From positions 1,088,001 to 1,152,000 of the forward strand of contig CAVSGO010000007.1 of NCBI GenBank assembly GCA_963727525.1: 64,000 bases of DNA. The letters run 5' to 3'. The position numbers were made by a program, and so were the translations under genes. Below, piece after piece: positions 1-64,000 of the stretch; position 1 is the first letter of the stretch, and every line of letters starts with the position of its first letter. This DNA is from an uncultured bacterium. GTDB taxonomy: Bacteria > Krumholzibacteriota > Krumholzibacteriia > LZORAL124-64-63. Below the pieces are notes generated by a model. That model was not told the DNA's origin. It saw only the letters and a program-made list of their open reading frames with translations, and did no database searches.

Positions 1-961
1 CGGCGGCGAGGAAGTCCGCGAGAAGCTCGACGTCTTCCTCCTCCTCGCCGGGGAAGCCCAGCAGCGCCGTCGTGCGCAGCACGACGTCAGGACGCTCGCG
101 ACGCAGCGTGGCGAAGAAAGCCGCCGCCTTCTGCGGATCGCCTGGGCGTTTCATGGCTTTCAGCAGCCGGGGCGACGCGTGCTGGATAGGCAGGTCGAGA
201 TAGGGCGCCACCTTCGGCAGCGCGAGGATGCGCAGGGCGCGCTCGGCCGGGAAGAGTCCGGCGTAGAGGTAGAGCATGCGGATGCGGCGCAGGCCGTCGA
301 TGCCGCCCAGCGCCTCGAGCAGCCCTTCCAGGTCCTCGCCCGTGCCGCGGCCGAAGTCGCTCGTGTTCTGGGATACGAGCTGCACCTCGCTCACGCCTTG
401 CGCGGCGAGGTAACGCACCTCCTGCACAATCTCGGCCACCGGCCGACTGCGCAGGGTGCCGCGGATGAGCGGGATGCGGCAGAACGTGCACTTCTGGTTG
501 CAGCCCTCGCCGATCTTCACGAAGGCCACGTGGCCCGGCGTGAGCAGGGTGCGCTTGACGAGGCCGGTGTACCGCGCCTCCACCGCGGGCACCCGCAGCC
601 ACTCGGCGAATCCGGCCACTGCCGCCTCGACCACGCGGTCGAACTCACCCACGCCGCCCACCACGTCGACCTCGGGGTGACGGCGGGCTATGGCGTCGCC
701 GTGCTCCTGGGCCAGGCAACCCGTGACAACGAGGGTGCGCCCCGCCTTCTCGCGCGCGAAGGTGGCGATGGCCTCCTCGCTGTCACGCCGGGCAGCCTCG
801 ATGAAGCCGCAGGTGTTGAGCACCCAGATGTCGGCGTCGCCGGGTTCGCGCGCGGCCACGATACCGCGATCGGCGAAGCGTCCCAGCAGGGCCTCGGAGT
901 CCACCAGGTTCTTGTCGCAACCCAGGGTGTGGACGTACACCCGGCGCGGGGAGTCGTTCAT
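1..961 (-). CDS. rimO: Ribosomal protein S12 methylthiotransferase RimO (3' end outside window)
   Basis: Manual translation of the minus strand from ATG at 961 gives MNDSPRRVYVHTLGCDKNLVDSE. It also has NTCGFI and the radical-SAM motif EGCNQKCTFCRIP. The ORF runs off the window edge. Confidence 0.92.
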   Translation of the reverse strand, partial: MNDSPRRVYVHTLGCDKNLVDSEALLGRFADRGIVAAREPGDADIWVLNTCGFIEAARRDSEEAIATFAREKAGRTLVVTGCLAQEHGDAIARRHPEVDVVGGVGEFDRVVEAAVAGFAEWLRVPAVEARYTGLVKRTLLTPGHVAFVKIGEGCNQKCTFCRIPLIRGTLRSRPVAEIVQEVRYLAAQGVSEVQLVSQNTSDFGRGTGEDLEGLLEALGGIDGLRRIRMLYLYAGLFPAERALRILALPKVAPYLDLPIQHASPRLLKAMKRPGDPQKAAAFFATLRRERPDVVLRTTALLGFPGEEEEDVELLADFLAA

Positions 962-977
962 GCGGGCACCTCTATGG

Positions 978-3327
978 TCAATCATCGAGATCCGGTAGGT
1001 CATCCCCGAAAAGATCGGGCAAGTCGGCCGGTTTGACGAGCACGTCGCGCGCCTTGCTGCCGGTGAACGGCCCCACGATACCCGCCTCCTCCATCATGTC
1101 CATGAGTCGACCGGCCCGGGTATAGCCGATCCGCAGGCGCCGCTGCAGGAGCGACGTGGAGCCACTCTGGTGCGTCACGACGACACGGACGGCGTCGTTG
1201 AAGAGATCATCGTCGCCGGTGTGCACGCCCGCGGAGCCGTCGGCGCCGCCGGCGGTGAGGGAGATCTCCTCGGCCACGTGGGAGTACTCGCGCCAGTGCG
1301 CCGCCACGGCCTCGCACTCCTCCACCTCGACCAGCGCCCCATGCACGCGCACGGGCAGGGCGCGGCCGGGCTGCAGGTAAAGCATGTCGCCCTTGCCGAG
1401 CAAGGCCTCAGCGCCATTCATGTCGAGGATCGTGCGCGAGTCGTTCTTCTGGATCACTCGGAAGGCGATGCGGCAGGGGATGTTGGCCTTGATCACGCCG
1501 GTGAGCACGTCCACGCTGGGACGCTGCGTGGCCAGGATGAGGTGGATGCCCACGGCGCGCGCCTTCTGGGCGAGGCGGGTTACGGGGATCTCGAATTCCT
1601 GGCCGAGCTGCATCATGAGGTCGGCCAGCTCGTCGACGATGGTCAGGTAGTAGGGCATGGGCTCGGTGATGGGATCGCCGTCGGGCCTGGTGACCTCGCC
1701 GCGCGCCACCTTGGCGTTGTACTGCTCGATGTTGCGCACCGAACACTTGGCGAGCTGGCGATAGCGCAGGTCCATCTGCGCCGTCATCCATTTCATCGCT
1801 CGCAGGGCCTCCTTGGGATCCGTGACGACCGGCAGCAGGAGGTGCGGGATGCCGTTGTACACGTTCAGTTCGAGCATCTTGGGATCGATGAGCAGCAGCC
1901 GTAGCAGCGACGGGTCGTTGTAGAGCAGCAGGTTGGTGACCATGGCATTGATGCAAACCGATTTCCCGCTGCCCGTGGAGCCGGCCACCAGCAGATGCGG
2001 CTGTGCCGCGAGGTCGATGGCCACCGGCTGCCCCTCGACGTCCTTGCCCAGCACCACGGTGAGCGGATGGCGCGGCTGGGTGCGCGTGGCCTCGACCACC
2101 TCGCGCAGGCGCACGATCTGCGCCTTGCTGTTGGGGATCTCGATCCCCACGGCGGCCTTGCCCGGAATAGGCGCCTCCATGCGCAGCGAGCGCGCCTTCA
2201 TGGCCAGCGCGAGATCGTCGGACCGCTGCACGATCTGACTGACGCGGATACCCGCCGCCGGCTGGTACTCGAAGGTGGTGACCACCGGCCCCGGTCGCAC
2301 GTCCTTCACTTCGCCCTGTACGCCGAAGGAGCGCAGGGTGTCCTCGAGCAGGTCGGCCTCGGCGTCGAGCTCGGCAGGGCTCAGCTCGAGCTCCTCCTCC
2401 TCGGGCTCGCGCAGCAGATCGAGATCCGGCAGCTCCACCGGACCCTCGGGGTTGAACGCGGGCGCGAAGCCCAGTTCCGCGTCGGCCGCGCCGATTGCGG
2501 CCGCGACCGGTTGCAGTACGCGCTCGTCGGGTTCGGGCGGCAGGTGCAGGCGGCGCTGCTTGGGCGGAGGCGGCAGGGCGTTGGTATCCTCCTCCTCGTC
2601 CTCCTCGTCGTCTTCCGGCGCCGGCGCCCCCCCGCGCGCGGACGGGGCGCGGCGCCCCCGCGAGGGCTTCGGCTCCGACGTCGCCGACCGCGGCCACAGG
2701 CTGGCCAGGCCGCGCCACATGCTGCGTCCCAGCGCCGCCAGACCGCGGCCGATCCCGGTCAGCAAGACTCCCAGGCCACGGCCCAGCAGCTCGAGAACGG
2801 CTCGCAGGGGCGGCAACCAGGGGCGCAGGATCACGAGCACGACGACCAGGACCGCGAGGCCCGTGAAGAGGCGCCCTCCGCCCAGGCCAAAGACCGCGGT
2901 GAGGCCGCGGGCGATCCACACGCCCGACGCACCGGCCCAGCGCGCGGACACGTCGGGCCCCCAGGACCACCCGGGCAACCCGGCCATGGCCACGGTGGCC
3001 AGCCATAGCGGCGCGAGGCGCGCGAGCAACCAGCGCAGCAAGGCCGTACGATTGATCAGGCCCCCCACGCCCACGAGCGCCAGAACCACCGGCACCCCCC
3101 AGCACCAGGCGGCCCCGAAGAGGGCGTTCAGGGCGACATCGAGCACGGCGCCCACGGGCCCGCCCGGATGGCCGGGAGTGAGCAGAGTCGGCAGGTGCTC
3201 GCCCCGTAGCAGGCGCCACCAGGGCACCGTGGGGCCGGTGAGGGACAGACCGATGTACGCCGCCAGCGCCAGCAGGCACAGGCCCATCAACCAGGACGAT
3301 TCGTACCAGGGACGATGACTCGGGGCG

Positions 3328-3356
<29 letters not shown>
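978..3356 (-). CDS. ftsK: DNA translocase FtsK/SpoIIIE
   Basis: N-terminal TM segments, [14 protein letters not shown] Walker [14 protein letters not shown], and the C-terminal gamma domain ([19 protein letters not shown]). Confidence 0.97.
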
Positions 3357-4710
<1,354 letters not shown>

Positions 4711-4820
4711 GCGACGCATCCTCGCTGCGGGCCCATCGTTTACGCACGCCGGAGTCCACCGCCGACGGGTGGCCGACCCCGGCCCATGGTCGGGCATGGC
4801 GGCCGTGTTGGCAAGGGGTG

Positions 4821-6048
4821 CGTTGTACCCGCGAAATTGTGCATGCCTGGTTCCACGGTCGGAATTCATTGACCGCCGCGCCCGCTTCTAGAACGCGTAC
4901 TTCAGCTCGTGCCGCCGATTCACCCCCAGTACCGGCGTCTCCACCAGACCCCAGTAGTACTCCCGCCACCTCTCAGGCAACCCGATCCGCCCTGGAAACA
5001 ACCGTATCTCCAGGATGTCTGCCACCGTCAACCGCCGCGCCACCAGCCCCCGCAACATCGCCGGCGTCGACCAGCACCGCTTCTCCCAGCGCTTCTTCAC
5101 GAAGTTCTTCCACACCACGAACACCGCGAATCGCTCCGCCGCGGCCTGACGGCGCCGTGCGAATGCGATCGTCTCCCGCCGATGATCCGCCCGACTGTGC
5201 CGGATGAATGCATCCAGCGCGTTGATCTCGAACAGCGGATTGCGAGTATCCCGCTTCGCCCGCGAACTGATCGTCTGGTGGTCGATTTCAACGGCCAGTC
5301 CCCGCATCGCCCGCGGATAGGCCTGATGCTCGTCGCTATGCACCGTCGCCACGGTGGCCCCGGCCAGGGTGACCTCGAGCACCTCGCGCATCCCTTGCTC
5401 GACAGCTTTCGGGTCAGGCGTCCCGAACGCGGCTTCGAGCGCTGCTCGACGCATCTTCTGGGCCTCGCTCATCCGGCCGCTTCGCCGCTGCGGCGCCTCG
5501 GTGAAGTGCTCGACGAAGCTGTTGTCCCGGTTGACGGCGACCAGGAACTCGAACGGGTAGTCCTGGCTGTACTCGAAGGTGACGAAGCCATCGATGGCGA
5601 TGTCAGCGGGAGGAGACGCTCCGGTGAGCATGTGTCGCTGAAAGAGCAGGCAGTGGCGGCCGAGGCGGGCGAGCTGGAGATCGGCGGTCGCGGGAGCACA
5701 TTTGAGCGTCCGGGCCGCCTGGCGGTTGGCCATGGCGTTGACGGAGAGATCGAGGATCAGGGGCAGCAGAAGCGGCTTCTTGAGCCAGTAGGTGGTGGAG
5801 AAGGTCTGTTTGGAGAAGGATCGGCCGCAGTGTCGGCACTGGAAGCGGGGGACGAGGTGGGGCGGGTTGAGTCGTCGGAAGTACCCGCGCCTGAGGAAGG
5901 GCCAGGGGCCGTGCATGTGGTGGTGGTGGTGGCAGTTGGGGTTGGGGCAGTGAGGCGGGGACCAGGGTTGAGCTGAGGGCGAAGTCGGTGAGCACATGGC
6001 CTCGGGTCAGGCAAGCACCGGGCCATGCACAATTTCGCAGGTACAACC
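4821..6048 (-). mobile_element. Insertion sequence, copy 1 (IS1/IS1595-like, ~1.23 kb)
   Basis: Terminal inverted repeats GTTGTACC(C/T)GCGAAATTGTGCAT at 4822-4844 and 6025-6047 enclose one transposase ORF. A near-identical copy lies at 56001-57227. Confidence 0.92.
4888..5997 (-). CDS. Transposase, Zn-ribbon + HTH + DDE/D-type core (IS1-like)
   Basis: CPNPNC...CRHC zinc ribbon, HTH (NRQAARTLKC), and acidic motifs IAIDGFVTFE and VHSDEHQAY. Flanked by IRs and duplicated in the window. Confidence 0.88.
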   Translation of the reverse strand: MCSPTSPSAQPWSPPHCPNPNCHHHHHMHGPWPFLRRGYFRRLNPPHLVPRFQCRHCGRSFSKQTFSTTYWLKKPLLLPLILDLSVNAMANRQAARTLKCAPATADLQLARLGRHCLLFQRHMLTGASPPADIAIDGFVTFEYSQDYPFEFLVAVNRDNSFVEHFTEAPQRRSGRMSEAQKMRRAALEAAFGTPDPKAVEQGMREVLEVTLAGATVATVHSDEHQAYPRAMRGLAVEIDHQTISSRAKRDTRNPLFEINALDAFIRHSRADHRRETIAFARRRQAAAERFAVFVVWKNFVKKRWEKRCWSTPAMLRGLVARRLTVADILEIRLFPGRIGLPERWREYYWGLVETPVLGVNRRHELKYAF

Positions 6049-6082
6049 CAACGCAAGCGGGGAGCCCGGAAAGGCCCCCCGC
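6049..6082 (-). terminator. Intrinsic terminator-like hairpin downstream of the pilT-like gene
   Basis: Minus strand GCGGGGGGCCT-TTCC-GGGCTCCCCGC followed by TTGCGTTG, 16 nt after the stop codon. The U-tract is weak. Confidence 0.6.
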
Positions 6083-6098
6083 CTCGACCGGCCCCCGC

Positions 6099-7244
6099 TC
6101 AGGAGCGAGAGGGTTCGGCCTGGGGAATCGACGGCGTGGCTTCGAAGCGGTCCCATGTGGTGTCGCTGCTACCCTGGATACCCTTGACACGCAGCGCGAA
6201 CTCGTGCGGGTTGCTCGAGGCGTGCATGGCTGCATCGAGGGTGATCTTGTTCTGCTTGAAGAGCTGCATGAGCGACTGATCGAAGGTCTGCATCTGATAC
6301 TGCACGAAGCCTTCCTGGATCGCCTGGCGAATGAGCACCGTCTTCTCCGGGTCGCGGATGTAGTCGCGGATGGTGCTGGTGGCGATCATGATCTCGGCGG
6401 CCGGGTACCGGCGCTCGCCCGCCGGATCAGCGACCAGGCGCTGGGAGATGACGGCCTGCATCGTGGAAGCGAGCAGGAAACGGATTTCTTGATGCTGGTG
6501 CGGCGGGAAAAACGAGATGATGCGGCTGATCGTCTGCGTGGCGTCGATGGTGTGCATGGTGCTCAGCACGAGGTGGCCCGTGTCGGCCGCCGTGAGGGCG
6601 ACGCGCATCGACTCGGTGTCGCGGATCTCGCCGATGAGGATGGTGTCGGGATCCTGACGCAGGATGTGCTTGAGCGCCTCGGGATAGCCGCCGGTGTCGG
6701 CGCCGATCTCGCGCTGGCTGATGATGCTCTTCTTGTCCCGGTGCAGGAACTCGATCGGGTCCTCGATGGTGATCACGTGGCACGAGCACTCGGTGTTGAT
6801 GATGTCGACCATCGAGGCAAGGGTCGTGGACTTGCCGCTGCCGACGGTGCCGGTGACCAGGATCATGCCGCGCGGTTTGATGGCGAGGTCGCGAATCACG
6901 GCGGGCAACTGCAGTTCCTCGAGAGTCTTGATCTGCACGGGCACGTGACGGAAGACCATGGCGATGGAGCCGCGCTGCACGTAGAAATTGGCGCGGAAAC
7001 GGGCCACGCCGGGCACGCCGAAGGCGAAGTCGATCTCGCGCGTCTTCTCGAACTGCTCGCGCTGAGTGGCCGTGAGGATCTGCTGGGCGATCGCCACCAT
7101 GTCCTGCACGGCGGGCGCGCCATGGGACATGAAGACGAGATGCCCGTTGATACGCAGGACGGGCGGCGAGGCGACCTTGAGATGCAGATCGCTGGCCCCC
7201 CGCTCGATCATTTCTTTCAGGATACGCTTGATGTCCAGAGCCAC
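6099..7244 (-). CDS. pilT: PilT/PilU-family type IV pilus retraction ATPase
   Basis: ASDLHLKV, VTGTVGSGKSTT, ITIEDPIEF, LRQDPDTILIGEIRD, TGHLVLSTMHT, MQTFDQSL. GTG start at 7244 behind AAGGAG. Confidence 0.9.
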   Translation of the reverse strand: MALDIKRILKEMIERGASDLHLKVASPPVLRINGHLVFMSHGAPAVQDMVAIAQQILTATQREQFEKTREIDFAFGVPGVARFRANFYVQRGSIAMVFRHVPVQIKTLEELQLPAVIRDLAIKPRGMILVTGTVGSGKSTTLASMVDIINTECSCHVITIEDPIEFLHRDKKSIISQREIGADTGGYPEALKHILRQDPDTILIGEIRDTESMRVALTAADTGHLVLSTMHTIDATQTISRIISFFPPHQHQEIRFLLASTMQAVISQRLVADPAGERRYPAAEIMIATSTIRDYIRDPEKTVLIRQAIQEGFVQYQMQTFDQSLMQLFKQNKITLDAAMHASSNPHEFALRVKGIQGSSDTTWDRFEATPSIPQAEPSRS

Positions 7245-7383
7245 GAGGACGCTCCTTGCTGGCATACGCGAACCGGCCGTCGCGGACGGCGGAGGGGCGG
7301 ACGAGCCCCCTTCACCTGCGATGATCGGCCGGGGCGCGTCGAACTTGAGCCAGGGAGCGCGGAGCCATCTGGCGAGACCCCGG

Positions 7384-7821
7384 TCAGGGTTCGATGCGGA
7401 ACAGCACGGCCTCGGCCTCCACCGGGCCGCCGTCGACAGCCAGGATCTCCCTCACCGTGCCGCCGAATTCCGCCTCGATCTCGTTCATCACCTTCATGGC
7501 CTCGATGATGCAGAGGGTCTGTCCCGCCGTCACCCGGGAGCCCACCGACACGAAGGCCTCCGACCCGGGGGCCGGAGAACGATAGAACGTGCCCACGATG
7601 GGAGAGGTCACGTCGCGCCAGCCCGGTGTGGGCGTGGCCGGTGGCGGCGGAGCCGCGTTCGGCGTCACAGCGGCCATGGGCGGCGGTGCCGGCGGGGCGA
7701 CCGGGGCGGCCGCACCCGTCTTGCAGATGCGCACGGTGGTCTCGCCGTTCGTCACCTCCAGCTCGGCGATGCCGCTCTCCTCGACCAGCTTGACCAGTTC
7801 TCGCACCTTTTCGATATCCAT
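7384..7821 (-). CDS. accB: Biotin carboxyl carrier protein
   Basis: Pro/Ala linker, SPIVGTFYRSP, and the biotinylation motif IEAMKVMNEI. Confidence 0.96.
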   Translation of the reverse strand: MDIEKVRELVKLVEESGIAELEVTNGETTVRICKTGAAAPVAPPAPPPMAAVTPNAAPPPPATPTPGWRDVTSPIVGTFYRSPAPGSEAFVSVGSRVTAGQTLCIIEAMKVMNEIEAEFGGTVREILAVDGGPVEAEAVLFRIEP

Positions 7822-7846
7822 GCGTGTCCTTCCCGTTCGGACCGGC

Positions 7847-8404
7847 TCAGACCCGCCCGAGATACTTGCCCGTCCGCGTGTCGATCTTGAGGACCTCGCC
7901 CTCCTCGATGAAGAGCGGCACCTGTACCACGAGCCCCGTCTCCAGAGTGGCCGGCTTGGAGCCGCCCTGCGCGGTATCGCCGCGCAGGCCGGGATCAGTC
8001 GACGCCACTTCCAGTTCCACGGTCACCGGCGCCTCGACGCTCAGCGGCTTGTCATCGAGCAGGAGGGCGTTGCAGATGACGCTTTCCTTGACGTACAGCG
8101 GCAGGTCGCCGAGGGAATCCTGCGGCAGCATGATCTGTTCGTACGTCTCCATGTTCATGAACGTATAGAACTCACCGTCGTTGTAGAGGTACTGGTAGTC
8201 GCGCCGCTCGAGGCGTACTTCCTCCACCTTCTCACCCGCACGGAACGTCTCTTCTATGACCTTGCCGCTCGTGACGCCCTTGAGGCGCGTCCGCACGAAA
8301 GCCCCGCCCTTGCCCGGCTTGATGTGCTGGAACTCGACGATGGTCCACAGGTCGCCCCTGTGCCGGATGGTGTAGCCGGTGCGAAAGTTGGTTGTATCCG
8401 CCAC
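7847..8404 (-). CDS. efp: Translation elongation factor P
   Basis: HIKPGKGGAFVRTRLK, GDTAQGGSKPATLETG. GTG start at 8404. Confidence 0.97.
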   Translation of the reverse strand: MADTTNFRTGYTIRHRGDLWTIVEFQHIKPGKGGAFVRTRLKGVTSGKVIEETFRAGEKVEEVRLERRDYQYLYNDGEFYTFMNMETYEQIMLPQDSLGDLPLYVKESVICNALLLDDKPLSVEAPVTVELEVASTDPGLRGDTAQGGSKPATLETGLVVQVPLFIEEGEVLKIDTRTGKYLGRV

Positions 8405-8497
8405 GGTCGCCTGCCTTTCTTTTGAGACAGCGATCAAGGTGTTTTGCCTGCCAATGGATAGCATCCGCCTCGCGGCTTGGCAACGAGGATACCGCGA

Positions 8498-9289
8498 TCA
8501 GTGCCCGGATTCCTCCGAACGGGCGCGTTCCAGCCACGCTTTGAAACGTTCGTGGTCGGCCTGGCGGTCCGCGGCCGTCCGCCGCCGGATCCGCTCCCGG
8601 GGCACGGCGCTGGCGGCCGCCGGTGGCGGAACGGCGGGCGCCGGAGCCTCCTCTTCCGCCTTCTCCAGGGCGGCCAGGCGCTCCTGCACGTCGGGCCTGC
8701 CCGGCGTCGCCGCGGCGAGTTGCAGGAGGATGCGCCGTGCCTGGTCGCGATGCCCCTGGCGCAGGAACAGGTCGGCCAGCGTGAGCGTGGCCAGGCCATT
8801 GCCAGCCGCCTCGGCCAACTGAGACTCGGGTGCCGGCGCCGCAAGCGGCGCCGGCGGCACGGTGTCCGCCAGGTGCCGGCGGGCATCGCGCAAGCGATCA
8901 TGGATCACCAGATCGTCGGGCTCCAGTCGCGACAGTCGTTCAAGTCGTGGCACGGCGGCCACCCAGTCGCCGCGTCCCTCGGCATCGGCGGCGAGGAGGC
9001 GCAGAGCCACCAGGTTGTCCGGATCGCGGGCGAGTGCGCGGCCGAGCATGTCCCGCGCGCCGTCGGCATCGGCCAGCTCATCGCGGAGCTGTCCGAGGGC
9101 GACCAGCGCCGACACGTACTGCGGATGTTGCGCGATACCCGCCTCGAGCACGCGGCACGCGTCGTCGATGCGGCCGTTCTGGCGATAGAGATCGGCAAGA
9201 GGTACGAAGCACCGCGACAGCGGATCGCGCGCGAGGCGCGACTCGAAATGCGTCAGCAGGCGTTCGCGATCGACGGCCTCATGCCCCAT
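8498..9289 (-). CDS. Tetratricopeptide repeat protein
   Basis: MGHEAVDRERLL...DPLSRCFVPLADLYRQ, TPR-like helices and a TLTLADLFLRQG motif. ATG at 9289 behind GAGGA. Confidence 0.8.
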   Translation of the reverse strand: MGHEAVDRERLLTHFESRLARDPLSRCFVPLADLYRQNGRIDDACRVLEAGIAQHPQYVSALVALGQLRDELADADGARDMLGRALARDPDNLVALRLLAADAEGRGDWVAAVPRLERLSRLEPDDLVIHDRLRDARRHLADTVPPAPLAAPAPESQLAEAAGNGLATLTLADLFLRQGHRDQARRILLQLAAATPGRPDVQERLAALEKAEEEAPAPAVPPPAAASAVPRERIRRRTAADRQADHERFKAWLERARSEESGH

Positions 9290-9449
9290 GAAGATTCCTC
9301 GCGTTGGTTGGGCGAGCGACGATACGCCATCGAATAGACGAGTCAGCGATTCGACGCGCATGCGATCAGGAGCGCATGCGATCCGACCTGCCTGCGAATC
9401 GCCGTGCTCGTGATTCGGCACCTGCCCCCGAGCGATACGGTGAGGAGGA

Positions 9450-9478
9450 ATTGTAAGCGTAGCGTTGTCGTCGGGCAA
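9450..9478 (-). promoter_or_regulatory. Sigma70-type promoter for the TPR-efp-accB transcript
   Basis: Minus strand TTGCCC-N17-TACAAT. Confidence 0.65.
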
Positions 9479-9531
9479 GCGTCTCGTGAACGCATATCTC
9501 GCGAAACTGCGCGACGCCGACGCGCCGTCCT

Positions 9532-10206
9532 CTACCCGAGTCCAAGCCAGTCGCCCAGCAGAAACCGCAGGCGACCGACGAGAAGAGTCACGCGCCCCAT
9601 CACCGCAGACGCGAAGGTCGCGCCGAAGGCCGCCATCAGAAACATCAGGCCGACCCGTGCCACGCGGTTGCGTGTGGCATGGCTGCGTCGCGTGTACGTG
9701 AAGTAGACGAGGCCGCAGATGGTGCCGATCACGACGAGCCACTGGTTGACGGTCGCGGCCCAGTCGACACCCGCCACGCCGCGCACGAGCACGCCCGGCG
9801 TGACCGTGGCCGCGATCTGGTTGAGAAAATCCGAACGCAGATAACGCACGAGGTTGTAGCCGAGCGTGGTGCCGACGGCGAATGCGGTGGGCCAGCGCGC
9901 GATCCAGGCGTAGCGCGGCCAGAGCCGTAGGAGCATGAACAGACCGAGCACGATCGGCACCAGCACCATGGGATCGGCGGGCGGCAACGCCGCGCGCGGA
10001 TGCGTGACGTGCACGGCAGCCGGGACGAGCTTGCACACCCCGTTCGGCCAGAGTGTCGACCAGAAGCCGACCACCATCCAGTAGGCCGCCGAGACGCCCA
10101 CGAAGAGATGCTCGGCGAACTTGTAGAACGAATTGTCGCGCCACAGGAAGCTGAAGACCATCAGCGTGAGTGCGGCGGCGATCCAGGTCTCGAGTTGCGT
10201 GCTCAC
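9532..10206 (-). CDS. Conserved hypothetical multi-pass membrane protein (GlmL-like operon)
   Basis: About 6 hydrophobic helices and the motif SFLWRDNSFYKFAEHLFVGVSAAY. GTG start overlaps the upstream stop. Confidence 0.8.
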   Translation of the reverse strand: MSTQLETWIAAALTLMVFSFLWRDNSFYKFAEHLFVGVSAAYWMVVGFWSTLWPNGVCKLVPAAVHVTHPRAALPPADPMVLVPIVLGLFMLLRLWPRYAWIARWPTAFAVGTTLGYNLVRYLRSDFLNQIAATVTPGVLVRGVAGVDWAATVNQWLVVIGTICGLVYFTYTRRSHATRNRVARVGLMFLMAAFGATFASAVMGRVTLLVGRLRFLLGDWLGLG

Positions 10207-11069
10207 GTGCCCCTCCCCCGTCGCCGCTGCCACCAGTGTGCCACCAGCCCCACGTTGCCGAGCGCGAGATACAGGAGGATGAGGGCGTGCGCCACCGCCT
10301 GCGGCCCCATGCCCACCGTCGCCGGACGAGGTGGATGTCGCTGCGGATACTCCTCGGCCAGCGCACCCTCATACTCAGCCGCGCCTTTGAGTCCCCCGAC
10401 CAGCCCCACGAGCTGCCGCGGAAAGTATGCGAGGTACTCCGGCATGCCGATGGCCGTGCAGCCGCCGGCCACGGGCACGCCCGCCGCATCGCCGCCGTAA
10501 AGGATCCACTCCTTCAGGCCGGGCGTGCCGGCGGTGAGTCCGATGATGAGCGGAAAATCGGCGAGGCGCGTGATGCCGTGCAGCGCCGGACACGAGTCGA
10601 GCGACGTGCCCGCCAGGTCGGTGCTATAAATCGCCCGCAGGTCCTGGCGCAGCGTGTTGATCACCATCGTGCCGCCAGCCTTGTAGCCGAGCGCCACCCA
10701 GTCGCGCCCCGCGCGCCGGTCGGCGAACTCCCGGGCCAGAACGTCGGTACGCAGTTGCTGGAACATCGCGTTACCCTCAGGGAAGAGCGACACGTACACC
10801 GGTCGCAGGCCGCGCCAGAGCAGGTGGCGAGTGATCGCCTGCGCCATGGGCTCGATCTCCGGCGAGGAACCGGGGCTGTAGTCGAGAGAGACCAGCACCG
10901 GCGACCCGGGCGGCAGCGCCTCGATCGCGGCGAAGACGGGCGCCGTGAAGCACGACGGATGATCAGGGAACACCGGACGCACCAGCAGCGTCACGATTAG
11001 CGCCACCAGCAGCAGCAGGTAGAGCCAGCGGCGGTCGATGCGGCCGAGGGCGTCGAGCGTGCGGATCAC
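10203..11069 (-). CDS. Conserved hypothetical membrane-anchored protein (GlmL-like operon)
   Basis: IDRRWLYLLL N-terminal TM, soluble alpha/beta domain (DYSPGSSPEIEPM, GLVGGLKGAAEYE), C-terminal TM. GTGA overlap with the upstream gene. Confidence 0.8.
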   Translation of the reverse strand: MIRTLDALGRIDRRWLYLLLLVALIVTLLVRPVFPDHPSCFTAPVFAAIEALPPGSPVLVSLDYSPGSSPEIEPMAQAITRHLLWRGLRPVYVSLFPEGNAMFQQLRTDVLAREFADRRAGRDWVALGYKAGGTMVINTLRQDLRAIYSTDLAGTSLDSCPALHGITRLADFPLIIGLTAGTPGLKEWILYGGDAAGVPVAGGCTAIGMPEYLAYFPRQLVGLVGGLKGAAEYEGALAEEYPQRHPPRPATVGMGPQAVAHALILLYLALGNVGLVAHWWQRRRGRGT

Positions 11070-11773
11070 CGGCCACCTCCCCCGTCGCGCCCGGGACTCA
11101 GCAGGATCCTCAACGTCATCGCCGCCACGCCCAGCGCGATGCCGATCAGGATCGCACGTTGGCCCGCCACGTTGGGTACACTCATGATCCAGATGCTCAG
11201 CGTGTCGATCCGCAGGAATCCCAGCCACGTGGGCAGCGGATCGCTCAGCCAGGTTCCCAGGGGTGTTCGCCCGAGCAGCACGATCGCAGCCGACACGAGC
11301 AACACCGCGGCTTCCGGCGAGCGCAGGCGAAAGGCACGGTAGGCGGCCGAGGCCACGAAGAATGCGAGCAACGAGTAGAGCGTGGCCATGAGGGGCCTGT
11401 ACACGGCTGCGAAGATCAGCGAGAAGAGCGTGCCGGGATCGGTGACCTCGCCCTGCAAACCGGGTGCACCGCCGATCTTGGCAAGCCCGACGACGAGCAC
11501 GACCGTGAACGACACCAGCGTCACCACAGAGTAAGCCCAGTCCTCGCGCTGCCGCAGGATGCGTGTCACGTGATGCTTCAGAAGATTTGCACCGCCCAGG
11601 ATGAAGGCGAATACCGCGAGGATGTCGAACCACAGGGAGAAGTGGCGGTCGATGTAGTCGAAGGCCCGCGGGACCCACGCCGCCCGACCGGCGCCAGGCA
11701 GCGCGACGAACGACGTCAGGATCAGCAGGATCCCGACGACGGACGTGATCAACCGTGGCAACTGGCGCTTCAC
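11066..11773 (-). CDS. Conserved hypothetical multi-pass membrane protein (GlmL-like operon)
   Basis: Hydrophobic helices with motifs YSLLAFFVASAAYRAFRLRS and PNVAGQRAILIGIALG. Confidence 0.8.
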   Translation of the reverse strand: MKRQLPRLITSVVGILLILTSFVALPGAGRAAWVPRAFDYIDRHFSLWFDILAVFAFILGGANLLKHHVTRILRQREDWAYSVVTLVSFTVVLVVGLAKIGGAPGLQGEVTDPGTLFSLIFAAVYRPLMATLYSLLAFFVASAAYRAFRLRSPEAAVLLVSAAIVLLGRTPLGTWLSDPLPTWLGFLRIDTLSIWIMSVPNVAGQRAILIGIALGVAAMTLRILLSPGRDGGGGR

Positions 11774-11783
11774 CGACGTCTCC

Positions 11784-12593
11784 CTATCCGGCTTGCAGTA
11801 GCCGCAGGATCGCGCGCTGCGCGGCGAGCAGCGGCGGCCAATGCGTGGTGGCGGCCAGCGTTATCACGAACGGCACCGTGACGAGCAGACCGATCACGAC
11901 GACCTTGACGAGGTCCTGGCCGCGCAGGCTTCCCAGCTTGTCGGGATCGCCGGTGACGTAGGCCTCGGCGGCGAAGAATTCCTCGCCGATGAGCACGTGG
12001 TCGCACGCGGCCACGAGGAACGGCAACTGGTGCGCCGCCGCCGTGCCCGCCACCATCACGCTGCCGGCCTGCGCGCCGCCCTCGGCGATGAGGAGCGACT
12101 CGGCGAAGAAGCCGCCCAGCAGGAAGCAGGCGGCCGGGCGCCGACGCGCGATGAGGCCGTCGACCCGCGCGGCGAATCCGAACTGGTCGTCGGTGACGTA
12201 GCTCACGATCTCGGGGTTGTAGCTGTCGGGCCGGCCCGCCGCCGTGTAGCTCTCTCGCAGCACCTCGCGCGCAGCCGCCAGCACGAGACTGCGGTCGGTG
12301 GGCATCACGAGCTCGCAGCCATGCCGCGCCGTCATGCGGCCAACCGCGCCGAGGATGCCCAGGCTCGCCACGGTCTGCACGTCATCGAGGTCCTGCACGC
12401 CGGCGATGTAGAAGACGGGGCGTCCCATCTCGGTGGCGCGGCCAACGGCGTCCTCCATCGCCGCGACGCCGGCGATCCGTCGCACCGCCGGCAGATCGCC
12501 GCGCCGCGCGCGCCGGATACTGAGGAAGACGGCGGCGACGATCCCGACGATCACCACGGCCAGCGGCCAGCTCCCGGGCTGTATCCCGCTCAT
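11784..12593 (-). CDS. DUF6754-like membrane-anchored protein (GlmL-like operon)
   Basis: RRIAGVAAMEDAVGRATEMGRPV, FFAESLLIAE, QLPFLVAACDHVLIGEEFFAAEAY. TM at both ends and ATGA overlap. Family name is from recall. Confidence 0.75.
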   Translation of the reverse strand: MSGIQPGSWPLAVVIVGIVAAVFLSIRRARRGDLPAVRRIAGVAAMEDAVGRATEMGRPVFYIAGVQDLDDVQTVASLGILGAVGRMTARHGCELVMPTDRSLVLAAAREVLRESYTAAGRPDSYNPEIVSYVTDDQFGFAARVDGLIARRRPAACFLLGGFFAESLLIAEGGAQAGSVMVAGTAAAHQLPFLVAACDHVLIGEEFFAAEAYVTGDPDKLGSLRGQDLVKVVVIGLLVTVPFVITLAATTHWPPLLAAQRAILRLLQAG

Positions 12594-13735
12594 CTCGGCC
12601 CCCCCTCGGCCGGTGTGTCGCCCATCAGCTCGAGATTCGCACGTGGCACGAGCACCGCGCTGCCGCCGTCGAGATCGACCTCGGCGACCAGACAGCGGGC
12701 CTCGTTGGGCAGAGCCGCGAGCGCCGCGGGCAGCCGGGCCACGCGCCCACACTGGCCGAACCACGGCTCACGCACGACCATGACCCGGCAACCCGGTTCC
12801 AGGGCGCCAGGACGCACCGCTTCCGCGGCCGCGGCATCCACGGGCGTCGCCAGCGGTATGATGATTTCCGGACGCACGGCGCCGGCGCGCACGCGGGTCG
12901 TGCCCGCCAGGCAGGCTTGGCGCCCCTCGCTCGCCAGCAGCAACGCGAAGGCGCGGCGATCCACGGGCATGCGCCCGAACCCCCCCAGCACCACGAGGGT
13001 GAGGGACGCTGCGATCTCGGTGGTGTCGGCCACGCAGAGTTCGCGACCGAGCCACATGTCGAGATCGGTCGCCGCGACGCCGCCCGTGATCACACCCACG
13101 GCGCCAGACGCCGCGGCGCGACGCAGCGCGTCACAGGTCACCAGTCCGCCGGCCACGAGGATGCGTCCCGTGAGATCGCCGTCGATCATCTCGCCGGTGA
13201 GGGTCGCGTCAGGTCGGCGGACTGCGAGCGTCAACTCGCCTACCGCCTCGCCCCCCACGCCGAACACGCCGGGAAGCTGGGCACCCCATCCCATGACCGC
13301 CACGCCCCGCCGCGCCTTGACCTCGGTGACAATGCCCGGCAGGAACGCGCACACCTCCCGCGGCAGCGCGCTTCGGGCCAGCAGCACCTGACCCGTGTGC
13401 CGGGATACGGCCACGACGGTCCCGTCGTTCGGGGCAGGGCAGGTCGTTGCGAGCCAGCCCCACAGTCCCCGGGTGCGCGCAAGGGCGTCGCCGGCCAGCA
13501 CCGCCTCCCCGACCGCCTTCACCATGGCGCCCGGCACCTCGGCAGGGCGCAGGTCGAGCTGCTGAGCCACGTTCACAGTGAACATGGCCCCCTGCCCCGC
13601 CGCGCGCGCCACAACCGTGTCGGGGCGCACGCGATCGCCGACGCCTAGCAGCACCTCGCCGTCGACGGGCATCAGTCGCCAGCGACGCAGCACGGTGCGC
13701 GGACGGGGCGCCAGGCTGAAATGGGGCGTCGTCAC
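12590..13735 (-). CDS. Hypothetical soluble protein with barrel-sandwich-hybrid-like repeats and KOW-like C-terminus (GlmL-like operon)
   Basis: GEVLLGVGDRVRPDTVVA and VGEAVLAGDALA motifs, GAVGVITGG, PGCRVMVVREPWFGQCG, VPRANLE. GTGA overlap. Confidence 0.75.
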   Translation of the reverse strand: MTTPHFSLAPRPRTVLRRWRLMPVDGEVLLGVGDRVRPDTVVARAAGQGAMFTVNVAQQLDLRPAEVPGAMVKAVGEAVLAGDALARTRGLWGWLATTCPAPNDGTVVAVSRHTGQVLLARSALPREVCAFLPGIVTEVKARRGVAVMGWGAQLPGVFGVGGEAVGELTLAVRRPDATLTGEMIDGDLTGRILVAGGLVTCDALRRAAASGAVGVITGGVAATDLDMWLGRELCVADTTEIAASLTLVVLGGFGRMPVDRRAFALLLASEGRQACLAGTTRVRAGAVRPEIIIPLATPVDAAAAEAVRPGALEPGCRVMVVREPWFGQCGRVARLPAALAALPNEARCLVAEVDLDGGSAVLVPRANLELMGDTPAEGGPR

Positions 13736-15867
13736 GGCCACACCTCCGGGATCGCATCCAGGGCGCGCCACCATCCGCGCACCACCTTGCGCCGCGACAG
13801 TTCCGCGCTGGGCCACACGATGGCGCGCCCACGGCCGTCGAGCACCACGCCCGCCGGGCCTCCGCACACCCAGGCCGCCACAGGCTGCCCGGGGCCGGCG
13901 CCGAAGTCCACACGTTCCTGCGGCTCGATGCTCAGATGCGCCTCCTGCCCGGCAGCCAGCGGCAGCCGCCGCAACTCGCCGGCGACGAAGAGCACCGACG
14001 ACGCGGCGTCATCGTCGCCTCGCGGATCGCGCAGGCGCACCTGCGCCAGCGGTTGCCCGGGCGCCACCGGCGCGGCGACCGGCGCCACGCAGGCGCCGAG
14101 CGTCACGATCGCATCGCGTTGCAGCACTGCGGCCGCGGCGTCCGCGTCGACACCGCGCAGCACGCCGAGATGGGGCAGCACGAAGACCGAGTCCACCGCG
14201 AGCTCGGTCACGCCCACCGGCCGGCAGGCGTCGACGAGCATGAGCGCCGCCTGCGTGCGCCGCGGTGCGTTGGCCAGGGGGCCGCCCGAGCCGAGCAACA
14301 GACGCACGCGCGGCCAGTCGATCGCCGGCGGCGGCACGTCTGAAACCAGGTCGAACGCGAGACGTCCGCCGGCCGTCACGGCGTCGCGTCCGCCGCGCAG
14401 AGGCTGCATCGCAGCCTCGTGATCGACGAGTGCCAGGCGCAGCGCCTCGCGAGCCGCCGCCTGTTCGAAACAGAGGTCGTCCCAGGTCACCGGGAGGGTG
14501 GTCGGACGCACCATCTTGTTGCGTGCGCGATCGCGCAGACTGTCGAGGTCGCCCGGCCCCGGCAGCCAGCGTGCGATCGTCTCCCACCCGGCGCGCGCGC
14601 CCACGCTGCCGAGGCTATAGCTGAGGCCGAGGTTCGCGCTCACGCTGCGGCGCACCACGCCGTCGCGCACGCTGAAGACGTCCGTGGTCGCCCCGCCGAG
14701 ATCCACGGCCACGACATCGCCGTCGGCCTGCTGCGCGAGCAGATCGAGCGCCACGCCGAAGGCCGCGGGCGTAGGCAACACCGGCGCGTGGCACAGCGTC
14801 TGCAGACCCGGGTAGCCGGGCGCGCGCGCCATCACGTGACGCAGGAAGACATCGTGGATGCAGGCGCGCACCGGCTGCACTCGCTCCTGCTCGAGGGTGG
14901 GGCGCACATTGGGGGCCACCACGACCTCGGCGACGGCGGCGAGCGCCGTGGTCACTCCTTCCGCTGCCTGCGGGTTGCCGGCGAAGACGACGGGCAGGCG
15001 TCCCTCCCCGTAGCGCGGGCGGATGCCGGCGGCGGCCACCAGCTCGGCAAGCCCCACGACCGGCGCCACGGCTCCTTCGTCGGTGCCACCGCTGATCAGC
15101 ACGATGTCGGGCCGACAGAGGCGCAGGCGTTCGAGCCGGGTCACGGTGTCATCGGGGTCGTTGTGCGCGAACACGGCCGTTATGATGGCGCCCGCCCCCA
15201 GCGCGGCACGCGCCGCGCTCTCCGCGGTCATCGCGCGCACCAGGCCGACCACCACCATCTGCAGCCCGCCACCTGCGCTGCTCGTCGCCAGGCAGGCGCG
15301 GACGCCATGGTGCGCGTCGGTCGCGGGCAGGATGCGGTTCCCGTCGTCGGCCAGGAACGGATGGCCCGTCAGCTCCTGCAGCAGGGTGAGGGCGCTGCGC
15401 ACGCCGCAGAGCACGTCTTCTACCGGCGCCTCCACCGTGGTGGGCGACTCGGCGCGACCGGCCAGACGGTAGCAGCCACCATGGTGCACGAGGAGCACGG
15501 CCTTCGTGGTGGTGGACCCGCAATCGGTGATGACGTAAGCACCGTCAGGTGGTCCCGCGAGCCGCCGCGTTTGCGCCTCGGGAGCGGTGGCCGCATCCAG
15601 GTGAGCCAGCAGCCGATCGATCTGCGGCCGCTGCTCCAGCAGGTCGGCCAGACGTTGCCAGTCTCCCCCTGCCTCGGTGAGCGATACGAAGGGCGCCAGC
15701 GCCTGCATGAGCTGGCTTCCCACGAAACTCAGCGGACGCAACCATTCGAGTCCCAGCAACGCGGGACCGGCGAGGCCGCGGCGCGCGATGGCCGCAGCCA
15801 CGCCCGCCAGGAATCGATCGTCGCTCGCGTCGAGGCCGGCGCGCCGGCGTCTCGGATCGCTGCGCAT
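13732..15867 (-). CDS. GlmL/MutL-like (glutamate mutase accessory family, ASKHA actin-like ATPase) with fused N-terminal helical domain
   Basis: DCGSTTTKA phosphate-1 loop, ATSSAGGGLQM, ISGGTDEG, VDLGGATTDVFS, RSVSANLGLSYS. About 100 extra N-terminal residues. Start uncertain. Confidence 0.85.
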   Translation of the reverse strand: MRSDPRRRRAGLDASDDRFLAGVAAAIARRGLAGPALLGLEWLRPLSFVGSQLMQALAPFVSLTEAGGDWQRLADLLEQRPQIDRLLAHLDAATAPEAQTRRLAGPPDGAYVITDCGSTTTKAVLLVHHGGCYRLAGRAESPTTVEAPVEDVLCGVRSALTLLQELTGHPFLADDGNRILPATDAHHGVRACLATSSAGGGLQMVVVGLVRAMTAESAARAALGAGAIITAVFAHNDPDDTVTRLERLRLCRPDIVLISGGTDEGAVAPVVGLAELVAAAGIRPRYGEGRLPVVFAGNPQAAEGVTTALAAVAEVVVAPNVRPTLEQERVQPVRACIHDVFLRHVMARAPGYPGLQTLCHAPVLPTPAAFGVALDLLAQQADGDVVAVDLGGATTDVFSVRDGVVRRSVSANLGLSYSLGSVGARAGWETIARWLPGPGDLDSLRDRARNKMVRPTTLPVTWDDLCFEQAAAREALRLALVDHEAAMQPLRGGRDAVTAGGRLAFDLVSDVPPPAIDWPRVRLLLGSGGPLANAPRRTQAALMLVDACRPVGVTELAVDSVFVLPHLGVLRGVDADAAAAVLQRDAIVTLGACVAPVAAPVAPGQPLAQVRLRDPRGDDDAASSVLFVAGELRRLPLAAGQEAHLSIEPQERVDFGAGPGQPVAAWVCGGPAGVVLDGRGRAIVWPSAELSRRKVVRGWWRALDAIPEVWP

Positions 15868-15874
15868 CGTCGGG

Positions 15875-17533
15875 TCAATCCCGGGCCTTGAGGAACTCTC
15901 CGACGGCAATCAGATCGCGGCCCTCGCCGGCCAGCGCCTCGGGCGCACAGCGGGCGGTGATCTTCGCCGCGAGCTGCGCACCGGCGGCGACGGCCTCGGC
16001 CCCGCCGTCCTCGACGAAGCCCGGCACGAGCGAGACCGCCCCCAGCACCACCGCCTGCACGGCCTGCCGGGCGAAGACGCGACTCGCCGCGGCGTGCATG
16101 TCGGCCAGGGCGCTCCCCTCTGCGGCGAGCGACGCAGCCTTGCGTGCGCAGGCACCCGCCACCTCGCAGCGCGCCATGAGATCGGCGAGCCGGAAGAGCG
16201 CGAGCTGGTGGCGCGTGATCTTCGCCGCATGCCCGGCCAGGATCACATCGTTCAATCCGCGCAACGCGGCCGCAGCGAGACCGGCGCCCACGTGGCCCGC
16301 CTCGGCGTGGGTGGCGTCGAGAGCCTCGGCAAGGCGGTTGTAAACCTCACCCTTGCCCCGCACTGTGTCCTTCCAGCGATACAGGCCGATGATGCTCTGC
16401 TGGATCTCGCTGGTACCCTCGTAGATCGACGTGATGCGCACGTCGCGGCGATACTTCTCCACCATGTACTCGCGGCTGTATCCATAGCCGCCGAGAGCCT
16501 GCAGCGCGCAGTCGGCCGCACGGTTGCCGGCCTCGGTGCACCACAGCTTGGCCACCGAGCCCTCGACCTGGAGGTCCGTCTCGCCGCCGTCGATGCGCAG
16601 CGCGGTGTCCTCCACGTAGTCGCGGCCCGCGAGCATGTCGATCCACGGCTGCACGATGAGCTTGAGCAGGTAGCCTTCCTTGTCCACGAGCGGCGCGCCG
16701 AACTGGATGCGCTGCTTGCCGTAGGCGAGCGCGCGGTCGAGGGCGCCTTGCCCTGCGCCGAGCCCGAAAGCGCCTACCATGAGGCGCGTGTAGCCGAAGA
16801 CTGCGTTGGCCTGCTTCAGCCCCTGCCCTTCCACGCCACCCACGAGCTGGGACGCTGGCACCTCGACGTCCTCGAGCAGCACGGCCGCGGTATTAGAGGC
16901 GCGGATGCCATGTTTATCCTCTTGCTTGCCCAGCACGAGGCCCGCGGCGCCGCGCTCGACGATGAAGAATGTGGGACCGGCAGGCGCCTTGGCCAGGATC
17001 GTGTAGAGATCGGCGACCCCACCGTTGGTGATGAATTGCTTGGCGCCGGCGAGGCGGTAGCCGGTGACGGCGCCGCTCGCATCGGTGATGGGCGTGGCCG
17101 TGGTCTTGAGCGAGGCCACATTGCTACCGGCCTCGGGCTCGGTGACACCGTAAGCCACCACCATGCCCTCGCCGGCGATGCGGCTCAGCCAGTGCTGCTT
17201 CTGTTCCGGCGTACCCCCCACCACGATGGGATCGGTGCCCAGGCAAATGGCGAGGAACGCCGTGGCCACGCCAAGGTCATGTGCGGCCATGACCTCGGAC
17301 ACGCGGCAGATGTCGCGCGCGCCACCGCCGAGGCCGCCCACCTCCTCGGGCAGGAAGATCAGGTGCAGGCCGACATCCGGGGAGAGCAGCTTGCGGATGA
17401 CGTCGGTGGGGAAGATGTCCTTCTCGTCGAGTTCGAGCAACTTGCTATCGGGCAACTCGCGCGCGACGACCTGCAGCAGCGTCTGCACCACCATGTCGGT
17501 CATCTCGGGAGCCAGGCCGGCCGGTCGATTCAT
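15875..17533 (-). CDS. Acyl-CoA dehydrogenase with C-terminal extension
   Basis: AYGVTEPEAGSNV, GAKQFITNG, RIQFGAPL, QALGGYGYSREY, IYEGTSEIQ. ATG at 17533 behind AGGAGG. Confidence 0.93.
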   Translation of the reverse strand: MNRPAGLAPEMTDMVVQTLLQVVARELPDSKLLELDEKDIFPTDVIRKLLSPDVGLHLIFLPEEVGGLGGGARDICRVSEVMAAHDLGVATAFLAICLGTDPIVVGGTPEQKQHWLSRIAGEGMVVAYGVTEPEAGSNVASLKTTATPITDASGAVTGYRLAGAKQFITNGGVADLYTILAKAPAGPTFFIVERGAAGLVLGKQEDKHGIRASNTAAVLLEDVEVPASQLVGGVEGQGLKQANAVFGYTRLMVGAFGLGAGQGALDRALAYGKQRIQFGAPLVDKEGYLLKLIVQPWIDMLAGRDYVEDTALRIDGGETDLQVEGSVAKLWCTEAGNRAADCALQALGGYGYSREYMVEKYRRDVRITSIYEGTSEIQQSIIGLYRWKDTVRGKGEVYNRLAEALDATHAEAGHVGAGLAAAALRGLNDVILAGHAAKITRHQLALFRLADLMARCEVAGACARKAASLAAEGSALADMHAAASRVFARQAVQAVVLGAVSLVPGFVEDGGAEAVAAGAQLAAKITARCAPEALAGEGRDLIAVGEFLKARD

Positions 17534-17558
17534 GACGTTCCTCCTGAACGAATCGCCC

Positions 17559-18485
17559 TCAGGGCAGTGTGATGGTCCCTTTGCCCACCAGCGCGCAGCG
17601 ACCGCCCACCCGGATGTCGGTGGCGTGCCCGCTGCGCACCGTCGCCTCGACGAACAGGCGGCTGGGACGGCCCATCTCGAGACCCTGTTCACTGACGAAG
17701 GAGACCCGGTCGGCCCAGCGGACCAGCCGGTGCTTGACGAGATAGGCCGCGAGCGCGCCGTGAGCGGCCCCGCTGGCCGGGTCTTCGGGAATGCCGTACA
17801 TCGGCGCGAACATACGGCAGTGCACCGACGCGTCGGGATCCACGGTCTCACAGGTGAACACGAAGAGATCGCCGAAGCCGAGGTCGCGCGCGATCTTGTC
17901 GGCCTCCCGCCGGCGCAGCGTGGCCGCGCGTACGGCCGCCAGGCTGCCCACGGGGACGACATGGATCGGCAGACCGGTGGCGATCACCTCGCACGGCAGG
18001 CCCGTGATCGCGATCTCGCTCTCTTCCAGCCCCAGTGCCTGCGCCACCTTGCCGCGGTGGAAGTACTGGCCCAGAAAATTCGGCGCGTCCAGCAGCAGGC
18101 TGTAGATGGCCGCGTCGCCGTGGCCAGCCGTGATGACGGTGGCTCGGCTCGACTCGAGAGCCCAGGTGAACGGCACCGGCTTCTTTCCGGCCGCGCGCCG
18201 GCCCAGGACATCGAGACCGAAGGTGGCGCCGATTGTCGAGTGCCCCGCGAACGGCAGCTCCACCTGGGGAGTGAAGACTCGCAGCACGCCCTCGTGACCT
18301 CCGGCTCGCGGGCGCTCCACCACGAATGCTGTCTCCCCGCACCCCATCTCGCGCGCGAGCTTGAGCATGATGTCCGGTGGCACACTGCCGGCATCGGGGA
18401 ACAGCGTCAGGCGACTGCCCCCGAGGGCCTCGTCGCAGAACACGTCGATCAGCAGGAATTCCAGCTGGAGCAAGGCCGTGGCCAC
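17559..18485 (-). CDS. PhzF/PhzC-family isomerase/epimerase
   Basis: LIDVF, ETAFV, RVFTPQVELPFAGHSTIG, EDPASGAA, EQGLEMGRPS. Start approximate. Confidence 0.9.
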   Translation of the reverse strand: MATALLQLEFLLIDVFCDEALGGSRLTLFPDAGSVPPDIMLKLAREMGCGETAFVVERPRAGGHEGVLRVFTPQVELPFAGHSTIGATFGLDVLGRRAAGKKPVPFTWALESSRATVITAGHGDAAIYSLLLDAPNFLGQYFHRGKVAQALGLEESEIAITGLPCEVIATGLPIHVVPVGSLAAVRAATLRRREADKIARDLGFGDLFVFTCETVDPDASVHCRMFAPMYGIPEDPASGAAHGALAAYLVKHRLVRWADRVSFVSEQGLEMGRPSRLFVEATVRSGHATDIRVGGRCALVGKGTITLP

Positions 18486-18588
18486 CTCGTGGAAGACGGG
18501 ACATACGCGCGCCACGCGCGCTGCCGAAGCATAGGACAGGGGCGCAACCAAGGCAACCCTGGCGCGCCGGCAGATCGAACTGGGCGTC

Positions 18589-18966
18589 TCAGACCAGGAT
18601 CACGGTGGCCACGGCATGGTCCCGCTCGTGGCTGAGCGTGACCAGGCTGCGATCGGCACCCGCCGCCGCGAACGCCCGGGCCGCCGACCCGTGGAGCGCG
18701 AGGGTCGGCGCCCCATCCGCCGCCCGCACGACCTCGACATCCCGGTAGACCACGCCCCGGCCGTGGGCACCGAGCGCCTTGATGAAGGCCTCCTTCGCCG
18801 CCCACCGCGCCGCCAGGGCCGCCGCGCCCGCCGCGCCGGGCCGAGCCAGCACGGCCTGCTCGCGCGGACGGAAGCAGCGATCGAGGAAGCGCGCACCGTG
18901 GCGGGCGACCAGGTCGCCGATGCGCGCCACCGACACGATGTCGGTGCCCAGACCGCGGATGCTCAA
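18589..18966 (-). CDS. acpS: Holo-[ACP] synthase
   Basis: GLGTDIVSVARI, ARWAAKEAFIKALG, VTLSHERDHAVA. TTG start overlaps the upstream stop. Confidence 0.92.
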   Translation of the reverse strand: MSIRGLGTDIVSVARIGDLVARHGARFLDRCFRPREQAVLARPGAAGAAALAARWAAKEAFIKALGAHGRGVVYRDVEVVRAADGAPTLALHGSAARAFAAAGADRSLVTLSHERDHAVATVILV

Positions 18967-19652
18967 TACGCCCCCTTCCGCTGGATCACGGCGGGCAACG
19001 TGCGCAGCAGCATGGACAGATCGTAGCCCAGACTGCGACGCCTCACGTACTCCCGATCGAGGGCCATCCACTCGCTGAAGTCGAGATGGCTGCGCCCGGA
19101 CACCTGCCAGAGACAGGTGAGCCCCGGTCGCACGAGCAAGCGCAGCGCGTCCTCCGGCGAGTACTCGGCCACCTCGCTGGGGATCTGCGGACGCGGCCCG
19201 ACCATGGACATCTCGCCGCGCAACACGTTCCAGAGCTGTGGAAACTCATCGAGACTGCTGCGGCGCAGGAAGCGACCGACCCCGGTGATGCGGGGATCGT
19301 CCTTGATCTTGAACGCGGCGCCCGTGGCCTCGTTCAGATGCTGCAGCTCGCGCTTGCGGGCCTCCGCGTCGACACTCATCGAGCGGAACTTGTAGCATCG
19401 GAAGATGCGCCCATGGCGCCCCACACGATCCTGGCAGAAGAAGATGGCTCCCGAACTCTCGAGCAGGATCAGCGCCACGATGAAGGGGAATAGCGGCAAC
19501 ACCAGCAGCAGACCCGCGAGCGCCGCGACCACGTCGATCAGGCGGCGCAGGACCCGGTACCACCACGCATCGGCCCGATCGTATCCCTCGCGGACCGCCG
19601 CGATGGTGGCGTCATATCCGGCCTCGTCGCCGTAGAACCAGCAGTCGCTCAC
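18963..19652 (-). CDS. Bacterial sugar transferase (small polyprenyl phosphoglycosyl transferase)
   Basis: RRLIDV, YKFRSM, DPRITGVGRFLRRSSLDEFPQLWNVLRGEMSMVGPRP. Confidence 0.92.
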   Translation of the reverse strand: MSDCWFYGDEAGYDATIAAVREGYDRADAWWYRVLRRLIDVVAALAGLLLVLPLFPFIVALILLESSGAIFFCQDRVGRHGRIFRCYKFRSMSVDAEARKRELQHLNEATGAAFKIKDDPRITGVGRFLRRSSLDEFPQLWNVLRGEMSMVGPRPQIPSEVAEYSPEDALRLLVRPGLTCLWQVSGRSHLDFSEWMALDREYVRRRSLGYDLSMLLRTLPAVIQRKGAY

Positions 19653-21223
19653 GGCGCCATCCCGGTCGGCTGCCGTTGCCAGAGGTCGACCGTGACGCCC
19701 GGACCGGAGTAGACCCGGTCGAGGCGACCACACGCGGCGAGAGCCGACGGGAGATGATCGTGAGGATCGAGGTACCAGGTCTGTGCCCACACGACCCAGG
19801 CGGCGTCGTGCGTCCCGAGTTGCCGCTGCACCAGCGCCTCGGCATCGGCGATGGTCTTCACCGTGGGTTCGCGTCCGCAGCGCAGCACATCGTCGCCCTC
19901 ACGCGCATAGAAGCGCACGGACGCCGTGACGCTCGGTGCGAGGATCGGCAGGTGCCGCGCGTCGTCCGCGGCGATGGCGGCCACGGCACCCCTGATGTCG
20001 GGCTTGGCGAACCGCGGATTGTGGTAGTAACCCACGAGCGACGCCACGAAGAGCAGGCAGAGCGCCACGCTCAGGGCGAGGTTGCCCGGCCGGCGCAGAC
20101 GCGCCGCACCGGCCGCGGTCACCAGCAGGATCCACGGGAAGGCCGGCGCCACGTAACGCACGTTGAACGGCTTGATGTTGCGGACGGCCAGCAGCGTGAC
20201 CGCGAGCACCGGGATGCCGATCCACAGCAGCAGGGCCCAGCGCTTGCGCTGCAGGCGGAAGAGCCCCAGCGTGAACGCCGCGCCCGCCACGAGCGCGGCC
20301 GGCGCGACGATCGGCGCGTACTGTCTCAGGACCGCGAGCCGATCCGGAGCATGCAGTTCCGCCAGCGACGGCCCCAGGCTGAACCCGAAAAAGAGCGAGA
20401 ACATCGCGAAGGGCAGAGCCCAGGGCGTGAACGTGGTGGCGCCGCGTAACGCCTCCCCCATCTCCGCGCCCGGAAGCACGCGATCGACCTCCCAGATGCC
20501 CGCGGCCCGCAGCAACCATGGCAGCGTCAGCACCACGCCGCCTCCGAGGGCGACGATCCACACGCCCCAGGCCCGAGCACTGCGCAGCGGCGTCGTCAAT
20601 AGCAGCGTCACCCCGTACGCGACGAGCAGGAAGAGAAACGCCAGATTGCTCGCCAGACCGCCCGCCACCAGGACCGCCATCGCGACGGCACGGCCCCAGT
20701 TCGGCTCGCCTTCGCGCAACCGCACGAACATGAGTCCGCTCGCCACGACGAAGAGCATGAGACAGGCATAGCCCCGTGCCTCCTGGCTATACCAGAGGTG
20801 GAACGGGCTGAGCGCCAGCAACAGGGCCGCCAGCCTGCCGACATTGCGGCCGAAGAGCCGGCCACTGATCAGGCCGAAGAGGGGCACGGTGAGCGCGCCG
20901 GCGATCACCGAGGGCAGACGCAACGCTCCTGCCGTGGGCGCGACGCGCACGGCGAGCCAGGCCAGGGCATGGTAGAGAGGGCTCTGGTACGCCTGGAAAA
21001 TCTGATGCCAGAAGTGGAAGCCCCGGTCGGGCGCCACCTCCAGCCACGTCTGCGCCTCGTCCACCCATACCGACTGGTCGCCCAGCCGGTAAAGACGCAG
21101 GATCACCGCCAGGATCGTGACCACCGTGAGATAGCGCGACCCCACGCGACGTATCGCATCGGGCGGCGGTCCGAGCCAGCCCGCCGGAGGCACGAGCGTG
21201 CCGCGGTCGGTCGCATCAATCAT
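19649..21223 (-). CDS. GT-C fold membrane glycosyltransferase (PMT_2/GT39/83-like)
   Basis: SVWVDEA, PLYH, LRLPSV, SPFHLWYSQEARGYA, many TM helices. Confidence 0.85.
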   Translation of the reverse strand: MIDATDRGTLVPPAGWLGPPPDAIRRVGSRYLTVVTILAVILRLYRLGDQSVWVDEAQTWLEVAPDRGFHFWHQIFQAYQSPLYHALAWLAVRVAPTAGALRLPSVIAGALTVPLFGLISGRLFGRNVGRLAALLLALSPFHLWYSQEARGYACLMLFVVASGLMFVRLREGEPNWGRAVAMAVLVAGGLASNLAFLFLLVAYGVTLLLTTPLRSARAWGVWIVALGGGVVLTLPWLLRAAGIWEVDRVLPGAEMGEALRGATTFTPWALPFAMFSLFFGFSLGPSLAELHAPDRLAVLRQYAPIVAPAALVAGAAFTLGLFRLQRKRWALLLWIGIPVLAVTLLAVRNIKPFNVRYVAPAFPWILLVTAAGAARLRRPGNLALSVALCLLFVASLVGYYHNPRFAKPDIRGAVAAIAADDARHLPILAPSVTASVRFYAREGDDVLRCGREPTVKTIADAEALVQRQLGTHDAAWVVWAQTWYLDPHDHLPSALAACGRLDRVYSGPGVTVDLWQRQPTGMAP

Positions 21224-22046
21224 GGGTACCCCCGGCCGGCGGGGCCAGCGTGTATTCCTTGAGGTTTGCGGCGATCGATCCCACCGGCAGCTTCGTCTTC
21301 ATCAGCACCGGCATGCGCCGGTCGTCGGCTGTGAGGTAGATGACCAGATCGCCCTCCTGCTTGAAGAGCCCCTCGCCAATCATGATCGGCTGCACGACGA
21401 AGCAGTCGAACGTCCCGAGGTCGGTCTTCACTTCTTCACGCCCCAGCACGATCACGCGCATGTCGTAGGTCTTCTTCGAACTGTGCGCCGAAAAGAATAC
21501 GTCGTGACCGACGGCCAAGTCCAGCGTCCGGACGTAGTAAAAGGCCGAAAGCACGTCCTGCACGCCACGGACGATGTCGAAGCTGCGGCCCCCGTCGTAC
21601 ACCGCCTTGCCGGCGTCCTGGTCGAAACGCACCTCCACCGTCTTCTTGTAGTCGCCCTCGCGCAATCGTTTCTGGAAGTAACGGCTGAACAGACCCTCGG
21701 CGTCCATGTGGCTGATGACGCGGTCGCGCACCTTGTAGAAGCTCGAGAAAAATCCATTGCTGCGCGCCGTGCTCTCGATCTCGTAGCAGCGATGGCCGTC
21801 GTCGTCCACCATGCCGAGTACCGAGAGCACTCCCTCGCCGGCGTTGATGAAGCCGTAATCGATCGAGAAGACGAAGCGTTCGCCCGGACCGAAGGGGACA
21901 CGCACCGTCTGCGCGGTGGTCGTGTCGGGAGCCGCCGTCGTGTCGGCGTCGGTCTGGGCCGACGCGATCGGGACAGCCGAGCCGACGGCCAAGAGCGCCA
22001 CGAGGCTCAGCGGGGACAGGTTGGAGCGCAACGTCGTGGTGCGCAT
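21216..22046 (-). CDS. Secreted DUF3108-like protein
   Basis: Signal peptide, PFGPGERFVFSIDYGFINAG, FYKVRD, QDVLSAFYYVR, YLTADDRRMPV. Confidence 0.8.
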   Translation of the reverse strand: MRTTTLRSNLSPLSLVALLAVGSAVPIASAQTDADTTAAPDTTTAQTVRVPFGPGERFVFSIDYGFINAGEGVLSVLGMVDDDGHRCYEIESTARSNGFFSSFYKVRDRVISHMDAEGLFSRYFQKRLREGDYKKTVEVRFDQDAGKAVYDGGRSFDIVRGVQDVLSAFYYVRTLDLAVGHDVFFSAHSSKKTYDMRVIVLGREEVKTDLGTFDCFVVQPIMIGEGLFKQEGDLVIYLTADDRRMPVLMKTKLPVGSIAANLKEYTLAPPAGGTHD

Positions 22047-22062
22047 GGCATCGTCCTTTTCT

Positions 22063-23130
22063 TCAGACCGGGGCGGTAGCCGACAGGCGCCCCAGCAGCG
22101 CGAGCACGGCTGCCGTCACGGTCGCGGGCGCCAGCGCATCCAGGCAGGGATGACCCGGCACGGGACACGCCGTCAGGTTGCAAGGGGCACAGGGCACCGG
22201 ATGCCGCAGGGCAACGTGTCGCGGATCGGCCGGGTTCCACCCGCGCGTGTCCGTCGGACCGAAGAGCGTCACCGTCGGGACGCCCAGGCAGGTGGCCAGG
22301 TGCCGGGAACCGTTGTCCGTGCCGACGCAAACGTCGCAGCGCGCCAGCAGATCCGCCAGTTCGAGAAGCGTGGTCGGCGGCGCCACCTCGGCCGCCGGGA
22401 GCACCTCGCGCATGGCCGCCACGTACGGCTCGTCGCCGGGCCCGGGGACCAGGAGCGCCATCACGCCGGCATGGGTGAGCTGGTCGGCGAGGCGCGCGGC
22501 CGCGGCCGCCGGCCAGGCTTTGGCCGACCAGCTCGCGCTGAAGATCATGGCGGCGCGGGGTCGCGGCGTGGCTTCCCAGGTCGCGATCCAGTCGCGGTAG
22601 CGTGGCGAGAGCGCCGCCGCCGACACGGTGAGCGCCCCCTCGCCCGCCGCCCGCCACGGCGAGGGATCCAGACCGAGAGCGCGCAACGGATCGAGGAAGG
22701 CCTCGCCCGCGAAGGCCGCCACCTCCGCGCCGGCCACCCGATTGCGCGGCACGCGTACGTTGTAGGCCCAGCGCCGGCGCGGCAGATCGTATCCCACGCG
22801 CAGCGGCGCCGCCGTGAGCGCGGTCCACAGCGCGGTGCGCGGGCTGCCGAGGTAGTCCACGACCAGGTCGTACCGCGCGGTTCGCAGCTGGCGCAGCCAG
22901 CCACCCTCGCGCGGCGGCCAGGCTACCACATGCAGATCGCTCGCGAGCGCCGCGAGCAGGGGCGCGAAGGGACGATCGACCACGAGGTCGATCGTGGCTC
23001 CCGGCAACGCCGCCGCCAGTTCCAGCACGGCCGGCAGCGTCACGAGCGCGTCGCCCAGCGCCTTGCGCCGCAGTACGAGCACCCGCCGAACAGTGCGCAG
23101 ACACACCGCCAGTGACATCGCGCGCGTCAT
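22063..23130 (-). CDS. Glycosyltransferase family 9 (heptosyltransferase-like)
   Basis: RKALGDALVTLP, AKAWP, GTDNGSRHLA, TVTLFGPT, CAPC. Confidence 0.9.
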   Translation of the reverse strand: MTRAMSLAVCLRTVRRVLVLRRKALGDALVTLPAVLELAAALPGATIDLVVDRPFAPLLAALASDLHVVAWPPREGGWLRQLRTARYDLVVDYLGSPRTALWTALTAAPLRVGYDLPRRRWAYNVRVPRNRVAGAEVAAFAGEAFLDPLRALGLDPSPWRAAGEGALTVSAAALSPRYRDWIATWEATPRPRAAMIFSASWSAKAWPAAAAARLADQLTHAGVMALLVPGPGDEPYVAAMREVLPAAEVAPPTTLLELADLLARCDVCVGTDNGSRHLATCLGVPTVTLFGPTDTRGWNPADPRHVALRHPVPCAPCNLTACPVPGHPCLDALAPATVTAAVLALLGRLSATAPV

Positions 23131-24251
23131 GGCGCCCCACCCCGCGCCGGCAGGGCCGCCAGAGCGTCGGCGACACGATCCGGTGCGAGATCCGGCAGAC
23201 AGATGAATGCGTCGCAGGTATGCCGGTCGCAGGGGAAGCAGGCCGGGCGAGTGGCAAGCACGCGGTATGGCCCGATATCCTCGTAGGGGAACCAGATGCG
23301 CGGATCGGTGGGACCGAAGAGCGCCAGCGTCGGCACGCCCATCGCCACGGCCGCGTGCATGATGCCACCGTCCACGCTCACCAGGCGAGCCGCGGCACCG
23401 ACCACCTCGAGCGCCTCCGCCAGCGGCAACGGGGGAAGCAGTCCCGGAAGACCGGCGTACGTGTCCGCATCACCGGGCGGCGCCAGCACGACGAGGGGAC
23501 CGGCGCCCGTCGCCTGCAGACGCCGCGCCAGTGCGTGCCAGTGCGCGGCGGGCCAGGCCTTGGTGGGCCACGTGGCCGCGGGCGCGAGGAGCGTGAAGGC
23601 CCCGGGCGCCGCGCCCAGGCGCGCGAGGGCTCCGATCACCGCGGGCGTGGGCGGCGGGATCGCGACGCGGGGATGCAATGTGCGCGGCGCGACGTGCGCG
23701 CGTATCCAGGCGAGGGCGTCCAGGCCCGACTCGCGCTGCTGCAGAGGTGCCAGGCGCGCGAGGTGGTCGCCGAGCCCGCCCGCGACGACGCCGGCAAGCG
23801 CCGACGCCGGTGCCGGTGCCGCATGAGTGTAGAGTCGCCGCCGACTGCCGGTCGCCCCACCGACGCGCGCCGGTACGCCAGCCAGCGCGAGGAGCCAGGC
23901 GCTGCGCGGATTGAAGAAGAGATCGATGGCCGCGTCGTAATGCCCCCGGCGCAACGCCGCGATCGTGGCGAGCGTGCCGCCTCCCATCGTCGCCGACCGC
24001 CCCGGCATGGCATGCCGGGCCCGCGCATCACCCCCACGCCGGCGCGTCCGCAACGGGTGCACCCGCGTCAGGAGCGGATGGGCAGAGAGGACGGGCGCGT
24101 ACGTGTCCTCGCAGAGGAACGCGAGCGTGAGGTCGGGGTCGCCACGGCGCAACACGTCGAGCACGACGGTGGCCATCGCGATGTCCCCGAGATAGCGCAG
24201 GCGCGTGACGAGGATCCGCCGCAGCGGGCGACCGTCGAGCTCCCAGGTCAT
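23127..24251 (-). CDS. Glycosyltransferase family 9 (heptosyltransferase-like)
   Basis: RLRYLGDI, PAATWPTKAWP, SVDGGIMHAA, LFGPTDP, CFPC. Confidence 0.9.
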   Translation of the reverse strand: MTWELDGRPLRRILVTRLRYLGDIAMATVVLDVLRRGDPDLTLAFLCEDTYAPVLSAHPLLTRVHPLRTRRRGGDARARHAMPGRSATMGGGTLATIAALRRGHYDAAIDLFFNPRSAWLLALAGVPARVGGATGSRRRLYTHAAPAPASALAGVVAGGLGDHLARLAPLQQRESGLDALAWIRAHVAPRTLHPRVAIPPPTPAVIGALARLGAAPGAFTLLAPAATWPTKAWPAAHWHALARRLQATGAGPLVVLAPPGDADTYAGLPGLLPPLPLAEALEVVGAAARLVSVDGGIMHAAVAMGVPTLALFGPTDPRIWFPYEDIGPYRVLATRPACFPCDRHTCDAFICLPDLAPDRVADALAALPARGGAP

Positions 24252-24832
24252 GCCCCTCCCACGATCGCCGCCACGGCCGCGAGCACGTCGTCGGCCACGA
24301 GCACGCCGCGGCGATCACCGAGCCGATGTTCCTGCTGAGCGCCATAGCCGGTGCGCACGAGGCAGGGGCGCAGACCGTTCTCGAGCGCCAGATCGACATC
24401 GGAGAGCTTGTCGCCGATCACCCAGGACCGCGCGGGTTCCCAGGCCAGTGCCGCCGCGGTCTCCTCCAGCAGACCCGGCGCCGGCTTGCGGCAATGGCAA
24501 CCGGCCTCGGGCGCGTGCGGACAGTAGAAGAAGGCGTCCAGCGGCGTACCCGCCGCGGCGAGCAAGGCGTCGAACTGCCGCATCACCGAGGCGAAATCAT
24601 CGTGAGTGAACTTGCCACGCCCCAGGCCCGACTGATTCGACACGCCCACCAGCCGGTACCCCGCGGCGCGCGCCCGGCGTAGCGCCTCGGGCACGCCCGG
24701 GAAGAACTCCACATGCTCGGCGTCGCGCAGGTAGTCTTTCTCCAGGACCAGGACACCGTCGCGGTCGAGGAAGAGCGTCGGCGCCGCCGTGACCACGGGC
24801 GCACGCGCAACTTCGGCAGGCCAGCGGCTCAC
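24248..24832 (-). CDS. gmhB: D-glycero-D-manno-heptose-1,7-bisphosphate phosphatase (HAD)
   Basis: FLDRDGVL, VSNQSG, CPH...CHCRKPAPG, IGDKLSD. Confidence 0.92.
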   Translation of the reverse strand: MSRWPAEVARAPVVTAAPTLFLDRDGVLVLEKDYLRDAEHVEFFPGVPEALRRARAAGYRLVGVSNQSGLGRGKFTHDDFASVMRQFDALLAAAGTPLDAFFYCPHAPEAGCHCRKPAPGLLEETAAALAWEPARSWVIGDKLSDVDLALENGLRPCLVRTGYGAQQEHRLGDRRGVLVADDVLAAVAAIVGGA

Positions 24833-25920
24833 GGGGCATCCTTTCGCTCGGTGTCCACGGCGTCGTTCACAGCGGCCAGCACGGTCCCGGCCGTCACCGT
24901 ATCAAGGCAGAAGCGCGGCTGGTTGCAGGTCTTGCGAAAGCAAGGCTGGCACGGAAAGCCGACAGCCGTCAACGCCCGCGCGTTCGCGCCGCGGGGAGCG
25001 GTCCAGGCGGGACTCGACGAGCCGAAGATTCCCACCGTGGGCACCCCGAGCGCCGCGGCAACGTGCATGAGTCCGCTGTCGTTGCCCACGAAGACCTCCG
25101 CCGACCGCAGGATGTCGACCACGGCGAGCAGGTCCGTGCGGCCCACGCGATCGATCGCCGCGGCCGGTCCAGCGGTCTCGTCGCGCCAGGACACGGAAGC
25201 CGCGTCGCGGATCGCGCAGGCCAGACTGCGCGTGCTCGCATCTCCCAGCAGCAGCACGCGCACGCCCCGCGCACGCACGGCCTCGGTGACGAATGCCGCC
25301 ATGTGCAGCACCGGCCACGTCTTGGCCGGCCCGTAGGTGGTGCCCGGGGCCAGCACCCACACGGGTGGACCCGCGCCGAGATCGGCGGCCGGACGTGCGG
25401 CAAGCCCCGGCAAGCTCGGCACGGCCGCGGTATCCGGCTCCTGATCCCGCAGATCGCACGCCGCGAGGGCGGCACGCGCCAGGTCGCTCATCTCGTCGCC
25501 GTAATGCCGACGACCGCGCGGTCGGCCCGGCGCCACCGCGTGCGTCAGCAGGAATCGGCGCCCGTCGGTCGACTGGCCCACGCGAATGGGAATCCGCGCC
25601 AGCGCCGCGGCCGCCGCCATGCGCAGCGACGGGGGCGTGATCACGGCAGCGGCGGCCGGTGCAGCGCGCCAGCAGCTTGCGAGGCGTCCGACACCGAGCC
25701 AGCCCGCGTGCCGACCGGTGCGCTCGTAGAGGATACAACCGTCGATGCGCGGATCAGCCTGCAACAGCGGCGCCCAGCGCCGCCGCACCGACACGTCCAC
25801 GCCCATGCCCGCGGCGTGGGCAGCCGCCGCGAGGCGATCGAGCGCGGGCAAGGTCATCACGAGGTCGCCGAGCCAGTTGGGCAGGACCAGCAACAGCCGC
25901 CGAGCGCGGGTGTCGGGCAT
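24829..25920 (-). CDS. waaF: LPS heptosyltransferase II
   Basis: PNWLGDLVM, PGTTYGPAKTWP, GNDSGLMHVAAA, CQPCF. Confidence 0.85.
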   Translation of the reverse strand: MPDTRARRLLLVLPNWLGDLVMTLPALDRLAAAAHAAGMGVDVSVRRRWAPLLQADPRIDGCILYERTGRHAGWLGVGRLASCWRAAPAAAAVITPPSLRMAAAAALARIPIRVGQSTDGRRFLLTHAVAPGRPRGRRHYGDEMSDLARAALAACDLRDQEPDTAAVPSLPGLAARPAADLGAGPPVWVLAPGTTYGPAKTWPVLHMAAFVTEAVRARGVRVLLLGDASTRSLACAIRDAASVSWRDETAGPAAAIDRVGRTDLLAVVDILRSAEVFVGNDSGLMHVAAALGVPTVGIFGSSSPAWTAPRGANARALTAVGFPCQPCFRKTCNQPRFCLDTVTAGTVLAAVNDAVDTERKDAP

Positions 25921-25925
25921 GATGC

Positions 25926-27050
25926 TCAGGCCCCGGCAGGCGGCGGCGTCGCGGGCGCGGCCGACGCCGGCACGAGCGTCACGTTGCGCGCCCGGGCGCC
26001 GCGACCTTCCGTGACGGTTTCGATGGCCGCCAGCAGCGTGGCAACGTCCACCTTCTCGCCCTTGGCCACCTGTAACACCTGCACGTGCCCGGGCGATTGG
26101 GGCAGCCAGCGTTCGCCGTCGCTACTGGTGAAGAGCCCCACCGTGGGCACCCCCTGCGCCACCGCCACGTGGAAGAGACTCGTGTTGCCGGCCAGGAAGA
26201 GATCACATTGGCAGAGCAACAGGACGGTCTCCAGCATCGTGTCGCGTTTCAACCCGATGGGCACGTTGGCGAGCTGCGCCTCGAACTTCTGGAGGCGTTC
26301 CTGATTTGCGGCGTCCGTCAGCGGCAGCACGCGGCACGAGACGTGGCCCGTGACCTGGCGCGCGAGATAGAGAAGATTGTCGATGGCGAGACCGTGCCCC
26401 GTCATGCCGAGGCCCGGATCCATGCCCACGAGGAGCTGTTCCTTGTTCGGCTTGTGGAAATGCACGAGTTGAGCCATCTGCCGCAGCTTGTCGGCCGGCA
26501 GCGGCCAGCCCCGCGGCACATCGTCCGGCGCCAGACCCAGGTAGGGAGCGAGCTGCTGCGGCAGATCGCCGGCGTACCCCGACGCGGGCTCGGTGCGGCG
26601 CAGCTCCATGTTGATCGCCGGGTAGTTGTCCTTGTGGCTGGGGCCGATGCGCAGCGGTGCGCCGCTCGCGAGGGCCAGCCCTTCCAGCGGCGGTTGCGGC
26701 GCCACGGACATGACGAGGGCCACGTCGTAACCGGTCTTGCCCAGGGAGCGCAGAAGCGCGGCATAGGCCGGACGCCAGGGATTGAGCTGCTTCTCGGTGT
26801 AGATGAGCACCTGGCGCGCGACGCCGCTGGGCACCACGAGGGGAGCAAAGGGTTCGGGCAAGAGCACGTCGATACTCGCCCCCGGCCAGCGTTTGCGGAT
26901 CCCGGCCAGCAGTGGCACGTGGAAGAGGAAGTCGACGAGATCGGCGGTGGCGACGGCCAGGATGCGGGCGCCATCGTTGATGGCGCCGGGCAGGCAGAAG
27001 GGCCCGCTTTCCTTGCGGCCGAAGAGATTCTTGAGCACCTGGTCGAGCAT
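25926..27050 (-). CDS. Divergent glycosyltransferase family 9 protein
   Basis: GT9-like layout (RKRWPGASIDVL, LAGNTSLFHVAVAQGVPTVGLF), but the usual xGD and DSG motifs are degenerate. Confidence 0.75.
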   Translation of the reverse strand: MLDQVLKNLFGRKESGPFCLPGAINDGARILAVATADLVDFLFHVPLLAGIRKRWPGASIDVLLPEPFAPLVVPSGVARQVLIYTEKQLNPWRPAYAALLRSLGKTGYDVALVMSVAPQPPLEGLALASGAPLRIGPSHKDNYPAINMELRRTEPASGYAGDLPQQLAPYLGLAPDDVPRGWPLPADKLRQMAQLVHFHKPNKEQLLVGMDPGLGMTGHGLAIDNLLYLARQVTGHVSCRVLPLTDAANQERLQKFEAQLANVPIGLKRDTMLETVLLLCQCDLFLAGNTSLFHVAVAQGVPTVGLFTSSDGERWLPQSPGHVQVLQVAKGEKVDVATLLAAIETVTEGRGARARNVTLVPASAAPATPPPAGA

Positions 27051-27060
27051 CCGTCGCCTT

Positions 27061-29439
27061 CTAGTCGAGGCCGGGGAAGATCACCTTCCACACCTCGTCG
27101 ATGTGAGCGGCCGGTACGAACGTCACTGCCGCGCGCACCTCGTCGGGAATGTCCTCCAGATCGGGTACGTTGGCCTGCGGCATGATCACGCGCCGGATCC
27201 CGACGCGGTGCGCCGCCAGCACCTTCTCCAGCAGACCGCCGATCGGGAGCACCTCGCCGATGAGCGTGAGCTCCCCGGTCATGGCCGTGCGCCGGTCGAC
27301 GGGCTTGCCGAGCATCAGCGATAGCAATACGGAGGCCATCGCGATCCCGGCACTCGGGCCGTCCTTGGGAATGGCCCCCGCCGGCACGTGGATATGGATG
27401 TCTTGCCGGAAGAAGTGCTGATATTCCTTGAGGTTACCGAATCGACTGCGCAGGTAGCTATGAGCTGCCACCACCGATTCCTGCATTACACTGCCCAGCT
27501 GTCCCGTGAGTTTGAGCTGCCCGCTCCCCCCGGGCAGGACCACACCCTCGATGTACAGGATCTTGCCGCCCACGGGCGTCCAGGCCAGACCGGTGACCAC
27601 GCCGACACGGGCGCGCTTGCGCAGGCGGTCGCCCAGGTAGGACGCCTGACCGAGGTAATCCTCGAGGTTCGTGGCGTTGATCGCGTGAGCCTTGCGCCGC
27701 CCGCGCGCGACATCGCGCGCCACCTTACGACAGACTGCGCCGATCTTGCGTTCGAGCTCGCGCACGCCGGCCTCCCGCGTGTGCTCCTCGATGATGTGCA
27801 TGAGCCCCGCGTTCGTGAACCGGATCTTCCTGCGCGTGAGGCCGTTCTCGATCACCTGACGCGGCACCAGATAGCGCCTGGCGATCTGCAGCTTCTCGAG
27901 GTTCGTGTAGCCGGCGATCTGGATGATCTCCATGCGATCGAGCAGCGGTCGCGGGATCGTGTCGAGCATGTTGGCCGTGGTGATGAACAGCACCTTCGAG
28001 AGATCGAAGGGTACGGCCAGATAGTGATCCGTGAAGCTGAAATTCTGCTCGGGATCGAGCACCTCGAGCAGGGCGCTCGCCGGGTCGCCTCGGAAGTCCT
28101 GCCCCAGCTTGTCGATCTCGTCGAGCATGATCAGCGGGTTGTACGTGCCGCACTCCTTGATCCCCGCGATGATGCGTCCCGGCATGGCGCCCACGTACGT
28201 GCGCCGGTGGCCACGGATCTCCGCCTCGTCGCGCATGCCGCCGAGGGAGAACCGGAAGAACTTACGACCGACCGCCTCGGCGATGCTGCGCCCGAGCGAC
28301 GTCTTGCCCACGCCCGGCGGACCGACCAGGCACAGGATGGGCCCGCGGTTGTCCTGCTTGAGCTTACGCACGGCAAGGAACTCGAGGATGCGTTCCTTCA
28401 CGTCCTCCAGGCCGTAGTGGTCGCGCTCGAGCATTTCCTCGGCCGTCTTCATATCGAGCTTGTCATCGCTGCCCACGAGCCACGGCAGGTCGAGCAGCCA
28501 GTCGAGGTAGGTCTTGCTCACCGTGTACTCGCTGGCGCCTGGCGACATGCGTGTGAGCCGGTCGAACTCGCGCTCCACCGTCGCCGCCACGGGAACCGGG
28601 AGCTTGGCGTCGTCGATGCGCTTGCGCAGTTCATCGAGTTCCACCGACCCCTCGTCGGCGTCGCCGAGTTCACGCTGAATCGCCTTCATCTGCTGGCGCA
28701 GGTAATACTCGCGCTGATCCTTGTCGATCGACTTGCGTACACGGCTCTGCAGCTTCTGTCCCAGTTCGAGCACGTCGAGTTCCCGCATGACCAGCTTGGC
28801 GAGCATCTGCAGGCGACGCCGCGGCGAGACCTCCTCGAGCACCTGCTGCTTCTCCTCCACCTCGATGTCGAGATTCGTGGCGATGAGATCGGCCAAGCGG
28901 CCGGGATCATCGATGTTCATGACGACGACCTTCAACTCGTCGCTGAGATTCTCGCTCGCATCGATGATCTTCAGGAAATTGTTCGCGACCCCGCGCATGT
29001 AGGCGAGGGTGCGCGAGTCGTCGTCGGCTTTCTCCTCGACCATCTCCACGGACGCACGGATATAAGGTTCCACCTGCTCGACCCCGGTGATGCGGCAACG
29101 CGCGACGCCCTGGCCGAGCAGGCGCATCGTGCCGTCGGGGAAGCGCAGCATCTTCTGGATGCGCACCGCCGTGCCGAAATCGTAGATGCGTTCGATGTCG
29201 GTGGATTCGTCGTCTTCCTCGTCGTCCGGCAGCTCGCGTTGCGCGAAGGCGCCGAGCACCTTGTCGCCGGCGAGACACTCGTCGGCCAGCTTGATGAGGT
29301 TGGGATCGCTCAGCACGAGCGGGACCATCATGTACGGAAAGATGACGGCCTCGCTGATCGGCAAGATCGGCAAGCTACCCGGCAACGTCCGCTCGTTGCT
29401 GATCTCGCTCACGGAGCGCTCTTTCACGTTGTCGGGCAT
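27061..29439 (-). CDS. lon: ATP-dependent protease La
   Basis: LON N-domain, GPPGVGKTS, DEAEIRGHRRTYVG, catalytic PKDGPSAG and Lys in GGLLEK. Confidence 0.98.
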   Translation of the reverse strand: MPDNVKERSVSEISNERTLPGSLPILPISEAVIFPYMMVPLVLSDPNLIKLADECLAGDKVLGAFAQRELPDDEEDDESTDIERIYDFGTAVRIQKMLRFPDGTMRLLGQGVARCRITGVEQVEPYIRASVEMVEEKADDDSRTLAYMRGVANNFLKIIDASENLSDELKVVVMNIDDPGRLADLIATNLDIEVEEKQQVLEEVSPRRRLQMLAKLVMRELDVLELGQKLQSRVRKSIDKDQREYYLRQQMKAIQRELGDADEGSVELDELRKRIDDAKLPVPVAATVEREFDRLTRMSPGASEYTVSKTYLDWLLDLPWLVGSDDKLDMKTAEEMLERDHYGLEDVKERILEFLAVRKLKQDNRGPILCLVGPPGVGKTSLGRSIAEAVGRKFFRFSLGGMRDEAEIRGHRRTYVGAMPGRIIAGIKECGTYNPLIMLDEIDKLGQDFRGDPASALLEVLDPEQNFSFTDHYLAVPFDLSKVLFITTANMLDTIPRPLLDRMEIIQIAGYTNLEKLQIARRYLVPRQVIENGLTRRKIRFTNAGLMHIIEEHTREAGVRELERKIGAVCRKVARDVARGRRKAHAINATNLEDYLGQASYLGDRLRKRARVGVVTGLAWTPVGGKILYIEGVVLPGGSGQLKLTGQLGSVMQESVVAAHSYLRSRFGNLKEYQHFFRQDIHIHVPAGAIPKDGPSAGIAMASVLLSLMLGKPVDRRTAMTGELTLIGEVLPIGGLLEKVLAAHRVGIRRVIMPQANVPDLEDIPDEVRAAVTFVPAAHIDEVWKVIFPGLD

Positions 29440-29485
29440 ATGGGCCGGCTCCTTGTGCGCATTGCGCCCTGCAGGTCCGCTCGAA

Positions 29486-29920
29486 CTAGAGATTCACGAC
29501 GATCTGCCGGCGCTGGCCTGTGCGCCGCTCGCCCTTGCTGAACGTCACGTAGAGGAAACCGTTGCGGTAGCGGGCCGCGGCCGATTCCGGATCCACGCTG
29601 GCCGTGATCGGGATCCGGCGCACGAACGGGCCGACATTGATCTCCATCTTGTGAAAATGCTTCTTGCCCGGACCCGCGTGCTCGCTGCGAATGCCGCGCA
29701 CGATCAGATTGGACTCGTCGCAGATCACCTCGACCTGCGCGGGCTCCATCCCCGCCAGGTCCATCTGGACGACGAAGCTGTCGTCCGTCTCGTAGACGTC
29801 GGTGGCCGGGCGCCAGCAGAGATCGCCCTCGGTGGGGATCGCTCCACCCTTCTGCCCATAGGACGTCACGAGGATCTCGAAGATCTCCTCGAGATCGCCT
29901 ATGCGGTCGGGTTTCTTCAT
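29486..29920 (-). CDS. Hsp20/alpha-crystallin family protein
   Basis: WRPATDVYET, DLAGM, ARYRNGFLYV. Directly upstream of lon. Confidence 0.9.
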   Translation of the reverse strand: MKKPDRIGDLEEIFEILVTSYGQKGGAIPTEGDLCWRPATDVYETDDSFVVQMDLAGMEPAQVEVICDESNLIVRGIRSEHAGPGKKHFHKMEINVGPFVRRIPITASVDPESAAARYRNGFLYVTFSKGERRTGQRRQIVVNL

Positions 29921-30035
29921 GACACCTCTCTCGCCTGTGGCGGACAGCGTGCCGCAGCGCGTGGCGCCGAGCGACGCTCGATATGCTAACCAGTGGCTGC
30001 GAGAGCGTCAACGCGAACCCGGAGGCCGGCGCGGC

Positions 30036-30644
30036 TCAGAACCGCCTCAGCACGCCCACGACCACACCCTGCACGCGGACGCGGTCTTCGGGGAATTCGA
30101 GAATGGGCACCTGGGGATTGGCGGGAATGAGGCGAATGACGGCGCCCTGACGCTGATATTGCTTCACGGTCACGCCCTCGCCATCGACCAGCGCGATCAC
30201 CGTCTCGCCGTTGCGGGCCGTTTCGCGCTCCTCCACGACGACGACATCGCCGCTGCGAATCTGCTCGTCGATCATCGAATCGCCCCTCACACGCAGGGCA
30301 TAGGTGCGTCCGCGGCCAAGCCACTGCTCGGGGAGCACGATCTCCTCCGCCTCGGGCAGGGCCTCGATGGGCAGGCCAGCCGCGACATCGCCCAGCAACG
30401 GAATGGTACACACGCCGTCGCCCACCCCGTGGCCGCGGATGACCTCCAGATCACGGCTCGCATTCTTGCGGCCGCGACGCAGATATCCCTTGGCGACGAG
30501 TTGGCTCACATGCTTGTGGACAGTGGCGACCGACGAGAGGTCGAAGCGATGCCCGATCTCCTGGAGGGTCGGGGCGAACCCATGGGTTTCGCTGTACTCG
30601 GTGACGAAGGCCAGGATCTCGGCCTGGCGACGGGTCAAGGGCAT
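30036..30644 (-). CDS. lexA: SOS repressor LexA
   Basis: N-terminal wHTH (LTRRQ...PTLQEI...SSVATVHKH), VAAG cleavage site, GDSM Ser and TVK Lys. Confidence 0.97.
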   Translation of the reverse strand: MPLTRRQAEILAFVTEYSETHGFAPTLQEIGHRFDLSSVATVHKHVSQLVAKGYLRRGRKNASRDLEVIRGHGVGDGVCTIPLLGDVAAGLPIEALPEAEEIVLPEQWLGRGRTYALRVRGDSMIDEQIRSGDVVVVEERETARNGETVIALVDGEGVTVKQYQRQGAVIRLIPANPQVPILEFPEDRVRVQGVVVGVLRRF

Positions 30645-30698
30645 GACGGCCTCCTCGGCGCGGCCGCGCGGGCGGCGGTGGTCGCGGTTGATGCCGTC

Positions 30699-30722
30699 AG
30701 TTTAGGCGAAAACAAGGCAAAA
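30699..30722 (-). promoter_or_regulatory. lexA promoter -10 with candidate direct-repeat operator
   Basis: Minus strand TTTTGCCTTGTTTTCGCC-TAAACT: an 11-bp-period repeat TT(T/C)GCC abutting a TAAACT -10 element. Confidence 0.5.
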
Positions 30723-30740
30723 TTCCACAAAAAAGTGTGA

Positions 30741-31658
30741 TCATCCCGGCCGGTCGGCCCGGCGGGCGCCATCTCGCAGCAGCGCCTCGATCTCCGCGAG
30801 GGTCGGCAAGCCGCGCCGCCCGCCCCAGTCCCGGCACTTGAGCGCCGCCGCGGCGCTCGCGAACGCTAGCGAGCCGAGGAAGTCCCGCCCCTGCAGGAGC
30901 GCATACGCATACCCCGCGTGGAAGACGTCGCCCGCGCCCGTCGTATCGCGCACCGGCACGGCGAAGGCCGGGACGTGAACGAGAGCGTCGTCCACCAGCG
31001 CGAGGCACCCCGCTTCACCGGCCGTGAGCGCCACCCGCCGCGGACCACGCTCCCGCAACGCGCGCAGCGCCGCGAGGGGTTCATCCTGACCCGTGAGCGC
31101 GGGCGCAAACGTCCGCGAGGAGATCACGTCGCTGCAGCGGGCCACGAGGGTCTCGGCGCCAGCCCGGACCGAGCCGCCATCGAGCACCACCGGGATACCC
31201 CGCCCGCCCGCCCAGCCCGCGAGACGGGAGGCCGCGGCGCACTCGTGCCCATCGCAGTACAGAAGGTCGACGCCGTCCAGCCACTCTCGCGCCACCGCAT
31301 CGGCCGGCAGCATGGGCAGCGTGCCGCGCGTCCAGAAGATCGTACGATGCCCCCGTCGAGGATCGACGAGGATCACGGCGCGGGGACTCGCCCGCCCCAC
31401 CGCCCGGCGGCACCACGAAAGATCGATGCCGGCATCCCGCAATTCCGCCTGGTGACGCCGCGACGGCTCGTCGTCGCCGAACACGGTGATCAGACGCACC
31501 GCAGCACCGAGGCGCGCCAGCGCGACCGCCGCCGTCGCCGCGGGACCGCCGCCGCTCTCGCAGATGAGCGAGACCTCCGTCTTGGTGTCGGAATCGGGCA
31601 AGCCGGACATGGCCACCGTGACGTCGTGGGCATTGTACCCGACCACCAGGATCGTCAC
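30741..31658 (-). CDS. PfkB-family carbohydrate kinase
   Basis: GGGPAATAAVALARLG and VRDTTGAGDVFHAG signatures. GTG start behind AAGGAGG. Confidence 0.92.
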   Translation of the reverse strand: MTILVVGYNAHDVTVAMSGLPDSDTKTEVSLICESGGGPAATAAVALARLGAAVRLITVFGDDEPSRRHQAELRDAGIDLSWCRRAVGRASPRAVILVDPRRGHRTIFWTRGTLPMLPADAVAREWLDGVDLLYCDGHECAAASRLAGWAGGRGIPVVLDGGSVRAGAETLVARCSDVISSRTFAPALTGQDEPLAALRALRERGPRRVALTAGEAGCLALVDDALVHVPAFAVPVRDTTGAGDVFHAGYAYALLQGRDFLGSLAFASAAAALKCRDWGGRRGLPTLAEIEALLRDGARRADRPG

Positions 31659-31742
31659 CGGCCCCTCCTTGCCGAGCACGGGTCGACCATGTTAGCCTGT
31701 CGACTCCCGCGGCGACGACCACCGCGAACGAAAGGTCCGGCC

Positions 31743-32087
31743 ATGACTCCGTGCATCTTTTGCAAGATCGCTGCCGGCGAGATCGCCAGCCGGCAGGTGT
31801 ACCGAGACGACGCGATCGTCGCCTTCCACGATGTCAATCCCCAGGCGCCGGTGCATATCCTCGTCATCCCGCACAAGCACGTGGCTTCGCTCGCCGACCT
31901 CACCGAGGCGGATACCGAACTCGCGGGACGTCTGCAACTCGTGGCCACCCAGGTCGCCGCCGAAGCCGGACTCGCCGGGAGCGGGTACCGTGTCGTCGTG
32001 AACTGTGGCGCGGACGCCTGCCAGAGCGTGCCGCACCTGCATCTGCACGTGATGGGGGGACGGCAGTTCAGCTGGCCTCCCGGATGA
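31743..32087 (+). CDS. HIT-family nucleotide-binding protein (Hint)
   Basis: CIFCKI, PQAPVHILVIP, HLHLHVMGGRQFSWPPG. Confidence 0.95.
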   Translation: MTPCIFCKIAAGEIASRQVYRDDAIVAFHDVNPQAPVHILVIPHKHVASLADLTEADTELAGRLQLVATQVAAEAGLAGSGYRVVVNCGADACQSVPHLHLHVMGGRQFSWPPG

Positions 32088-32114
32088 TGTCCGCACGTCC
32101 CCGCCATGGGATAT

Positions 32115-32153
32115 GACGAGGGGGGCCGGTCCACCCGACCGGTCCCCCTCGTC
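32115..32153. terminator. Hairpin between convergent genes (likely bidirectional terminator)
   Basis: GACGAGGGGGGCCGGTC-CACCC-GACCGGTCCCCCTCGTC. Confidence 0.7.
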
Positions 32154-32169
32154 GTTTCGCGGCCGCCGC

Positions 32170-32817
32170 TCAGATATCGTAGAGCCCACGCCCCACACGC
32201 TTGATTCGCGTGCTCGTGGAGAGCGTGCGTCGCAGCACGTTGTCGAAGTTGGCGCTCTTCGTGGCGAACAGCTTCTTACTCGTGATGGTCTTCAGAAGCT
32301 CCTGGAACGGGATCGCCTCGCCGCGCCTGGCGATGACGTCGTGGATGACGTCCTCGAGGGTCACCTTCCCGCCCGCGCGCGCCTTCGTCGTCTTGCCCGT
32401 TTTCTTCGCAGTTTTCTTGGCGGCCTTCTTCGCCGACTTCTTGGTCACCTTCTTCTTGGTCGCCTTCTTCCTGGTCGTCTTCTTCCTGGTCGCCTTCTTC
32501 TTGGCGGCCTTCTTCGCGGTCTTCTTGGCGGCCTTCTTCCCTACCTTCTTGGCAACCTTCTTGGTCGTCTTGCGCCCCCGCTTCTTACGGCCCGTCTTCT
32601 TACGGGCTGTCTTGCGCACCGACCGGCGACCCGCGGCCTTACCGCTCATGACCGACCCGGCGACCAGCTGGGATAGCTCGTCCTCGATCAGGTCCAGTTC
32701 GTCGCGCAACTCCGTCCGGCGTTCCTCGAGCGTCTCGATACGCTCCTTCGTAGCAATCAGCTCCTCCAGCTCCGCACGACTCAGACCCTTGAGAAGGGTC
32801 ATGACGTTGGTTGGCAT
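32170..32817 (-). CDS. Histone H1-like Lys/Ala-rich DNA-binding protein (coiled coil + basic linker + winged-helix-like C-terminus)
   Basis: Acidic heptad N-terminus, about 90 aa of KKAAKK/KKTAKK repeats, C-terminal TLEDVIHDVI...RVGRGLY. ATG at 32817 behind AAGGAG. Confidence 0.85.
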   Translation of the reverse strand: MPTNVMTLLKGLSRAELEELIATKERIETLEERRTELRDELDLIEDELSQLVAGSVMSGKAAGRRSVRKTARKKTGRKKRGRKTTKKVAKKVGKKAAKKTAKKAAKKKATRKKTTRKKATKKKVTKKSAKKAAKKTAKKTGKTTKARAGGKVTLEDVIHDVIARRGEAIPFQELLKTITSKKLFATKSANFDNVLRRTLSTSTRIKRVGRGLYDI

Positions 32818-32900
32818 AATATCGACTCCTTCCGCGGCGTTCTTGCATGTCCGCAGCAACAGTATGAAAGAACATGAATGGCGTCAACAGAGAAACAGGT

Positions 32901-34535
32901 TCAACGGCTGCGATAGCGCCGTGCAGACGGGGGGATCCACCAGTCCTGAAGATTGTTGTAGGGCGAGAGCAGGTGTGGGCGCACGCCCTGAATACGCGCG
33001 CTCACAGCCATCAATGTGGTCGGGTAATAAAGGAGAACGTCAGGCGGATCAGCGGCCAGTTCCGTCTGGATCTCGTGCCAGAGCGGGCGGGCTCGTTCGC
33101 GATCGCTCTCCCGCAGTGCCACCGTGAGTAGCGAATCGACCCGGGCATTCGAGTAACCACCGAAGTTGAAACGGTCCTGGGCGTCGGTGCGGACGAGTTC
33201 GGATGGATCGCCATAGAGATTGGCGTTGAATTCGACCAGTGCCGCGTCGAAGGAACCTTCCTGCAGGGCGGCGATCATGGTGGCCAGCTCCAGACGCCGC
33301 GGCCTCACCTCGACACCGACAGCGCCGAGATACGTACGCACGAGCGCCGCCGTCTCCTCGGATACCGGATCGCCACCCTTGACCATCATCTCGAGACGCA
33401 GCGGCTTGCCGTCACGGTCGACCCGTCCGTCACCATCATGGTCCTCCCAGCCAGCCTCGGCCAGCAGGCGCCGCGCCTCGGCGGGATCGTAAGGATCCGA
33501 CGCGACCGTCGCATCGTGATTCCAGAGGGACGGTGGCAACAAGCTCGCGGCCGGCTGGCCGAATCCCTGCAGCACGTCGTGCACGAGCCGGTCGCGATCG
33601 ATCGCCAGCGACAGGGCGCGCCGCACACGGACGTCGGCGCACACGCCTCGCCGGAGATTCCAGATGATGAAGGTCAGCGCGCGGCCCGGAATCTGGTAGA
33701 TCGTCACGTCCGGATCCTGCGTCAACCGCTGCGCCGCGCTGGCCGTGAGATCCGCGACCACGTCCACCTCGCCCGTCTCCAGAGCCAGCACGCGCGCGGT
33801 CTCGTCCGGCAGCACGCGCATGATCACACGATCCAGCCAGGGATGCGGCAACGGGTACGCGGGATTCGGAACCAGCGTGAGCTGGCGACCACGTTCCCAG
33901 GTCTCGAGCATGAACGGTCCCGAGGCGAGCGGATGTTGATTCAGTGGCCAGTGCGCAACGTCGGCCGCCGCCAGGTCACGGGTCACGTGCCATGGCAGGA
34001 TCGCGTAGACGGTCTTCTCCACGGGCCGCGGCACGGGGTGCTTCAGCTCGAACCGGACCGTCGCGGAGTCCACCTCCACCACTCTCGCAACCACTCGGAA
34101 CTGACCGGCGCGCGGACTGGCGACGCGCGGATCCATGAGCAGCTCGTAGCTGCTGACGACGTCGCGCGCCGTCAGGGGCACGCCATCGGACCAGGACCAC
34201 GGCCGCAGATGATACGTGATGGCGAGGCTGTCGGGCGCCACCGACCAGGACGACGCGATCATCGGCCCCCACTCGAGATCCTCCCCCATCTCCGCCAGTC
34301 CGGCCTGGACCAGGGACAGCACCTGCCCGGCCACCGCCGAGGACCGAATGAGGGAGTTCATGACATCTGGTTCGTCTGCGAGAGCGATGACAGCCGTGCC
34401 GCCGGCGACCGGCTGCGCATCGACGCGTCCGGAAGGAGGCGCCTCGTGGTGGTCATCGCGGCCCTGGCAACCACCGAGAGCGAGCAGCGCCACCAGGACG
34501 ATCGATGCAGGAGAAGGCCGGGTGCGACCGGGCAA
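32901..34535 (-). CDS. ABC peptide/oligopeptide substrate-binding lipoprotein (family 5)
   Basis: Lipobox LALGGC, WSDGVPLTARDV, GPFMLETW, VRRALSLAIDR. TTG start behind AAGGAG. No permease or ATPase genes adjacent. Confidence 0.9.
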   Translation of the reverse strand: MPGRTRPSPASIVLVALLALGGCQGRDDHHEAPPSGRVDAQPVAGGTAVIALADEPDVMNSLIRSSAVAGQVLSLVQAGLAEMGEDLEWGPMIASSWSVAPDSLAITYHLRPWSWSDGVPLTARDVVSSYELLMDPRVASPRAGQFRVVARVVEVDSATVRFELKHPVPRPVEKTVYAILPWHVTRDLAAADVAHWPLNQHPLASGPFMLETWERGRQLTLVPNPAYPLPHPWLDRVIMRVLPDETARVLALETGEVDVVADLTASAAQRLTQDPDVTIYQIPGRALTFIIWNLRRGVCADVRVRRALSLAIDRDRLVHDVLQGFGQPAASLLPPSLWNHDATVASDPYDPAEARRLLAEAGWEDHDGDGRVDRDGKPLRLEMMVKGGDPVSEETAALVRTYLGAVGVEVRPRRLELATMIAALQEGSFDAALVEFNANLYGDPSELVRTDAQDRFNFGGYSNARVDSLLTVALRESDRERARPLWHEIQTELAADPPDVLLYYPTTLMAVSARIQGVRPHLLSPYNNLQDWWIPPSARRYRSR

Positions 34536-34635
34536 GGAGGCTCCTTCGACACGGGAAAACTCTCGTTGATCGTACGGTCTAGCCGCCGCCGCGGTCAATG
34601 TCGCAGGGCGCCTGACGACGCGCCAGCAAAGAACG

Positions 34636-34666
34636 GCGGGGCTCCGGATCGAGCCGGAACCCCGCG
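34636..34666 (-). terminator. Terminator downstream of the C25 protein
   Basis: Minus strand CGCGGGGTTCCGG-CTCGAT-CCGGAGCCCCGC followed by CGTTCTTT. Confidence 0.65.
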
Positions 34667-34692
34667 TCGCGTCCTTGCCTCCGTCGGAGGCG

Positions 34693-37600
34693 TTACTTGA
34701 CCAGCGAGATCTTGAAATTCGTCGCCTGCCCCGCATGGGTCGCCCGCAGCACGTAGACGCCACTGGCCAGAGCGCGGCCACTGCCATCGTGACCGTCCCA
34801 GGTGTACGTCTGCCAGCCCGTCGGCACCTCGCCATGCTGGAGCTGCCTTACCCGCCGACCGGCGAGGTCATAGACCGACACGTCGAGCTGGGCCGTCGCC
34901 CCCGCCGCGCCGGGCACGTATAGCCGGACGGAAGACTGCGGATTGAAGGGGTTGGGGTACGGCGGTTGCACCACGAAGGACGCCGGGAGATCCGCGTCGG
35001 GCACCGGCACGCCCGTGAGATCGGCCAGTACGCCCGTACGTGCCATGTTGCCATGGAACGTGGGCCAGGGCACCCGACCCGCGTTATAGGCGAACGGCAT
35101 GTCCCAGACATGGATGTAGCGGTCCCAGGCCCCGTACACGATGTCGACGTCGCCGTCACCGTTGAGGTCGCAGATCACGGGCGCCGTGCGCAGCGGCCCG
35201 TCCAGATGGATCGGGAAACCGGTGATTGATGTGCCGTCGGCGTGCAAGGCGTACAGGTTCTCCGGCGCCTCGGTGGCGCCGCCACCGATACCCACGAGAA
35301 TGTCGAGGGACATGTCGCCGTCGATGTCGCCGATCACCGGGCTGCCCTCCGTGTTGCCCGGCAACGTCACGGGCCAGCCGCTCATGATGTGGCCGCTCGT
35401 ACCGTCGTCGATGCCCGTGTCGACCGCCACGAGGTCGAGCCGCTGGCCGCCGCCGTTGATCGGCCAGAGAATCTCGGGATGGCCATCGCCGTCGAGATCG
35501 CCGAGGGCCGGACTCGGTCCGGCGCTCTCGTCCCAGGGTATACCGGAGCGGGTGATCGGGAAACCGGGGTACGCCACGCCATTGCTGCGTACGACGAAGA
35601 GGCGGTGGGAGACGTCGAAGAACACGATCTCCGGACTCCCGTCGCCATCGAGATCGGCGGCCGCGGGGCTGCAAATGACCCGATTCGTGCCGGTCGCGAT
35701 CGGGAAGCCCGGCATCATGGAACCATCGAAGCGATAGGCCAGCAGACCGTTGTTGCTGTTGTAGTACAGCGTGCCCATGACGATCTCGAGCTTGCCATCG
35801 CCATCGAGATCGACCAGGGTCGGCGACGAGTAGTTCCACGTCTCGTCAGGGCGCACTGCGAAGACACCGTTCGTCGCCGGATCGTTGTCGCCGTCACGCA
35901 GCTCGGTACCGTCCACGTGCCACACGTAGGTGCGTCCCGCGACGTTGTTGACGACGATCTCCGGTTCGCCATCTCCGTCGACGTCGCCGATCGCCGGCGT
36001 CGCCCAGTTCCAGTCGTTCATCGTCTGCGGCCAACCCGGCATGATCGACCCGTCGGCCCGATAGATGTAGATCTTCTTGCCGACGAGTCGTTCGCTCACC
36101 ACGATTTCCAGTCCCGGTTGCCCATCGAGGTTGGCCAGAGCGACACCCGCCGGTTCGAACTGCCCGTCGATCCCGGTGATCGGTCCGTTGGTCTGGGCGT
36201 CGTGGTCGCCATCGATCAGTTCCTGACCGTTGGCCTGCCACACGTAGACCTCGTCCGAAGCGAGGACGATCTCGAGCGTACCATCGCCGTTCACGTCGCC
36301 GACGGCCGGGTGACTGCTCGTCTCGACAGCGAACGGCTGCGGAAACGCCTCCATCTCCGGCGGCGTCGTGGGTTGCGAGATCACCGGCGACGCCGCGCTC
36401 TCCACGAGCGACGAATCCACGGCGGTGACCTTGTAATAGTAGACCGTGAGCTGATCGAGCCCGTCGTCCTCGTAGAACGAGACGCCATCGAGAAGGTCGG
36501 GATTGACACGCGCATACGTCCCCGACTCGCTCGTGGATCGGTACACGTTGTAGCCACGGACATCGGCATCGTTCACTGGCGCCCAGCGCAGCGCGATCGT
36601 GTTCGGCCCGAGCGTGGTATCCGTCGTCGGCACTTCCGGAGTCGAGGGCGGCGCCAGCGTGAAGTCATGGCGCACCGTGCGACCGTAGTTGTCGACGACC
36701 AGGAGCCAGCACGGGCTGCTCGCCGCGTTGGCCGCGTTGATCACGCGCAACGAGAGCGTCTGCGCTCCGGCCTGGGAATCGAGCAGGTTCAAACCGCTGT
36801 AAGTGGTCAGCGTGTCCACGAGCGTGATGTTCGCACTGCTCGTGCGCAGGCGACCGGTCCCCGAATCGTAGCGACCCGCTCCGTAGTTCTTGAGGTTCAC
36901 GGACACGGCCACGCGCTCGTTGTTCTCGAGAATGCCATTGCCGTTGCCGTACGGCGCGCTGTCGCTCCAGGTGAGCGCGACCGGTTCCACCTCCGGTGCC
37001 ATCACGGGGAGTTTGAGCTGACTGACGAAATTGCCGGTCCCGTTGACGGTGATGGTCACCGTAAGGTCGACGAACGCGCCGTCGGTCATGCTCGATGCCA
37101 GGTTCAGCACCACGTTCTGCTGCGAGACGCCATAGCCATTCGCCGCGATGTTGGCGAACGCCACGGTACCCACGAGCACGGTCGCGCCGGGCGTCGACGT
37201 CGTCACGTGTGCCTGCACGTTCGTGGCACCCGCGCCGCCCTGGTCGTGGGCCACCAGCGTCAATTCGACGGTTTCACCGGCTTCGGCCTGATTGTTGCCA
37301 TTGCCCACCACGGCGCCGGATCCGCTCTGGTCATGCAGGAGCTCGTCGGTGCAGGTGACATAGGTCGAGGGAACAGTGATGGTCACGTTGCGGGTCGTGC
37401 GCGCGAGATCGAGGCCGGTCGCCGTCACCACGAGCTGGCCCGCGGAGTGGGCGTTCACCGAGAGGGCCGCCTGGCCCGACGCGTTTGTCAGCCCGTACGC
37501 GTAGGTCTCGGCGTCCTTGGCCGCGCAAACCAGAGCGCCGGCGACCGGGCTGCCGCTGGCGGTGACCGTCACCGTCAACGTGCGCGGTCCGGTCGGAATC

Positions 37601-39522
37601 GACGACGCCGCCGACACCGTGATCGCGCGCGGTTGCCCGGTCCAGATCGCGAGCGCGGGATCGCCCAGGAGGTTGTAGTTGAGCTGCGTCCAGCGGTCGA
37701 CTGTGTTGCGATCCGTATTGTCCACGTACGGCAGTCGGCTGTAGGTAACAGCATCCGCTGCCCGGTCGACACCATTGCACAGCAAGCCTGTGTAGAACTG
37801 CTGCTGGTAGTTGTCGCTGGTCGCGGGGAAGGCCTCGCGCGAGGAGCCGATCGAGGCGATCGACCCACCATGGGGATTCTGCAGGAATCGCTCCATGAGG
37901 CACGAGAAGTCGAAGGCTCCGGACGCGCAGTTCAGCGCGTAGAGGACGAAGTAATTCGGGTTCGTGAGCATATCCGCGTCCCCGGTGCGGAAGTTCGCGT
38001 CGCCCACGGACATATTGAAATAATAGCCGTGGCCGATCTGATTGAACATGCCGTAGTGACCCGTGTTGAGCGTGTCGATGAGGGCGGCCCGGGTCAGGTG
38101 CGCCGCACCGCTGTAGGCAGTGTTGTTCTCGTACATTCGGGTCGGCGCCATCGTCGTGCACGGCGTCAACTGGTTATCGATGATCTCCTCCGCATACGTC
38201 GCACCGTCGAGCGAGATCGAGTCGCCGGGATGCCAGTCGGCAGGGAAGAGCACCTCGGCCGCGAAGAGGAAGCGATTCGGCCAGTTCGTACTGGCCGCGG
38301 CCGACTCGTAGGCGATGACCTTGTCGACGAAGGCTTGGGCGGCGTCGACCGTGCTCACCGGCGCACGGCCGATGCCCACCTCGGCCATGAAATCAGCCTC
38401 GTCGCCGGGCTGGACGGTGCTGTAGTAGGGCTGCCCCATCCAGCTGTCACCATCGGCGTTCCAGTTGCCATCGAGGCACGAGAAGTAGAGATCGGTCGGC
38501 ACGTCGGTGTGCCCGCCGAAGGGATAGAAATTCGAGCGCACCCACCGCGGCGGCAGAATGTCGGTATCGCCGCCGAGCAGCACGTACTCCATGCCCCACT
38601 TCGCATAGGCGTCCTGGAGAAACAGGCGCAGCGTCTCCTGGAAGTCGACGCCATGCCGGCCGTGCGACTCGATCCACGACCGCGTCACGACGAGCCCCGG
38701 GAAGCCCTGGGCCGTGCGGAACTGGACGAGGCGGTTGAACTCCAGCGCCATCGCCTGATTCGTGATCACCAGATACCGGACCGGGCTGCCCTCGAGGCTC
38801 GGGTTCGGTGTCGGCAGGAATGCCTCGCCATCCGCGCTCACCTTGACGCCGTCCTGGCGGGCATAGCCGCCGAGCACCTCGGGATTGACGACCAGCTTCT
38901 GCAAGGCCGACTCGAGGCGCTGCCGCTCACCCGGCACGAGACGCTGGCGCGCGAGAGGCGGCTCCACAGTGATCGCCGGATCCGTCACCTGCCGGATCCG
39001 GAACGCATCGAGCACCTCCACCTGGGGCGTGCCATCGGCGGTCGGTGCAACGGCGCGCAGCGGATACACGGTGACGGCGGCGAGCCGGTAGCCGTGCCAG
39101 GTCCGCAGACCGCGATACTCGCCCCAGACGGCGGGAAACGCCGCATCGCTCGCCGGCACAATATCCACGGCGCGGGTGCCGCCATCACTCGCCTGCAATG
39201 GCGCCGCGACCGCGAGGGCGCCGGGCGCTTCCTCCACGTGGGTCGCCAGCGGCTCCACCACCAGATCGGCCAGCGGCAGATCCGCCGGGATCAGCAGCAT
39301 GATGTCACGGGCGGGAAGGTCGGGGCGGTCGGTTTGATCGAGTGTGCGGCCCCCGATCAGTTCCGCGTGGTACCCGGCATCCGTCCGGTACCAGGTCCAG
39401 TCCGCCGGCTGCGTCTGACCCGTGAAGACTACCTGGGACGGCGCCGCCAGCGCCGTTCCAGACATCAAGACAGCAGCGAGCAGAAGCATGATCGCGCGAG
39501 AAGGAACTAACGTCCGGGACAT
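34693..39522 (-). CDS. Large secreted gingipain-like C25 cysteine peptidase with Ig/FN3, FG-GAP repeats and FlgD-Ig/T9SS-type C-terminal domain
   Basis: Signal peptide, YVLLGGD, PTDLYFSCLDG, IGRAP, catalytic-type GHG and NC motifs, YNLLGDP, GYNVYRS (FN3), multiple GDxDGDG repeats, and YPNPFNP...VYDLAGRRVR...WDG...SGVY. Confidence 0.92.
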   Translation of the reverse strand: MSRTLVPSRAIMLLLAAVLMSGTALAAPSQVVFTGQTQPADWTWYRTDAGYHAELIGGRTLDQTDRPDLPARDIMLLIPADLPLADLVVEPLATHVEEAPGALAVAAPLQASDGGTRAVDIVPASDAAFPAVWGEYRGLRTWHGYRLAAVTVYPLRAVAPTADGTPQVEVLDAFRIRQVTDPAITVEPPLARQRLVPGERQRLESALQKLVVNPEVLGGYARQDGVKVSADGEAFLPTPNPSLEGSPVRYLVITNQAMALEFNRLVQFRTAQGFPGLVVTRSWIESHGRHGVDFQETLRLFLQDAYAKWGMEYVLLGGDTDILPPRWVRSNFYPFGGHTDVPTDLYFSCLDGNWNADGDSWMGQPYYSTVQPGDEADFMAEVGIGRAPVSTVDAAQAFVDKVIAYESAAASTNWPNRFLFAAEVLFPADWHPGDSISLDGATYAEEIIDNQLTPCTTMAPTRMYENNTAYSGAAHLTRAALIDTLNTGHYGMFNQIGHGYYFNMSVGDANFRTGDADMLTNPNYFVLYALNCASGAFDFSCLMERFLQNPHGGSIASIGSSREAFPATSDNYQQQFYTGLLCNGVDRAADAVTYSRLPYVDNTDRNTVDRWTQLNYNLLGDPALAIWTGQPRAITVSAASSIPTGPRTLTVTVTASGSPVAGALVCAAKDAETYAYGLTNASGQAALSVNAHSAGQLVVTATGLDLARTTRNVTITVPSTYVTCTDELLHDQSGSGAVVGNGNNQAEAGETVELTLVAHDQGGAGATNVQAHVTTSTPGATVLVGTVAFANIAANGYGVSQQNVVLNLASSMTDGAFVDLTVTITVNGTGNFVSQLKLPVMAPEVEPVALTWSDSAPYGNGNGILENNERVAVSVNLKNYGAGRYDSGTGRLRTSSANITLVDTLTTYSGLNLLDSQAGAQTLSLRVINAANAASSPCWLLVVDNYGRTVRHDFTLAPPSTPEVPTTDTTLGPNTIALRWAPVNDADVRGYNVYRSTSESGTYARVNPDLLDGVSFYEDDGLDQLTVYYYKVTAVDSSLVESAASPVISQPTTPPEMEAFPQPFAVETSSHPAVGDVNGDGTLEIVLASDEVYVWQANGQELIDGDHDAQTNGPITGIDGQFEPAGVALANLDGQPGLEIVVSERLVGKKIYIYRADGSIMPGWPQTMNDWNWATPAIGDVDGDGEPEIVVNNVAGRTYVWHVDGTELRDGDNDPATNGVFAVRPDETWNYSSPTLVDLDGDGKLEIVMGTLYYNSNNGLLAYRFDGSMMPGFPIATGTNRVICSPAAADLDGDGSPEIVFFDVSHRLFVVRSNGVAYPGFPITRSGIPWDESAGPSPALGDLDGDGHPEILWPINGGGQRLDLVAVDTGIDDGTSGHIMSGWPVTLPGNTEGSPVIGDIDGDMSLDILVGIGGGATEAPENLYALHADGTSITGFPIHLDGPLRTAPVICDLNGDGDVDIVYGAWDRYIHVWDMPFAYNAGRVPWPTFHGNMARTGVLADLTGVPVPDADLPASFVVQPPYPNPFNPQSSVRLYVPGAAGATAQLDVSVYDLAGRRVRQLQHGEVPTGWQTYTWDGHDGSGRALASGVYVLRATHAGQATNFKISLVK

Positions 39523-39738
39523 GCCTGACCTCCAGTAGGGATTGGTCTCGTGATACCAGAGAGGCCTGGACCCTTCCGGGGGGAAGAAGGGCGAGTGAGC
39601 GCTCGGCGACCCGGTCCGTGGGCCGCGCAGACGAAATCGTACTGTACCACAAAACGTCGAGATGGTCAATCAAGTCTGTTGATGTCCGATTAGAGAATCT
39701 CGCCGAATAACAGGCGGGTCGACCGTTTCCGCGCCGGA

Positions 39739-41064
39739 TCAAGGGATCAGGCGGCGCGTCTCCCCCGGGCCCACGCCGATCACGCGCGCCGCCGGCGCGC
39801 CTCCGGCTGCCGCCATCGCCACCGCAGGCACGACCAGCAGGCGTCGGCTGTGCGTGTAGTTCCGAACGACGATCTCCCGACCCACCACACGCCAGGAGGT
39901 CCCATGACGCTGGAGGCTCCCGATCTCCCCATCGACGAGGTAGATCGGCGCCGTGCCGGCACCCGGCGGCGCGATCGCCGTGAGCATGGCGTCGAGCGAC
40001 TGCAGACCGCGGTCGACGACAGTGGTATCGAGGTGGACGAAGTTGATCCGATGCGTCTCCACGATGGCCGGTTCGCCCCATCGCCACGCGCGGTGGACCG
40101 CTGCGGTGCAGGCGCGGATCGTGGCCTCGCGATCCGGACTCTGCACCGGTTCGAGCAGGCAGTTGCGATCGAGATACGTACGATCGCGCCGGACCTGACG
40201 CGCCCAGGTCCGGTCGAGCACCTTGAGGATGCGACCGATCCGGCTGTTCCAGGCGGGATTGCGCTGCTCCCGCTTGGCCTGGATCACGCGGATTCCGCGG
40301 CTGACCCAGAGCCGTTCGCAACGGTCGTCCCAGTGGTAATCCGGGGCGATCACCGAACGCGGGGGCATCCCGAAGACGTCCTGGAATACGACCAGGCCGT
40401 GGTCCAGTTCGCCGGCCAGTTGCGCGGAACTGCGCCACGGTCCCAGTTCCCAGGTTCTCTCGCTGTGCGGAAAGATGGTGACTTCCCGCTCCGCTGCTTC
40501 GCGCGCCACCGGTGTGGACAGGGACAGTTCGCGGCGGCGTGCCGGATCGTAGTGATAGCGGCCATGGAACTCGGGGTGCAGCGCCCCGGACGCGATCGCG
40601 GTCTGGACCGCCCGCCAGAGCCCGGGCCGCGTGTAGGCTGGCGGCAGGTCGGGCAGGTCGCGTTCCTGCCACTGCCACGTCGAGTCGCCGCGATCGGCGG
40701 TCGGCTCCCAGGTGAGCGACGAGAGGATGTAGTTGGACTGCAGGACGGCCGGCAAACCGTCACGGCCCCGGTGGCGCTTGAGTACGCCCGCGAGTTGAGC
40801 CACCGTCGCACTGTCCTCCAGGGTCGACTGCCAGTACACGGGCGGAAATGGACCGGGCGCCAGGGCCTTGCGGTCGAGCCCGTCGAGCGCCCCTGCGCTG
40901 GGTACGAATCCGCAGAGGCCCCAGTCGTCGCTCTCCATCGCGACGGCCCGGACCGTGCGCCAGTCCACCGCGGCCGGATTGCGCCCCAGCACGAGCGCGA
41001 ACGCCCCGCACACCAGTGCGAGCACCAGGCCCCCCGCGCGCAGCATGACATGTCGGATGCGCAT
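39739..41064 (-). CDS. Polysaccharide-deacetylase-like protein
   Basis: N-terminal TM, ESDDWG motif, PEFHGRYH, IAPDYHW, HRINFV. Sits in a polysaccharide locus. Confidence 0.65.
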   Translation of the reverse strand: MRIRHVMLRAGGLVLALVCGAFALVLGRNPAAVDWRTVRAVAMESDDWGLCGFVPSAGALDGLDRKALAPGPFPPVYWQSTLEDSATVAQLAGVLKRHRGRDGLPAVLQSNYILSSLTWEPTADRGDSTWQWQERDLPDLPPAYTRPGLWRAVQTAIASGALHPEFHGRYHYDPARRRELSLSTPVAREAAEREVTIFPHSERTWELGPWRSSAQLAGELDHGLVVFQDVFGMPPRSVIAPDYHWDDRCERLWVSRGIRVIQAKREQRNPAWNSRIGRILKVLDRTWARQVRRDRTYLDRNCLLEPVQSPDREATIRACTAAVHRAWRWGEPAIVETHRINFVHLDTTVVDRGLQSLDAMLTAIAPPGAGTAPIYLVDGEIGSLQRHGTSWRVVGREIVVRNYTHSRRLLVVPAVAMAAAGGAPAARVIGVGPGETRRLIP

Positions 41065-41065
41065 G

Positions 41066-41740
41066 CTAGCTCTCCCACGTCCAGCGCGCCCACCAGTACG
41101 AACCGTAGCTCAGTCCCTCGGCCGCGATGGCACGGCAAAGGCGATCGGCCTCGCCACCCGGCTGGCGCCGCCGACCCGCCAGCCATCGCAGGATACGGTC
41201 CGGATCGGCCGGCCAGGTGTTCGTCGCCTGCCCGTCGAGCCAGTGGCCACCCCAGCCCCAGCTCTCGCGCGCGTCCCGGAACGTCGCGGCGGCCAGGAGC
41301 GGCTCCCGCCCGACACCGGCAAGTTGCGCCAGAAAGCCTTGCAGGTCGCGATAATTTCGCGCCGAGGCGGGTTCCCCCGCAGGCTCGTCCTCGAAGAGAT
41401 AGAGCGCGTGCCCGGCGGCCGGCAATAGCGACCAGGCCAGGGGGCCCCGGCCGCCACGAACCTGCGGCCAGACCTGACGCAGGAGGTTCGCCGCCACGAC
41501 GAGCGCGCAGGTTCCCTCGCGAACCGGCGGTCTCAGGGCATCACCGACGACCTGCGCCACCGTGCCGGCAGCCGGCCGCCGCCGGTCGAGCGTCACGACG
41601 TCGATGCCACGTTCGCGGAGCAGGGCGGTGAAGGCCCCGTCTCCGCAGCCGAGTTCCAGCACCGGCATGCGGCGTGCATCGGACCATGCAAGCGAGCCCA
41701 GATCGTCAAGAAACGTCCTGGGAAGAGGGAAGAAGGGCAT
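41066..41740 (-). CDS. Class I SAM-dependent methyltransferase
   Basis: VLELGCGDG motif I and VVGDA. Start uncertain because it overlaps the upstream gene. Confidence 0.75.
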   Translation of the reverse strand: MPFFPLPRTFLDDLGSLAWSDARRMPVLELGCGDGAFTALLRERGIDVVTLDRRRPAAGTVAQVVGDALRPPVREGTCALVVAANLLRQVWPQVRGGRGPLAWSLLPAAGHALYLFEDEPAGEPASARNYRDLQGFLAQLAGVGREPLLAAATFRDARESWGWGGHWLDGQATNTWPADPDRILRWLAGRRRQPGGEADRLCRAIAAEGLSYGSYWWARWTWES

Positions 41741-42995
41741 CGTCCGCAGCCTCGGACTTCGCCGGATGGCGTGTCGGGTTCGATGCGGGGTGGTGCACGA
41801 CCTCGGCCCCGCCCGCCGGCGTTACCCGCAACGTCGCCGCCGACTTGCGACCCGCGTGCAACTCGATCACCTCGGCCACGCGGCGTCCGCTCAGGCCGAT
41901 GTGCCCCTCGAGCCGATCATCGAGCCCGAGGGCGTAGAACAGCTCGGAGTAGAGATCCCACCCGTGCCTCCGGTTGCGCATATGCTGCCGCGCGCCGAGC
42001 TGCGCGGCCACCAGGCAGAGGCCGAGCGCCGGCAGACCGAGCCAGGCCTGCTGCAGGTAGTCGCTGAGAGCAAACAGCTCGAAACCCGCTGCCACGAGCA
42101 GCAGCGTCACCACGGCGCGCGCGGGCGTGAATCCCAGCCTCACGAGGCGGTGGTGCAGGTGGTTGTCATCGGCGAGGAAGATCGACGTGCGGTTGCGGCA
42201 GCGGCGTACGATCGTGGTCGCCGTGTCCCAGATGGGGACGATCATCGGCGCCAGCAGCGTCGTCACCGGCACGCCCGCCGAGCGGCTCAGATTCAGCATC
42301 AGCGAGCTGAGCACCAGCCCGAGCCACATGCTTCCGGAGTCGCCGAGGAAGATCTTGTGGCTGCTGACATTCCAGTAGAGGAAGGCCATCGTGCCGCCGG
42401 CCAGCGCCGCGGTCAGGAGCAGCGAGTAGCGATCGCCCACCGCGATCGAGATCGCCAGCAGGAACAGCGCGGCCAGCACGGTGATGCCGCTCGCCAGCCC
42501 GTCGAGGCCGTCGATGAGGTTCATCGAGTTGATGAATCCCAGGTACCAGAGCAGCGTGAATGGCCACGACCAGCCGCCGAGCTCGAAAGCCCCCAGCCCC
42601 GGCAACACGATGGTATCGAGCCGCTGCCCGGCCACCATCAGACCGAGGATGACCACGAGCTGGCCATACAGCTTGTTCTCGGCGTGGATCCCGAAGCGAT
42701 CGTCTCCGACCCCGAGCGCGAGGATCACGAGGCCGGCACCGCTGAGGATGCCCAGCCACGACCACGGCAACGGCATCTTCAACACCATGGTCTCGAGGAA
42801 GTACAGCGAGCAGAAGAAGGAGACGAAAATGGCCAGACCACCGGTACGCGGCACCGGCTCGCGGTGCGGGCGCCGACCCCCTGGATGGTCCACGATCTCC
42901 GTCAGGAATCCGAGGTTGCGAAAGTGGGGCTGGACCAGCCAGGACATGACGAAGGCTACCCCGAAACTCACCAGGGCGACGATCCCTCGCTCCAC
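41706..42995 (-). CDS. wecA: WecA/TagO (MraY-like) polyprenyl-phosphate GlcNAc-1-P transferase
   Basis: HREPVPRTGGLAI, GVGDD, NSMNLIDGLDGLA, FLGDSGS, DDNHLHHRL. GTG start behind GGAGGAG. Confidence 0.88.
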   Translation of the reverse strand: MERGIVALVSFGVAFVMSWLVQPHFRNLGFLTEIVDHPGGRRPHREPVPRTGGLAIFVSFFCSLYFLETMVLKMPLPWSWLGILSGAGLVILALGVGDDRFGIHAENKLYGQLVVILGLMVAGQRLDTIVLPGLGAFELGGWSWPFTLLWYLGFINSMNLIDGLDGLASGITVLAALFLLAISIAVGDRYSLLLTAALAGGTMAFLYWNVSSHKIFLGDSGSMWLGLVLSSLMLNLSRSAGVPVTTLLAPMIVPIWDTATTIVRRCRNRTSIFLADDNHLHHRLVRLGFTPARAVVTLLLVAAGFELFALSDYLQQAWLGLPALGLCLVAAQLGARQHMRNRRHGWDLYSELFYALGLDDRLEGHIGLSGRRVAEVIELHAGRKSAATLRVTPAGGAEVVHHPASNPTRHPAKSEAADDALLPSSQDVS

Positions 42996-43089
42996 ATCTC
43001 CTCCGTCGGTTGGCCCCGTTCCGTCAGGGCGTGATCGATCCGAGGTCGCCGCGAAGTTATCCCACAACGCCGCAACCGGCAACCCCAAT

Positions 43090-44244
43090 TTACAAAAGAC
43101 GTTCGCCGACTGCGGCCCCCTCCAGGACCCGCCGGTACACCGCCACGGTGGTCTCCGCGGTCCGCTCCCAGGTCCACTCGCGGGCGCGCGCGGCGCCGCG
43201 CCTGGCGAGATCCCGCGCCAGCGCCGGCTCGTCGACCAGTCGCGCCATGGCAGCCGCGATCGCGTCCGGACGGGCCGGATCCACCAGGAGGGCCGCATCG
43301 CCCGCCACCTCGGCCATGGCCCCACGATCTGCGGTCACGACCGGCAGTCCGGCGGCCATGGCCTCCAGGATCGGGAAGCCGAAGCCCTCGTGCAGCGACG
43401 GCATTAGCAAGCCACGGGCCGCGCCGTAATGACCCCAGAGCTGCGCCGTATCGCAGTAGTCGTGGACCGTGAGGGCGCCCGCGTGCCGGAATTCCTCGAT
43501 CCGGGCACGCAGGGCACTGTCCTTCCAGCCGCGCCCGCCGACCAGCACGAGCGAGGGCGTCGGCATCCCTGCGGCCCGCCGGGCATCGCGAAACCGGCTA
43601 TACGCCGCCAGCAGGCCCTCGACGTTCTTACGCGGCTCGAGCGTTCCCACGAAGAGGTAGGGCGCGTCGGCCGCGCGGGGCCGCGTGGTGGGTGGCTGAC
43701 GCCACACCCAGCTCGGCGTGCCGAACAGGGTGACCGCGACGCGGGCGCCGACGGCAGGGAATGTGGCGGCGACATCCGCGGCCGTCGCCGCCGAGTTGCA
43801 GACCACCGCGGCCGCGCGTCCCAGGGTGCGCGGCACCAGGAGACGATAGTAAGTGAGTCGAGGCTCCTCGATCGTGTCCGGGAAATGCCGGTAGCCCAGA
43901 TCGTGCACCGTCACCACCTGCGGGCAGGGTGCGCGCAGCGGGCCCACGAACTGCAGACAGTGCAGGAGGTCGGCGCGAAGGCGGCGCAACAGACGTGGGA
44001 GTGCGATCTGCGTGTAAAGCGCCTTGCGCAGGGTCCCGCCGCGCGCGCCGGCGCAGGACAGCACGGTCCAGTGCGGCGCCCCGTGCAGGTGCGCGAAGAG
44101 CTCCGGATGCGTGGCGAGCACGGTGAAGGCCAGGCCGCGGTCCGAGTTAGCCAGCGCCGCCGTGAGCTCCAGGATCGCGCGTCCGACTCCGGTGGGCTGC
44201 GGCCGCACGAGCAACGCATCCAGCACGACGTGGGGGCGCGTCAA
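43090..44244 (-). CDS. GT4 (Glycos_transf_1) glycosyltransferase
   Basis: VVTVHDL, FVGTLEPRKN, PSLHEGFGFPILEAMAAG. TTG start overlaps the upstream stop. Confidence 0.93.
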   Translation of the reverse strand: MTRPHVVLDALLVRPQPTGVGRAILELTAALANSDRGLAFTVLATHPELFAHLHGAPHWTVLSCAGARGGTLRKALYTQIALPRLLRRLRADLLHCLQFVGPLRAPCPQVVTVHDLGYRHFPDTIEEPRLTYYRLLVPRTLGRAAAVVCNSAATAADVAATFPAVGARVAVTLFGTPSWVWRQPPTTRPRAADAPYLFVGTLEPRKNVEGLLAAYSRFRDARRAAGMPTPSLVLVGGRGWKDSALRARIEEFRHAGALTVHDYCDTAQLWGHYGAARGLLMPSLHEGFGFPILEAMAAGLPVVTADRGAMAEVAGDAALLVDPARPDAIAAAMARLVDEPALARDLARRGAARAREWTWERTAETTVAVYRRVLEGAAVGERLL

Positions 44245-45626
44245 CGGTTCGCCTCCCGGTCCCTCACGTCCTGGAGGGCCGCGAGCCACAGCCCCAGCGC
44301 GATACCGAGATGCGGCAGGTTGTACTGGGAAAACGTCAGCAATTGCACTGCCACGCCCACGGCCGCGGTCGCCGTGGCCACGATGCGCAGCCGCGCAGCG
44401 CCATCGGCCCGCGGAAGCAGGCGCCACGTCGTGCGCAATGGTTGCCACGAGAGCAGCACCAGCACCACGAAGCCCGCGAGCCCGGTCTCGCACAGCACTT
44501 CCAGCGGGAAGTTGTTCACGACGGGCCAGCTGAACTGGCTCTGCAATCCGAACGCGTCCACCAGCAGCGGGAAGTGGAAGGCGAACTGCCCCCAGCCCAC
44601 ACCCACCAGCGGACTCGCGAGGAACGCGCGCCACCCCGCCTGCATGCTGTACATGCGCGTCAGGTTCGACCAGTCGCCTCGGTCGAAGCTCTGCAGCAAG
44701 CGTTTCACTGGCCACAGCAGCGCATCGGGCCCCGCGATCACCGCGGCAACGACCGCCAGCGCCACGAGCGACGCGAGGCCGACCAGCAGCAGCGACCGGA
44801 GCGCCAGCGGCAGGCCGCCGCGACGCCGCAGAACGAGCCACACCACGACGGCGACACCCGCCGCGAGGATGGCACCGCGCGACCAGGTGGCGACGAGCAG
44901 CATGCAACCCAGCGCCCAGACCAGCCGCGCGCAGCGTCGGTCATGGAGAGTCAACGCCAGGACCGGGAGGATGGCCAGGAGCAGACTGCCGAGGTACAGC
45001 GGCTCGCACATGGTGCCACGCAGCCGGGGCACGCCCCGGAACATCCCGGCCAGGTACAGCTCCGGACTGCCGCTGAGGATCGCGGGATTGCTCGTGGCCA
45101 AGCGATCGATCGCGGCATAGCCGGGGAGCGGGTGCACGAATGCGACTCCCTGCAGCAGCGCATAGATCTCCTGGCCGGCAAGGACGACCAGGAGCGCTGT
45201 CAGCGTCGTGCGCCAGCGGCCGTCACCGCGCGTCCACAGCGCCGGGTATAGGACGAATCCCGCCATCACACCCACCTGGATCACCTGCCGGACGTAACGC
45301 GGCCATGCCTGTCCGACACTTCCGACAGCAGGCGTCCGCACGATGCCCAACGCCGAGACGCCGAGGGCGAGCGCGACGAGCCCTCCCGCCTTCACCAGCC
45401 CACGCCCATCCCCCGCACGCCACCGCGCCACGACACCATCGCGTCCTCGGCGGGTGCCGAGCATCGCCGCGCGCAAGGCGATCGCGACGGCCAGACAGAG
45501 GTACGCCGGCTGTAGCCCGGCGCCGACATCATGTCCCGTGAGCACGTGGATCACCCCGACCCCGGCCAGCGGCATGGTCAGCAACGCCGCGAGGTAGCAG
45601 GTGTCCGCCAGACGCGTCAATGTCAT
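44241..45626 (-). CDS. O-antigen ligase/polymerase (Wzy_C) family membrane protein
   Basis: About 10 TM helices, RLRGTMCEP, TWSRGA, SNLTR, PLVGVGWGQF, ETGLAG. Confidence 0.85.
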   Translation of the reverse strand: MTLTRLADTCYLAALLTMPLAGVGVIHVLTGHDVGAGLQPAYLCLAVAIALRAAMLGTRRGRDGVVARWRAGDGRGLVKAGGLVALALGVSALGIVRTPAVGSVGQAWPRYVRQVIQVGVMAGFVLYPALWTRGDGRWRTTLTALLVVLAGQEIYALLQGVAFVHPLPGYAAIDRLATSNPAILSGSPELYLAGMFRGVPRLRGTMCEPLYLGSLLLAILPVLALTLHDRRCARLVWALGCMLLVATWSRGAILAAGVAVVVWLVLRRRGGLPLALRSLLLVGLASLVALAVVAAVIAGPDALLWPVKRLLQSFDRGDWSNLTRMYSMQAGWRAFLASPLVGVGWGQFAFHFPLLVDAFGLQSQFSWPVVNNFPLEVLCETGLAGFVVLVLLSWQPLRTTWRLLPRADGAARLRIVATATAAVGVAVQLLTFSQYNLPHLGIALGLWLAALQDVRDREANR

Positions 45627-46183
45627 CGCGACCGCGTCCGTCGGCGCAGGTTGAGCAACAGGACCCAGGTGCCCAGCACGATGCCCGCCAGGAGCAGATA
45701 GCTCGCGTGGGTATTCTTGGGGTGCGAGGGCCGTGCGTAGACGACGAGTCCGGTCTCCACGTCGAGCGTCCCGGACGTCAGGTACGCCGCCATGCGGCCG
45801 TCGGTGAGCAGCAGGGGTTCATCGAGATCGTAACGGCCCGGCGCGAGGTCGAAGCGGCCGCGAGCGGTGATGCCCGACAGACCCGGGAGCGTCGCCACGG
45901 CGAGATCGTCGGCGCCATACGGTTCGCAGGCAAGCGAATCGGGCATGGTCACGACACCCGACTCCCAGACCAGCGCGCGCTGGCCACTACCCACCAGATC
46001 CGTGGCGCGCAAGGCGCCCACGCTGTCCGCCGCCGCCTTGAACACGAACAGCCCTCCGGACGCCTCGGCCACCGCAGCGGCGCCCAGCAGGAGCACGGCG
46101 AGACCGAGCGTGCCCACCCGGTTCACGACGCGCGCCCGATGCCGGTGATCGACAGGAAGGATGTCGAGACGACGCATGTCCAT
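45623..46183 (-). CDS. Hypothetical secreted protein with C-terminal TM anchor and basic tail
   Basis: Signal-like N-terminus and C-terminal YLLLAGIVLGTWVLLLNLRRRTRSR. Overlaps the downstream start. Confidence 0.65.
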   Translation of the reverse strand: MDMRRLDILPVDHRHRARVVNRVGTLGLAVLLLGAAAVAEASGGLFVFKAAADSVGALRATDLVGSGQRALVWESGVVTMPDSLACEPYGADDLAVATLPGLSGITARGRFDLAPGRYDLDEPLLLTDGRMAAYLTSGTLDVETGLVVYARPSHPKNTHASYLLLAGIVLGTWVLLLNLRRRTRSR

Positions 46184-46231
46184 GGCCGGGCACGATAGAC
46201 CGCCCCGGGGCCGGAACTCAAGCGGAACCTG

Positions 46232-46783
46232 TCACGCCGACGCCATCAGGAATCGACGCGTCAGGCGACGGATCCCCGCGTCGAGCGGCTCCTCGTCGAA
46301 ACCGAGGGCGAGGACGCGAAGCCCTCGGCGCCCCGCGAGAGCCTTCGCCTGGATCGACGACCAGCCGGGCATGTCCACCTGGGCCGGCGGCGCCAGCGGC
46401 GACCTGACGGGCACCACGAGCACCGTCACCCGGGACGCCGTGACGAGCGATTCCAGACGTCCCAGATCGGCCGCGACGCGCGCCAGGCTCGCCTGCTTGC
46501 TCGTGATGCACCAGACCAGTTCCGCACAGCCCCCATGGCCGTGCGGCGGCGCGACGGGCGGTCGCCCGGTGCGCTCCCAGTGATCGAGAAGTTGCGGGTA
46601 GATGCGTCCGAGGTCCCACGCCGGCCGCGTGGAATCAGCGAGCGCCGTGGCCACGCGAGCGCTGAGCGCCGCGGTGCTCTGAGTGGCCACGACGATCGAC
46701 GGTAGCCCCATGTCCGACGTTGCCGGCGCTCTGTCGCGAAGCAGGAGATCCCCCTGGGTATCGCTGTGGTGACGGTGGGTCAT
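46232..46783 (-). CDS. Hypothetical protein
   Basis: 183-aa ORF filling the gap in a co-directional run. No motif recognised. Confidence 0.5.
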   Translation of the reverse strand: MTHRHHSDTQGDLLLRDRAPATSDMGLPSIVVATQSTAALSARVATALADSTRPAWDLGRIYPQLLDHWERTGRPPVAPPHGHGGCAELVWCITSKQASLARVAADLGRLESLVTASRVTVLVVPVRSPLAPPAQVDMPGWSSIQAKALAGRRGLRVLALGFDEEPLDAGIRRLTRRFLMASA

Positions 46784-46899
46784 CGCATGGCCTCGAAGAC
46801 ACGAAGGTCAGCGGAGCGGGCGAACGGACCGCTGGCAGGCTGTCTCGTGGCGAGCGTATCACCGCACTCAGGGCCGTTGTCAAGCAGGTAATGATTCCC

Positions 46900-47316
46900 T
46901 CAGATCACTGCGAGAGCGAAGAGTCCGCCCCACATCGCACCCCCGGCCACCTCGGCCCAGGTGTGTCCCATGAGTTCGCGCAGGCGCTCGCGATCGACCT
47001 CCTGGTGCGCCAGGAGCGTGTCCGAAAGGTCGTTCAGCAGGCGCGCCTGCTGCCCCACTTCCTGCCGCAGGCCGGTGGCCTCGAAGATGACGTAGATGGC
47101 AAATACGAGGACGAGGCTGAACACCGGCGCGTGGACGCCAGCGTCGTGGCCGACGAGGAAGGTGAGCGTGGTCACTGCCGAGGTGTGCGAGCTCGGCATG
47201 CCACCGTTGGTCAGGAACAGGCCCGGGCGCCAGCGACGGTGGCGGATCAGTTCGACCACGACCTTTGCCGCCTGGGCGGAGAGGCCGCTGAGGATGGCCA
47301 GTAGCCCGGCATTCAC
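46900..47316 (-). CDS. Divergent PAP2-family (DUF212) membrane protein
   Basis: AQAAK, GGMPSSHTS, EATGLRQEVG, ELMGHTWAEV. Confidence 0.9.
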   Translation of the reverse strand: MNAGLLAILSGLSAQAAKVVVELIRHRRWRPGLFLTNGGMPSSHTSAVTTLTFLVGHDAGVHAPVFSLVLVFAIYVIFEATGLRQEVGQQARLLNDLSDTLLAHQEVDRERLRELMGHTWAEVAGGAMWGGLFALAVI

Positions 47317-47618
47317 TCCCGCACTCCTCCTCGCCGATCCGGACCCGGCGGACGGTATCCGGGATTCGCGTGCGGAACCGCCTGTCGTCCCTCGGTTTTC
47401 TCCCGCGATGGCCGATCGCCGTCGCGGGCCAAGGTAGAGTCGAACGGCCTATTTCGCCGCCCGCGCCCCGAATTGCCGCCCGGACCTTGAGAAATCACCG
47501 CAAGTTGTGTTATCTTGGTCCGTCCTGTTGCTATGAATCGACTCCCGAGTCCGGGCCAGGCCCGGCGCCGGGAACGACTGTGTCAGGCATCGACCTGGCG
47601 CCCAGGGAGACTGTCGCG

Positions 47619-49430
47619 ATGTTCAAGTTCCTCCGCTCCAAAGCCAAGTACTTCTACTGGGTGATCGCAGCCACGTTCGTTGCCTTCATCTTCCTGGCCT
47701 GGGGTATGGACGTGATGGGTCGCCGCGGGGGACCGCGCGTATCCGGCAATGCCGTCGGTTCGGTGAATGGGATCGAGATCCCCTTCGATCAGTACCAGCA
47801 GACCCTCCGCCAGCTCGAAAACCAGGTGCGGCAACGTGGCAACGATACGGAGATCTCCGCCAACCAGCGGGCGGCAATGCGCAAGCAAGCGTGGGACCAG
47901 TCGGTGCGTACGGTCATCGTTGACCAGGAACTCGATCGTCTCGGCATCGGCGTGAGCGACGAGGAAGTCGTCGACATCTTCAAGAACAACCCGCCGCCGG
48001 AGATCCTCCAGGCCTATGCCGACTCGACGGGTCGTCCAGACCTCAACGCCTATTACGCCGATCTCAACAACCCAGCGCGCGACTGGTCGCGCATGGAGCA
48101 GTACGTGCGCTATCTCGTGCCGCGCCAGAAGCTCGAGCGCATCCTCACCGCGGACGTGGTCGTGGGCGACGACGAGGTGCGCGAAGCGTTCGCGCGGCAG
48201 ACCGGCCGCGCCGTCGTCGAGTACATGGGCGTGCCTTACTCCCAGGTGAAGGACGACTACGAGCCGAGCGACAGCGAGATCCAGGCGTACTACGACGAGC
48301 ACAAGGGCGAGTACAACCGCGGCCCCCAGGCGCGCTGCAAGGTGGCCGTGTGGCCGAAGAAGCCGAGCCAGGCCGACTTCGACGACGTCCGCCAGATGGC
48401 CATGGACGTGAAACACGAGATCGAGTCCGGCGCCAAGACCTTCGCCGAAGCCGCGGAGATCTACAGCGAGGACGGCACCGCACAGAACGGCGGCGACCTC
48501 GGAACATTCGACCGCAATCGCATGGTCGAGCCCTTCACGAACGTCGCGTTCAACCTGCCCATCGGCCAGGTCAGCGATCCCGTGCAGACACAGTTCGGCT
48601 ACCATCTCATCGAGGTGCTCGAGCGTTTCGAGACGGACGGCAAGGTGGATCGCGTCCACGCGCGCCACATCCTCATCCGCGTCACGCCCGGCGAGGCGAC
48701 GGTCGACGCCCTGCATGATCGCGTCGAGGACTTCCGCAACGAGGTGACGGCGGCGACGTTCGCCACGGCCGCCCAGGCCGATACCACCTGCACGCTGATG
48801 GAACCGCAGCCGTTCATCGACGGGCGTGACATTCCCGGCGTGCGCCAGTCGGCCGCCGGCGCCAATTTCGCATTCCGCGCCGCGCCCGACGAGGTCAGCC
48901 CGGTCCTCGCCACCGACGACCAGTTCTATCTCGTCCTCGCCGAGGGCGTCGACCCGGCAGGCCCGCAGCCGCTGGAGAAGGTGCAGGCGCAGGTCACGCT
49001 GGCGTTGAAGCAAGAGCGCCAGCGCAAGGCCGCCACCGAGAAGCTGTCGCCCGCAGTGGGTCAGGTGCAGATGGGCGAGGCCATGGCCAAGGTCGCAGCA
49101 AGCGCCGACCTCACCCACGCCGTGTCCGACACGCTTACCCAGAGTACCCACGTCGCCGATGTCGGCTATGCGCCGGCGTTCAACCTGCTCGCCATCGAGT
49201 CCAAGCCCGGCACGCTCGTCCCCGACCTGCCGACCCCGGTCGGTGTCTTTGCCTTCAAGGTACTCTGGAGTGCGCCCCTGGACTCCACGCGCTACACGCT
49301 GGTCAAGGATCAGCTCCGCGCCCAGCTCACGATGCGCAAGCAGCAGGCCGTCATGGAAGATTGGTTCCAGTCCCAGATCGCGAAATCCAAGGTGGTCGAT
49401 CTGCGGGACAAGGTGCTGGGCGGGGCCTAA
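47619..49430 (+). CDS. ppiD: PpiD/SurA-like membrane-anchored chaperone with parvulin PPIase domain
   Basis: MFKFLRSK with TM, VGSVNGIEI, FAEAAEIYSED...GGDLG...VQTQFGYHLI. Confidence 0.88.
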   Translation: MFKFLRSKAKYFYWVIAATFVAFIFLAWGMDVMGRRGGPRVSGNAVGSVNGIEIPFDQYQQTLRQLENQVRQRGNDTEISANQRAAMRKQAWDQSVRTVIVDQELDRLGIGVSDEEVVDIFKNNPPPEILQAYADSTGRPDLNAYYADLNNPARDWSRMEQYVRYLVPRQKLERILTADVVVGDDEVREAFARQTGRAVVEYMGVPYSQVKDDYEPSDSEIQAYYDEHKGEYNRGPQARCKVAVWPKKPSQADFDDVRQMAMDVKHEIESGAKTFAEAAEIYSEDGTAQNGGDLGTFDRNRMVEPFTNVAFNLPIGQVSDPVQTQFGYHLIEVLERFETDGKVDRVHARHILIRVTPGEATVDALHDRVEDFRNEVTAATFATAAQADTTCTLMEPQPFIDGRDIPGVRQSAAGANFAFRAAPDEVSPVLATDDQFYLVLAEGVDPAGPQPLEKVQAQVTLALKQERQRKAATEKLSPAVGQVQMGEAMAKVAASADLTHAVSDTLTQSTHVADVGYAPAFNLLAIESKPGTLVPDLPTPVGVFAFKVLWSAPLDSTRYTLVKDQLRAQLTMRKQQAVMEDWFQSQIAKSKVVDLRDKVLGGA

Positions 49431-49432
49431 GA

Positions 49433-50477
49433 GGCGGACCTGAAGAGGCACGAACGACCGCTGGTCCTCGCAGAGCCTGCGGGGGCGGTCGTTCGTGCCT
49501 CTTCAGGTCCGCCGGAACGTTGACCCCACCCTCGTCGCGGGTTCGGACCTTCTCCGGTGTTCCTTATCCAGCAAATGCTTGTTGCGGCCTTGCGGGAGAG
49601 GATTGGGGGCACGAACGACCGCTGGTCCTCGCAGAGCCTGCGGGGGCGGTCGTTCGTGCCTCTTCAGGTCCGCCGGAACGTTGACCCTACCCTCGTCGCG
49701 GGTTCGGACCTTCTCCGGTGTTCCTTATCCAGCAAATGCTTGTTGCGGCCTTGCGGGAGAGGATTGGGGGCACGAACGACCGCTGGTCCTCGCAGAGCCT
49801 GCGGGGGCGGTCGTTCGTGCCTCTTCAGGTCCGCCGGAACGTTGACCCCACCCTCGTCGCGGGTTCGGACCTCCCTCGTAGGTCCTTCACCAGCAAGTGC
49901 TTGATATTGCCTTGCGGGAGAGGAATGGGGGTACGAACGACCGCTGGTCCTCGCAGAGCCTGCGGGGGCGGTCGTTTCGTGTCTCTTCAGGTCCGCCGGA
50001 ACGTTGGGCCCACCCTCGTCGCGGAATCGGAGCTCCCTCGGCGTTCCCTCCCCAGCAAGTGCTTGATACCTTGCGGGAAGAGGGTTGAGGACGCGAAGGG
50101 ACACTGGTCCTGCCAGAGCCTGCGGGAGCGGTCGTTCGTGCCTCTTCAGGTCCGCCGGAACGTTGCCCCCCCTCGTCGTGGCTTCGGAACTCCCTCGGCG
50201 TCCCCTCCCCAGCAAGTGCTCGTTACGGCCTTGCGGGAGGAGGGTTGAGGACGCGAAGGGACGCTGGTCCTCGCAGAGCCTGCGGGAGCGGTCGTTCGTG
50301 CCTCTTCAGGTCCGCCGGAACGTTGCCCCCCCTCGTCGTGGCTTCGGAACTCCCTCGGCGTCCCCTCCCCAGCAAGTGCTCGTTACGGCCTTGCGGGAGG
50401 AGGGTTGAGGACGCGAAGGGACGCCCCCGCAGGCTTTGCGAGGACCAGCGTCCCTTCGCGTCCTCAACCCTCCTCCC
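49433..50477. repeat. Structured tandem repeat array (six 160/161-bp units plus an inverted terminal core; REP/BIME-like)
   Basis: Core GCTGGTCCTCGCAGAGCCTGCGGG(G/A)GC at 49460, 49621, 49782, 49943, 50103 (variant) and 50263, inverted at 50423. Perfect 29-bp and 30-bp stems at the two ends. Confidence 0.95.
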
Positions 50478-50898
50478 CTCCGAAGGGATTGCGCGGCTTC
50501 TTCGGCAAGCTCCCCAGTTCCTGGTCCATGCGGTCGAGCTTGTCGCGGCGCCGCTTCTCGAACTCGCCGCCCTCGAAGAGGCGGGCCATCTTTTCGGATT
50601 CTTCCTGCTTGCGGCGGCCGAACTCGGCGAGGTCGGCGGCCATGGCGTCGGCGCGCTCGGACTCGAGGTCTTCCACGACCAGATGGTTGCGGATCTCGAG
50701 GTGGGTATCGAACGCGCTCTCCACCAGCGTCGCTGCGCCCAGCTCCTGCAGAGCCGCGGCGTGCAGGCGGATGGTGGCCTCGGGAAGATCGAGAAGCTCG
50801 GCGACCTCCGCCGGCCGTGGCGGGCGGCCGAGGCGGTGGGCCTGCACGCGGATCGCCGCGAGCAGCAGGTGAGCGTCTTGCTGGCTGATACGCGTCAC
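50464..50898 (-). CDS. Small protein with N-terminal winged-helix-like domain and C-terminal coiled coil
   Basis: LGRPPRPAEVAELLDLPEATIRLHAAALQELG resembles a wHTH. Charged helical C-terminus. GTG start behind GGAGGTG. Confidence 0.75.
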   Translation of the reverse strand: MTRISQQDAHLLLAAIRVQAHRLGRPPRPAEVAELLDLPEATIRLHAAALQELGAATLVESAFDTHLEIRNHLVVEDLESERADAMAADLAEFGRRKQEESEKMARLFEGGEFEKRRRDKLDRMDQELGSLPKKPRNPFGGEEG

Positions 50899-50972
50899 GG
50901 TGACACCTCCGGGGCGAGAGAGCGACGCGAAAGAAGGTAGCGGCTGGTCTGCCTCGCGGCAACGGCGGTCGC

Positions 50973-52187
50973 TCAGTGCAGGCGGGCGCGGAGACGCGCC
51001 ACGCGCCGCGCGTCGCCGAGGCTCTCCGCGTGCGCGAGCGCCCGGGCAAGGTCGCCGAGGCGATGCTCGTAGAGGATCGCCGCCTCGCGCAGTAGGCGCC
51101 GCTCGTCGGGATAGCGCACGAGGGCCGCCTCGATCGCACGCGCGATGCGCACCCAGTCGCCGACGCGTTTGAGGATGCGGACCGCATCGAGATAGAAGCG
51201 TAGCGGTAATGCGAGGTCGGCGGGCGGCATCACGCCGATTCCGGCGTCGTCGCAAGCGCGGCCGATCCAGGCGCCGGCCGTGGCGGGCTCGTGGCGCCGC
51301 TCGCAGACCTTCCCACGCGCCCAGGCGTCCTGCCAGGTGCCAGACCAGAGTTCCTGCGGTCGCGGCACGGGCGCGAGGTGAGCGGCGGCGTCCATCACCT
51401 CGCGCAGGATGTGCCCCATGCCGCGCAGGTCGCGTCGGTTGTGCCGCAGCACGGTAGGCAACAGCCCGGGCGCGTCCTCCCGCAGGTACTGGAAATAGGC
51501 GTGCGGGATGAGAGCGCCGTCGATGTCGCCCGCGGCGCGCGCCAATCCGCACAGGGCGGTCTCGGCGGTCTGTTGCCGGCAGTCCGGCAGCCGTGGGCCC
51601 CAGAATCGGCGCACGGCCGTGAGCAGATCCCAGCTCACGAGGTCGGCGAGCCCGTCGCCCCGACGTGCGAGGAGGGCGCGCGTGCGCAGGAGCGGCAGGT
51701 CGAAGCTCCCGCCGTTGTAGGTGACCACCACACGGAAACGTGCGGCGGCCGCATGCAGCACGTGCAGCAGCGGCGCCTCGCAACCAGGTCCCGGCAGGAA
51801 GAGCTGTTCGATGGCAAAGGCGCCGTCGTCCCGCCACCAGGCGAGTCCAACGAGAAACGCGAGGCTGCCGGTGCCGCCCGCCAGACCCGTGGTCTCTGTG
51901 TCGAGGAACAGCATCTCCTGCGGGCGCAGGTCGGCGGGCCGCCCCGCCGGGAAGACGCCCCCGATGTCGGGAAGCGGCAGGGACGGTACCGCCGGCGCCG
52001 TACCCACCTGCGTCCTGACCCAGGCATTGCCATCGGGCGTCGCGCACACCGTCAGTCCGAGTTCGTCCCGCGGGTTCGCGCGGTCGCCGGCCGGCTCCGC
52101 AACGGACGGCGCCGTGGCCGCGTCGGGCTCGGACGCGGGCTTGCGGGTGAGCTGGTCCAGGCGAGCGAGGCGTGCCTTGAGATCCAC
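50973..52187 (-). CDS. RNase_H_2/DnaQ-like exonuclease with TPR-like C-terminus (YprB/MrfB-like)
   Basis: LFLDTETTGLAGG, VTYNGGSFDLP, DIDGALIP, HNRRDL, AILYEHR. Confidence 0.88.
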   Translation of the reverse strand: MDLKARLARLDQLTRKPASEPDAATAPSVAEPAGDRANPRDELGLTVCATPDGNAWVRTQVGTAPAVPSLPLPDIGGVFPAGRPADLRPQEMLFLDTETTGLAGGTGSLAFLVGLAWWRDDGAFAIEQLFLPGPGCEAPLLHVLHAAAARFRVVVTYNGGSFDLPLLRTRALLARRGDGLADLVSWDLLTAVRRFWGPRLPDCRQQTAETALCGLARAAGDIDGALIPHAYFQYLREDAPGLLPTVLRHNRRDLRGMGHILREVMDAAAHLAPVPRPQELWSGTWQDAWARGKVCERRHEPATAGAWIGRACDDAGIGVMPPADLALPLRFYLDAVRILKRVGDWVRIARAIEAALVRYPDERRLLREAAILYEHRLGDLARALAHAESLGDARRVARLRARLH

Positions 52188-52199
52188 GCTACTGCACTC

Positions 52200-54515
52200 C
52201 TAGTTCGGCGAGAACGGCTGCGGTGCCGGCATTTCCGCCGACTCCTGGCCCGCCGCGTGCGTGAGCAGCCACGTGGCGCCACGCTTGGCGCCGTCGCCCG
52301 ACTCCACCACGGCGCCCACGCACGACGGGCAGCCGAGTGCGCACGGGCAGCGCTGCACGTGCTGGAGAGCGGCGGCGCGGATCTCGTCGAACTGGAGCCA
52401 GATGCGCCGCGCGAAGCCCACGCCGCCGGGCACCGCATCATAGAGATACAGCGTCGGCCGGTCCGTGAACGGCGAGCGCACCATGGCCTGCGCGTGCAGA
52501 TCCTTCACGTCGGCCATCACGAAGACGGGCGCCACCATGCCGAGCAGGTGCGCGAGCCCCTTGAGGGCATCGCCGAGGTCGAGCCCGTCGCGCGCCATCG
52601 CGCCACTCAGGTCAGCCGGCAGTTCCCACCAGAAGCTCGTGGTGTGCATCTCCATCTCGGGCAAGTTCACGCGACCTGCCCCCACGTTCTCGTGCGTGCC
52701 GAGCTTGATCTTCTTGTAGACCGTGACCTTGTCGATGAGCCCGATCTCGCCGAGCACCAGGTCCCCGACGTGGGTGTCCGGACGCGACTCCTCGGCGGTG
52801 AGCGTCTTTAGCTCGACCTTTCGCTGGGCATCCGTGTAGTAGTCCACCGACACCGGCCGCACGTACGCCTTGCGCCGCTGCCAGTCGAGTTGGTCGACGT
52901 GGTACTGCTGGGCTCCGTGCATGTACACGGCCTCGTCGTGCAGCATCTCCTGCGCACTGAATAGGTCCATCTCACCGATGATGCGGCCGTCGGCCACCGA
53001 CGTGTCGACGATCACGACATTGTCCGGCGCGGCCGCGCGCAGGCTCACTTCCTCGGCGGGATACGTATCGGCCATCCAGTGGTACCGCCCCTGGGCGGCG
53101 TGGAGCACGCGCTGGTCGGCGAGGTACTCGAGCACCTCCGTCACGCGGCGGCCGCCGTACGCCTCGTCGGCCTGGAAAGGCAGCTCGAACGCCGCGCATT
53201 TCACATGGCTCATCAGGATGACGAGGTTGTCGGGATCGAGAGTGGCGTGCTCGGGCGAGCGCCCGAAGAACCACTGCGGATTGCCGACGATGTACTGGTC
53301 GGCCGGACTCGACGTGGCCACCATGACGACGGCGCTCAGGGCGTGACGTCGGCCCGCGCGTCCGGCCTGCTGCCAGGTGGATGCCACGGTGCCTGCATAG
53401 CCGCACATCACGCACACGTCGAGGCGTCCGATATCGATACCCAGCTCCAGCGCGTTGGTCGAGACCACGGCCTTAATCGAACCATCGCGCAGTCCGCGCT
53501 CGATGGCGCGCCTCTCGGTGGGCAGGTAGCCACCGCGATAGCCGCGCACCTCGCCGCTACGGATGCCGACCCGACGCCCCGCACGCTGCAGATACGTGAG
53601 CAGCAGCTCCACGCGCGCCCGGCTGCGCGCGAAGACGATGGTCTGCGCGCCGGCGCTGAGGAACCGCTCGGCGATCGCGCGGGTCTCCTTCACGGCCGAG
53701 CGCCGGATGCCGAGCTCCGCATTGACCACGGGCGGGTTGTAAAAGATGAAGTGCTTCTCACCCTGCGGCGCGCCGTTGTCGTCGACGACGTCCATTTCGT
53801 GCGCCGTGAGCGCGGTCGCCAGCTCGCCCGGGTTGGCGATGGTGGCCGAGCAACAGATGAATTGCGGCTTCGCGCCATAGAACGACGCGATACGTACGAG
53901 CCGACGTAGCACATTGGCGACGTGGCTGCCGAAGACGCCGCGGTAGTGGTGCACCTCGTCCACAACGACGTAGCGCAGGTTCTCGAAGAGCTTCACCCAC
54001 AGCGTGTGATGCGGCAGGATGCCCTGGTGCAGCATGTCGGGATTGGTGACGACGATGTGGCCGCTGCTGCGGATGGCCCGCCGCGCCGTCTCCGGAGTGT
54101 CGCCATCGAAGGTGTGTACCTTGATGTCGACGCCGAGGGCGTCGACCAGCGCATGGGCCTCGTGCATCTGATCCTGGCTCAGAGCCTTTGTCGGGAACAG
54201 GTAGAGCGCACGCGCTTGCGGATCGCGCAGGATCGTATCGAAGACGGGCAGATTGTAGCAGATTGTCTTGCCCGAGGCCGTCGGAGTGGGCACGACCACC
54301 GAGCGCCCGGCCAGCGCGCGCTGCACCGCCTGGGCCTGGTGCGTGTAGAGCTGCTCCACGCCGCGCGCACGCAGCACGTCCACGAGACGCGGATCGAGCG
54401 CCGCCGGGAACGGCGCGTGGCGCGCCGGACGCGCCGGTAGCACCTCCCAGCGCGTCACATGGCGCGTGAAATCGGGATCACGGCTCAGGTGGTCCAGGAG
54501 CTGGGCAAGCGTCAT
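52200..54515 (-). CDS. DEAH-box helicase with DUF1998 Zn-binding domain (YprA/MrfA/Hrq1-like)
   Basis: LYTHQ, PTASGKT, DEVHHYRGVFG, SATIAN, STNALELGIDIG, QQAGRAGRR, YDAVPGGVG, CPCALGCPSC. Confidence 0.95.
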   Translation of the reverse strand: MTLAQLLDHLSRDPDFTRHVTRWEVLPARPARHAPFPAALDPRLVDVLRARGVEQLYTHQAQAVQRALAGRSVVVPTPTASGKTICYNLPVFDTILRDPQARALYLFPTKALSQDQMHEAHALVDALGVDIKVHTFDGDTPETARRAIRSSGHIVVTNPDMLHQGILPHHTLWVKLFENLRYVVVDEVHHYRGVFGSHVANVLRRLVRIASFYGAKPQFICCSATIANPGELATALTAHEMDVVDDNGAPQGEKHFIFYNPPVVNAELGIRRSAVKETRAIAERFLSAGAQTIVFARSRARVELLLTYLQRAGRRVGIRSGEVRGYRGGYLPTERRAIERGLRDGSIKAVVSTNALELGIDIGRLDVCVMCGYAGTVASTWQQAGRAGRRHALSAVVMVATSSPADQYIVGNPQWFFGRSPEHATLDPDNLVILMSHVKCAAFELPFQADEAYGGRRVTEVLEYLADQRVLHAAQGRYHWMADTYPAEEVSLRAAAPDNVVIVDTSVADGRIIGEMDLFSAQEMLHDEAVYMHGAQQYHVDQLDWQRRKAYVRPVSVDYYTDAQRKVELKTLTAEESRPDTHVGDLVLGEIGLIDKVTVYKKIKLGTHENVGAGRVNLPEMEMHTTSFWWELPADLSGAMARDGLDLGDALKGLAHLLGMVAPVFVMADVKDLHAQAMVRSPFTDRPTLYLYDAVPGGVGFARRIWLQFDEIRAAALQHVQRCPCALGCPSCVGAVVESGDGAKRGATWLLTHAAGQESAEMPAPQPFSPN

Positions 54516-54583
54516 CACGGCCTCTCCATCCGCAGGCAAGGAATCGATCACGGACCGGGCGGCGGGAGGAGCCGGGACCAGGC

Positions 54584-54829
54584 TCAGGAGTGGGGCTTCT
54601 TCCCCTCGTCGTCGTCGTCATCCGCGAGATTCCGGCGCGCCTCGTCCAGCTCCTTCTTCACCTCGTGCGAAGCGTCGCTGGTGGCAGTCTTGAACTTGCG
54701 GATGGACTTGCCCAGGGCGTCGGCGATCTCCGGTAGTCGGCGCGGGCCAAACACGACCAGGACCAGGACCAGGATGACCAGCAATTCCGGCCAGCCGATC
54801 GGTCCGATGAACGCCAGGATTGGGCTCAT
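54584..54829 (-). CDS. tatA: Twin-arginine translocase subunit TatA/E
   Basis: [37 protein letters not shown]. Confidence 0.93.
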
Positions 54830-54848
54830 GCCAGGTTTCTCCCGTGGT

Positions 54849-55112
54849 TCAGCGGTACCAGCGCAGCATCTGCGACGCAATGAACACGCCCACCACGCTC
54901 ATCAGGTTGAAGTGAATCTTGAAGCCGAAGGTGATGTCGAGGATCACGAGATTCCAGTGGTTCACCTCGGGGCCGAACGACACGTAACGCACGAACACCT
55001 GTTCCGCCACGCTGCCTTCCTTGAGGAAGAGCCCGATGACCTCGCTGAACGCCGCACCGATGAGCACGCCGAGCAACAACACCACCACGACCCGTCCCAG
55101 GGCTTGCCGCAT
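54849..55112 (-). CDS. DUF4321-like small membrane protein
   Basis: Two TM segments and the motif [21 protein letters not shown]. Family name is from recall. Confidence 0.75.
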
Positions 55113-55154
55113 GCGTCCCGTCTTCCCGCCTCATCGCACCAGAACTCGTAACCA

Positions 55155-55198
55155 CGAACGATCGTTCGCAATATAGAGCCGATGGCGATGCGGTCCAA
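55155..55198 (-). promoter_or_regulatory. Sigma70 promoter of the DUF4321-tatA-helicase-exonuclease run with a palindromic operator at the start site
   Basis: Minus strand TTGGAC-N17-TATATT (55198-55170), followed by the perfect palindrome CGAACGATCGTTCG (55155-55168). Confidence 0.6.
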
Positions 55199-55347
55199 CC
55201 CCAAATACGCGGGTGCCCCGGTCCGTTCCGCCAACTCCATGTTAGCATGTTCGCCATTTATTCGCAACGATCATCTCGCGAATACCGACATCGCTTCGGG
55301 ATTTCATAAGACTACGTACCACCTTTATTGTGAGGAAATTTTATGTA

Positions 55348-55376
55348 TTGCCACTCCTTCACTCATCCCCTATACT
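55348..55376 (+). promoter_or_regulatory. Sigma70-type promoter for the secreted protein at 55435
   Basis: TTGCCA-N17-TATACT with an AT-rich upstream region. Confidence 0.7.
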
Positions 55377-55434
55377 CAATTCGCTCGGTGGGAGTGAACC
55401 CAGGACATGTTCGGGGATTTGGAGGAGGACTTCG

Positions 55435-55938
55435 ATGAAGACGTTGTTGATGCTTCCGTTGATCTTGATGCTGGCATCGCTTGCCGTGGCCGATCCCGTG
55501 TTGAACGACACGTGCGACAGCGCGGCGTACCTCGCCAACATACACCACGATTTTTCGATCAATCTTTGCGACTACTCGAATGACTACACGATGCCCGACG
55601 GCAGCTGCGTGGACGGCAACGGTGCCGGTCCCGACGCTGTCTATCGCTGGACGTTCCCGGGCACCGAGGCCGCGCAGGTCACGGCCGAGACCGAGAGCGG
55701 CATGCCGGTGTCGATGTATCTGATCACCGACTGCGGCGATCCTGCCGGCTCGTGCGTGGCAGGAAGCACGTCCACGGCCGACACGCCGGCGCTCATCGAC
55801 TTCTCGGGCCTCCACGGGGCGCTCTACTTCCTCGTCATCGACACCGAGGGTGAATGCGACGTCGTCAACGTCGGACTCTCGGGCGCGGTGGCGACGGATA
55901 CGCCCAGCTGGAGTACGGTGAAGTCCCTGTACCGCTAG
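55435..55938 (+). CDS. Small secreted Cys-containing protein with C-terminal 'SWSTVKSLYR' motif
   Basis: GGAGGAGG RBS, signal peptide MKTLLMLPLILMLASLAVA, NDTC, GPDAVY, YFLVID (pre-peptidase-like beta domain). Confidence 0.85.
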   Translation: MKTLLMLPLILMLASLAVADPVLNDTCDSAAYLANIHHDFSINLCDYSNDYTMPDGSCVDGNGAGPDAVYRWTFPGTEAAQVTAETESGMPVSMYLITDCGDPAGSCVAGSTSTADTPALIDFSGLHGALYFLVIDTEGECDVVNVGLSGAVATDTPSWSTVKSLYR

Positions 55939-55962
55939 TTTGCTCGATTTCGACGCAGGTTC

Positions 55963-55997
55963 AAGCGGCGACCGGTCCCTGACCGGTCGCCGTTTTC
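55963..55997 (+). terminator. Intrinsic terminator
   Basis: AAGCGGCGACCGGTC-CCT-GACCGGTCGCCG-TTTTC. Confidence 0.85.
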
Positions 55998-56000
55998 TTG

Positions 56001-57227
56001 GGTTGTACCTGCGAAATTGTGCATGGCCCGGTGCTTGCCTGACCCGAGGCCATGTGCTCACCGACTTCGCCCTCAGCTCAACCCTGGTCCCCGCCTCACT
56101 GCCCCAACCCCAACTGCCACCACCACCACCACATGCACGGCCCCTGGCCCTTCCTCAGGCGCGGGTACTTCCGACGACTCAACCCGCCCCACCTCGTCCC
56201 CCGCTTCCAGTGCCGACACTGCGGCCGATCCTTCTCCAAACAGACCTTCTCCACCACCTACTGGCTCAAGAAGCCGCTTCTGCTGCCCCTGATCCTCGAT
56301 CTCTCCGTCAACGCCATGGCCAACCGCCAGGCGGCCCGGACGCTCAAATGTGCTCCCGCGACCGCCGATCTCCAGCTCGCCCGCCTCGGCCGCCACTGCC
56401 TGCTCTTTCAGCGACACATGCTCACCGGAGCGTCTCCTCCCGCTGACATCGCCATCGATGGCTTCGTCACCTTCGAGTACAGCCAGGACTACCCGTTCGA
56501 GTTCCTGGTCGCCGTCAACCGGGACAACAGCTTCATCGAGCACTTCACCGAGGCGCCGAAGCGGCGTAGCGGCCGGATGAGCGAGGCCCAGAAGATGCGT
56601 CGAGCGGCGCTCGAAGCCGCGTTCGGGACGCCTGACCCGAAAGCTGTCGAGCAAGGGATGCGCGAGGTGCTCGAGGTCACCCTGGCGGGGGCCACCGTGG
56701 CGACGGTGCATAGCGACGAGCATCAGGCCTATCCGCGGGCGATGCGGGGACTGGCCGTTGAAATCGACCACCAGACGATCAGTTCGCGGGCGAAGCGGGA
56801 TGCCCGCAATCCGCTGTTCGAGATCAATGCGCTGGATGCATTCATCCGGCACAGTCGGGCGGATCATCGGCGGGAGACGATCGCGTTCGCACGGCGCCGT
56901 CAGGCCGCGGCGGAGCGATTCGCGGTGTTCGTGGTGTGGAAGAACTTCGTGAAGAAGCGCTGGGAGAAGCGGTGCTGGTCGACGCCGGCGATGTTGCGGG
57001 GGCTGGTGGCGCGGCGGTTGACGGTGGCAGACATCCTGGAGACGCGGTTGTTTCCGGGGCGGATCGGGTTGCCTGAGAGGTGGCGGGAGTACTACTGGGG
57101 TCTGGTGGAGACGCCGGTGGTGGGGGTGAATCGGCGGCACGAGCTGAAGTACGCGTTCTAGAAGCGGATGCCGCGGTCGGTGAATTCCGGCCGCGGAACC
57201 AGTATGCACAATTTCGCGGGTACAACC
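56001..57227 (+). mobile_element. Insertion sequence, copy 2 (IS1/IS1595-like)
   Basis: 24-bp IRs GGTTGTACC(T/C)GCGAAATTGTGCAT at 56001-56024 and 57204-57227. Confidence 0.93.
56052..57161 (+). CDS. Transposase (IS1-like), second copy
   Basis: 369 aa, differing from the 4888-5997 copy at 5 residues found by eye, all in the C-terminal ~60%. Confidence 0.88.
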   Translation: MCSPTSPSAQPWSPPHCPNPNCHHHHHMHGPWPFLRRGYFRRLNPPHLVPRFQCRHCGRSFSKQTFSTTYWLKKPLLLPLILDLSVNAMANRQAARTLKCAPATADLQLARLGRHCLLFQRHMLTGASPPADIAIDGFVTFEYSQDYPFEFLVAVNRDNSFIEHFTEAPKRRSGRMSEAQKMRRAALEAAFGTPDPKAVEQGMREVLEVTLAGATVATVHSDEHQAYPRAMRGLAVEIDHQTISSRAKRDARNPLFEINALDAFIRHSRADHRRETIAFARRRQAAAERFAVFVVWKNFVKKRWEKRCWSTPAMLRGLVARRLTVADILETRLFPGRIGLPERWREYYWGLVETPVVGVNRRHELKYAF

Positions 57228-57236
57228 GAAAAATTA

Positions 57237-57264
57237 TTGCTTCAGCAATGATTGCTGATATACT
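57237..57264 (+). promoter_or_regulatory. Sigma70 promoter with palindromic operator for the marR-ablA operon
   Basis: TTGCTT-N16-TATACT. The spacer is filled by the inverted repeat TCAGCAAT-G-ATTGCTGA (57242-57258). Confidence 0.75.
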
Positions 57265-57318
57265 TTTATATCTGCCAACGTTTCAGACCAGATCGGACCC
57301 GAGGAGAGCCCCGGAATC

Positions 57319-57882
57319 ATGCCGAGCATTTTCCCCGATCCCTCGCCGCAGGGACCAGACACGGCGGCGGCGGTCGATGCCAGCGTCGATCGCCGCGTCC
57401 TGACGGCGCTGCGTCAGATCATCCGCGCCGTCGACCTCTACTCGCGGCGCCTCGTGGAACAGTTCCGGGTGACGGGACCGCAGCTCGTCTGCCTGAATCA
57501 GCTCGCGGAGGCCGAGGTCCTGACGGTGACGGAGCTGGCCCGTCGCGTGCAACTCAGCCCGAGTACCGTGGTCCGCATCCTCGATCGGCTCGAGGCCCGC
57601 GCGTTCGTGACCCGGACGCGTTCGGTCAGCGATCGCCGTGTGGTCGCCGTGGCCATCACGCCAGTGGGCCGACAGCTCTCCCAGGTGACGCCCTACGCGG
57701 GCCAGCATCCCCTGCGGCAGGCGCTGCAGACTCTGGATCCCGCCGATCGCGCCCGTATCGCCGACGACCTTGAGCACCTGGTCACGGCGATGGATGCGCC
57801 GTCCGTCGAGGCGGTCGAGGAGAGCCTCGGACTGCCGCCTCTCGTCACGGGCACGACTCCCAACTCGACCGCCGACCACTAG
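57319..57882 (+). CDS. MarR-family regulator (EctR/CosR-like)
   Basis: LTALRQIIRAVDLYSRRL...VTGPQLVCL...LSPSTVVRILDRLE...RSVSDRRVV. Confidence 0.9.
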   Translation: MPSIFPDPSPQGPDTAAAVDASVDRRVLTALRQIIRAVDLYSRRLVEQFRVTGPQLVCLNQLAEAEVLTVTELARRVQLSPSTVVRILDRLEARAFVTRTRSVSDRRVVAVAITPVGRQLSQVTPYAGQHPLRQALQTLDPADRARIADDLEHLVTAMDAPSVEAVEESLGLPPLVTGTTPNSTADH

Positions 57883-57933
57883 GCACCTCAGCTCGCTCTG
57901 CGCGGAATCGCGCGATAGTACGAAGGAGATCGC

Positions 57934-59247
57934 ATGAGTACGCTCTCGGCGCGCCAGCAAGAGCTCGTCAGCCTCATAGGGGACGGGGCCGCCGCCCCCC
58001 AGTGGCGCGATTGGCGCTGGCAGTTGCGGCACAGCATCCGTGACATCGATACGTTCGAACACCTGCTCGGAATCACGTTTCCGCCTCGTGCTCATCGTGA
58101 TCTCACACTCACGCTCGCGCGGTTCCCCCTGGCGGTGACGCCCTACTATCTATCCCTGATCGATACCGACGACTACGCCAATGATCCGGTGTACAAGCAA
58201 GCGTTTCCCCAGTCGGCCGAGCTGGTCATCAACGAGCACGACATGATCGACCCGCTGGCGGAGGACGAGGACAGCCCTGTTCCTTGCATCACCCATCGCT
58301 ATCCCGATCGGGTGCTCTTCCTCGTGAGCGGCGTATGCGCGATGTACTGCCGCCATTGCACGCGCAAGCGCAAGGTGGGCGATGCGGACACGAACCCCGA
58401 CCGCGCAACGCTGCAACGCGCCATCGACTACATCCGCCGCACGCCGCAGATCCGGGACGTCCTCATCTCGGGCGGCGATCCGTTCCTGCTCTCCGACGAA
58501 CGGCTCGACTGGATCCTCGGCGAGCTGCGCACCATCGCCCATGTCGAGGTCGTGCGCATCGGCACGCGTACGCCGGTCGTGTTGCCGTACCGCATCACCG
58601 ACGATCTGGTGGCGATGCTGCGCCGCCATCATCCCATCTGGATCAACACGCACTTCAATCACCCGCGCGAGATCACCCGTAGCGCAAAGGAAGCACTGGC
58701 GCGCCTGGCCGACGCAGGCATCCCGCTCGGCAACCAGTCGGTGCTGCTAGCCGGCGTGAACGATTGCCCGCGCATCATGAAGGCCCTCGTCCACAAGCTC
58801 GTCATGAATCGTGTGCGCCCATATTACCTGTACCAGTGCGATCTTTCGGAGGGGCTGAGCCACTTCCGCACGCCGGTGGGCAAGGGCATCGAGATCATGG
58901 AGAGCCTCATCGGACATACGAGCGGCTTCGCCGTGCCGACCTACGTCATCGACGCGCCCGGCGGCGGTGGCAAGATCCGGGTTAGCCCCAACTACCTCAT
59001 CTCCTGGTCCACCAACAAGGTCGTGCTGCGCAACTACGAGGGCGTCATCACCACCTACACCGAACCGGATTCCTACAAGTTGAACTTCTGCGACCGCCAC
59101 TGCGAGACGTGCGACCTGCAGCTCCCGCTCGCGGACGCCGACGAGGCCAACGCCCAGGGCATTGCCCAGCTCCTCAGCGATGCAGACGACACCATCGCCC
59201 TGACACCGGCCACGAACGAACGCCACCAGCGGCGCGACGGCGCATGA
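57934..59247 (+). CDS. ablA: Lysine 2,3-aminomutase (radical SAM/PLP)
   Basis: [62 protein letters not shown]. Confidence 0.95.
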
Positions 59248-60692
59248 ACCTGATCGACGACCTCATCTTCGGCGTCTACATGGCGGCCGTGCTGGGCATG
59301 GGCGTGTACCACCATCTGCGCAACGAGAGCCACGAGGACTATTACGTGGGCGGGCGCAGCCTGGGCGCAGGCCACATCGGGATGTCCATCGTCGCCACCG
59401 ATGTGGGCGGCGGCTTCTCGATCGGTCTCGGCGGCCTGGGCTTCACCATGGGCCTGTCTGGGAGCTGGTTACTCTTCACCGGTCTGGTGGGCGCCTGGCT
59501 CAGCGCGGTTCTGGTGCTGCCACGGATCAAGGGCCTCGACCGCAAGTACGGATTTCTCACCTATCCCGATTTCCTGCGCCATCGCTACGGCGGGCCCGTG
59601 GCGTTGCTCGCGGCCCTCGTCTCCGGTCTCGGCTATCTCGGCTTCACCGCCGGCCAGATCCTCGCGGGCGCCAAGCTGGCGTCAGCCACGATCATCACGT
59701 CGGCGCCATGGGGCATCCCCCCGCTGCAATTCGCGTTGCTGATCATCGCCGTCGTCACCGTCTCGTACACCGTGCTGGGTGGGCTGAAAGCCGTCATCTA
59801 CACCGACACCGTGCAATGGATCGTCCTGCTGGGCGGATTGCTCGTCGTCGTCGTGCCCGTCGTGCTGACGAACGAGCTGGGCGGTCTGGCCGAGCTGCGG
59901 CGCACGCTGCCGCCGGAGTTCTTCTCCTTGCGCAATGTGTCGGCGATCCAGCTCGTGAACTGGGCCGTGACGATCATCCCGATCTGGCTCGTGGGCATGA
60001 CGCTTTACCAGCGCATCTACGCCACCCGCGACCTCACGCAGGCGAAGCGCGCGTGGTACACGGCCGGGCTCCTCGAGTACCCCGTGATGGCCTTCCTCGG
60101 CGTGTTTCTCGGCATGTGCGCGCGGGTGCTCTACCCGGAGGTTGAGCCGGAGATGGGCCTGCCCATGCTCATCAGCCACGCCCTGCCGGTGGGCGTGACG
60201 GGGCTGCTGGCGGCCGCGTATTTCTCGGCGGTCATGTCCACGGCGGACAGTTGCCTGATGGCCGCCTCGGGCAACCTGGTCGGCGACGTGCTGGCTCGCC
60301 GTTTCCGGACCTGGGACGAGCGCATGTTGCTGCGCATGAGCCAGGCGGCCACGTTCGCGGTCGGCCTCGGGGCCCTGCTCCTCGCCTCCCGCTTCACGAA
60401 GGTTCTCGATGCGATCCTCTTCGCCTATGCCTTCATGGTTTCAGGACTCTTCTTCCCCACGCTGGGCGCCTTCTTCTGGCGAAGGAGCAGTCCGGCCGGC
60501 GCACTGGGCGGGATCCTGGCGGGTGGCGGCGTGACGCTGGCCCTGGAGTTCCACTTGCTTTCGCTGCCGGGTTGGGCGCGATTCGGCGGGCTCGCGCCCG
60601 TCGCCTACGGTCTCGCGACCAGTGGCGTGGTCTTCGTGGCTCTCTCCCTGATGATGCCGGCGCGCGCGTCGGCCGAACTCGAGGTGGTCTGA
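59244..60692 (+). CDS. Sodium:solute symporter (SSS) family transporter
   Basis: [39 protein letters not shown], about 13 TM helices. ATGA overlap with ablA. Confidence 0.92.
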
Positions 60693-60693
60693 C

Positions 60694-61551
60694 ATGGCCG
60701 ACTCTCTCTCGACGCTGGGCAACACGCTCGTGCACCACGGTCCCCACAACGACCGGATCTACGTCATGCACCTGGATCCCGACGACATGCCCGGCCTGGT
60801 CGACGACCTTGCCGCGCTCGCCCGGCAGCATGAGTACGGGAAGATCGTGGCCAAGGTGCCGGCCCCGCTGCGGGCACCGTTCCTCGAGGCTGGCTATGCC
60901 GAGGAGGCGCGGATCCCCGGGCTGGTCCAGGGTCGCGAGGACATCCACTTCCTCTGCCGTTACCTCGACACCGCACGGGCCGACGAGCCCCGTCCCGATG
61001 TCCTGGCGGCCAACCTCGCCCTCGCCCTCGCCAAGCAGGCGTCGGGGGAGCCCCCCCGCGAGCCGTCGTGGGATGACGCCGTCGTCATGCCCGCCACGGA
61101 GGAGGACGTCGAGGCGATGAGCCAGGTGTACCGCGAGGTCTTCCCCACGTACCCCTTCCCCATCCACGACCCCGGCTACCTCGAGCAGTGCATGCAGGAG
61201 GATGTCGCGTTCTTCAAGGTGGAGCGACACGAGTCCATCCTCGCCCTCGCCTCCGCCGAGATGACGCCGGCCGACGCGAACGCCGAGATGACCGACTTCG
61301 CCACGCTGCCCCCGCTGCGGGGTAAGGGCGCCGCCCAGGGCCTGCTCACCGCCATGGAGGACGACATGGACGCGCGTGGCATGGCAACGCTGTTCACGAT
61401 CGCCCGCGCCTACTCCGCGGGCATGAACGTGACGTTCGCCAAGGCAGGCTACGAGTACGGGGGCACGCTCACGGCGAACACCAACATCGGCGGCAGCATC
61501 GAGAGCATGAACGTGTGGTACAAGCGACTCGGGGAACCAAGCCGCGATTGA
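60694..61551 (+). CDS. ablB: Beta-lysine N6-acetyltransferase (AblB/YodP, GNAT)
   Basis: HHGPHNDRIY, YGKIVAKVP, EEARIPG, VFPTYPFPIHDPGY, AEMTDFATLP, TIARAYSAGMN, NTNIGGSIESMNVWYK. Confidence 0.92.
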   Translation: MADSLSTLGNTLVHHGPHNDRIYVMHLDPDDMPGLVDDLAALARQHEYGKIVAKVPAPLRAPFLEAGYAEEARIPGLVQGREDIHFLCRYLDTARADEPRPDVLAANLALALAKQASGEPPREPSWDDAVVMPATEEDVEAMSQVYREVFPTYPFPIHDPGYLEQCMQEDVAFFKVERHESILALASAEMTPADANAEMTDFATLPPLRGKGAAQGLLTAMEDDMDARGMATLFTIARAYSAGMNVTFAKAGYEYGGTLTANTNIGGSIESMNVWYKRLGEPSRD

Positions 61552-61557
61552 CGCCTC

Positions 61558-61739
61558 AGCCCACCTTATTCATGCTATCGCGTAGCGAGGCGAGTGGAAC
61601 GGTCTCCGTGAGCGGGATCTCGCAGGGTTTGTGAGGGAGCCGTACCCGCTGGGGTACGGTGACCGAAGCAAACCCGAGAAAGCCCGCTCACAGAGACCGT
61701 GACGCCGCCGCAGTAGCGATCGCATGATTAAGGTGGGCT
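61558..61739. repeat. 182-bp imperfect palindrome (rod-like hairpin) filling the space between convergent genes
   Basis: Nested stems 61558-61581/61716-61739 (22/24), 61599-61616/61683-61700 (17/18), GGGTTTG/CAAACCC, and CCGTACCC-GCTG-GGGTACGG. Confidence 0.85.
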
Positions 61740-62185
61740 CAGGGCTGACGCGCCAGAGCCGCCAGCAGGGCGTCGCGGTCCTCGCCGAGCACGAGCACGG
61801 CGTCCTCGTTCGCGCGCGCGTCCCACTCCTTCAGCAGCGTCAGACCTCCCAGGCGCACGGCCAGGGCGCCCGCCGCGGTCTCGTCGAGACGGCGATTCAC
61901 GAGGAAGCTGTGCGCGTAGCCCGTGCGCGGAGCGTTGGCGGCGCGTTCGGGCACGAGGCCGGCGGCCGAGAGCGCTAGCCCCACCGAGCGCGCCAGACCC
62001 GGCTCGGCGGTGCCGTTGAGGACGAGCAGGTGCACCGGATTCGCGAGCCGCGCCGCGGGCGACCTGGCGGCGGCGCGCGGCGCCCCGCGCCCCGGGAACG
62101 TCAGCCGCCCGCCCTGCCCCAGCCACAACGACACCCCGCAGATCAGCACGAGCAGGACGAGCAGGAGATTGCGACCGCGATTCAC
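61739..62185 (-). CDS. LytR C-terminal domain membrane-anchored protein
   Basis: N-terminal TM, VLNGTAEPGLA, DAVLVLGED. Confidence 0.85.
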   Translation of the reverse strand: MNRGRNLLLVLLVLICGVSLWLGQGGRLTFPGRGAPRAAARSPAARLANPVHLLVLNGTAEPGLARSVGLALSAAGLVPERAANAPRTGYAHSFLVNRRLDETAAGALAVRLGGLTLLKEWDARANEDAVLVLGEDRDALLAALARQP

Positions 62186-62682
62186 GACCGCGCTGCCAGC
62201 TGCGCCACCACCGGCTCCAGTTCAGCGTAGACCTGGTCGAGGGTGCGCGGGATGACGCGCGTGTCGCCCACGGTGGTCATGAAATTCGTGTCGCCCGACC
62301 ACCGCGGCAGCATGTGCAAGTGCAGGTGCTGAGGGATGCCGGCCCCCGCGCTGGCACCGCCGTTGTAGCCGCAGTTCAGCCCGCCGGGACGAAGCGTCGT
62401 GCGCAAAGCGCGCTCCATCACGGCGAGGAGTCGTCCCATCTCCGCCAGCTCGTCCGGGCGGCAGTCGCCCAGGAGAGCCTCGTGGCGCGCCAGCACCAGC
62501 AGCAGGTGCCCGTTGTTATAGGGATAGCGATTGAGCATGACGAGCCAGTGCTCGCCGCGGTGGAGCACGTAATTCGCGATATCGTCGCCGGCCGCGAGCA
62601 CGTCGCAGAACACACAGCCGTCGTTCTTGCCGGTGGCCCCCGTCACGTAGGCGAACCTCCAGGGAGTGTAGAGGCGATCCAT
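62182..62682 (-). CDS. HIT-family hydrolase (Ap4A phosphorylase-like)
   Basis: LYTPWRFAYV, CVFC, LNRYPYNNGHL, AGAGIPQHLHLHMLPRWSGDTNFM. Confidence 0.92.
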   Translation of the reverse strand: MDRLYTPWRFAYVTGATGKNDGCVFCDVLAAGDDIANYVLHRGEHWLVMLNRYPYNNGHLLLVLARHEALLGDCRPDELAEMGRLLAVMERALRTTLRPGGLNCGYNGGASAGAGIPQHLHLHMLPRWSGDTNFMTTVGDTRVIPRTLDQVYAELEPVVAQLAARS

Positions 62683-62683
62683 C

Positions 62684-63427
62684 TCAGTCTCGCTGGCGGT
62701 ACTGGGCCTCGGCCTCGGCCAGCTCCGCTACGGTGTTGATGCCGCGCACCTCGTTGGGGTCGCGCGTCACCACGGTGCGCACATCGTGTCCGCGCGACAC
62801 GAGGTACGCCACGGTGTCGGTCAGGTAATACTCGCCCTGATCATTGTCCGTCGTCAGCCCCCCAAGGGCCTGAACGAGCTGGTCGGTGCGGTAGCAATAG
62901 ACCCCGGTGTTGAACTCGCCGATCGCCAGCTCGGCAGGCGTGGCATCGCGGGCCTCGACGATCCGCTGCAGTCGCCCGGCGTCGTCCGTCACGACACGCC
63001 CGTAAGCGCCGGCATCGGTGACGAGGCAGGTCAGCACCGTCGCCGCGGCGCCCGACGAGATGGTTGCCGAGACGAGCTGGCGCAGCGTCTCCACGCCAAG
63101 CAACGGCACATCGCCGCTGAGCACGACCGTGTAACCGCCGGCGCGCAGGTGCGGCGCCGCCATCTGCACCGCGTGGCCGGTTCCGAGCTGGGGTTCCTGA
63201 ACGGCGAAGGCAAGATCGTCGGCCGCCACCGCGGCCTGCACGGCCTCGCGCTGGTGCCCCACGACCACGACGATGCGCTCCACGCCGGCCGCCCGCGCCG
63301 TGTCCAGCACATGGGCGATGAGGGGGCGCCCGGCCAGCGGGTGTAGCACCTTGGCGAGGTCCGACTTCATACGCGTGCCCTTGCCGGCGGCAAGCACGAC
63401 CGCGTCGATGGCTGGATTGCCTGGCAT
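62684..63427 (-). CDS. GlmU-like UDP-GlcNAc pyrophosphorylase (uridyltransferase domain only)
   Basis: LAAGKGTRMKS, QEPQLGTGHAV, GDVPL, YGRV, EYYLTD, GINT. Ends without the left-handed beta-helix domain. Confidence 0.88.
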   Translation of the reverse strand: MPGNPAIDAVVLAAGKGTRMKSDLAKVLHPLAGRPLIAHVLDTARAAGVERIVVVVGHQREAVQAAVAADDLAFAVQEPQLGTGHAVQMAAPHLRAGGYTVVLSGDVPLLGVETLRQLVSATISSGAAATVLTCLVTDAGAYGRVVTDDAGRLQRIVEARDATPAELAIGEFNTGVYCYRTDQLVQALGGLTTDNDQGEYYLTDTVAYLVSRGHDVRTVVTRDPNEVRGINTVAELAEAEAQYRQRD

Positions 63428-63438
63428 GATCACTCCCG

Positions 63439-64000
63439 TCAGCTCTCGTCGCGCGTGGATGCGAGCAGCGCCGTTTCGCGGACCAGGGTGTCCGCGACAT
63501 GCAGCACGATGTTGTCGATGAGGCGCGCCGGTCCGACCCGCGCCGCCACCGCCAGCAGCACGTGGCCAGCCGCTCTGGTGAGGGACGCGAGGTCGGGCAC
63601 CCGCCGTACCTCGGCGTACTCGATGGCGTCGGCGTCGGCAAGCTGGGTCCGCATCAGCGCGCTCAGCACGTTCACGTCGCGCTCGCCAGCCTCGATCTGC
63701 GCCCGCGCGGCCGCGAGCGCCCGGCTCAAGCACAGCGCGCGCTGCCGGGCATCGCCGTCGAGGTACGCATTGCGCGATGACATGGCCAGCCCGTCGACCT
63801 CGCGGACGGTCGCCAGGTCGACGAGCCGTACCGGGAAGTCGAGGTCGGCCACCATCTCTGCGATGACCAGGCATTGCTGAGCGTCCTTGCGGCCGAAGAC
63901 GGCGACATCGGGCCTCACGAGATTGAAGAGTTTGGCCACGACAGTGAGGACGCCGGCGAAGTGGCCCGGCCGGCTCGCCCCACACATCCCTTCGGCGCGC
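63439..64000 (-). CDS. panC: Pantoate-beta-alanine ligase (5' end outside window)
   Basis: RPGHFAGV, FGRKDAQQ, REVDGLAMSSRNAYL, ARLIDN. Confidence 0.95.
   Translation of the reverse strand, partial: RAEGMCGASRPGHFAGVLTVVAKLFNLVRPDVAVFGRKDAQQCLVIAEMVADLDFPVRLVDLATVREVDGLAMSSRNAYLDGDARQRALCLSRALAAARAQIEAGERDVNVLSALMRTQLADADAIEYAEVRRVPDLASLTRAAGHVLLAVAARVGPARLIDNIVLHVADTLVRETALLASTRDES

Follow-up and report, generated by a model that had tools for sequence, protein, structure and literature searches.

Two copies of the same IS1-like element lie about 50 kb apart and in inverted orientation in the 64,000-nucleotide stretch analyzed here (the window), and each begins 8 nt behind a GC-rich hairpin without a direct repeat at its borders. 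The question that this locus raises is whether the element seeks out transcription terminators, and whether it integrates there in a way that leaves no target duplication. We addressed it by comparing the two copies with each other and with related elements from other genomes.

Two element copies beside hairpins in the window

The two copies share 98% nucleotide identity (24 differences in 1228 aligned columns; Table 1), and the 369-aa open reading frame (ORF) is intact in both, with five amino acid differences between the two transposases. We observe that 10 of the 24 differences cluster in the 66 noncoding nt that separate the stop codon from the right end (57161-57227 and 4821-4887). Each copy is bounded by 24-bp terminal inverted repeats starting GGTTGTACC, with copy 2 opening on GGTTGTAC at 56001, and the inverted-repeat consensus GGTTGTGCC...GA.ATTGTG is common to the window copies and their relatives. 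By the family definition of the ends, copy 1 stops at 4821, where the outermost base of the right end is not complementary to the left end.

Upstream of copy 2, a perfect GC-rich 12-bp stem ends in the G-C pair C55966-G55992, and a spacer of 8 nt (TTTTCTTG) leads from this pair to the element. The RNA fold of this hairpin reaches -28.4 kcal/mol (z = -6.7), with 0 of 200 shuffled sequences folding as well. On the minus strand, the first base of copy 1 is 6048, which likewise lies 8 nt (TTGCGTTG) behind a stem, and here the fold reaches -27.0 kcal/mol (z = -3.3; 0/200 shuffles as good). Both hairpins are complete and not cut into by the element, and the distance from the stop codon of the upstream gene to the hairpin is 24 to 27 nt for copy 2 and 16 nt for copy 1, with both upstream genes co-oriented with the transposase. 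Strong hairpins, defined as -18 kcal/mol or stronger and lying 3 to 9 nt outward of a junction, occur on one given side at about 0.5% of all flank positions in the related loci and on either side at 1.6% of positions in crudely defined noncoding DNA; the presence of both window copies (2/2) beside such hairpins is therefore beyond chance.

With the ends defined by the family, the 9-mers that flank the element agree at 3 of 9 positions for copy 2 and at 5 of 9 for copy 1. A preliminary description of this DNA had stated that both copies start 8 nt after a stem, that they are co-oriented with the gene upstream, and that no direct repeat flanks either of them, and all three statements agree with our results. 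Its designation of both stems as terminators stands for copy 2, the only one of the two hairpins to pass a consensus terminator scan; the copy 1 hairpin fails the T-run rule of the scan, with a tail of 4 T in 8.

Several rearrangements and alternative end definitions were considered for the window copies and rejected. A swap of flanks between them, by recombinational or duplicative inversion, gives 4/9 and 2/9 matches, and the outer flanks of the 50-kb segment, compared by eye, are not repeated as they would be in a composite transposon. Moving the ends by as much as 4 nt or allowing duplications of 7 to 11 bp yields 3 matching loci among 48, against 3.8 expected.

Table 1. Positions of the two element copies and of the features around them in the window
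Feature	Position	Strand	Remarks
IS copy 2, 1227 bp	56001..57227	+	Inverted-repeat pair I1/I17; ends by family consensus NN+TTGT(G/A)CC
Left terminal inverted repeat, copy 2 (24 bp)	56001..56024	+	One T/C mismatch with right repeat
Right terminal inverted repeat, copy 2	57204..57227	+	
Transposase ORF, copy 2, 369 aa	56052..57161	+	Zinc ribbon, helix-turn-helix, DDE core (D136, D222, E257)
Left flanking 9-mer, copy 2	55992..56000	+	GTTTTCTTG; the terminator T-tract
Right flanking 9-mer, copy 2	57228..57236	+	GAAAAATTA; no repeat of left 9-mer; carries A2 and T8
Intrinsic-terminator hairpin upstream of copy 2	55966..55992	+	12-bp stem, loop CCT
Co-oriented ORF upstream of copy 2	55330..55938	+	No Pfam family; product end ...SWSTVKSLYR
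MarR-family regulator gene downstream of copy 2	57319..57882	+	After 91-nt AT-rich spacer
IS copy 1, 1228 bp	4821..6048	-	Ends by family consensus
Transposase ORF, copy 1, 369 aa	4888..5997	-	
Left flanking 9-mer, copy 1	6049..6057	-	CTTGCGTTG
Right flanking 9-mer, copy 1	4812..4820	-	CACCCCTTG
GC-rich hairpin after the PilT-like gene	6057..6082	-	10-bp stem, one G-U pair, weak T-tail
PilT-like T2SSE ATPase gene upstream of copy 1	6099..7265	-	
Biotin carboxylase gene downstream of copy 1	3328..4710	-	

The surroundings of the two copies hold further features. On the minus strand, the order between 3328 and 7821 is biotin carboxyl carrier protein, PilT-like ATPase, hairpin, IS copy 1, and biotin carboxylase, with pilT and IS copy 1 separating two acetyl-CoA carboxylase genes that are usually adjacent. 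At 49447-50407, a 161-bp unit is repeated six times in tandem with 91% matches, each unit carrying a long GC-rich inverted repeat, in an intergenic position directly after a stop codon. Repeats of 12, 15, 24, and 45 nt of the type CTTCTTGGCGGC occupy 32364-32613; read on the opposite strand, they would specify a repetitive stretch of protein rich in Lys and Ala. No Rfam family reaches its gathering score anywhere in the window.

An IS1-like transposase from a large unnamed family

The relationship to IS1 that the preliminary description had proposed is evident in the N-terminal part of the protein, where hhalign aligns the family profile with Escherichia coli IS1 InsA over residues 38 to 114 (probability 93.9%, E = 1.6e-7). 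The NCBIfam IS1 model gives a weak match over the same zinc-finger region (18.7 bits, against a cutoff of 100). The match to the NCBIfam domain model NF050000, relevant to IS1595, is likewise weak (E = 0.055) and does not reach the cutoff of that model. The catalytic part is recognized by no model of Pfam or NCBIfam: PF03400 (DDE_Tnp_IS1) matches neither the window protein nor any of 18 family members, DDE_Tnp_IS1595 finds no match in the 18 family members at E values up to 1, and hhalign of the family profile with InsB yields no credible alignment (probability 5%). A sequence search of the PDB with the family profile returned chance zinc-finger matches only (E = 0.09 or worse). Language-model neighbors, which we take as a lead only, include clusters that are named IS1 family or carry PF03400 (score 0.93).

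Residues D136, D222, and E257 are invariant in 110 sequences, and in the AlphaFold model of the transposase (pLDDT 89, pTM 0.89) they sit at the expected places of a beta1-3/alpha/beta4/alpha/beta5/alpha order, as in the RNase H fold. Foldseek ranks retroviral integrases (E = 6e-6) and the ISCth4 transposase (E = 3e-4) highest among PDB structures, at modest TM-scores (0.25 to 0.5). The predicted structure, with its RNase H fold and its D, D, E triad, thus places the protein in the DDE RNase-H-like superfamily, and we conclude that the transposase is IS1-like and not a member of IS1 proper.

The likeness to IS1 of E. coli extends over the InsA-like zinc ribbon and helix-turn-helix at the N terminus, terminal inverted repeats of about 24 bp starting with GG, and, in relatives though not in the two window copies (3/9 and 5/9 matches), a 9-bp target duplication (see below). 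The element differs from IS1 in its length (1.2 kb, against 768 bp), in a catalytic domain that the IS1 models do not recognize, and in its coding arrangement, which is a single uninterrupted ORF of 369 aa in both copies (and a single ORF also in the relatives) where IS1 joins insA and insB by a programmed -1 frameshift; single-ORF subgroups exist within IS1. With the IS1595 family it shares a single-ORF DDE transposase and the N-terminal zinc-binding domain that IS1595 has in common with IS1, and it differs from that family in lacking a match to DDE_Tnp_IS1595 and in a duplication that is 9 bp long in the relatives, that of IS1595 being typically 8 bp. For IS1, a duplication of 8 or 9 bp is given in PMC12428005.

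The family is large: of the candidates scored, at least 1731 proteins reach an E value of 1e-3 or lower, and almost all of these are unnamed and about 368 aa long. In species-representative genomes, at least 459 loci were confirmed. Since standard domain libraries do not recognize the catalytic part, genome annotation calls these proteins hypothetical. The best 80 of the 459 confirmed loci were analyzed, with identities of 42 to 60%; the source genome of the window is not among them. Their hosts are uncultured Krumholzibacteriota, Eisenbacteria, Latescibacterota, and Gemmatimonadota, as well as records labeled Fibrobacteraceae, and tblastn found no relatives on plasmids. Two of the relatives are probably decayed copies, namely, L002, with an aberrant right terminus (3200-3225; GGCAC followed by CTAC, not AACC) and an element length of 1304 bp, and L054, with a broken ORF of 283 aa.

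Target duplications and a 9-bp target signature in the relatives

Both element ends, which consist of two variable bases followed by TTGTGCC, were located in 75 of 82 sequences (the 80 loci and the two window copies), with an end lying beyond the contig in the other seven (L020, L039, L053, L061, L063, L075, and L076). Four loci with short flanks or poor end scores were also left out (L050, L051, L071, and L077), and the 71 sequences that were kept (69 relatives and the two window copies) have good ends and flanks of 100 nt or more. The flanking 9-mers are identical at all nine positions in 13 of the 69 relatives and agree at 8/9 in five, 7/9 in three, and 6/9 in two more, with the remaining 46 relatives at 5/9 or fewer. 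Perfect 9-mers are beyond chance and point to a family that transposes by a 9-bp staggered cut like that of IS1. An atypical transposase working without target duplication, as had been suggested from the window copies, is at odds with these 13 perfect duplications and the 10 further matches at 6 to 8 of 9 positions; terminator insertions with the geometry of copy 2, such as L022, are among these loci.

When the flanks are aligned on the junctions, a clear base signature appears. With a background of 16% per base for A and T, we observe A at -8 in 59% of the flanks, T at -2 in 67% (G never occurs there), A at +2 in 68%, and T at +8 in 57%, accompanied by G at -1 in 38% and at +9 in 51%. The signature is symmetric, since it puts A at the second and T at the eighth position of the 9-mer that is duplicated, and 41% of the junction 9-mers are AT rich (at least six A/T), compared with 2.6% of background 9-mers. 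The window copies follow this pattern, with T at position 8 in all four flanking 9-mers, a TG end in three of the four, and A at position 2 in both right-hand 9-mers. The TTG that ends both spacers, to which the preliminary description drew attention, is present as stated and belongs to this family-wide signature (T at -2, G at -1), not to the terminators.

The 46 duplication-less loci carry the signature on both sides, including its distal positions (A at -8 in 25/46, T at +8 in 22/46). This suggests that the mismatch between the flanks arose later, and the simplest reading is that each such junction would go back to an ordinary 9-bp-staggered integration, with flanks that now derive from different targets. 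Furthermore, the duplication state is scattered over the transposase tree (a quick tree from which L054, with its broken ORF, was left out), with 17 changes compared to a shuffled mean of 19, and near-identical copies on one 4.7-Mb contig differ in state (L042, 9/9; L044, 1/9). In this single-contig genome, three of eight sampled copies match at 6/9 or better, which is the same share as overall. A search for partner flanks among 18 multicopy sets from the best 80 of the 459 loci found no left 9-mer that matches the right 9-mer of another copy at 8/9 or better.

Two further candidates for a general property of the duplication-less copies were rejected. A separate class with duplication of a TA dinucleotide is not apparent, since TA stands on both sides in 8 loci with about 5 expected (marginals, 14/46 and 17/46), L004 excepted. 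Complementarity between the flanks is marginal as a general trait, with runs of six or more in 3/48, compared to 0.8 expected. In addition, L027 and L036, both from the 4.7-Mb contig, have an identical left 9-mer (CAGGCTGTG), and the sequence further out differs.

We also observe that at 8 of the 71 insertion sites the junction is at, or directly behind, a gene with a product ending like W-G/S-x-V-K-x-L-Y/F-R/K (the ORF at 55330-55938 in the window and the flanks of L026, L069, L035, L049, L079, L033, and L047). Five relatives have the element directly against the stop codon, with TA from the flank and the first G of the element forming TAG.

Terminator bias and its possible causes

Across the family, 10 of the 69 relatives lie 3 to 9 nt from a strong hairpin, compared to 0.62 expected from all flank positions of the same loci (P = 7e-10). 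The distances are also concentrated: 17 strong hairpins occur no more than 40 nt from a junction, and 11 of them lie at 4 to 9 nt, compared to about 2.5 expected under uniform spacing. A co-directional ORF with high GC3 precedes the junction in 11 of the 13 hairpin flanks, those of the window copies among them, and ends 37 to 123 nt away from it; the hairpins at the junctions are therefore real gene-end terminators, with their T-rich side toward the element. The duplicated 9-mer is the T-tract itself in L022, L055, L072, and L080; L022 reproduces the geometry of copy 2, with a tail that is almost the same as that of copy 2 and is perfectly duplicated.

The excess holds when base composition is matched. 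Hairpin-adjacent positions make up 12% (7/57) of junctions with 9-mers of at least six A/T, compared to 0.8% (47/6007) of such 9-mers in the background and 1.7% (34/1966) in a crude noncoding background; for an AT-rich 9-mer beside a GC-rich 12-mer, the proportions are 26% (10/38) and 0.9% (159/17265). Hairpin adjacency in comparison with crude noncoding DNA overall is about 8 to 14% versus 1.6%. AT-richness alone is excluded as the cause by these controls, and because the hairpin excess survives composition matching, sequence preference alone may not be its whole story. Terminator sites are nevertheless a minority of the family's insertions (about 15%), and about half of the junction 9-mers (64/138) are scored as coding by a crude mask.

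The terminator targeting proposed in the preliminary description thus survives as a family-wide bias that concerns about 15% of sites and acts in both orientations. The tabulation of distances and orientations that it called for, carried out on the relatives, gives the peak at 4 to 9 nt (11/17) together with mixed orientations and 9-bp duplications. The orientation specificity that it had assumed is not seen in the relatives, where the hairpin lies on the left-end side in seven cases and on the right-end side in four (one locus is in both counts). The bias may stem from sequence preference, structure recognition, or both, and selection certainly contributes to it.

As a whole, we consider it moderately probable that the element is an autonomous insertion sequence that duplicates 9 bp, prefers AT-rich targets, including the T-tracts of terminators, and has lost its duplications secondarily in the window. 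It would belong to a large, unnamed, IS1-related family. The expected role of the InsA-like zinc ribbon and helix-turn-helix is to hold on to the 24-bp terminal inverted repeats, and the DDE RNase-H-like core would make the 9-bp-staggered cuts that give rise to the 9-bp duplication. The preferred targets would be AT-rich 9-mers with A2 and T8 in GC-rich surroundings, and at about 68% G+C such 9-mers would be found, among other places, in the T-tract behind terminator stems. Where the T-tract serves as the target 9-mer, the element end would consequently lie 8 to 9 nt from the stem, and since an insertion behind a terminator would harm neither of the neighboring genes, it would persist. IS1 itself has a preference for AT-rich targets and mediates deletions and inversions. 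The missing duplications of the window copies would likewise have secondary reasons, with one flank of each copy exchanged later through an IS-mediated adjacent deletion or inversion or through recombination with a further copy located elsewhere than in the window. Such an exchange would also apply to the two thirds of the relatives whose unmatched flanks both carry the target signature. Against flank exchange stand the lack of any partner flank in the multicopy sets searched, the absence of duplications throughout the window's own clade, and the flanks of L004, which it does not explain. The reading as a whole is further weakened by the hairpin excess under matched composition and by a catalytic domain that neither the IS1 nor the IS1595 models recognize.

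This clade, which consists of the two window copies (W1 and W2), L001, L002, L004, L008, and L010 (SH-aLRT, 99), contains no member with a duplication (0/7). In three of its members the flanks pair with each other, over 8 bp in L004, 5 bp in L008 (7 bp with G-U), and 5 bp in L010, placing the element in the loop of a hairpin; complementary runs of five or more are found in 5.9% of mismatched flank pairs. Around L004 (1837-1881 and 3101-3145) the flanks make up an 8-bp palindrome, and counting TA as a duplication of 2 bp brings back a TAA stop codon; the flanks of this locus clearly belong together. The clade flanks carry T at -2 in 6/7 and A at +2 in 6/7, spaced by 9 bp as in the rest of the family.

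An alternative is that the window sub-lineage recognizes hairpins in DNA, or transcription complexes in the act of terminating, and inserts next to or within them while duplicating little or nothing of the target, which would amount to a safe-site strategy by a DDE transposase. We regard this as unlikely, even though the 0/7 count, the position of both window copies 8 nt after strong hairpins, the mutually complementary flanks of L004, L008, and L010, and the family-wide hairpin excess under composition-matched controls all speak for it. With a base rate of one third, 0/5 independent relatives with a duplication is expected 13 to 15% of the time, and the geometry varies within the clade, with the window copies beside a hairpin, L004 and L008 in a loop, and L001 and L002 at none. 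In addition, the clade flanks show the family's 9-bp-spaced signature, and near-identical copies in one genome are found in both states (L042 and L044). The palindrome pattern, which comprises small numbers and was noticed post hoc, keeps a clade-specific, structure-directed mode alive at a low probability.

A second alternative, which we consider improbable, is that the family has no insertion preference at all and that selection against insertions in promoters or genes leaves the copies at terminators as survivors. A terminator tail is a neutral location, and the low share of insertions at hairpins, with 64/138 junction 9-mers scored coding by the crude mask and many sites elsewhere, would fit this explanation. 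It does not account for the concentration of strong hairpins at 4 to 9 nt (11/17 versus about 2.5 expected) or for an excess that holds against a noncoding background (1.6%), and the base signature at -8, -2, +2, and +8 reflects a real target choice. Most of the related loci come from metagenome-assembled genomes, in which contigs might be misjoined across a repeated element, but such artifacts are very improbable as the main cause of the missing duplications, because the 4.7-Mb single-contig genome shows the same proportion (3/8) and the window copies lie in continuous sequence with intact neighboring genes.

Two known systems are relevant to the terminator bias. As described in PMC4923244, IS1272/TnSha1 of staphylococci (IS1182 family) is a DDE element that targets terminator hairpins without duplication, cutting within the stem and deleting part of the hairpin, and to that extent it is a published precedent for the terminator-targeting idea of the preliminary description. 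The window element differs from it in that the hairpins are intact and the element lies 8 nt downstream, the relatives duplicate 9 bp, and the transposase families are unrelated. Group IIC introns, according to PMC7923331, insert just after the stem-loops of Rho-independent terminators or of attC sites, and they resemble the window element as mobile elements directly behind a terminator and co-oriented with it. They are, however, retroelements built on a ribozyme and a reverse transcriptase, and it is in single-stranded nucleic acid that they recognize the hairpin, whereas the window element has a DDE transposase and inverted repeats, with no Rfam match in the window. Among the papers listed by full-text literature searches, mostly outside subscription journals, none describes an IS1-type element with a terminator bias in its title or in the opening of its abstract. 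It is doubtful that an IS1-related DDE lineage actively reads intrinsic terminators, by way of the extruded or single-stranded hairpin with its T-tract or of the terminating polymerase, with a fixed register behind the stem and a duplication of 0 to 2 bp in the window's clade; if it did, this would be a safe-harbor strategy that the papers considered here report only for group IIC introns and IS1272.

The reading that we favor, of a 9-bp-duplicating insertion sequence with AT-rich targets, does not overturn the known picture of IS1-type transposition. What this large family, frequent in candidate phyla that are little known, adds to it is a 9-bp target signature that is now documented and a bias toward terminator T-tracts that can be measured. 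Because so many copies lack matching duplications, the family seems to reshuffle the genomes of its hosts often. The bias is useful in the annotation of these genomes, and also for the question of how harmless sites are located by DDE transposases where the DNA is GC rich.
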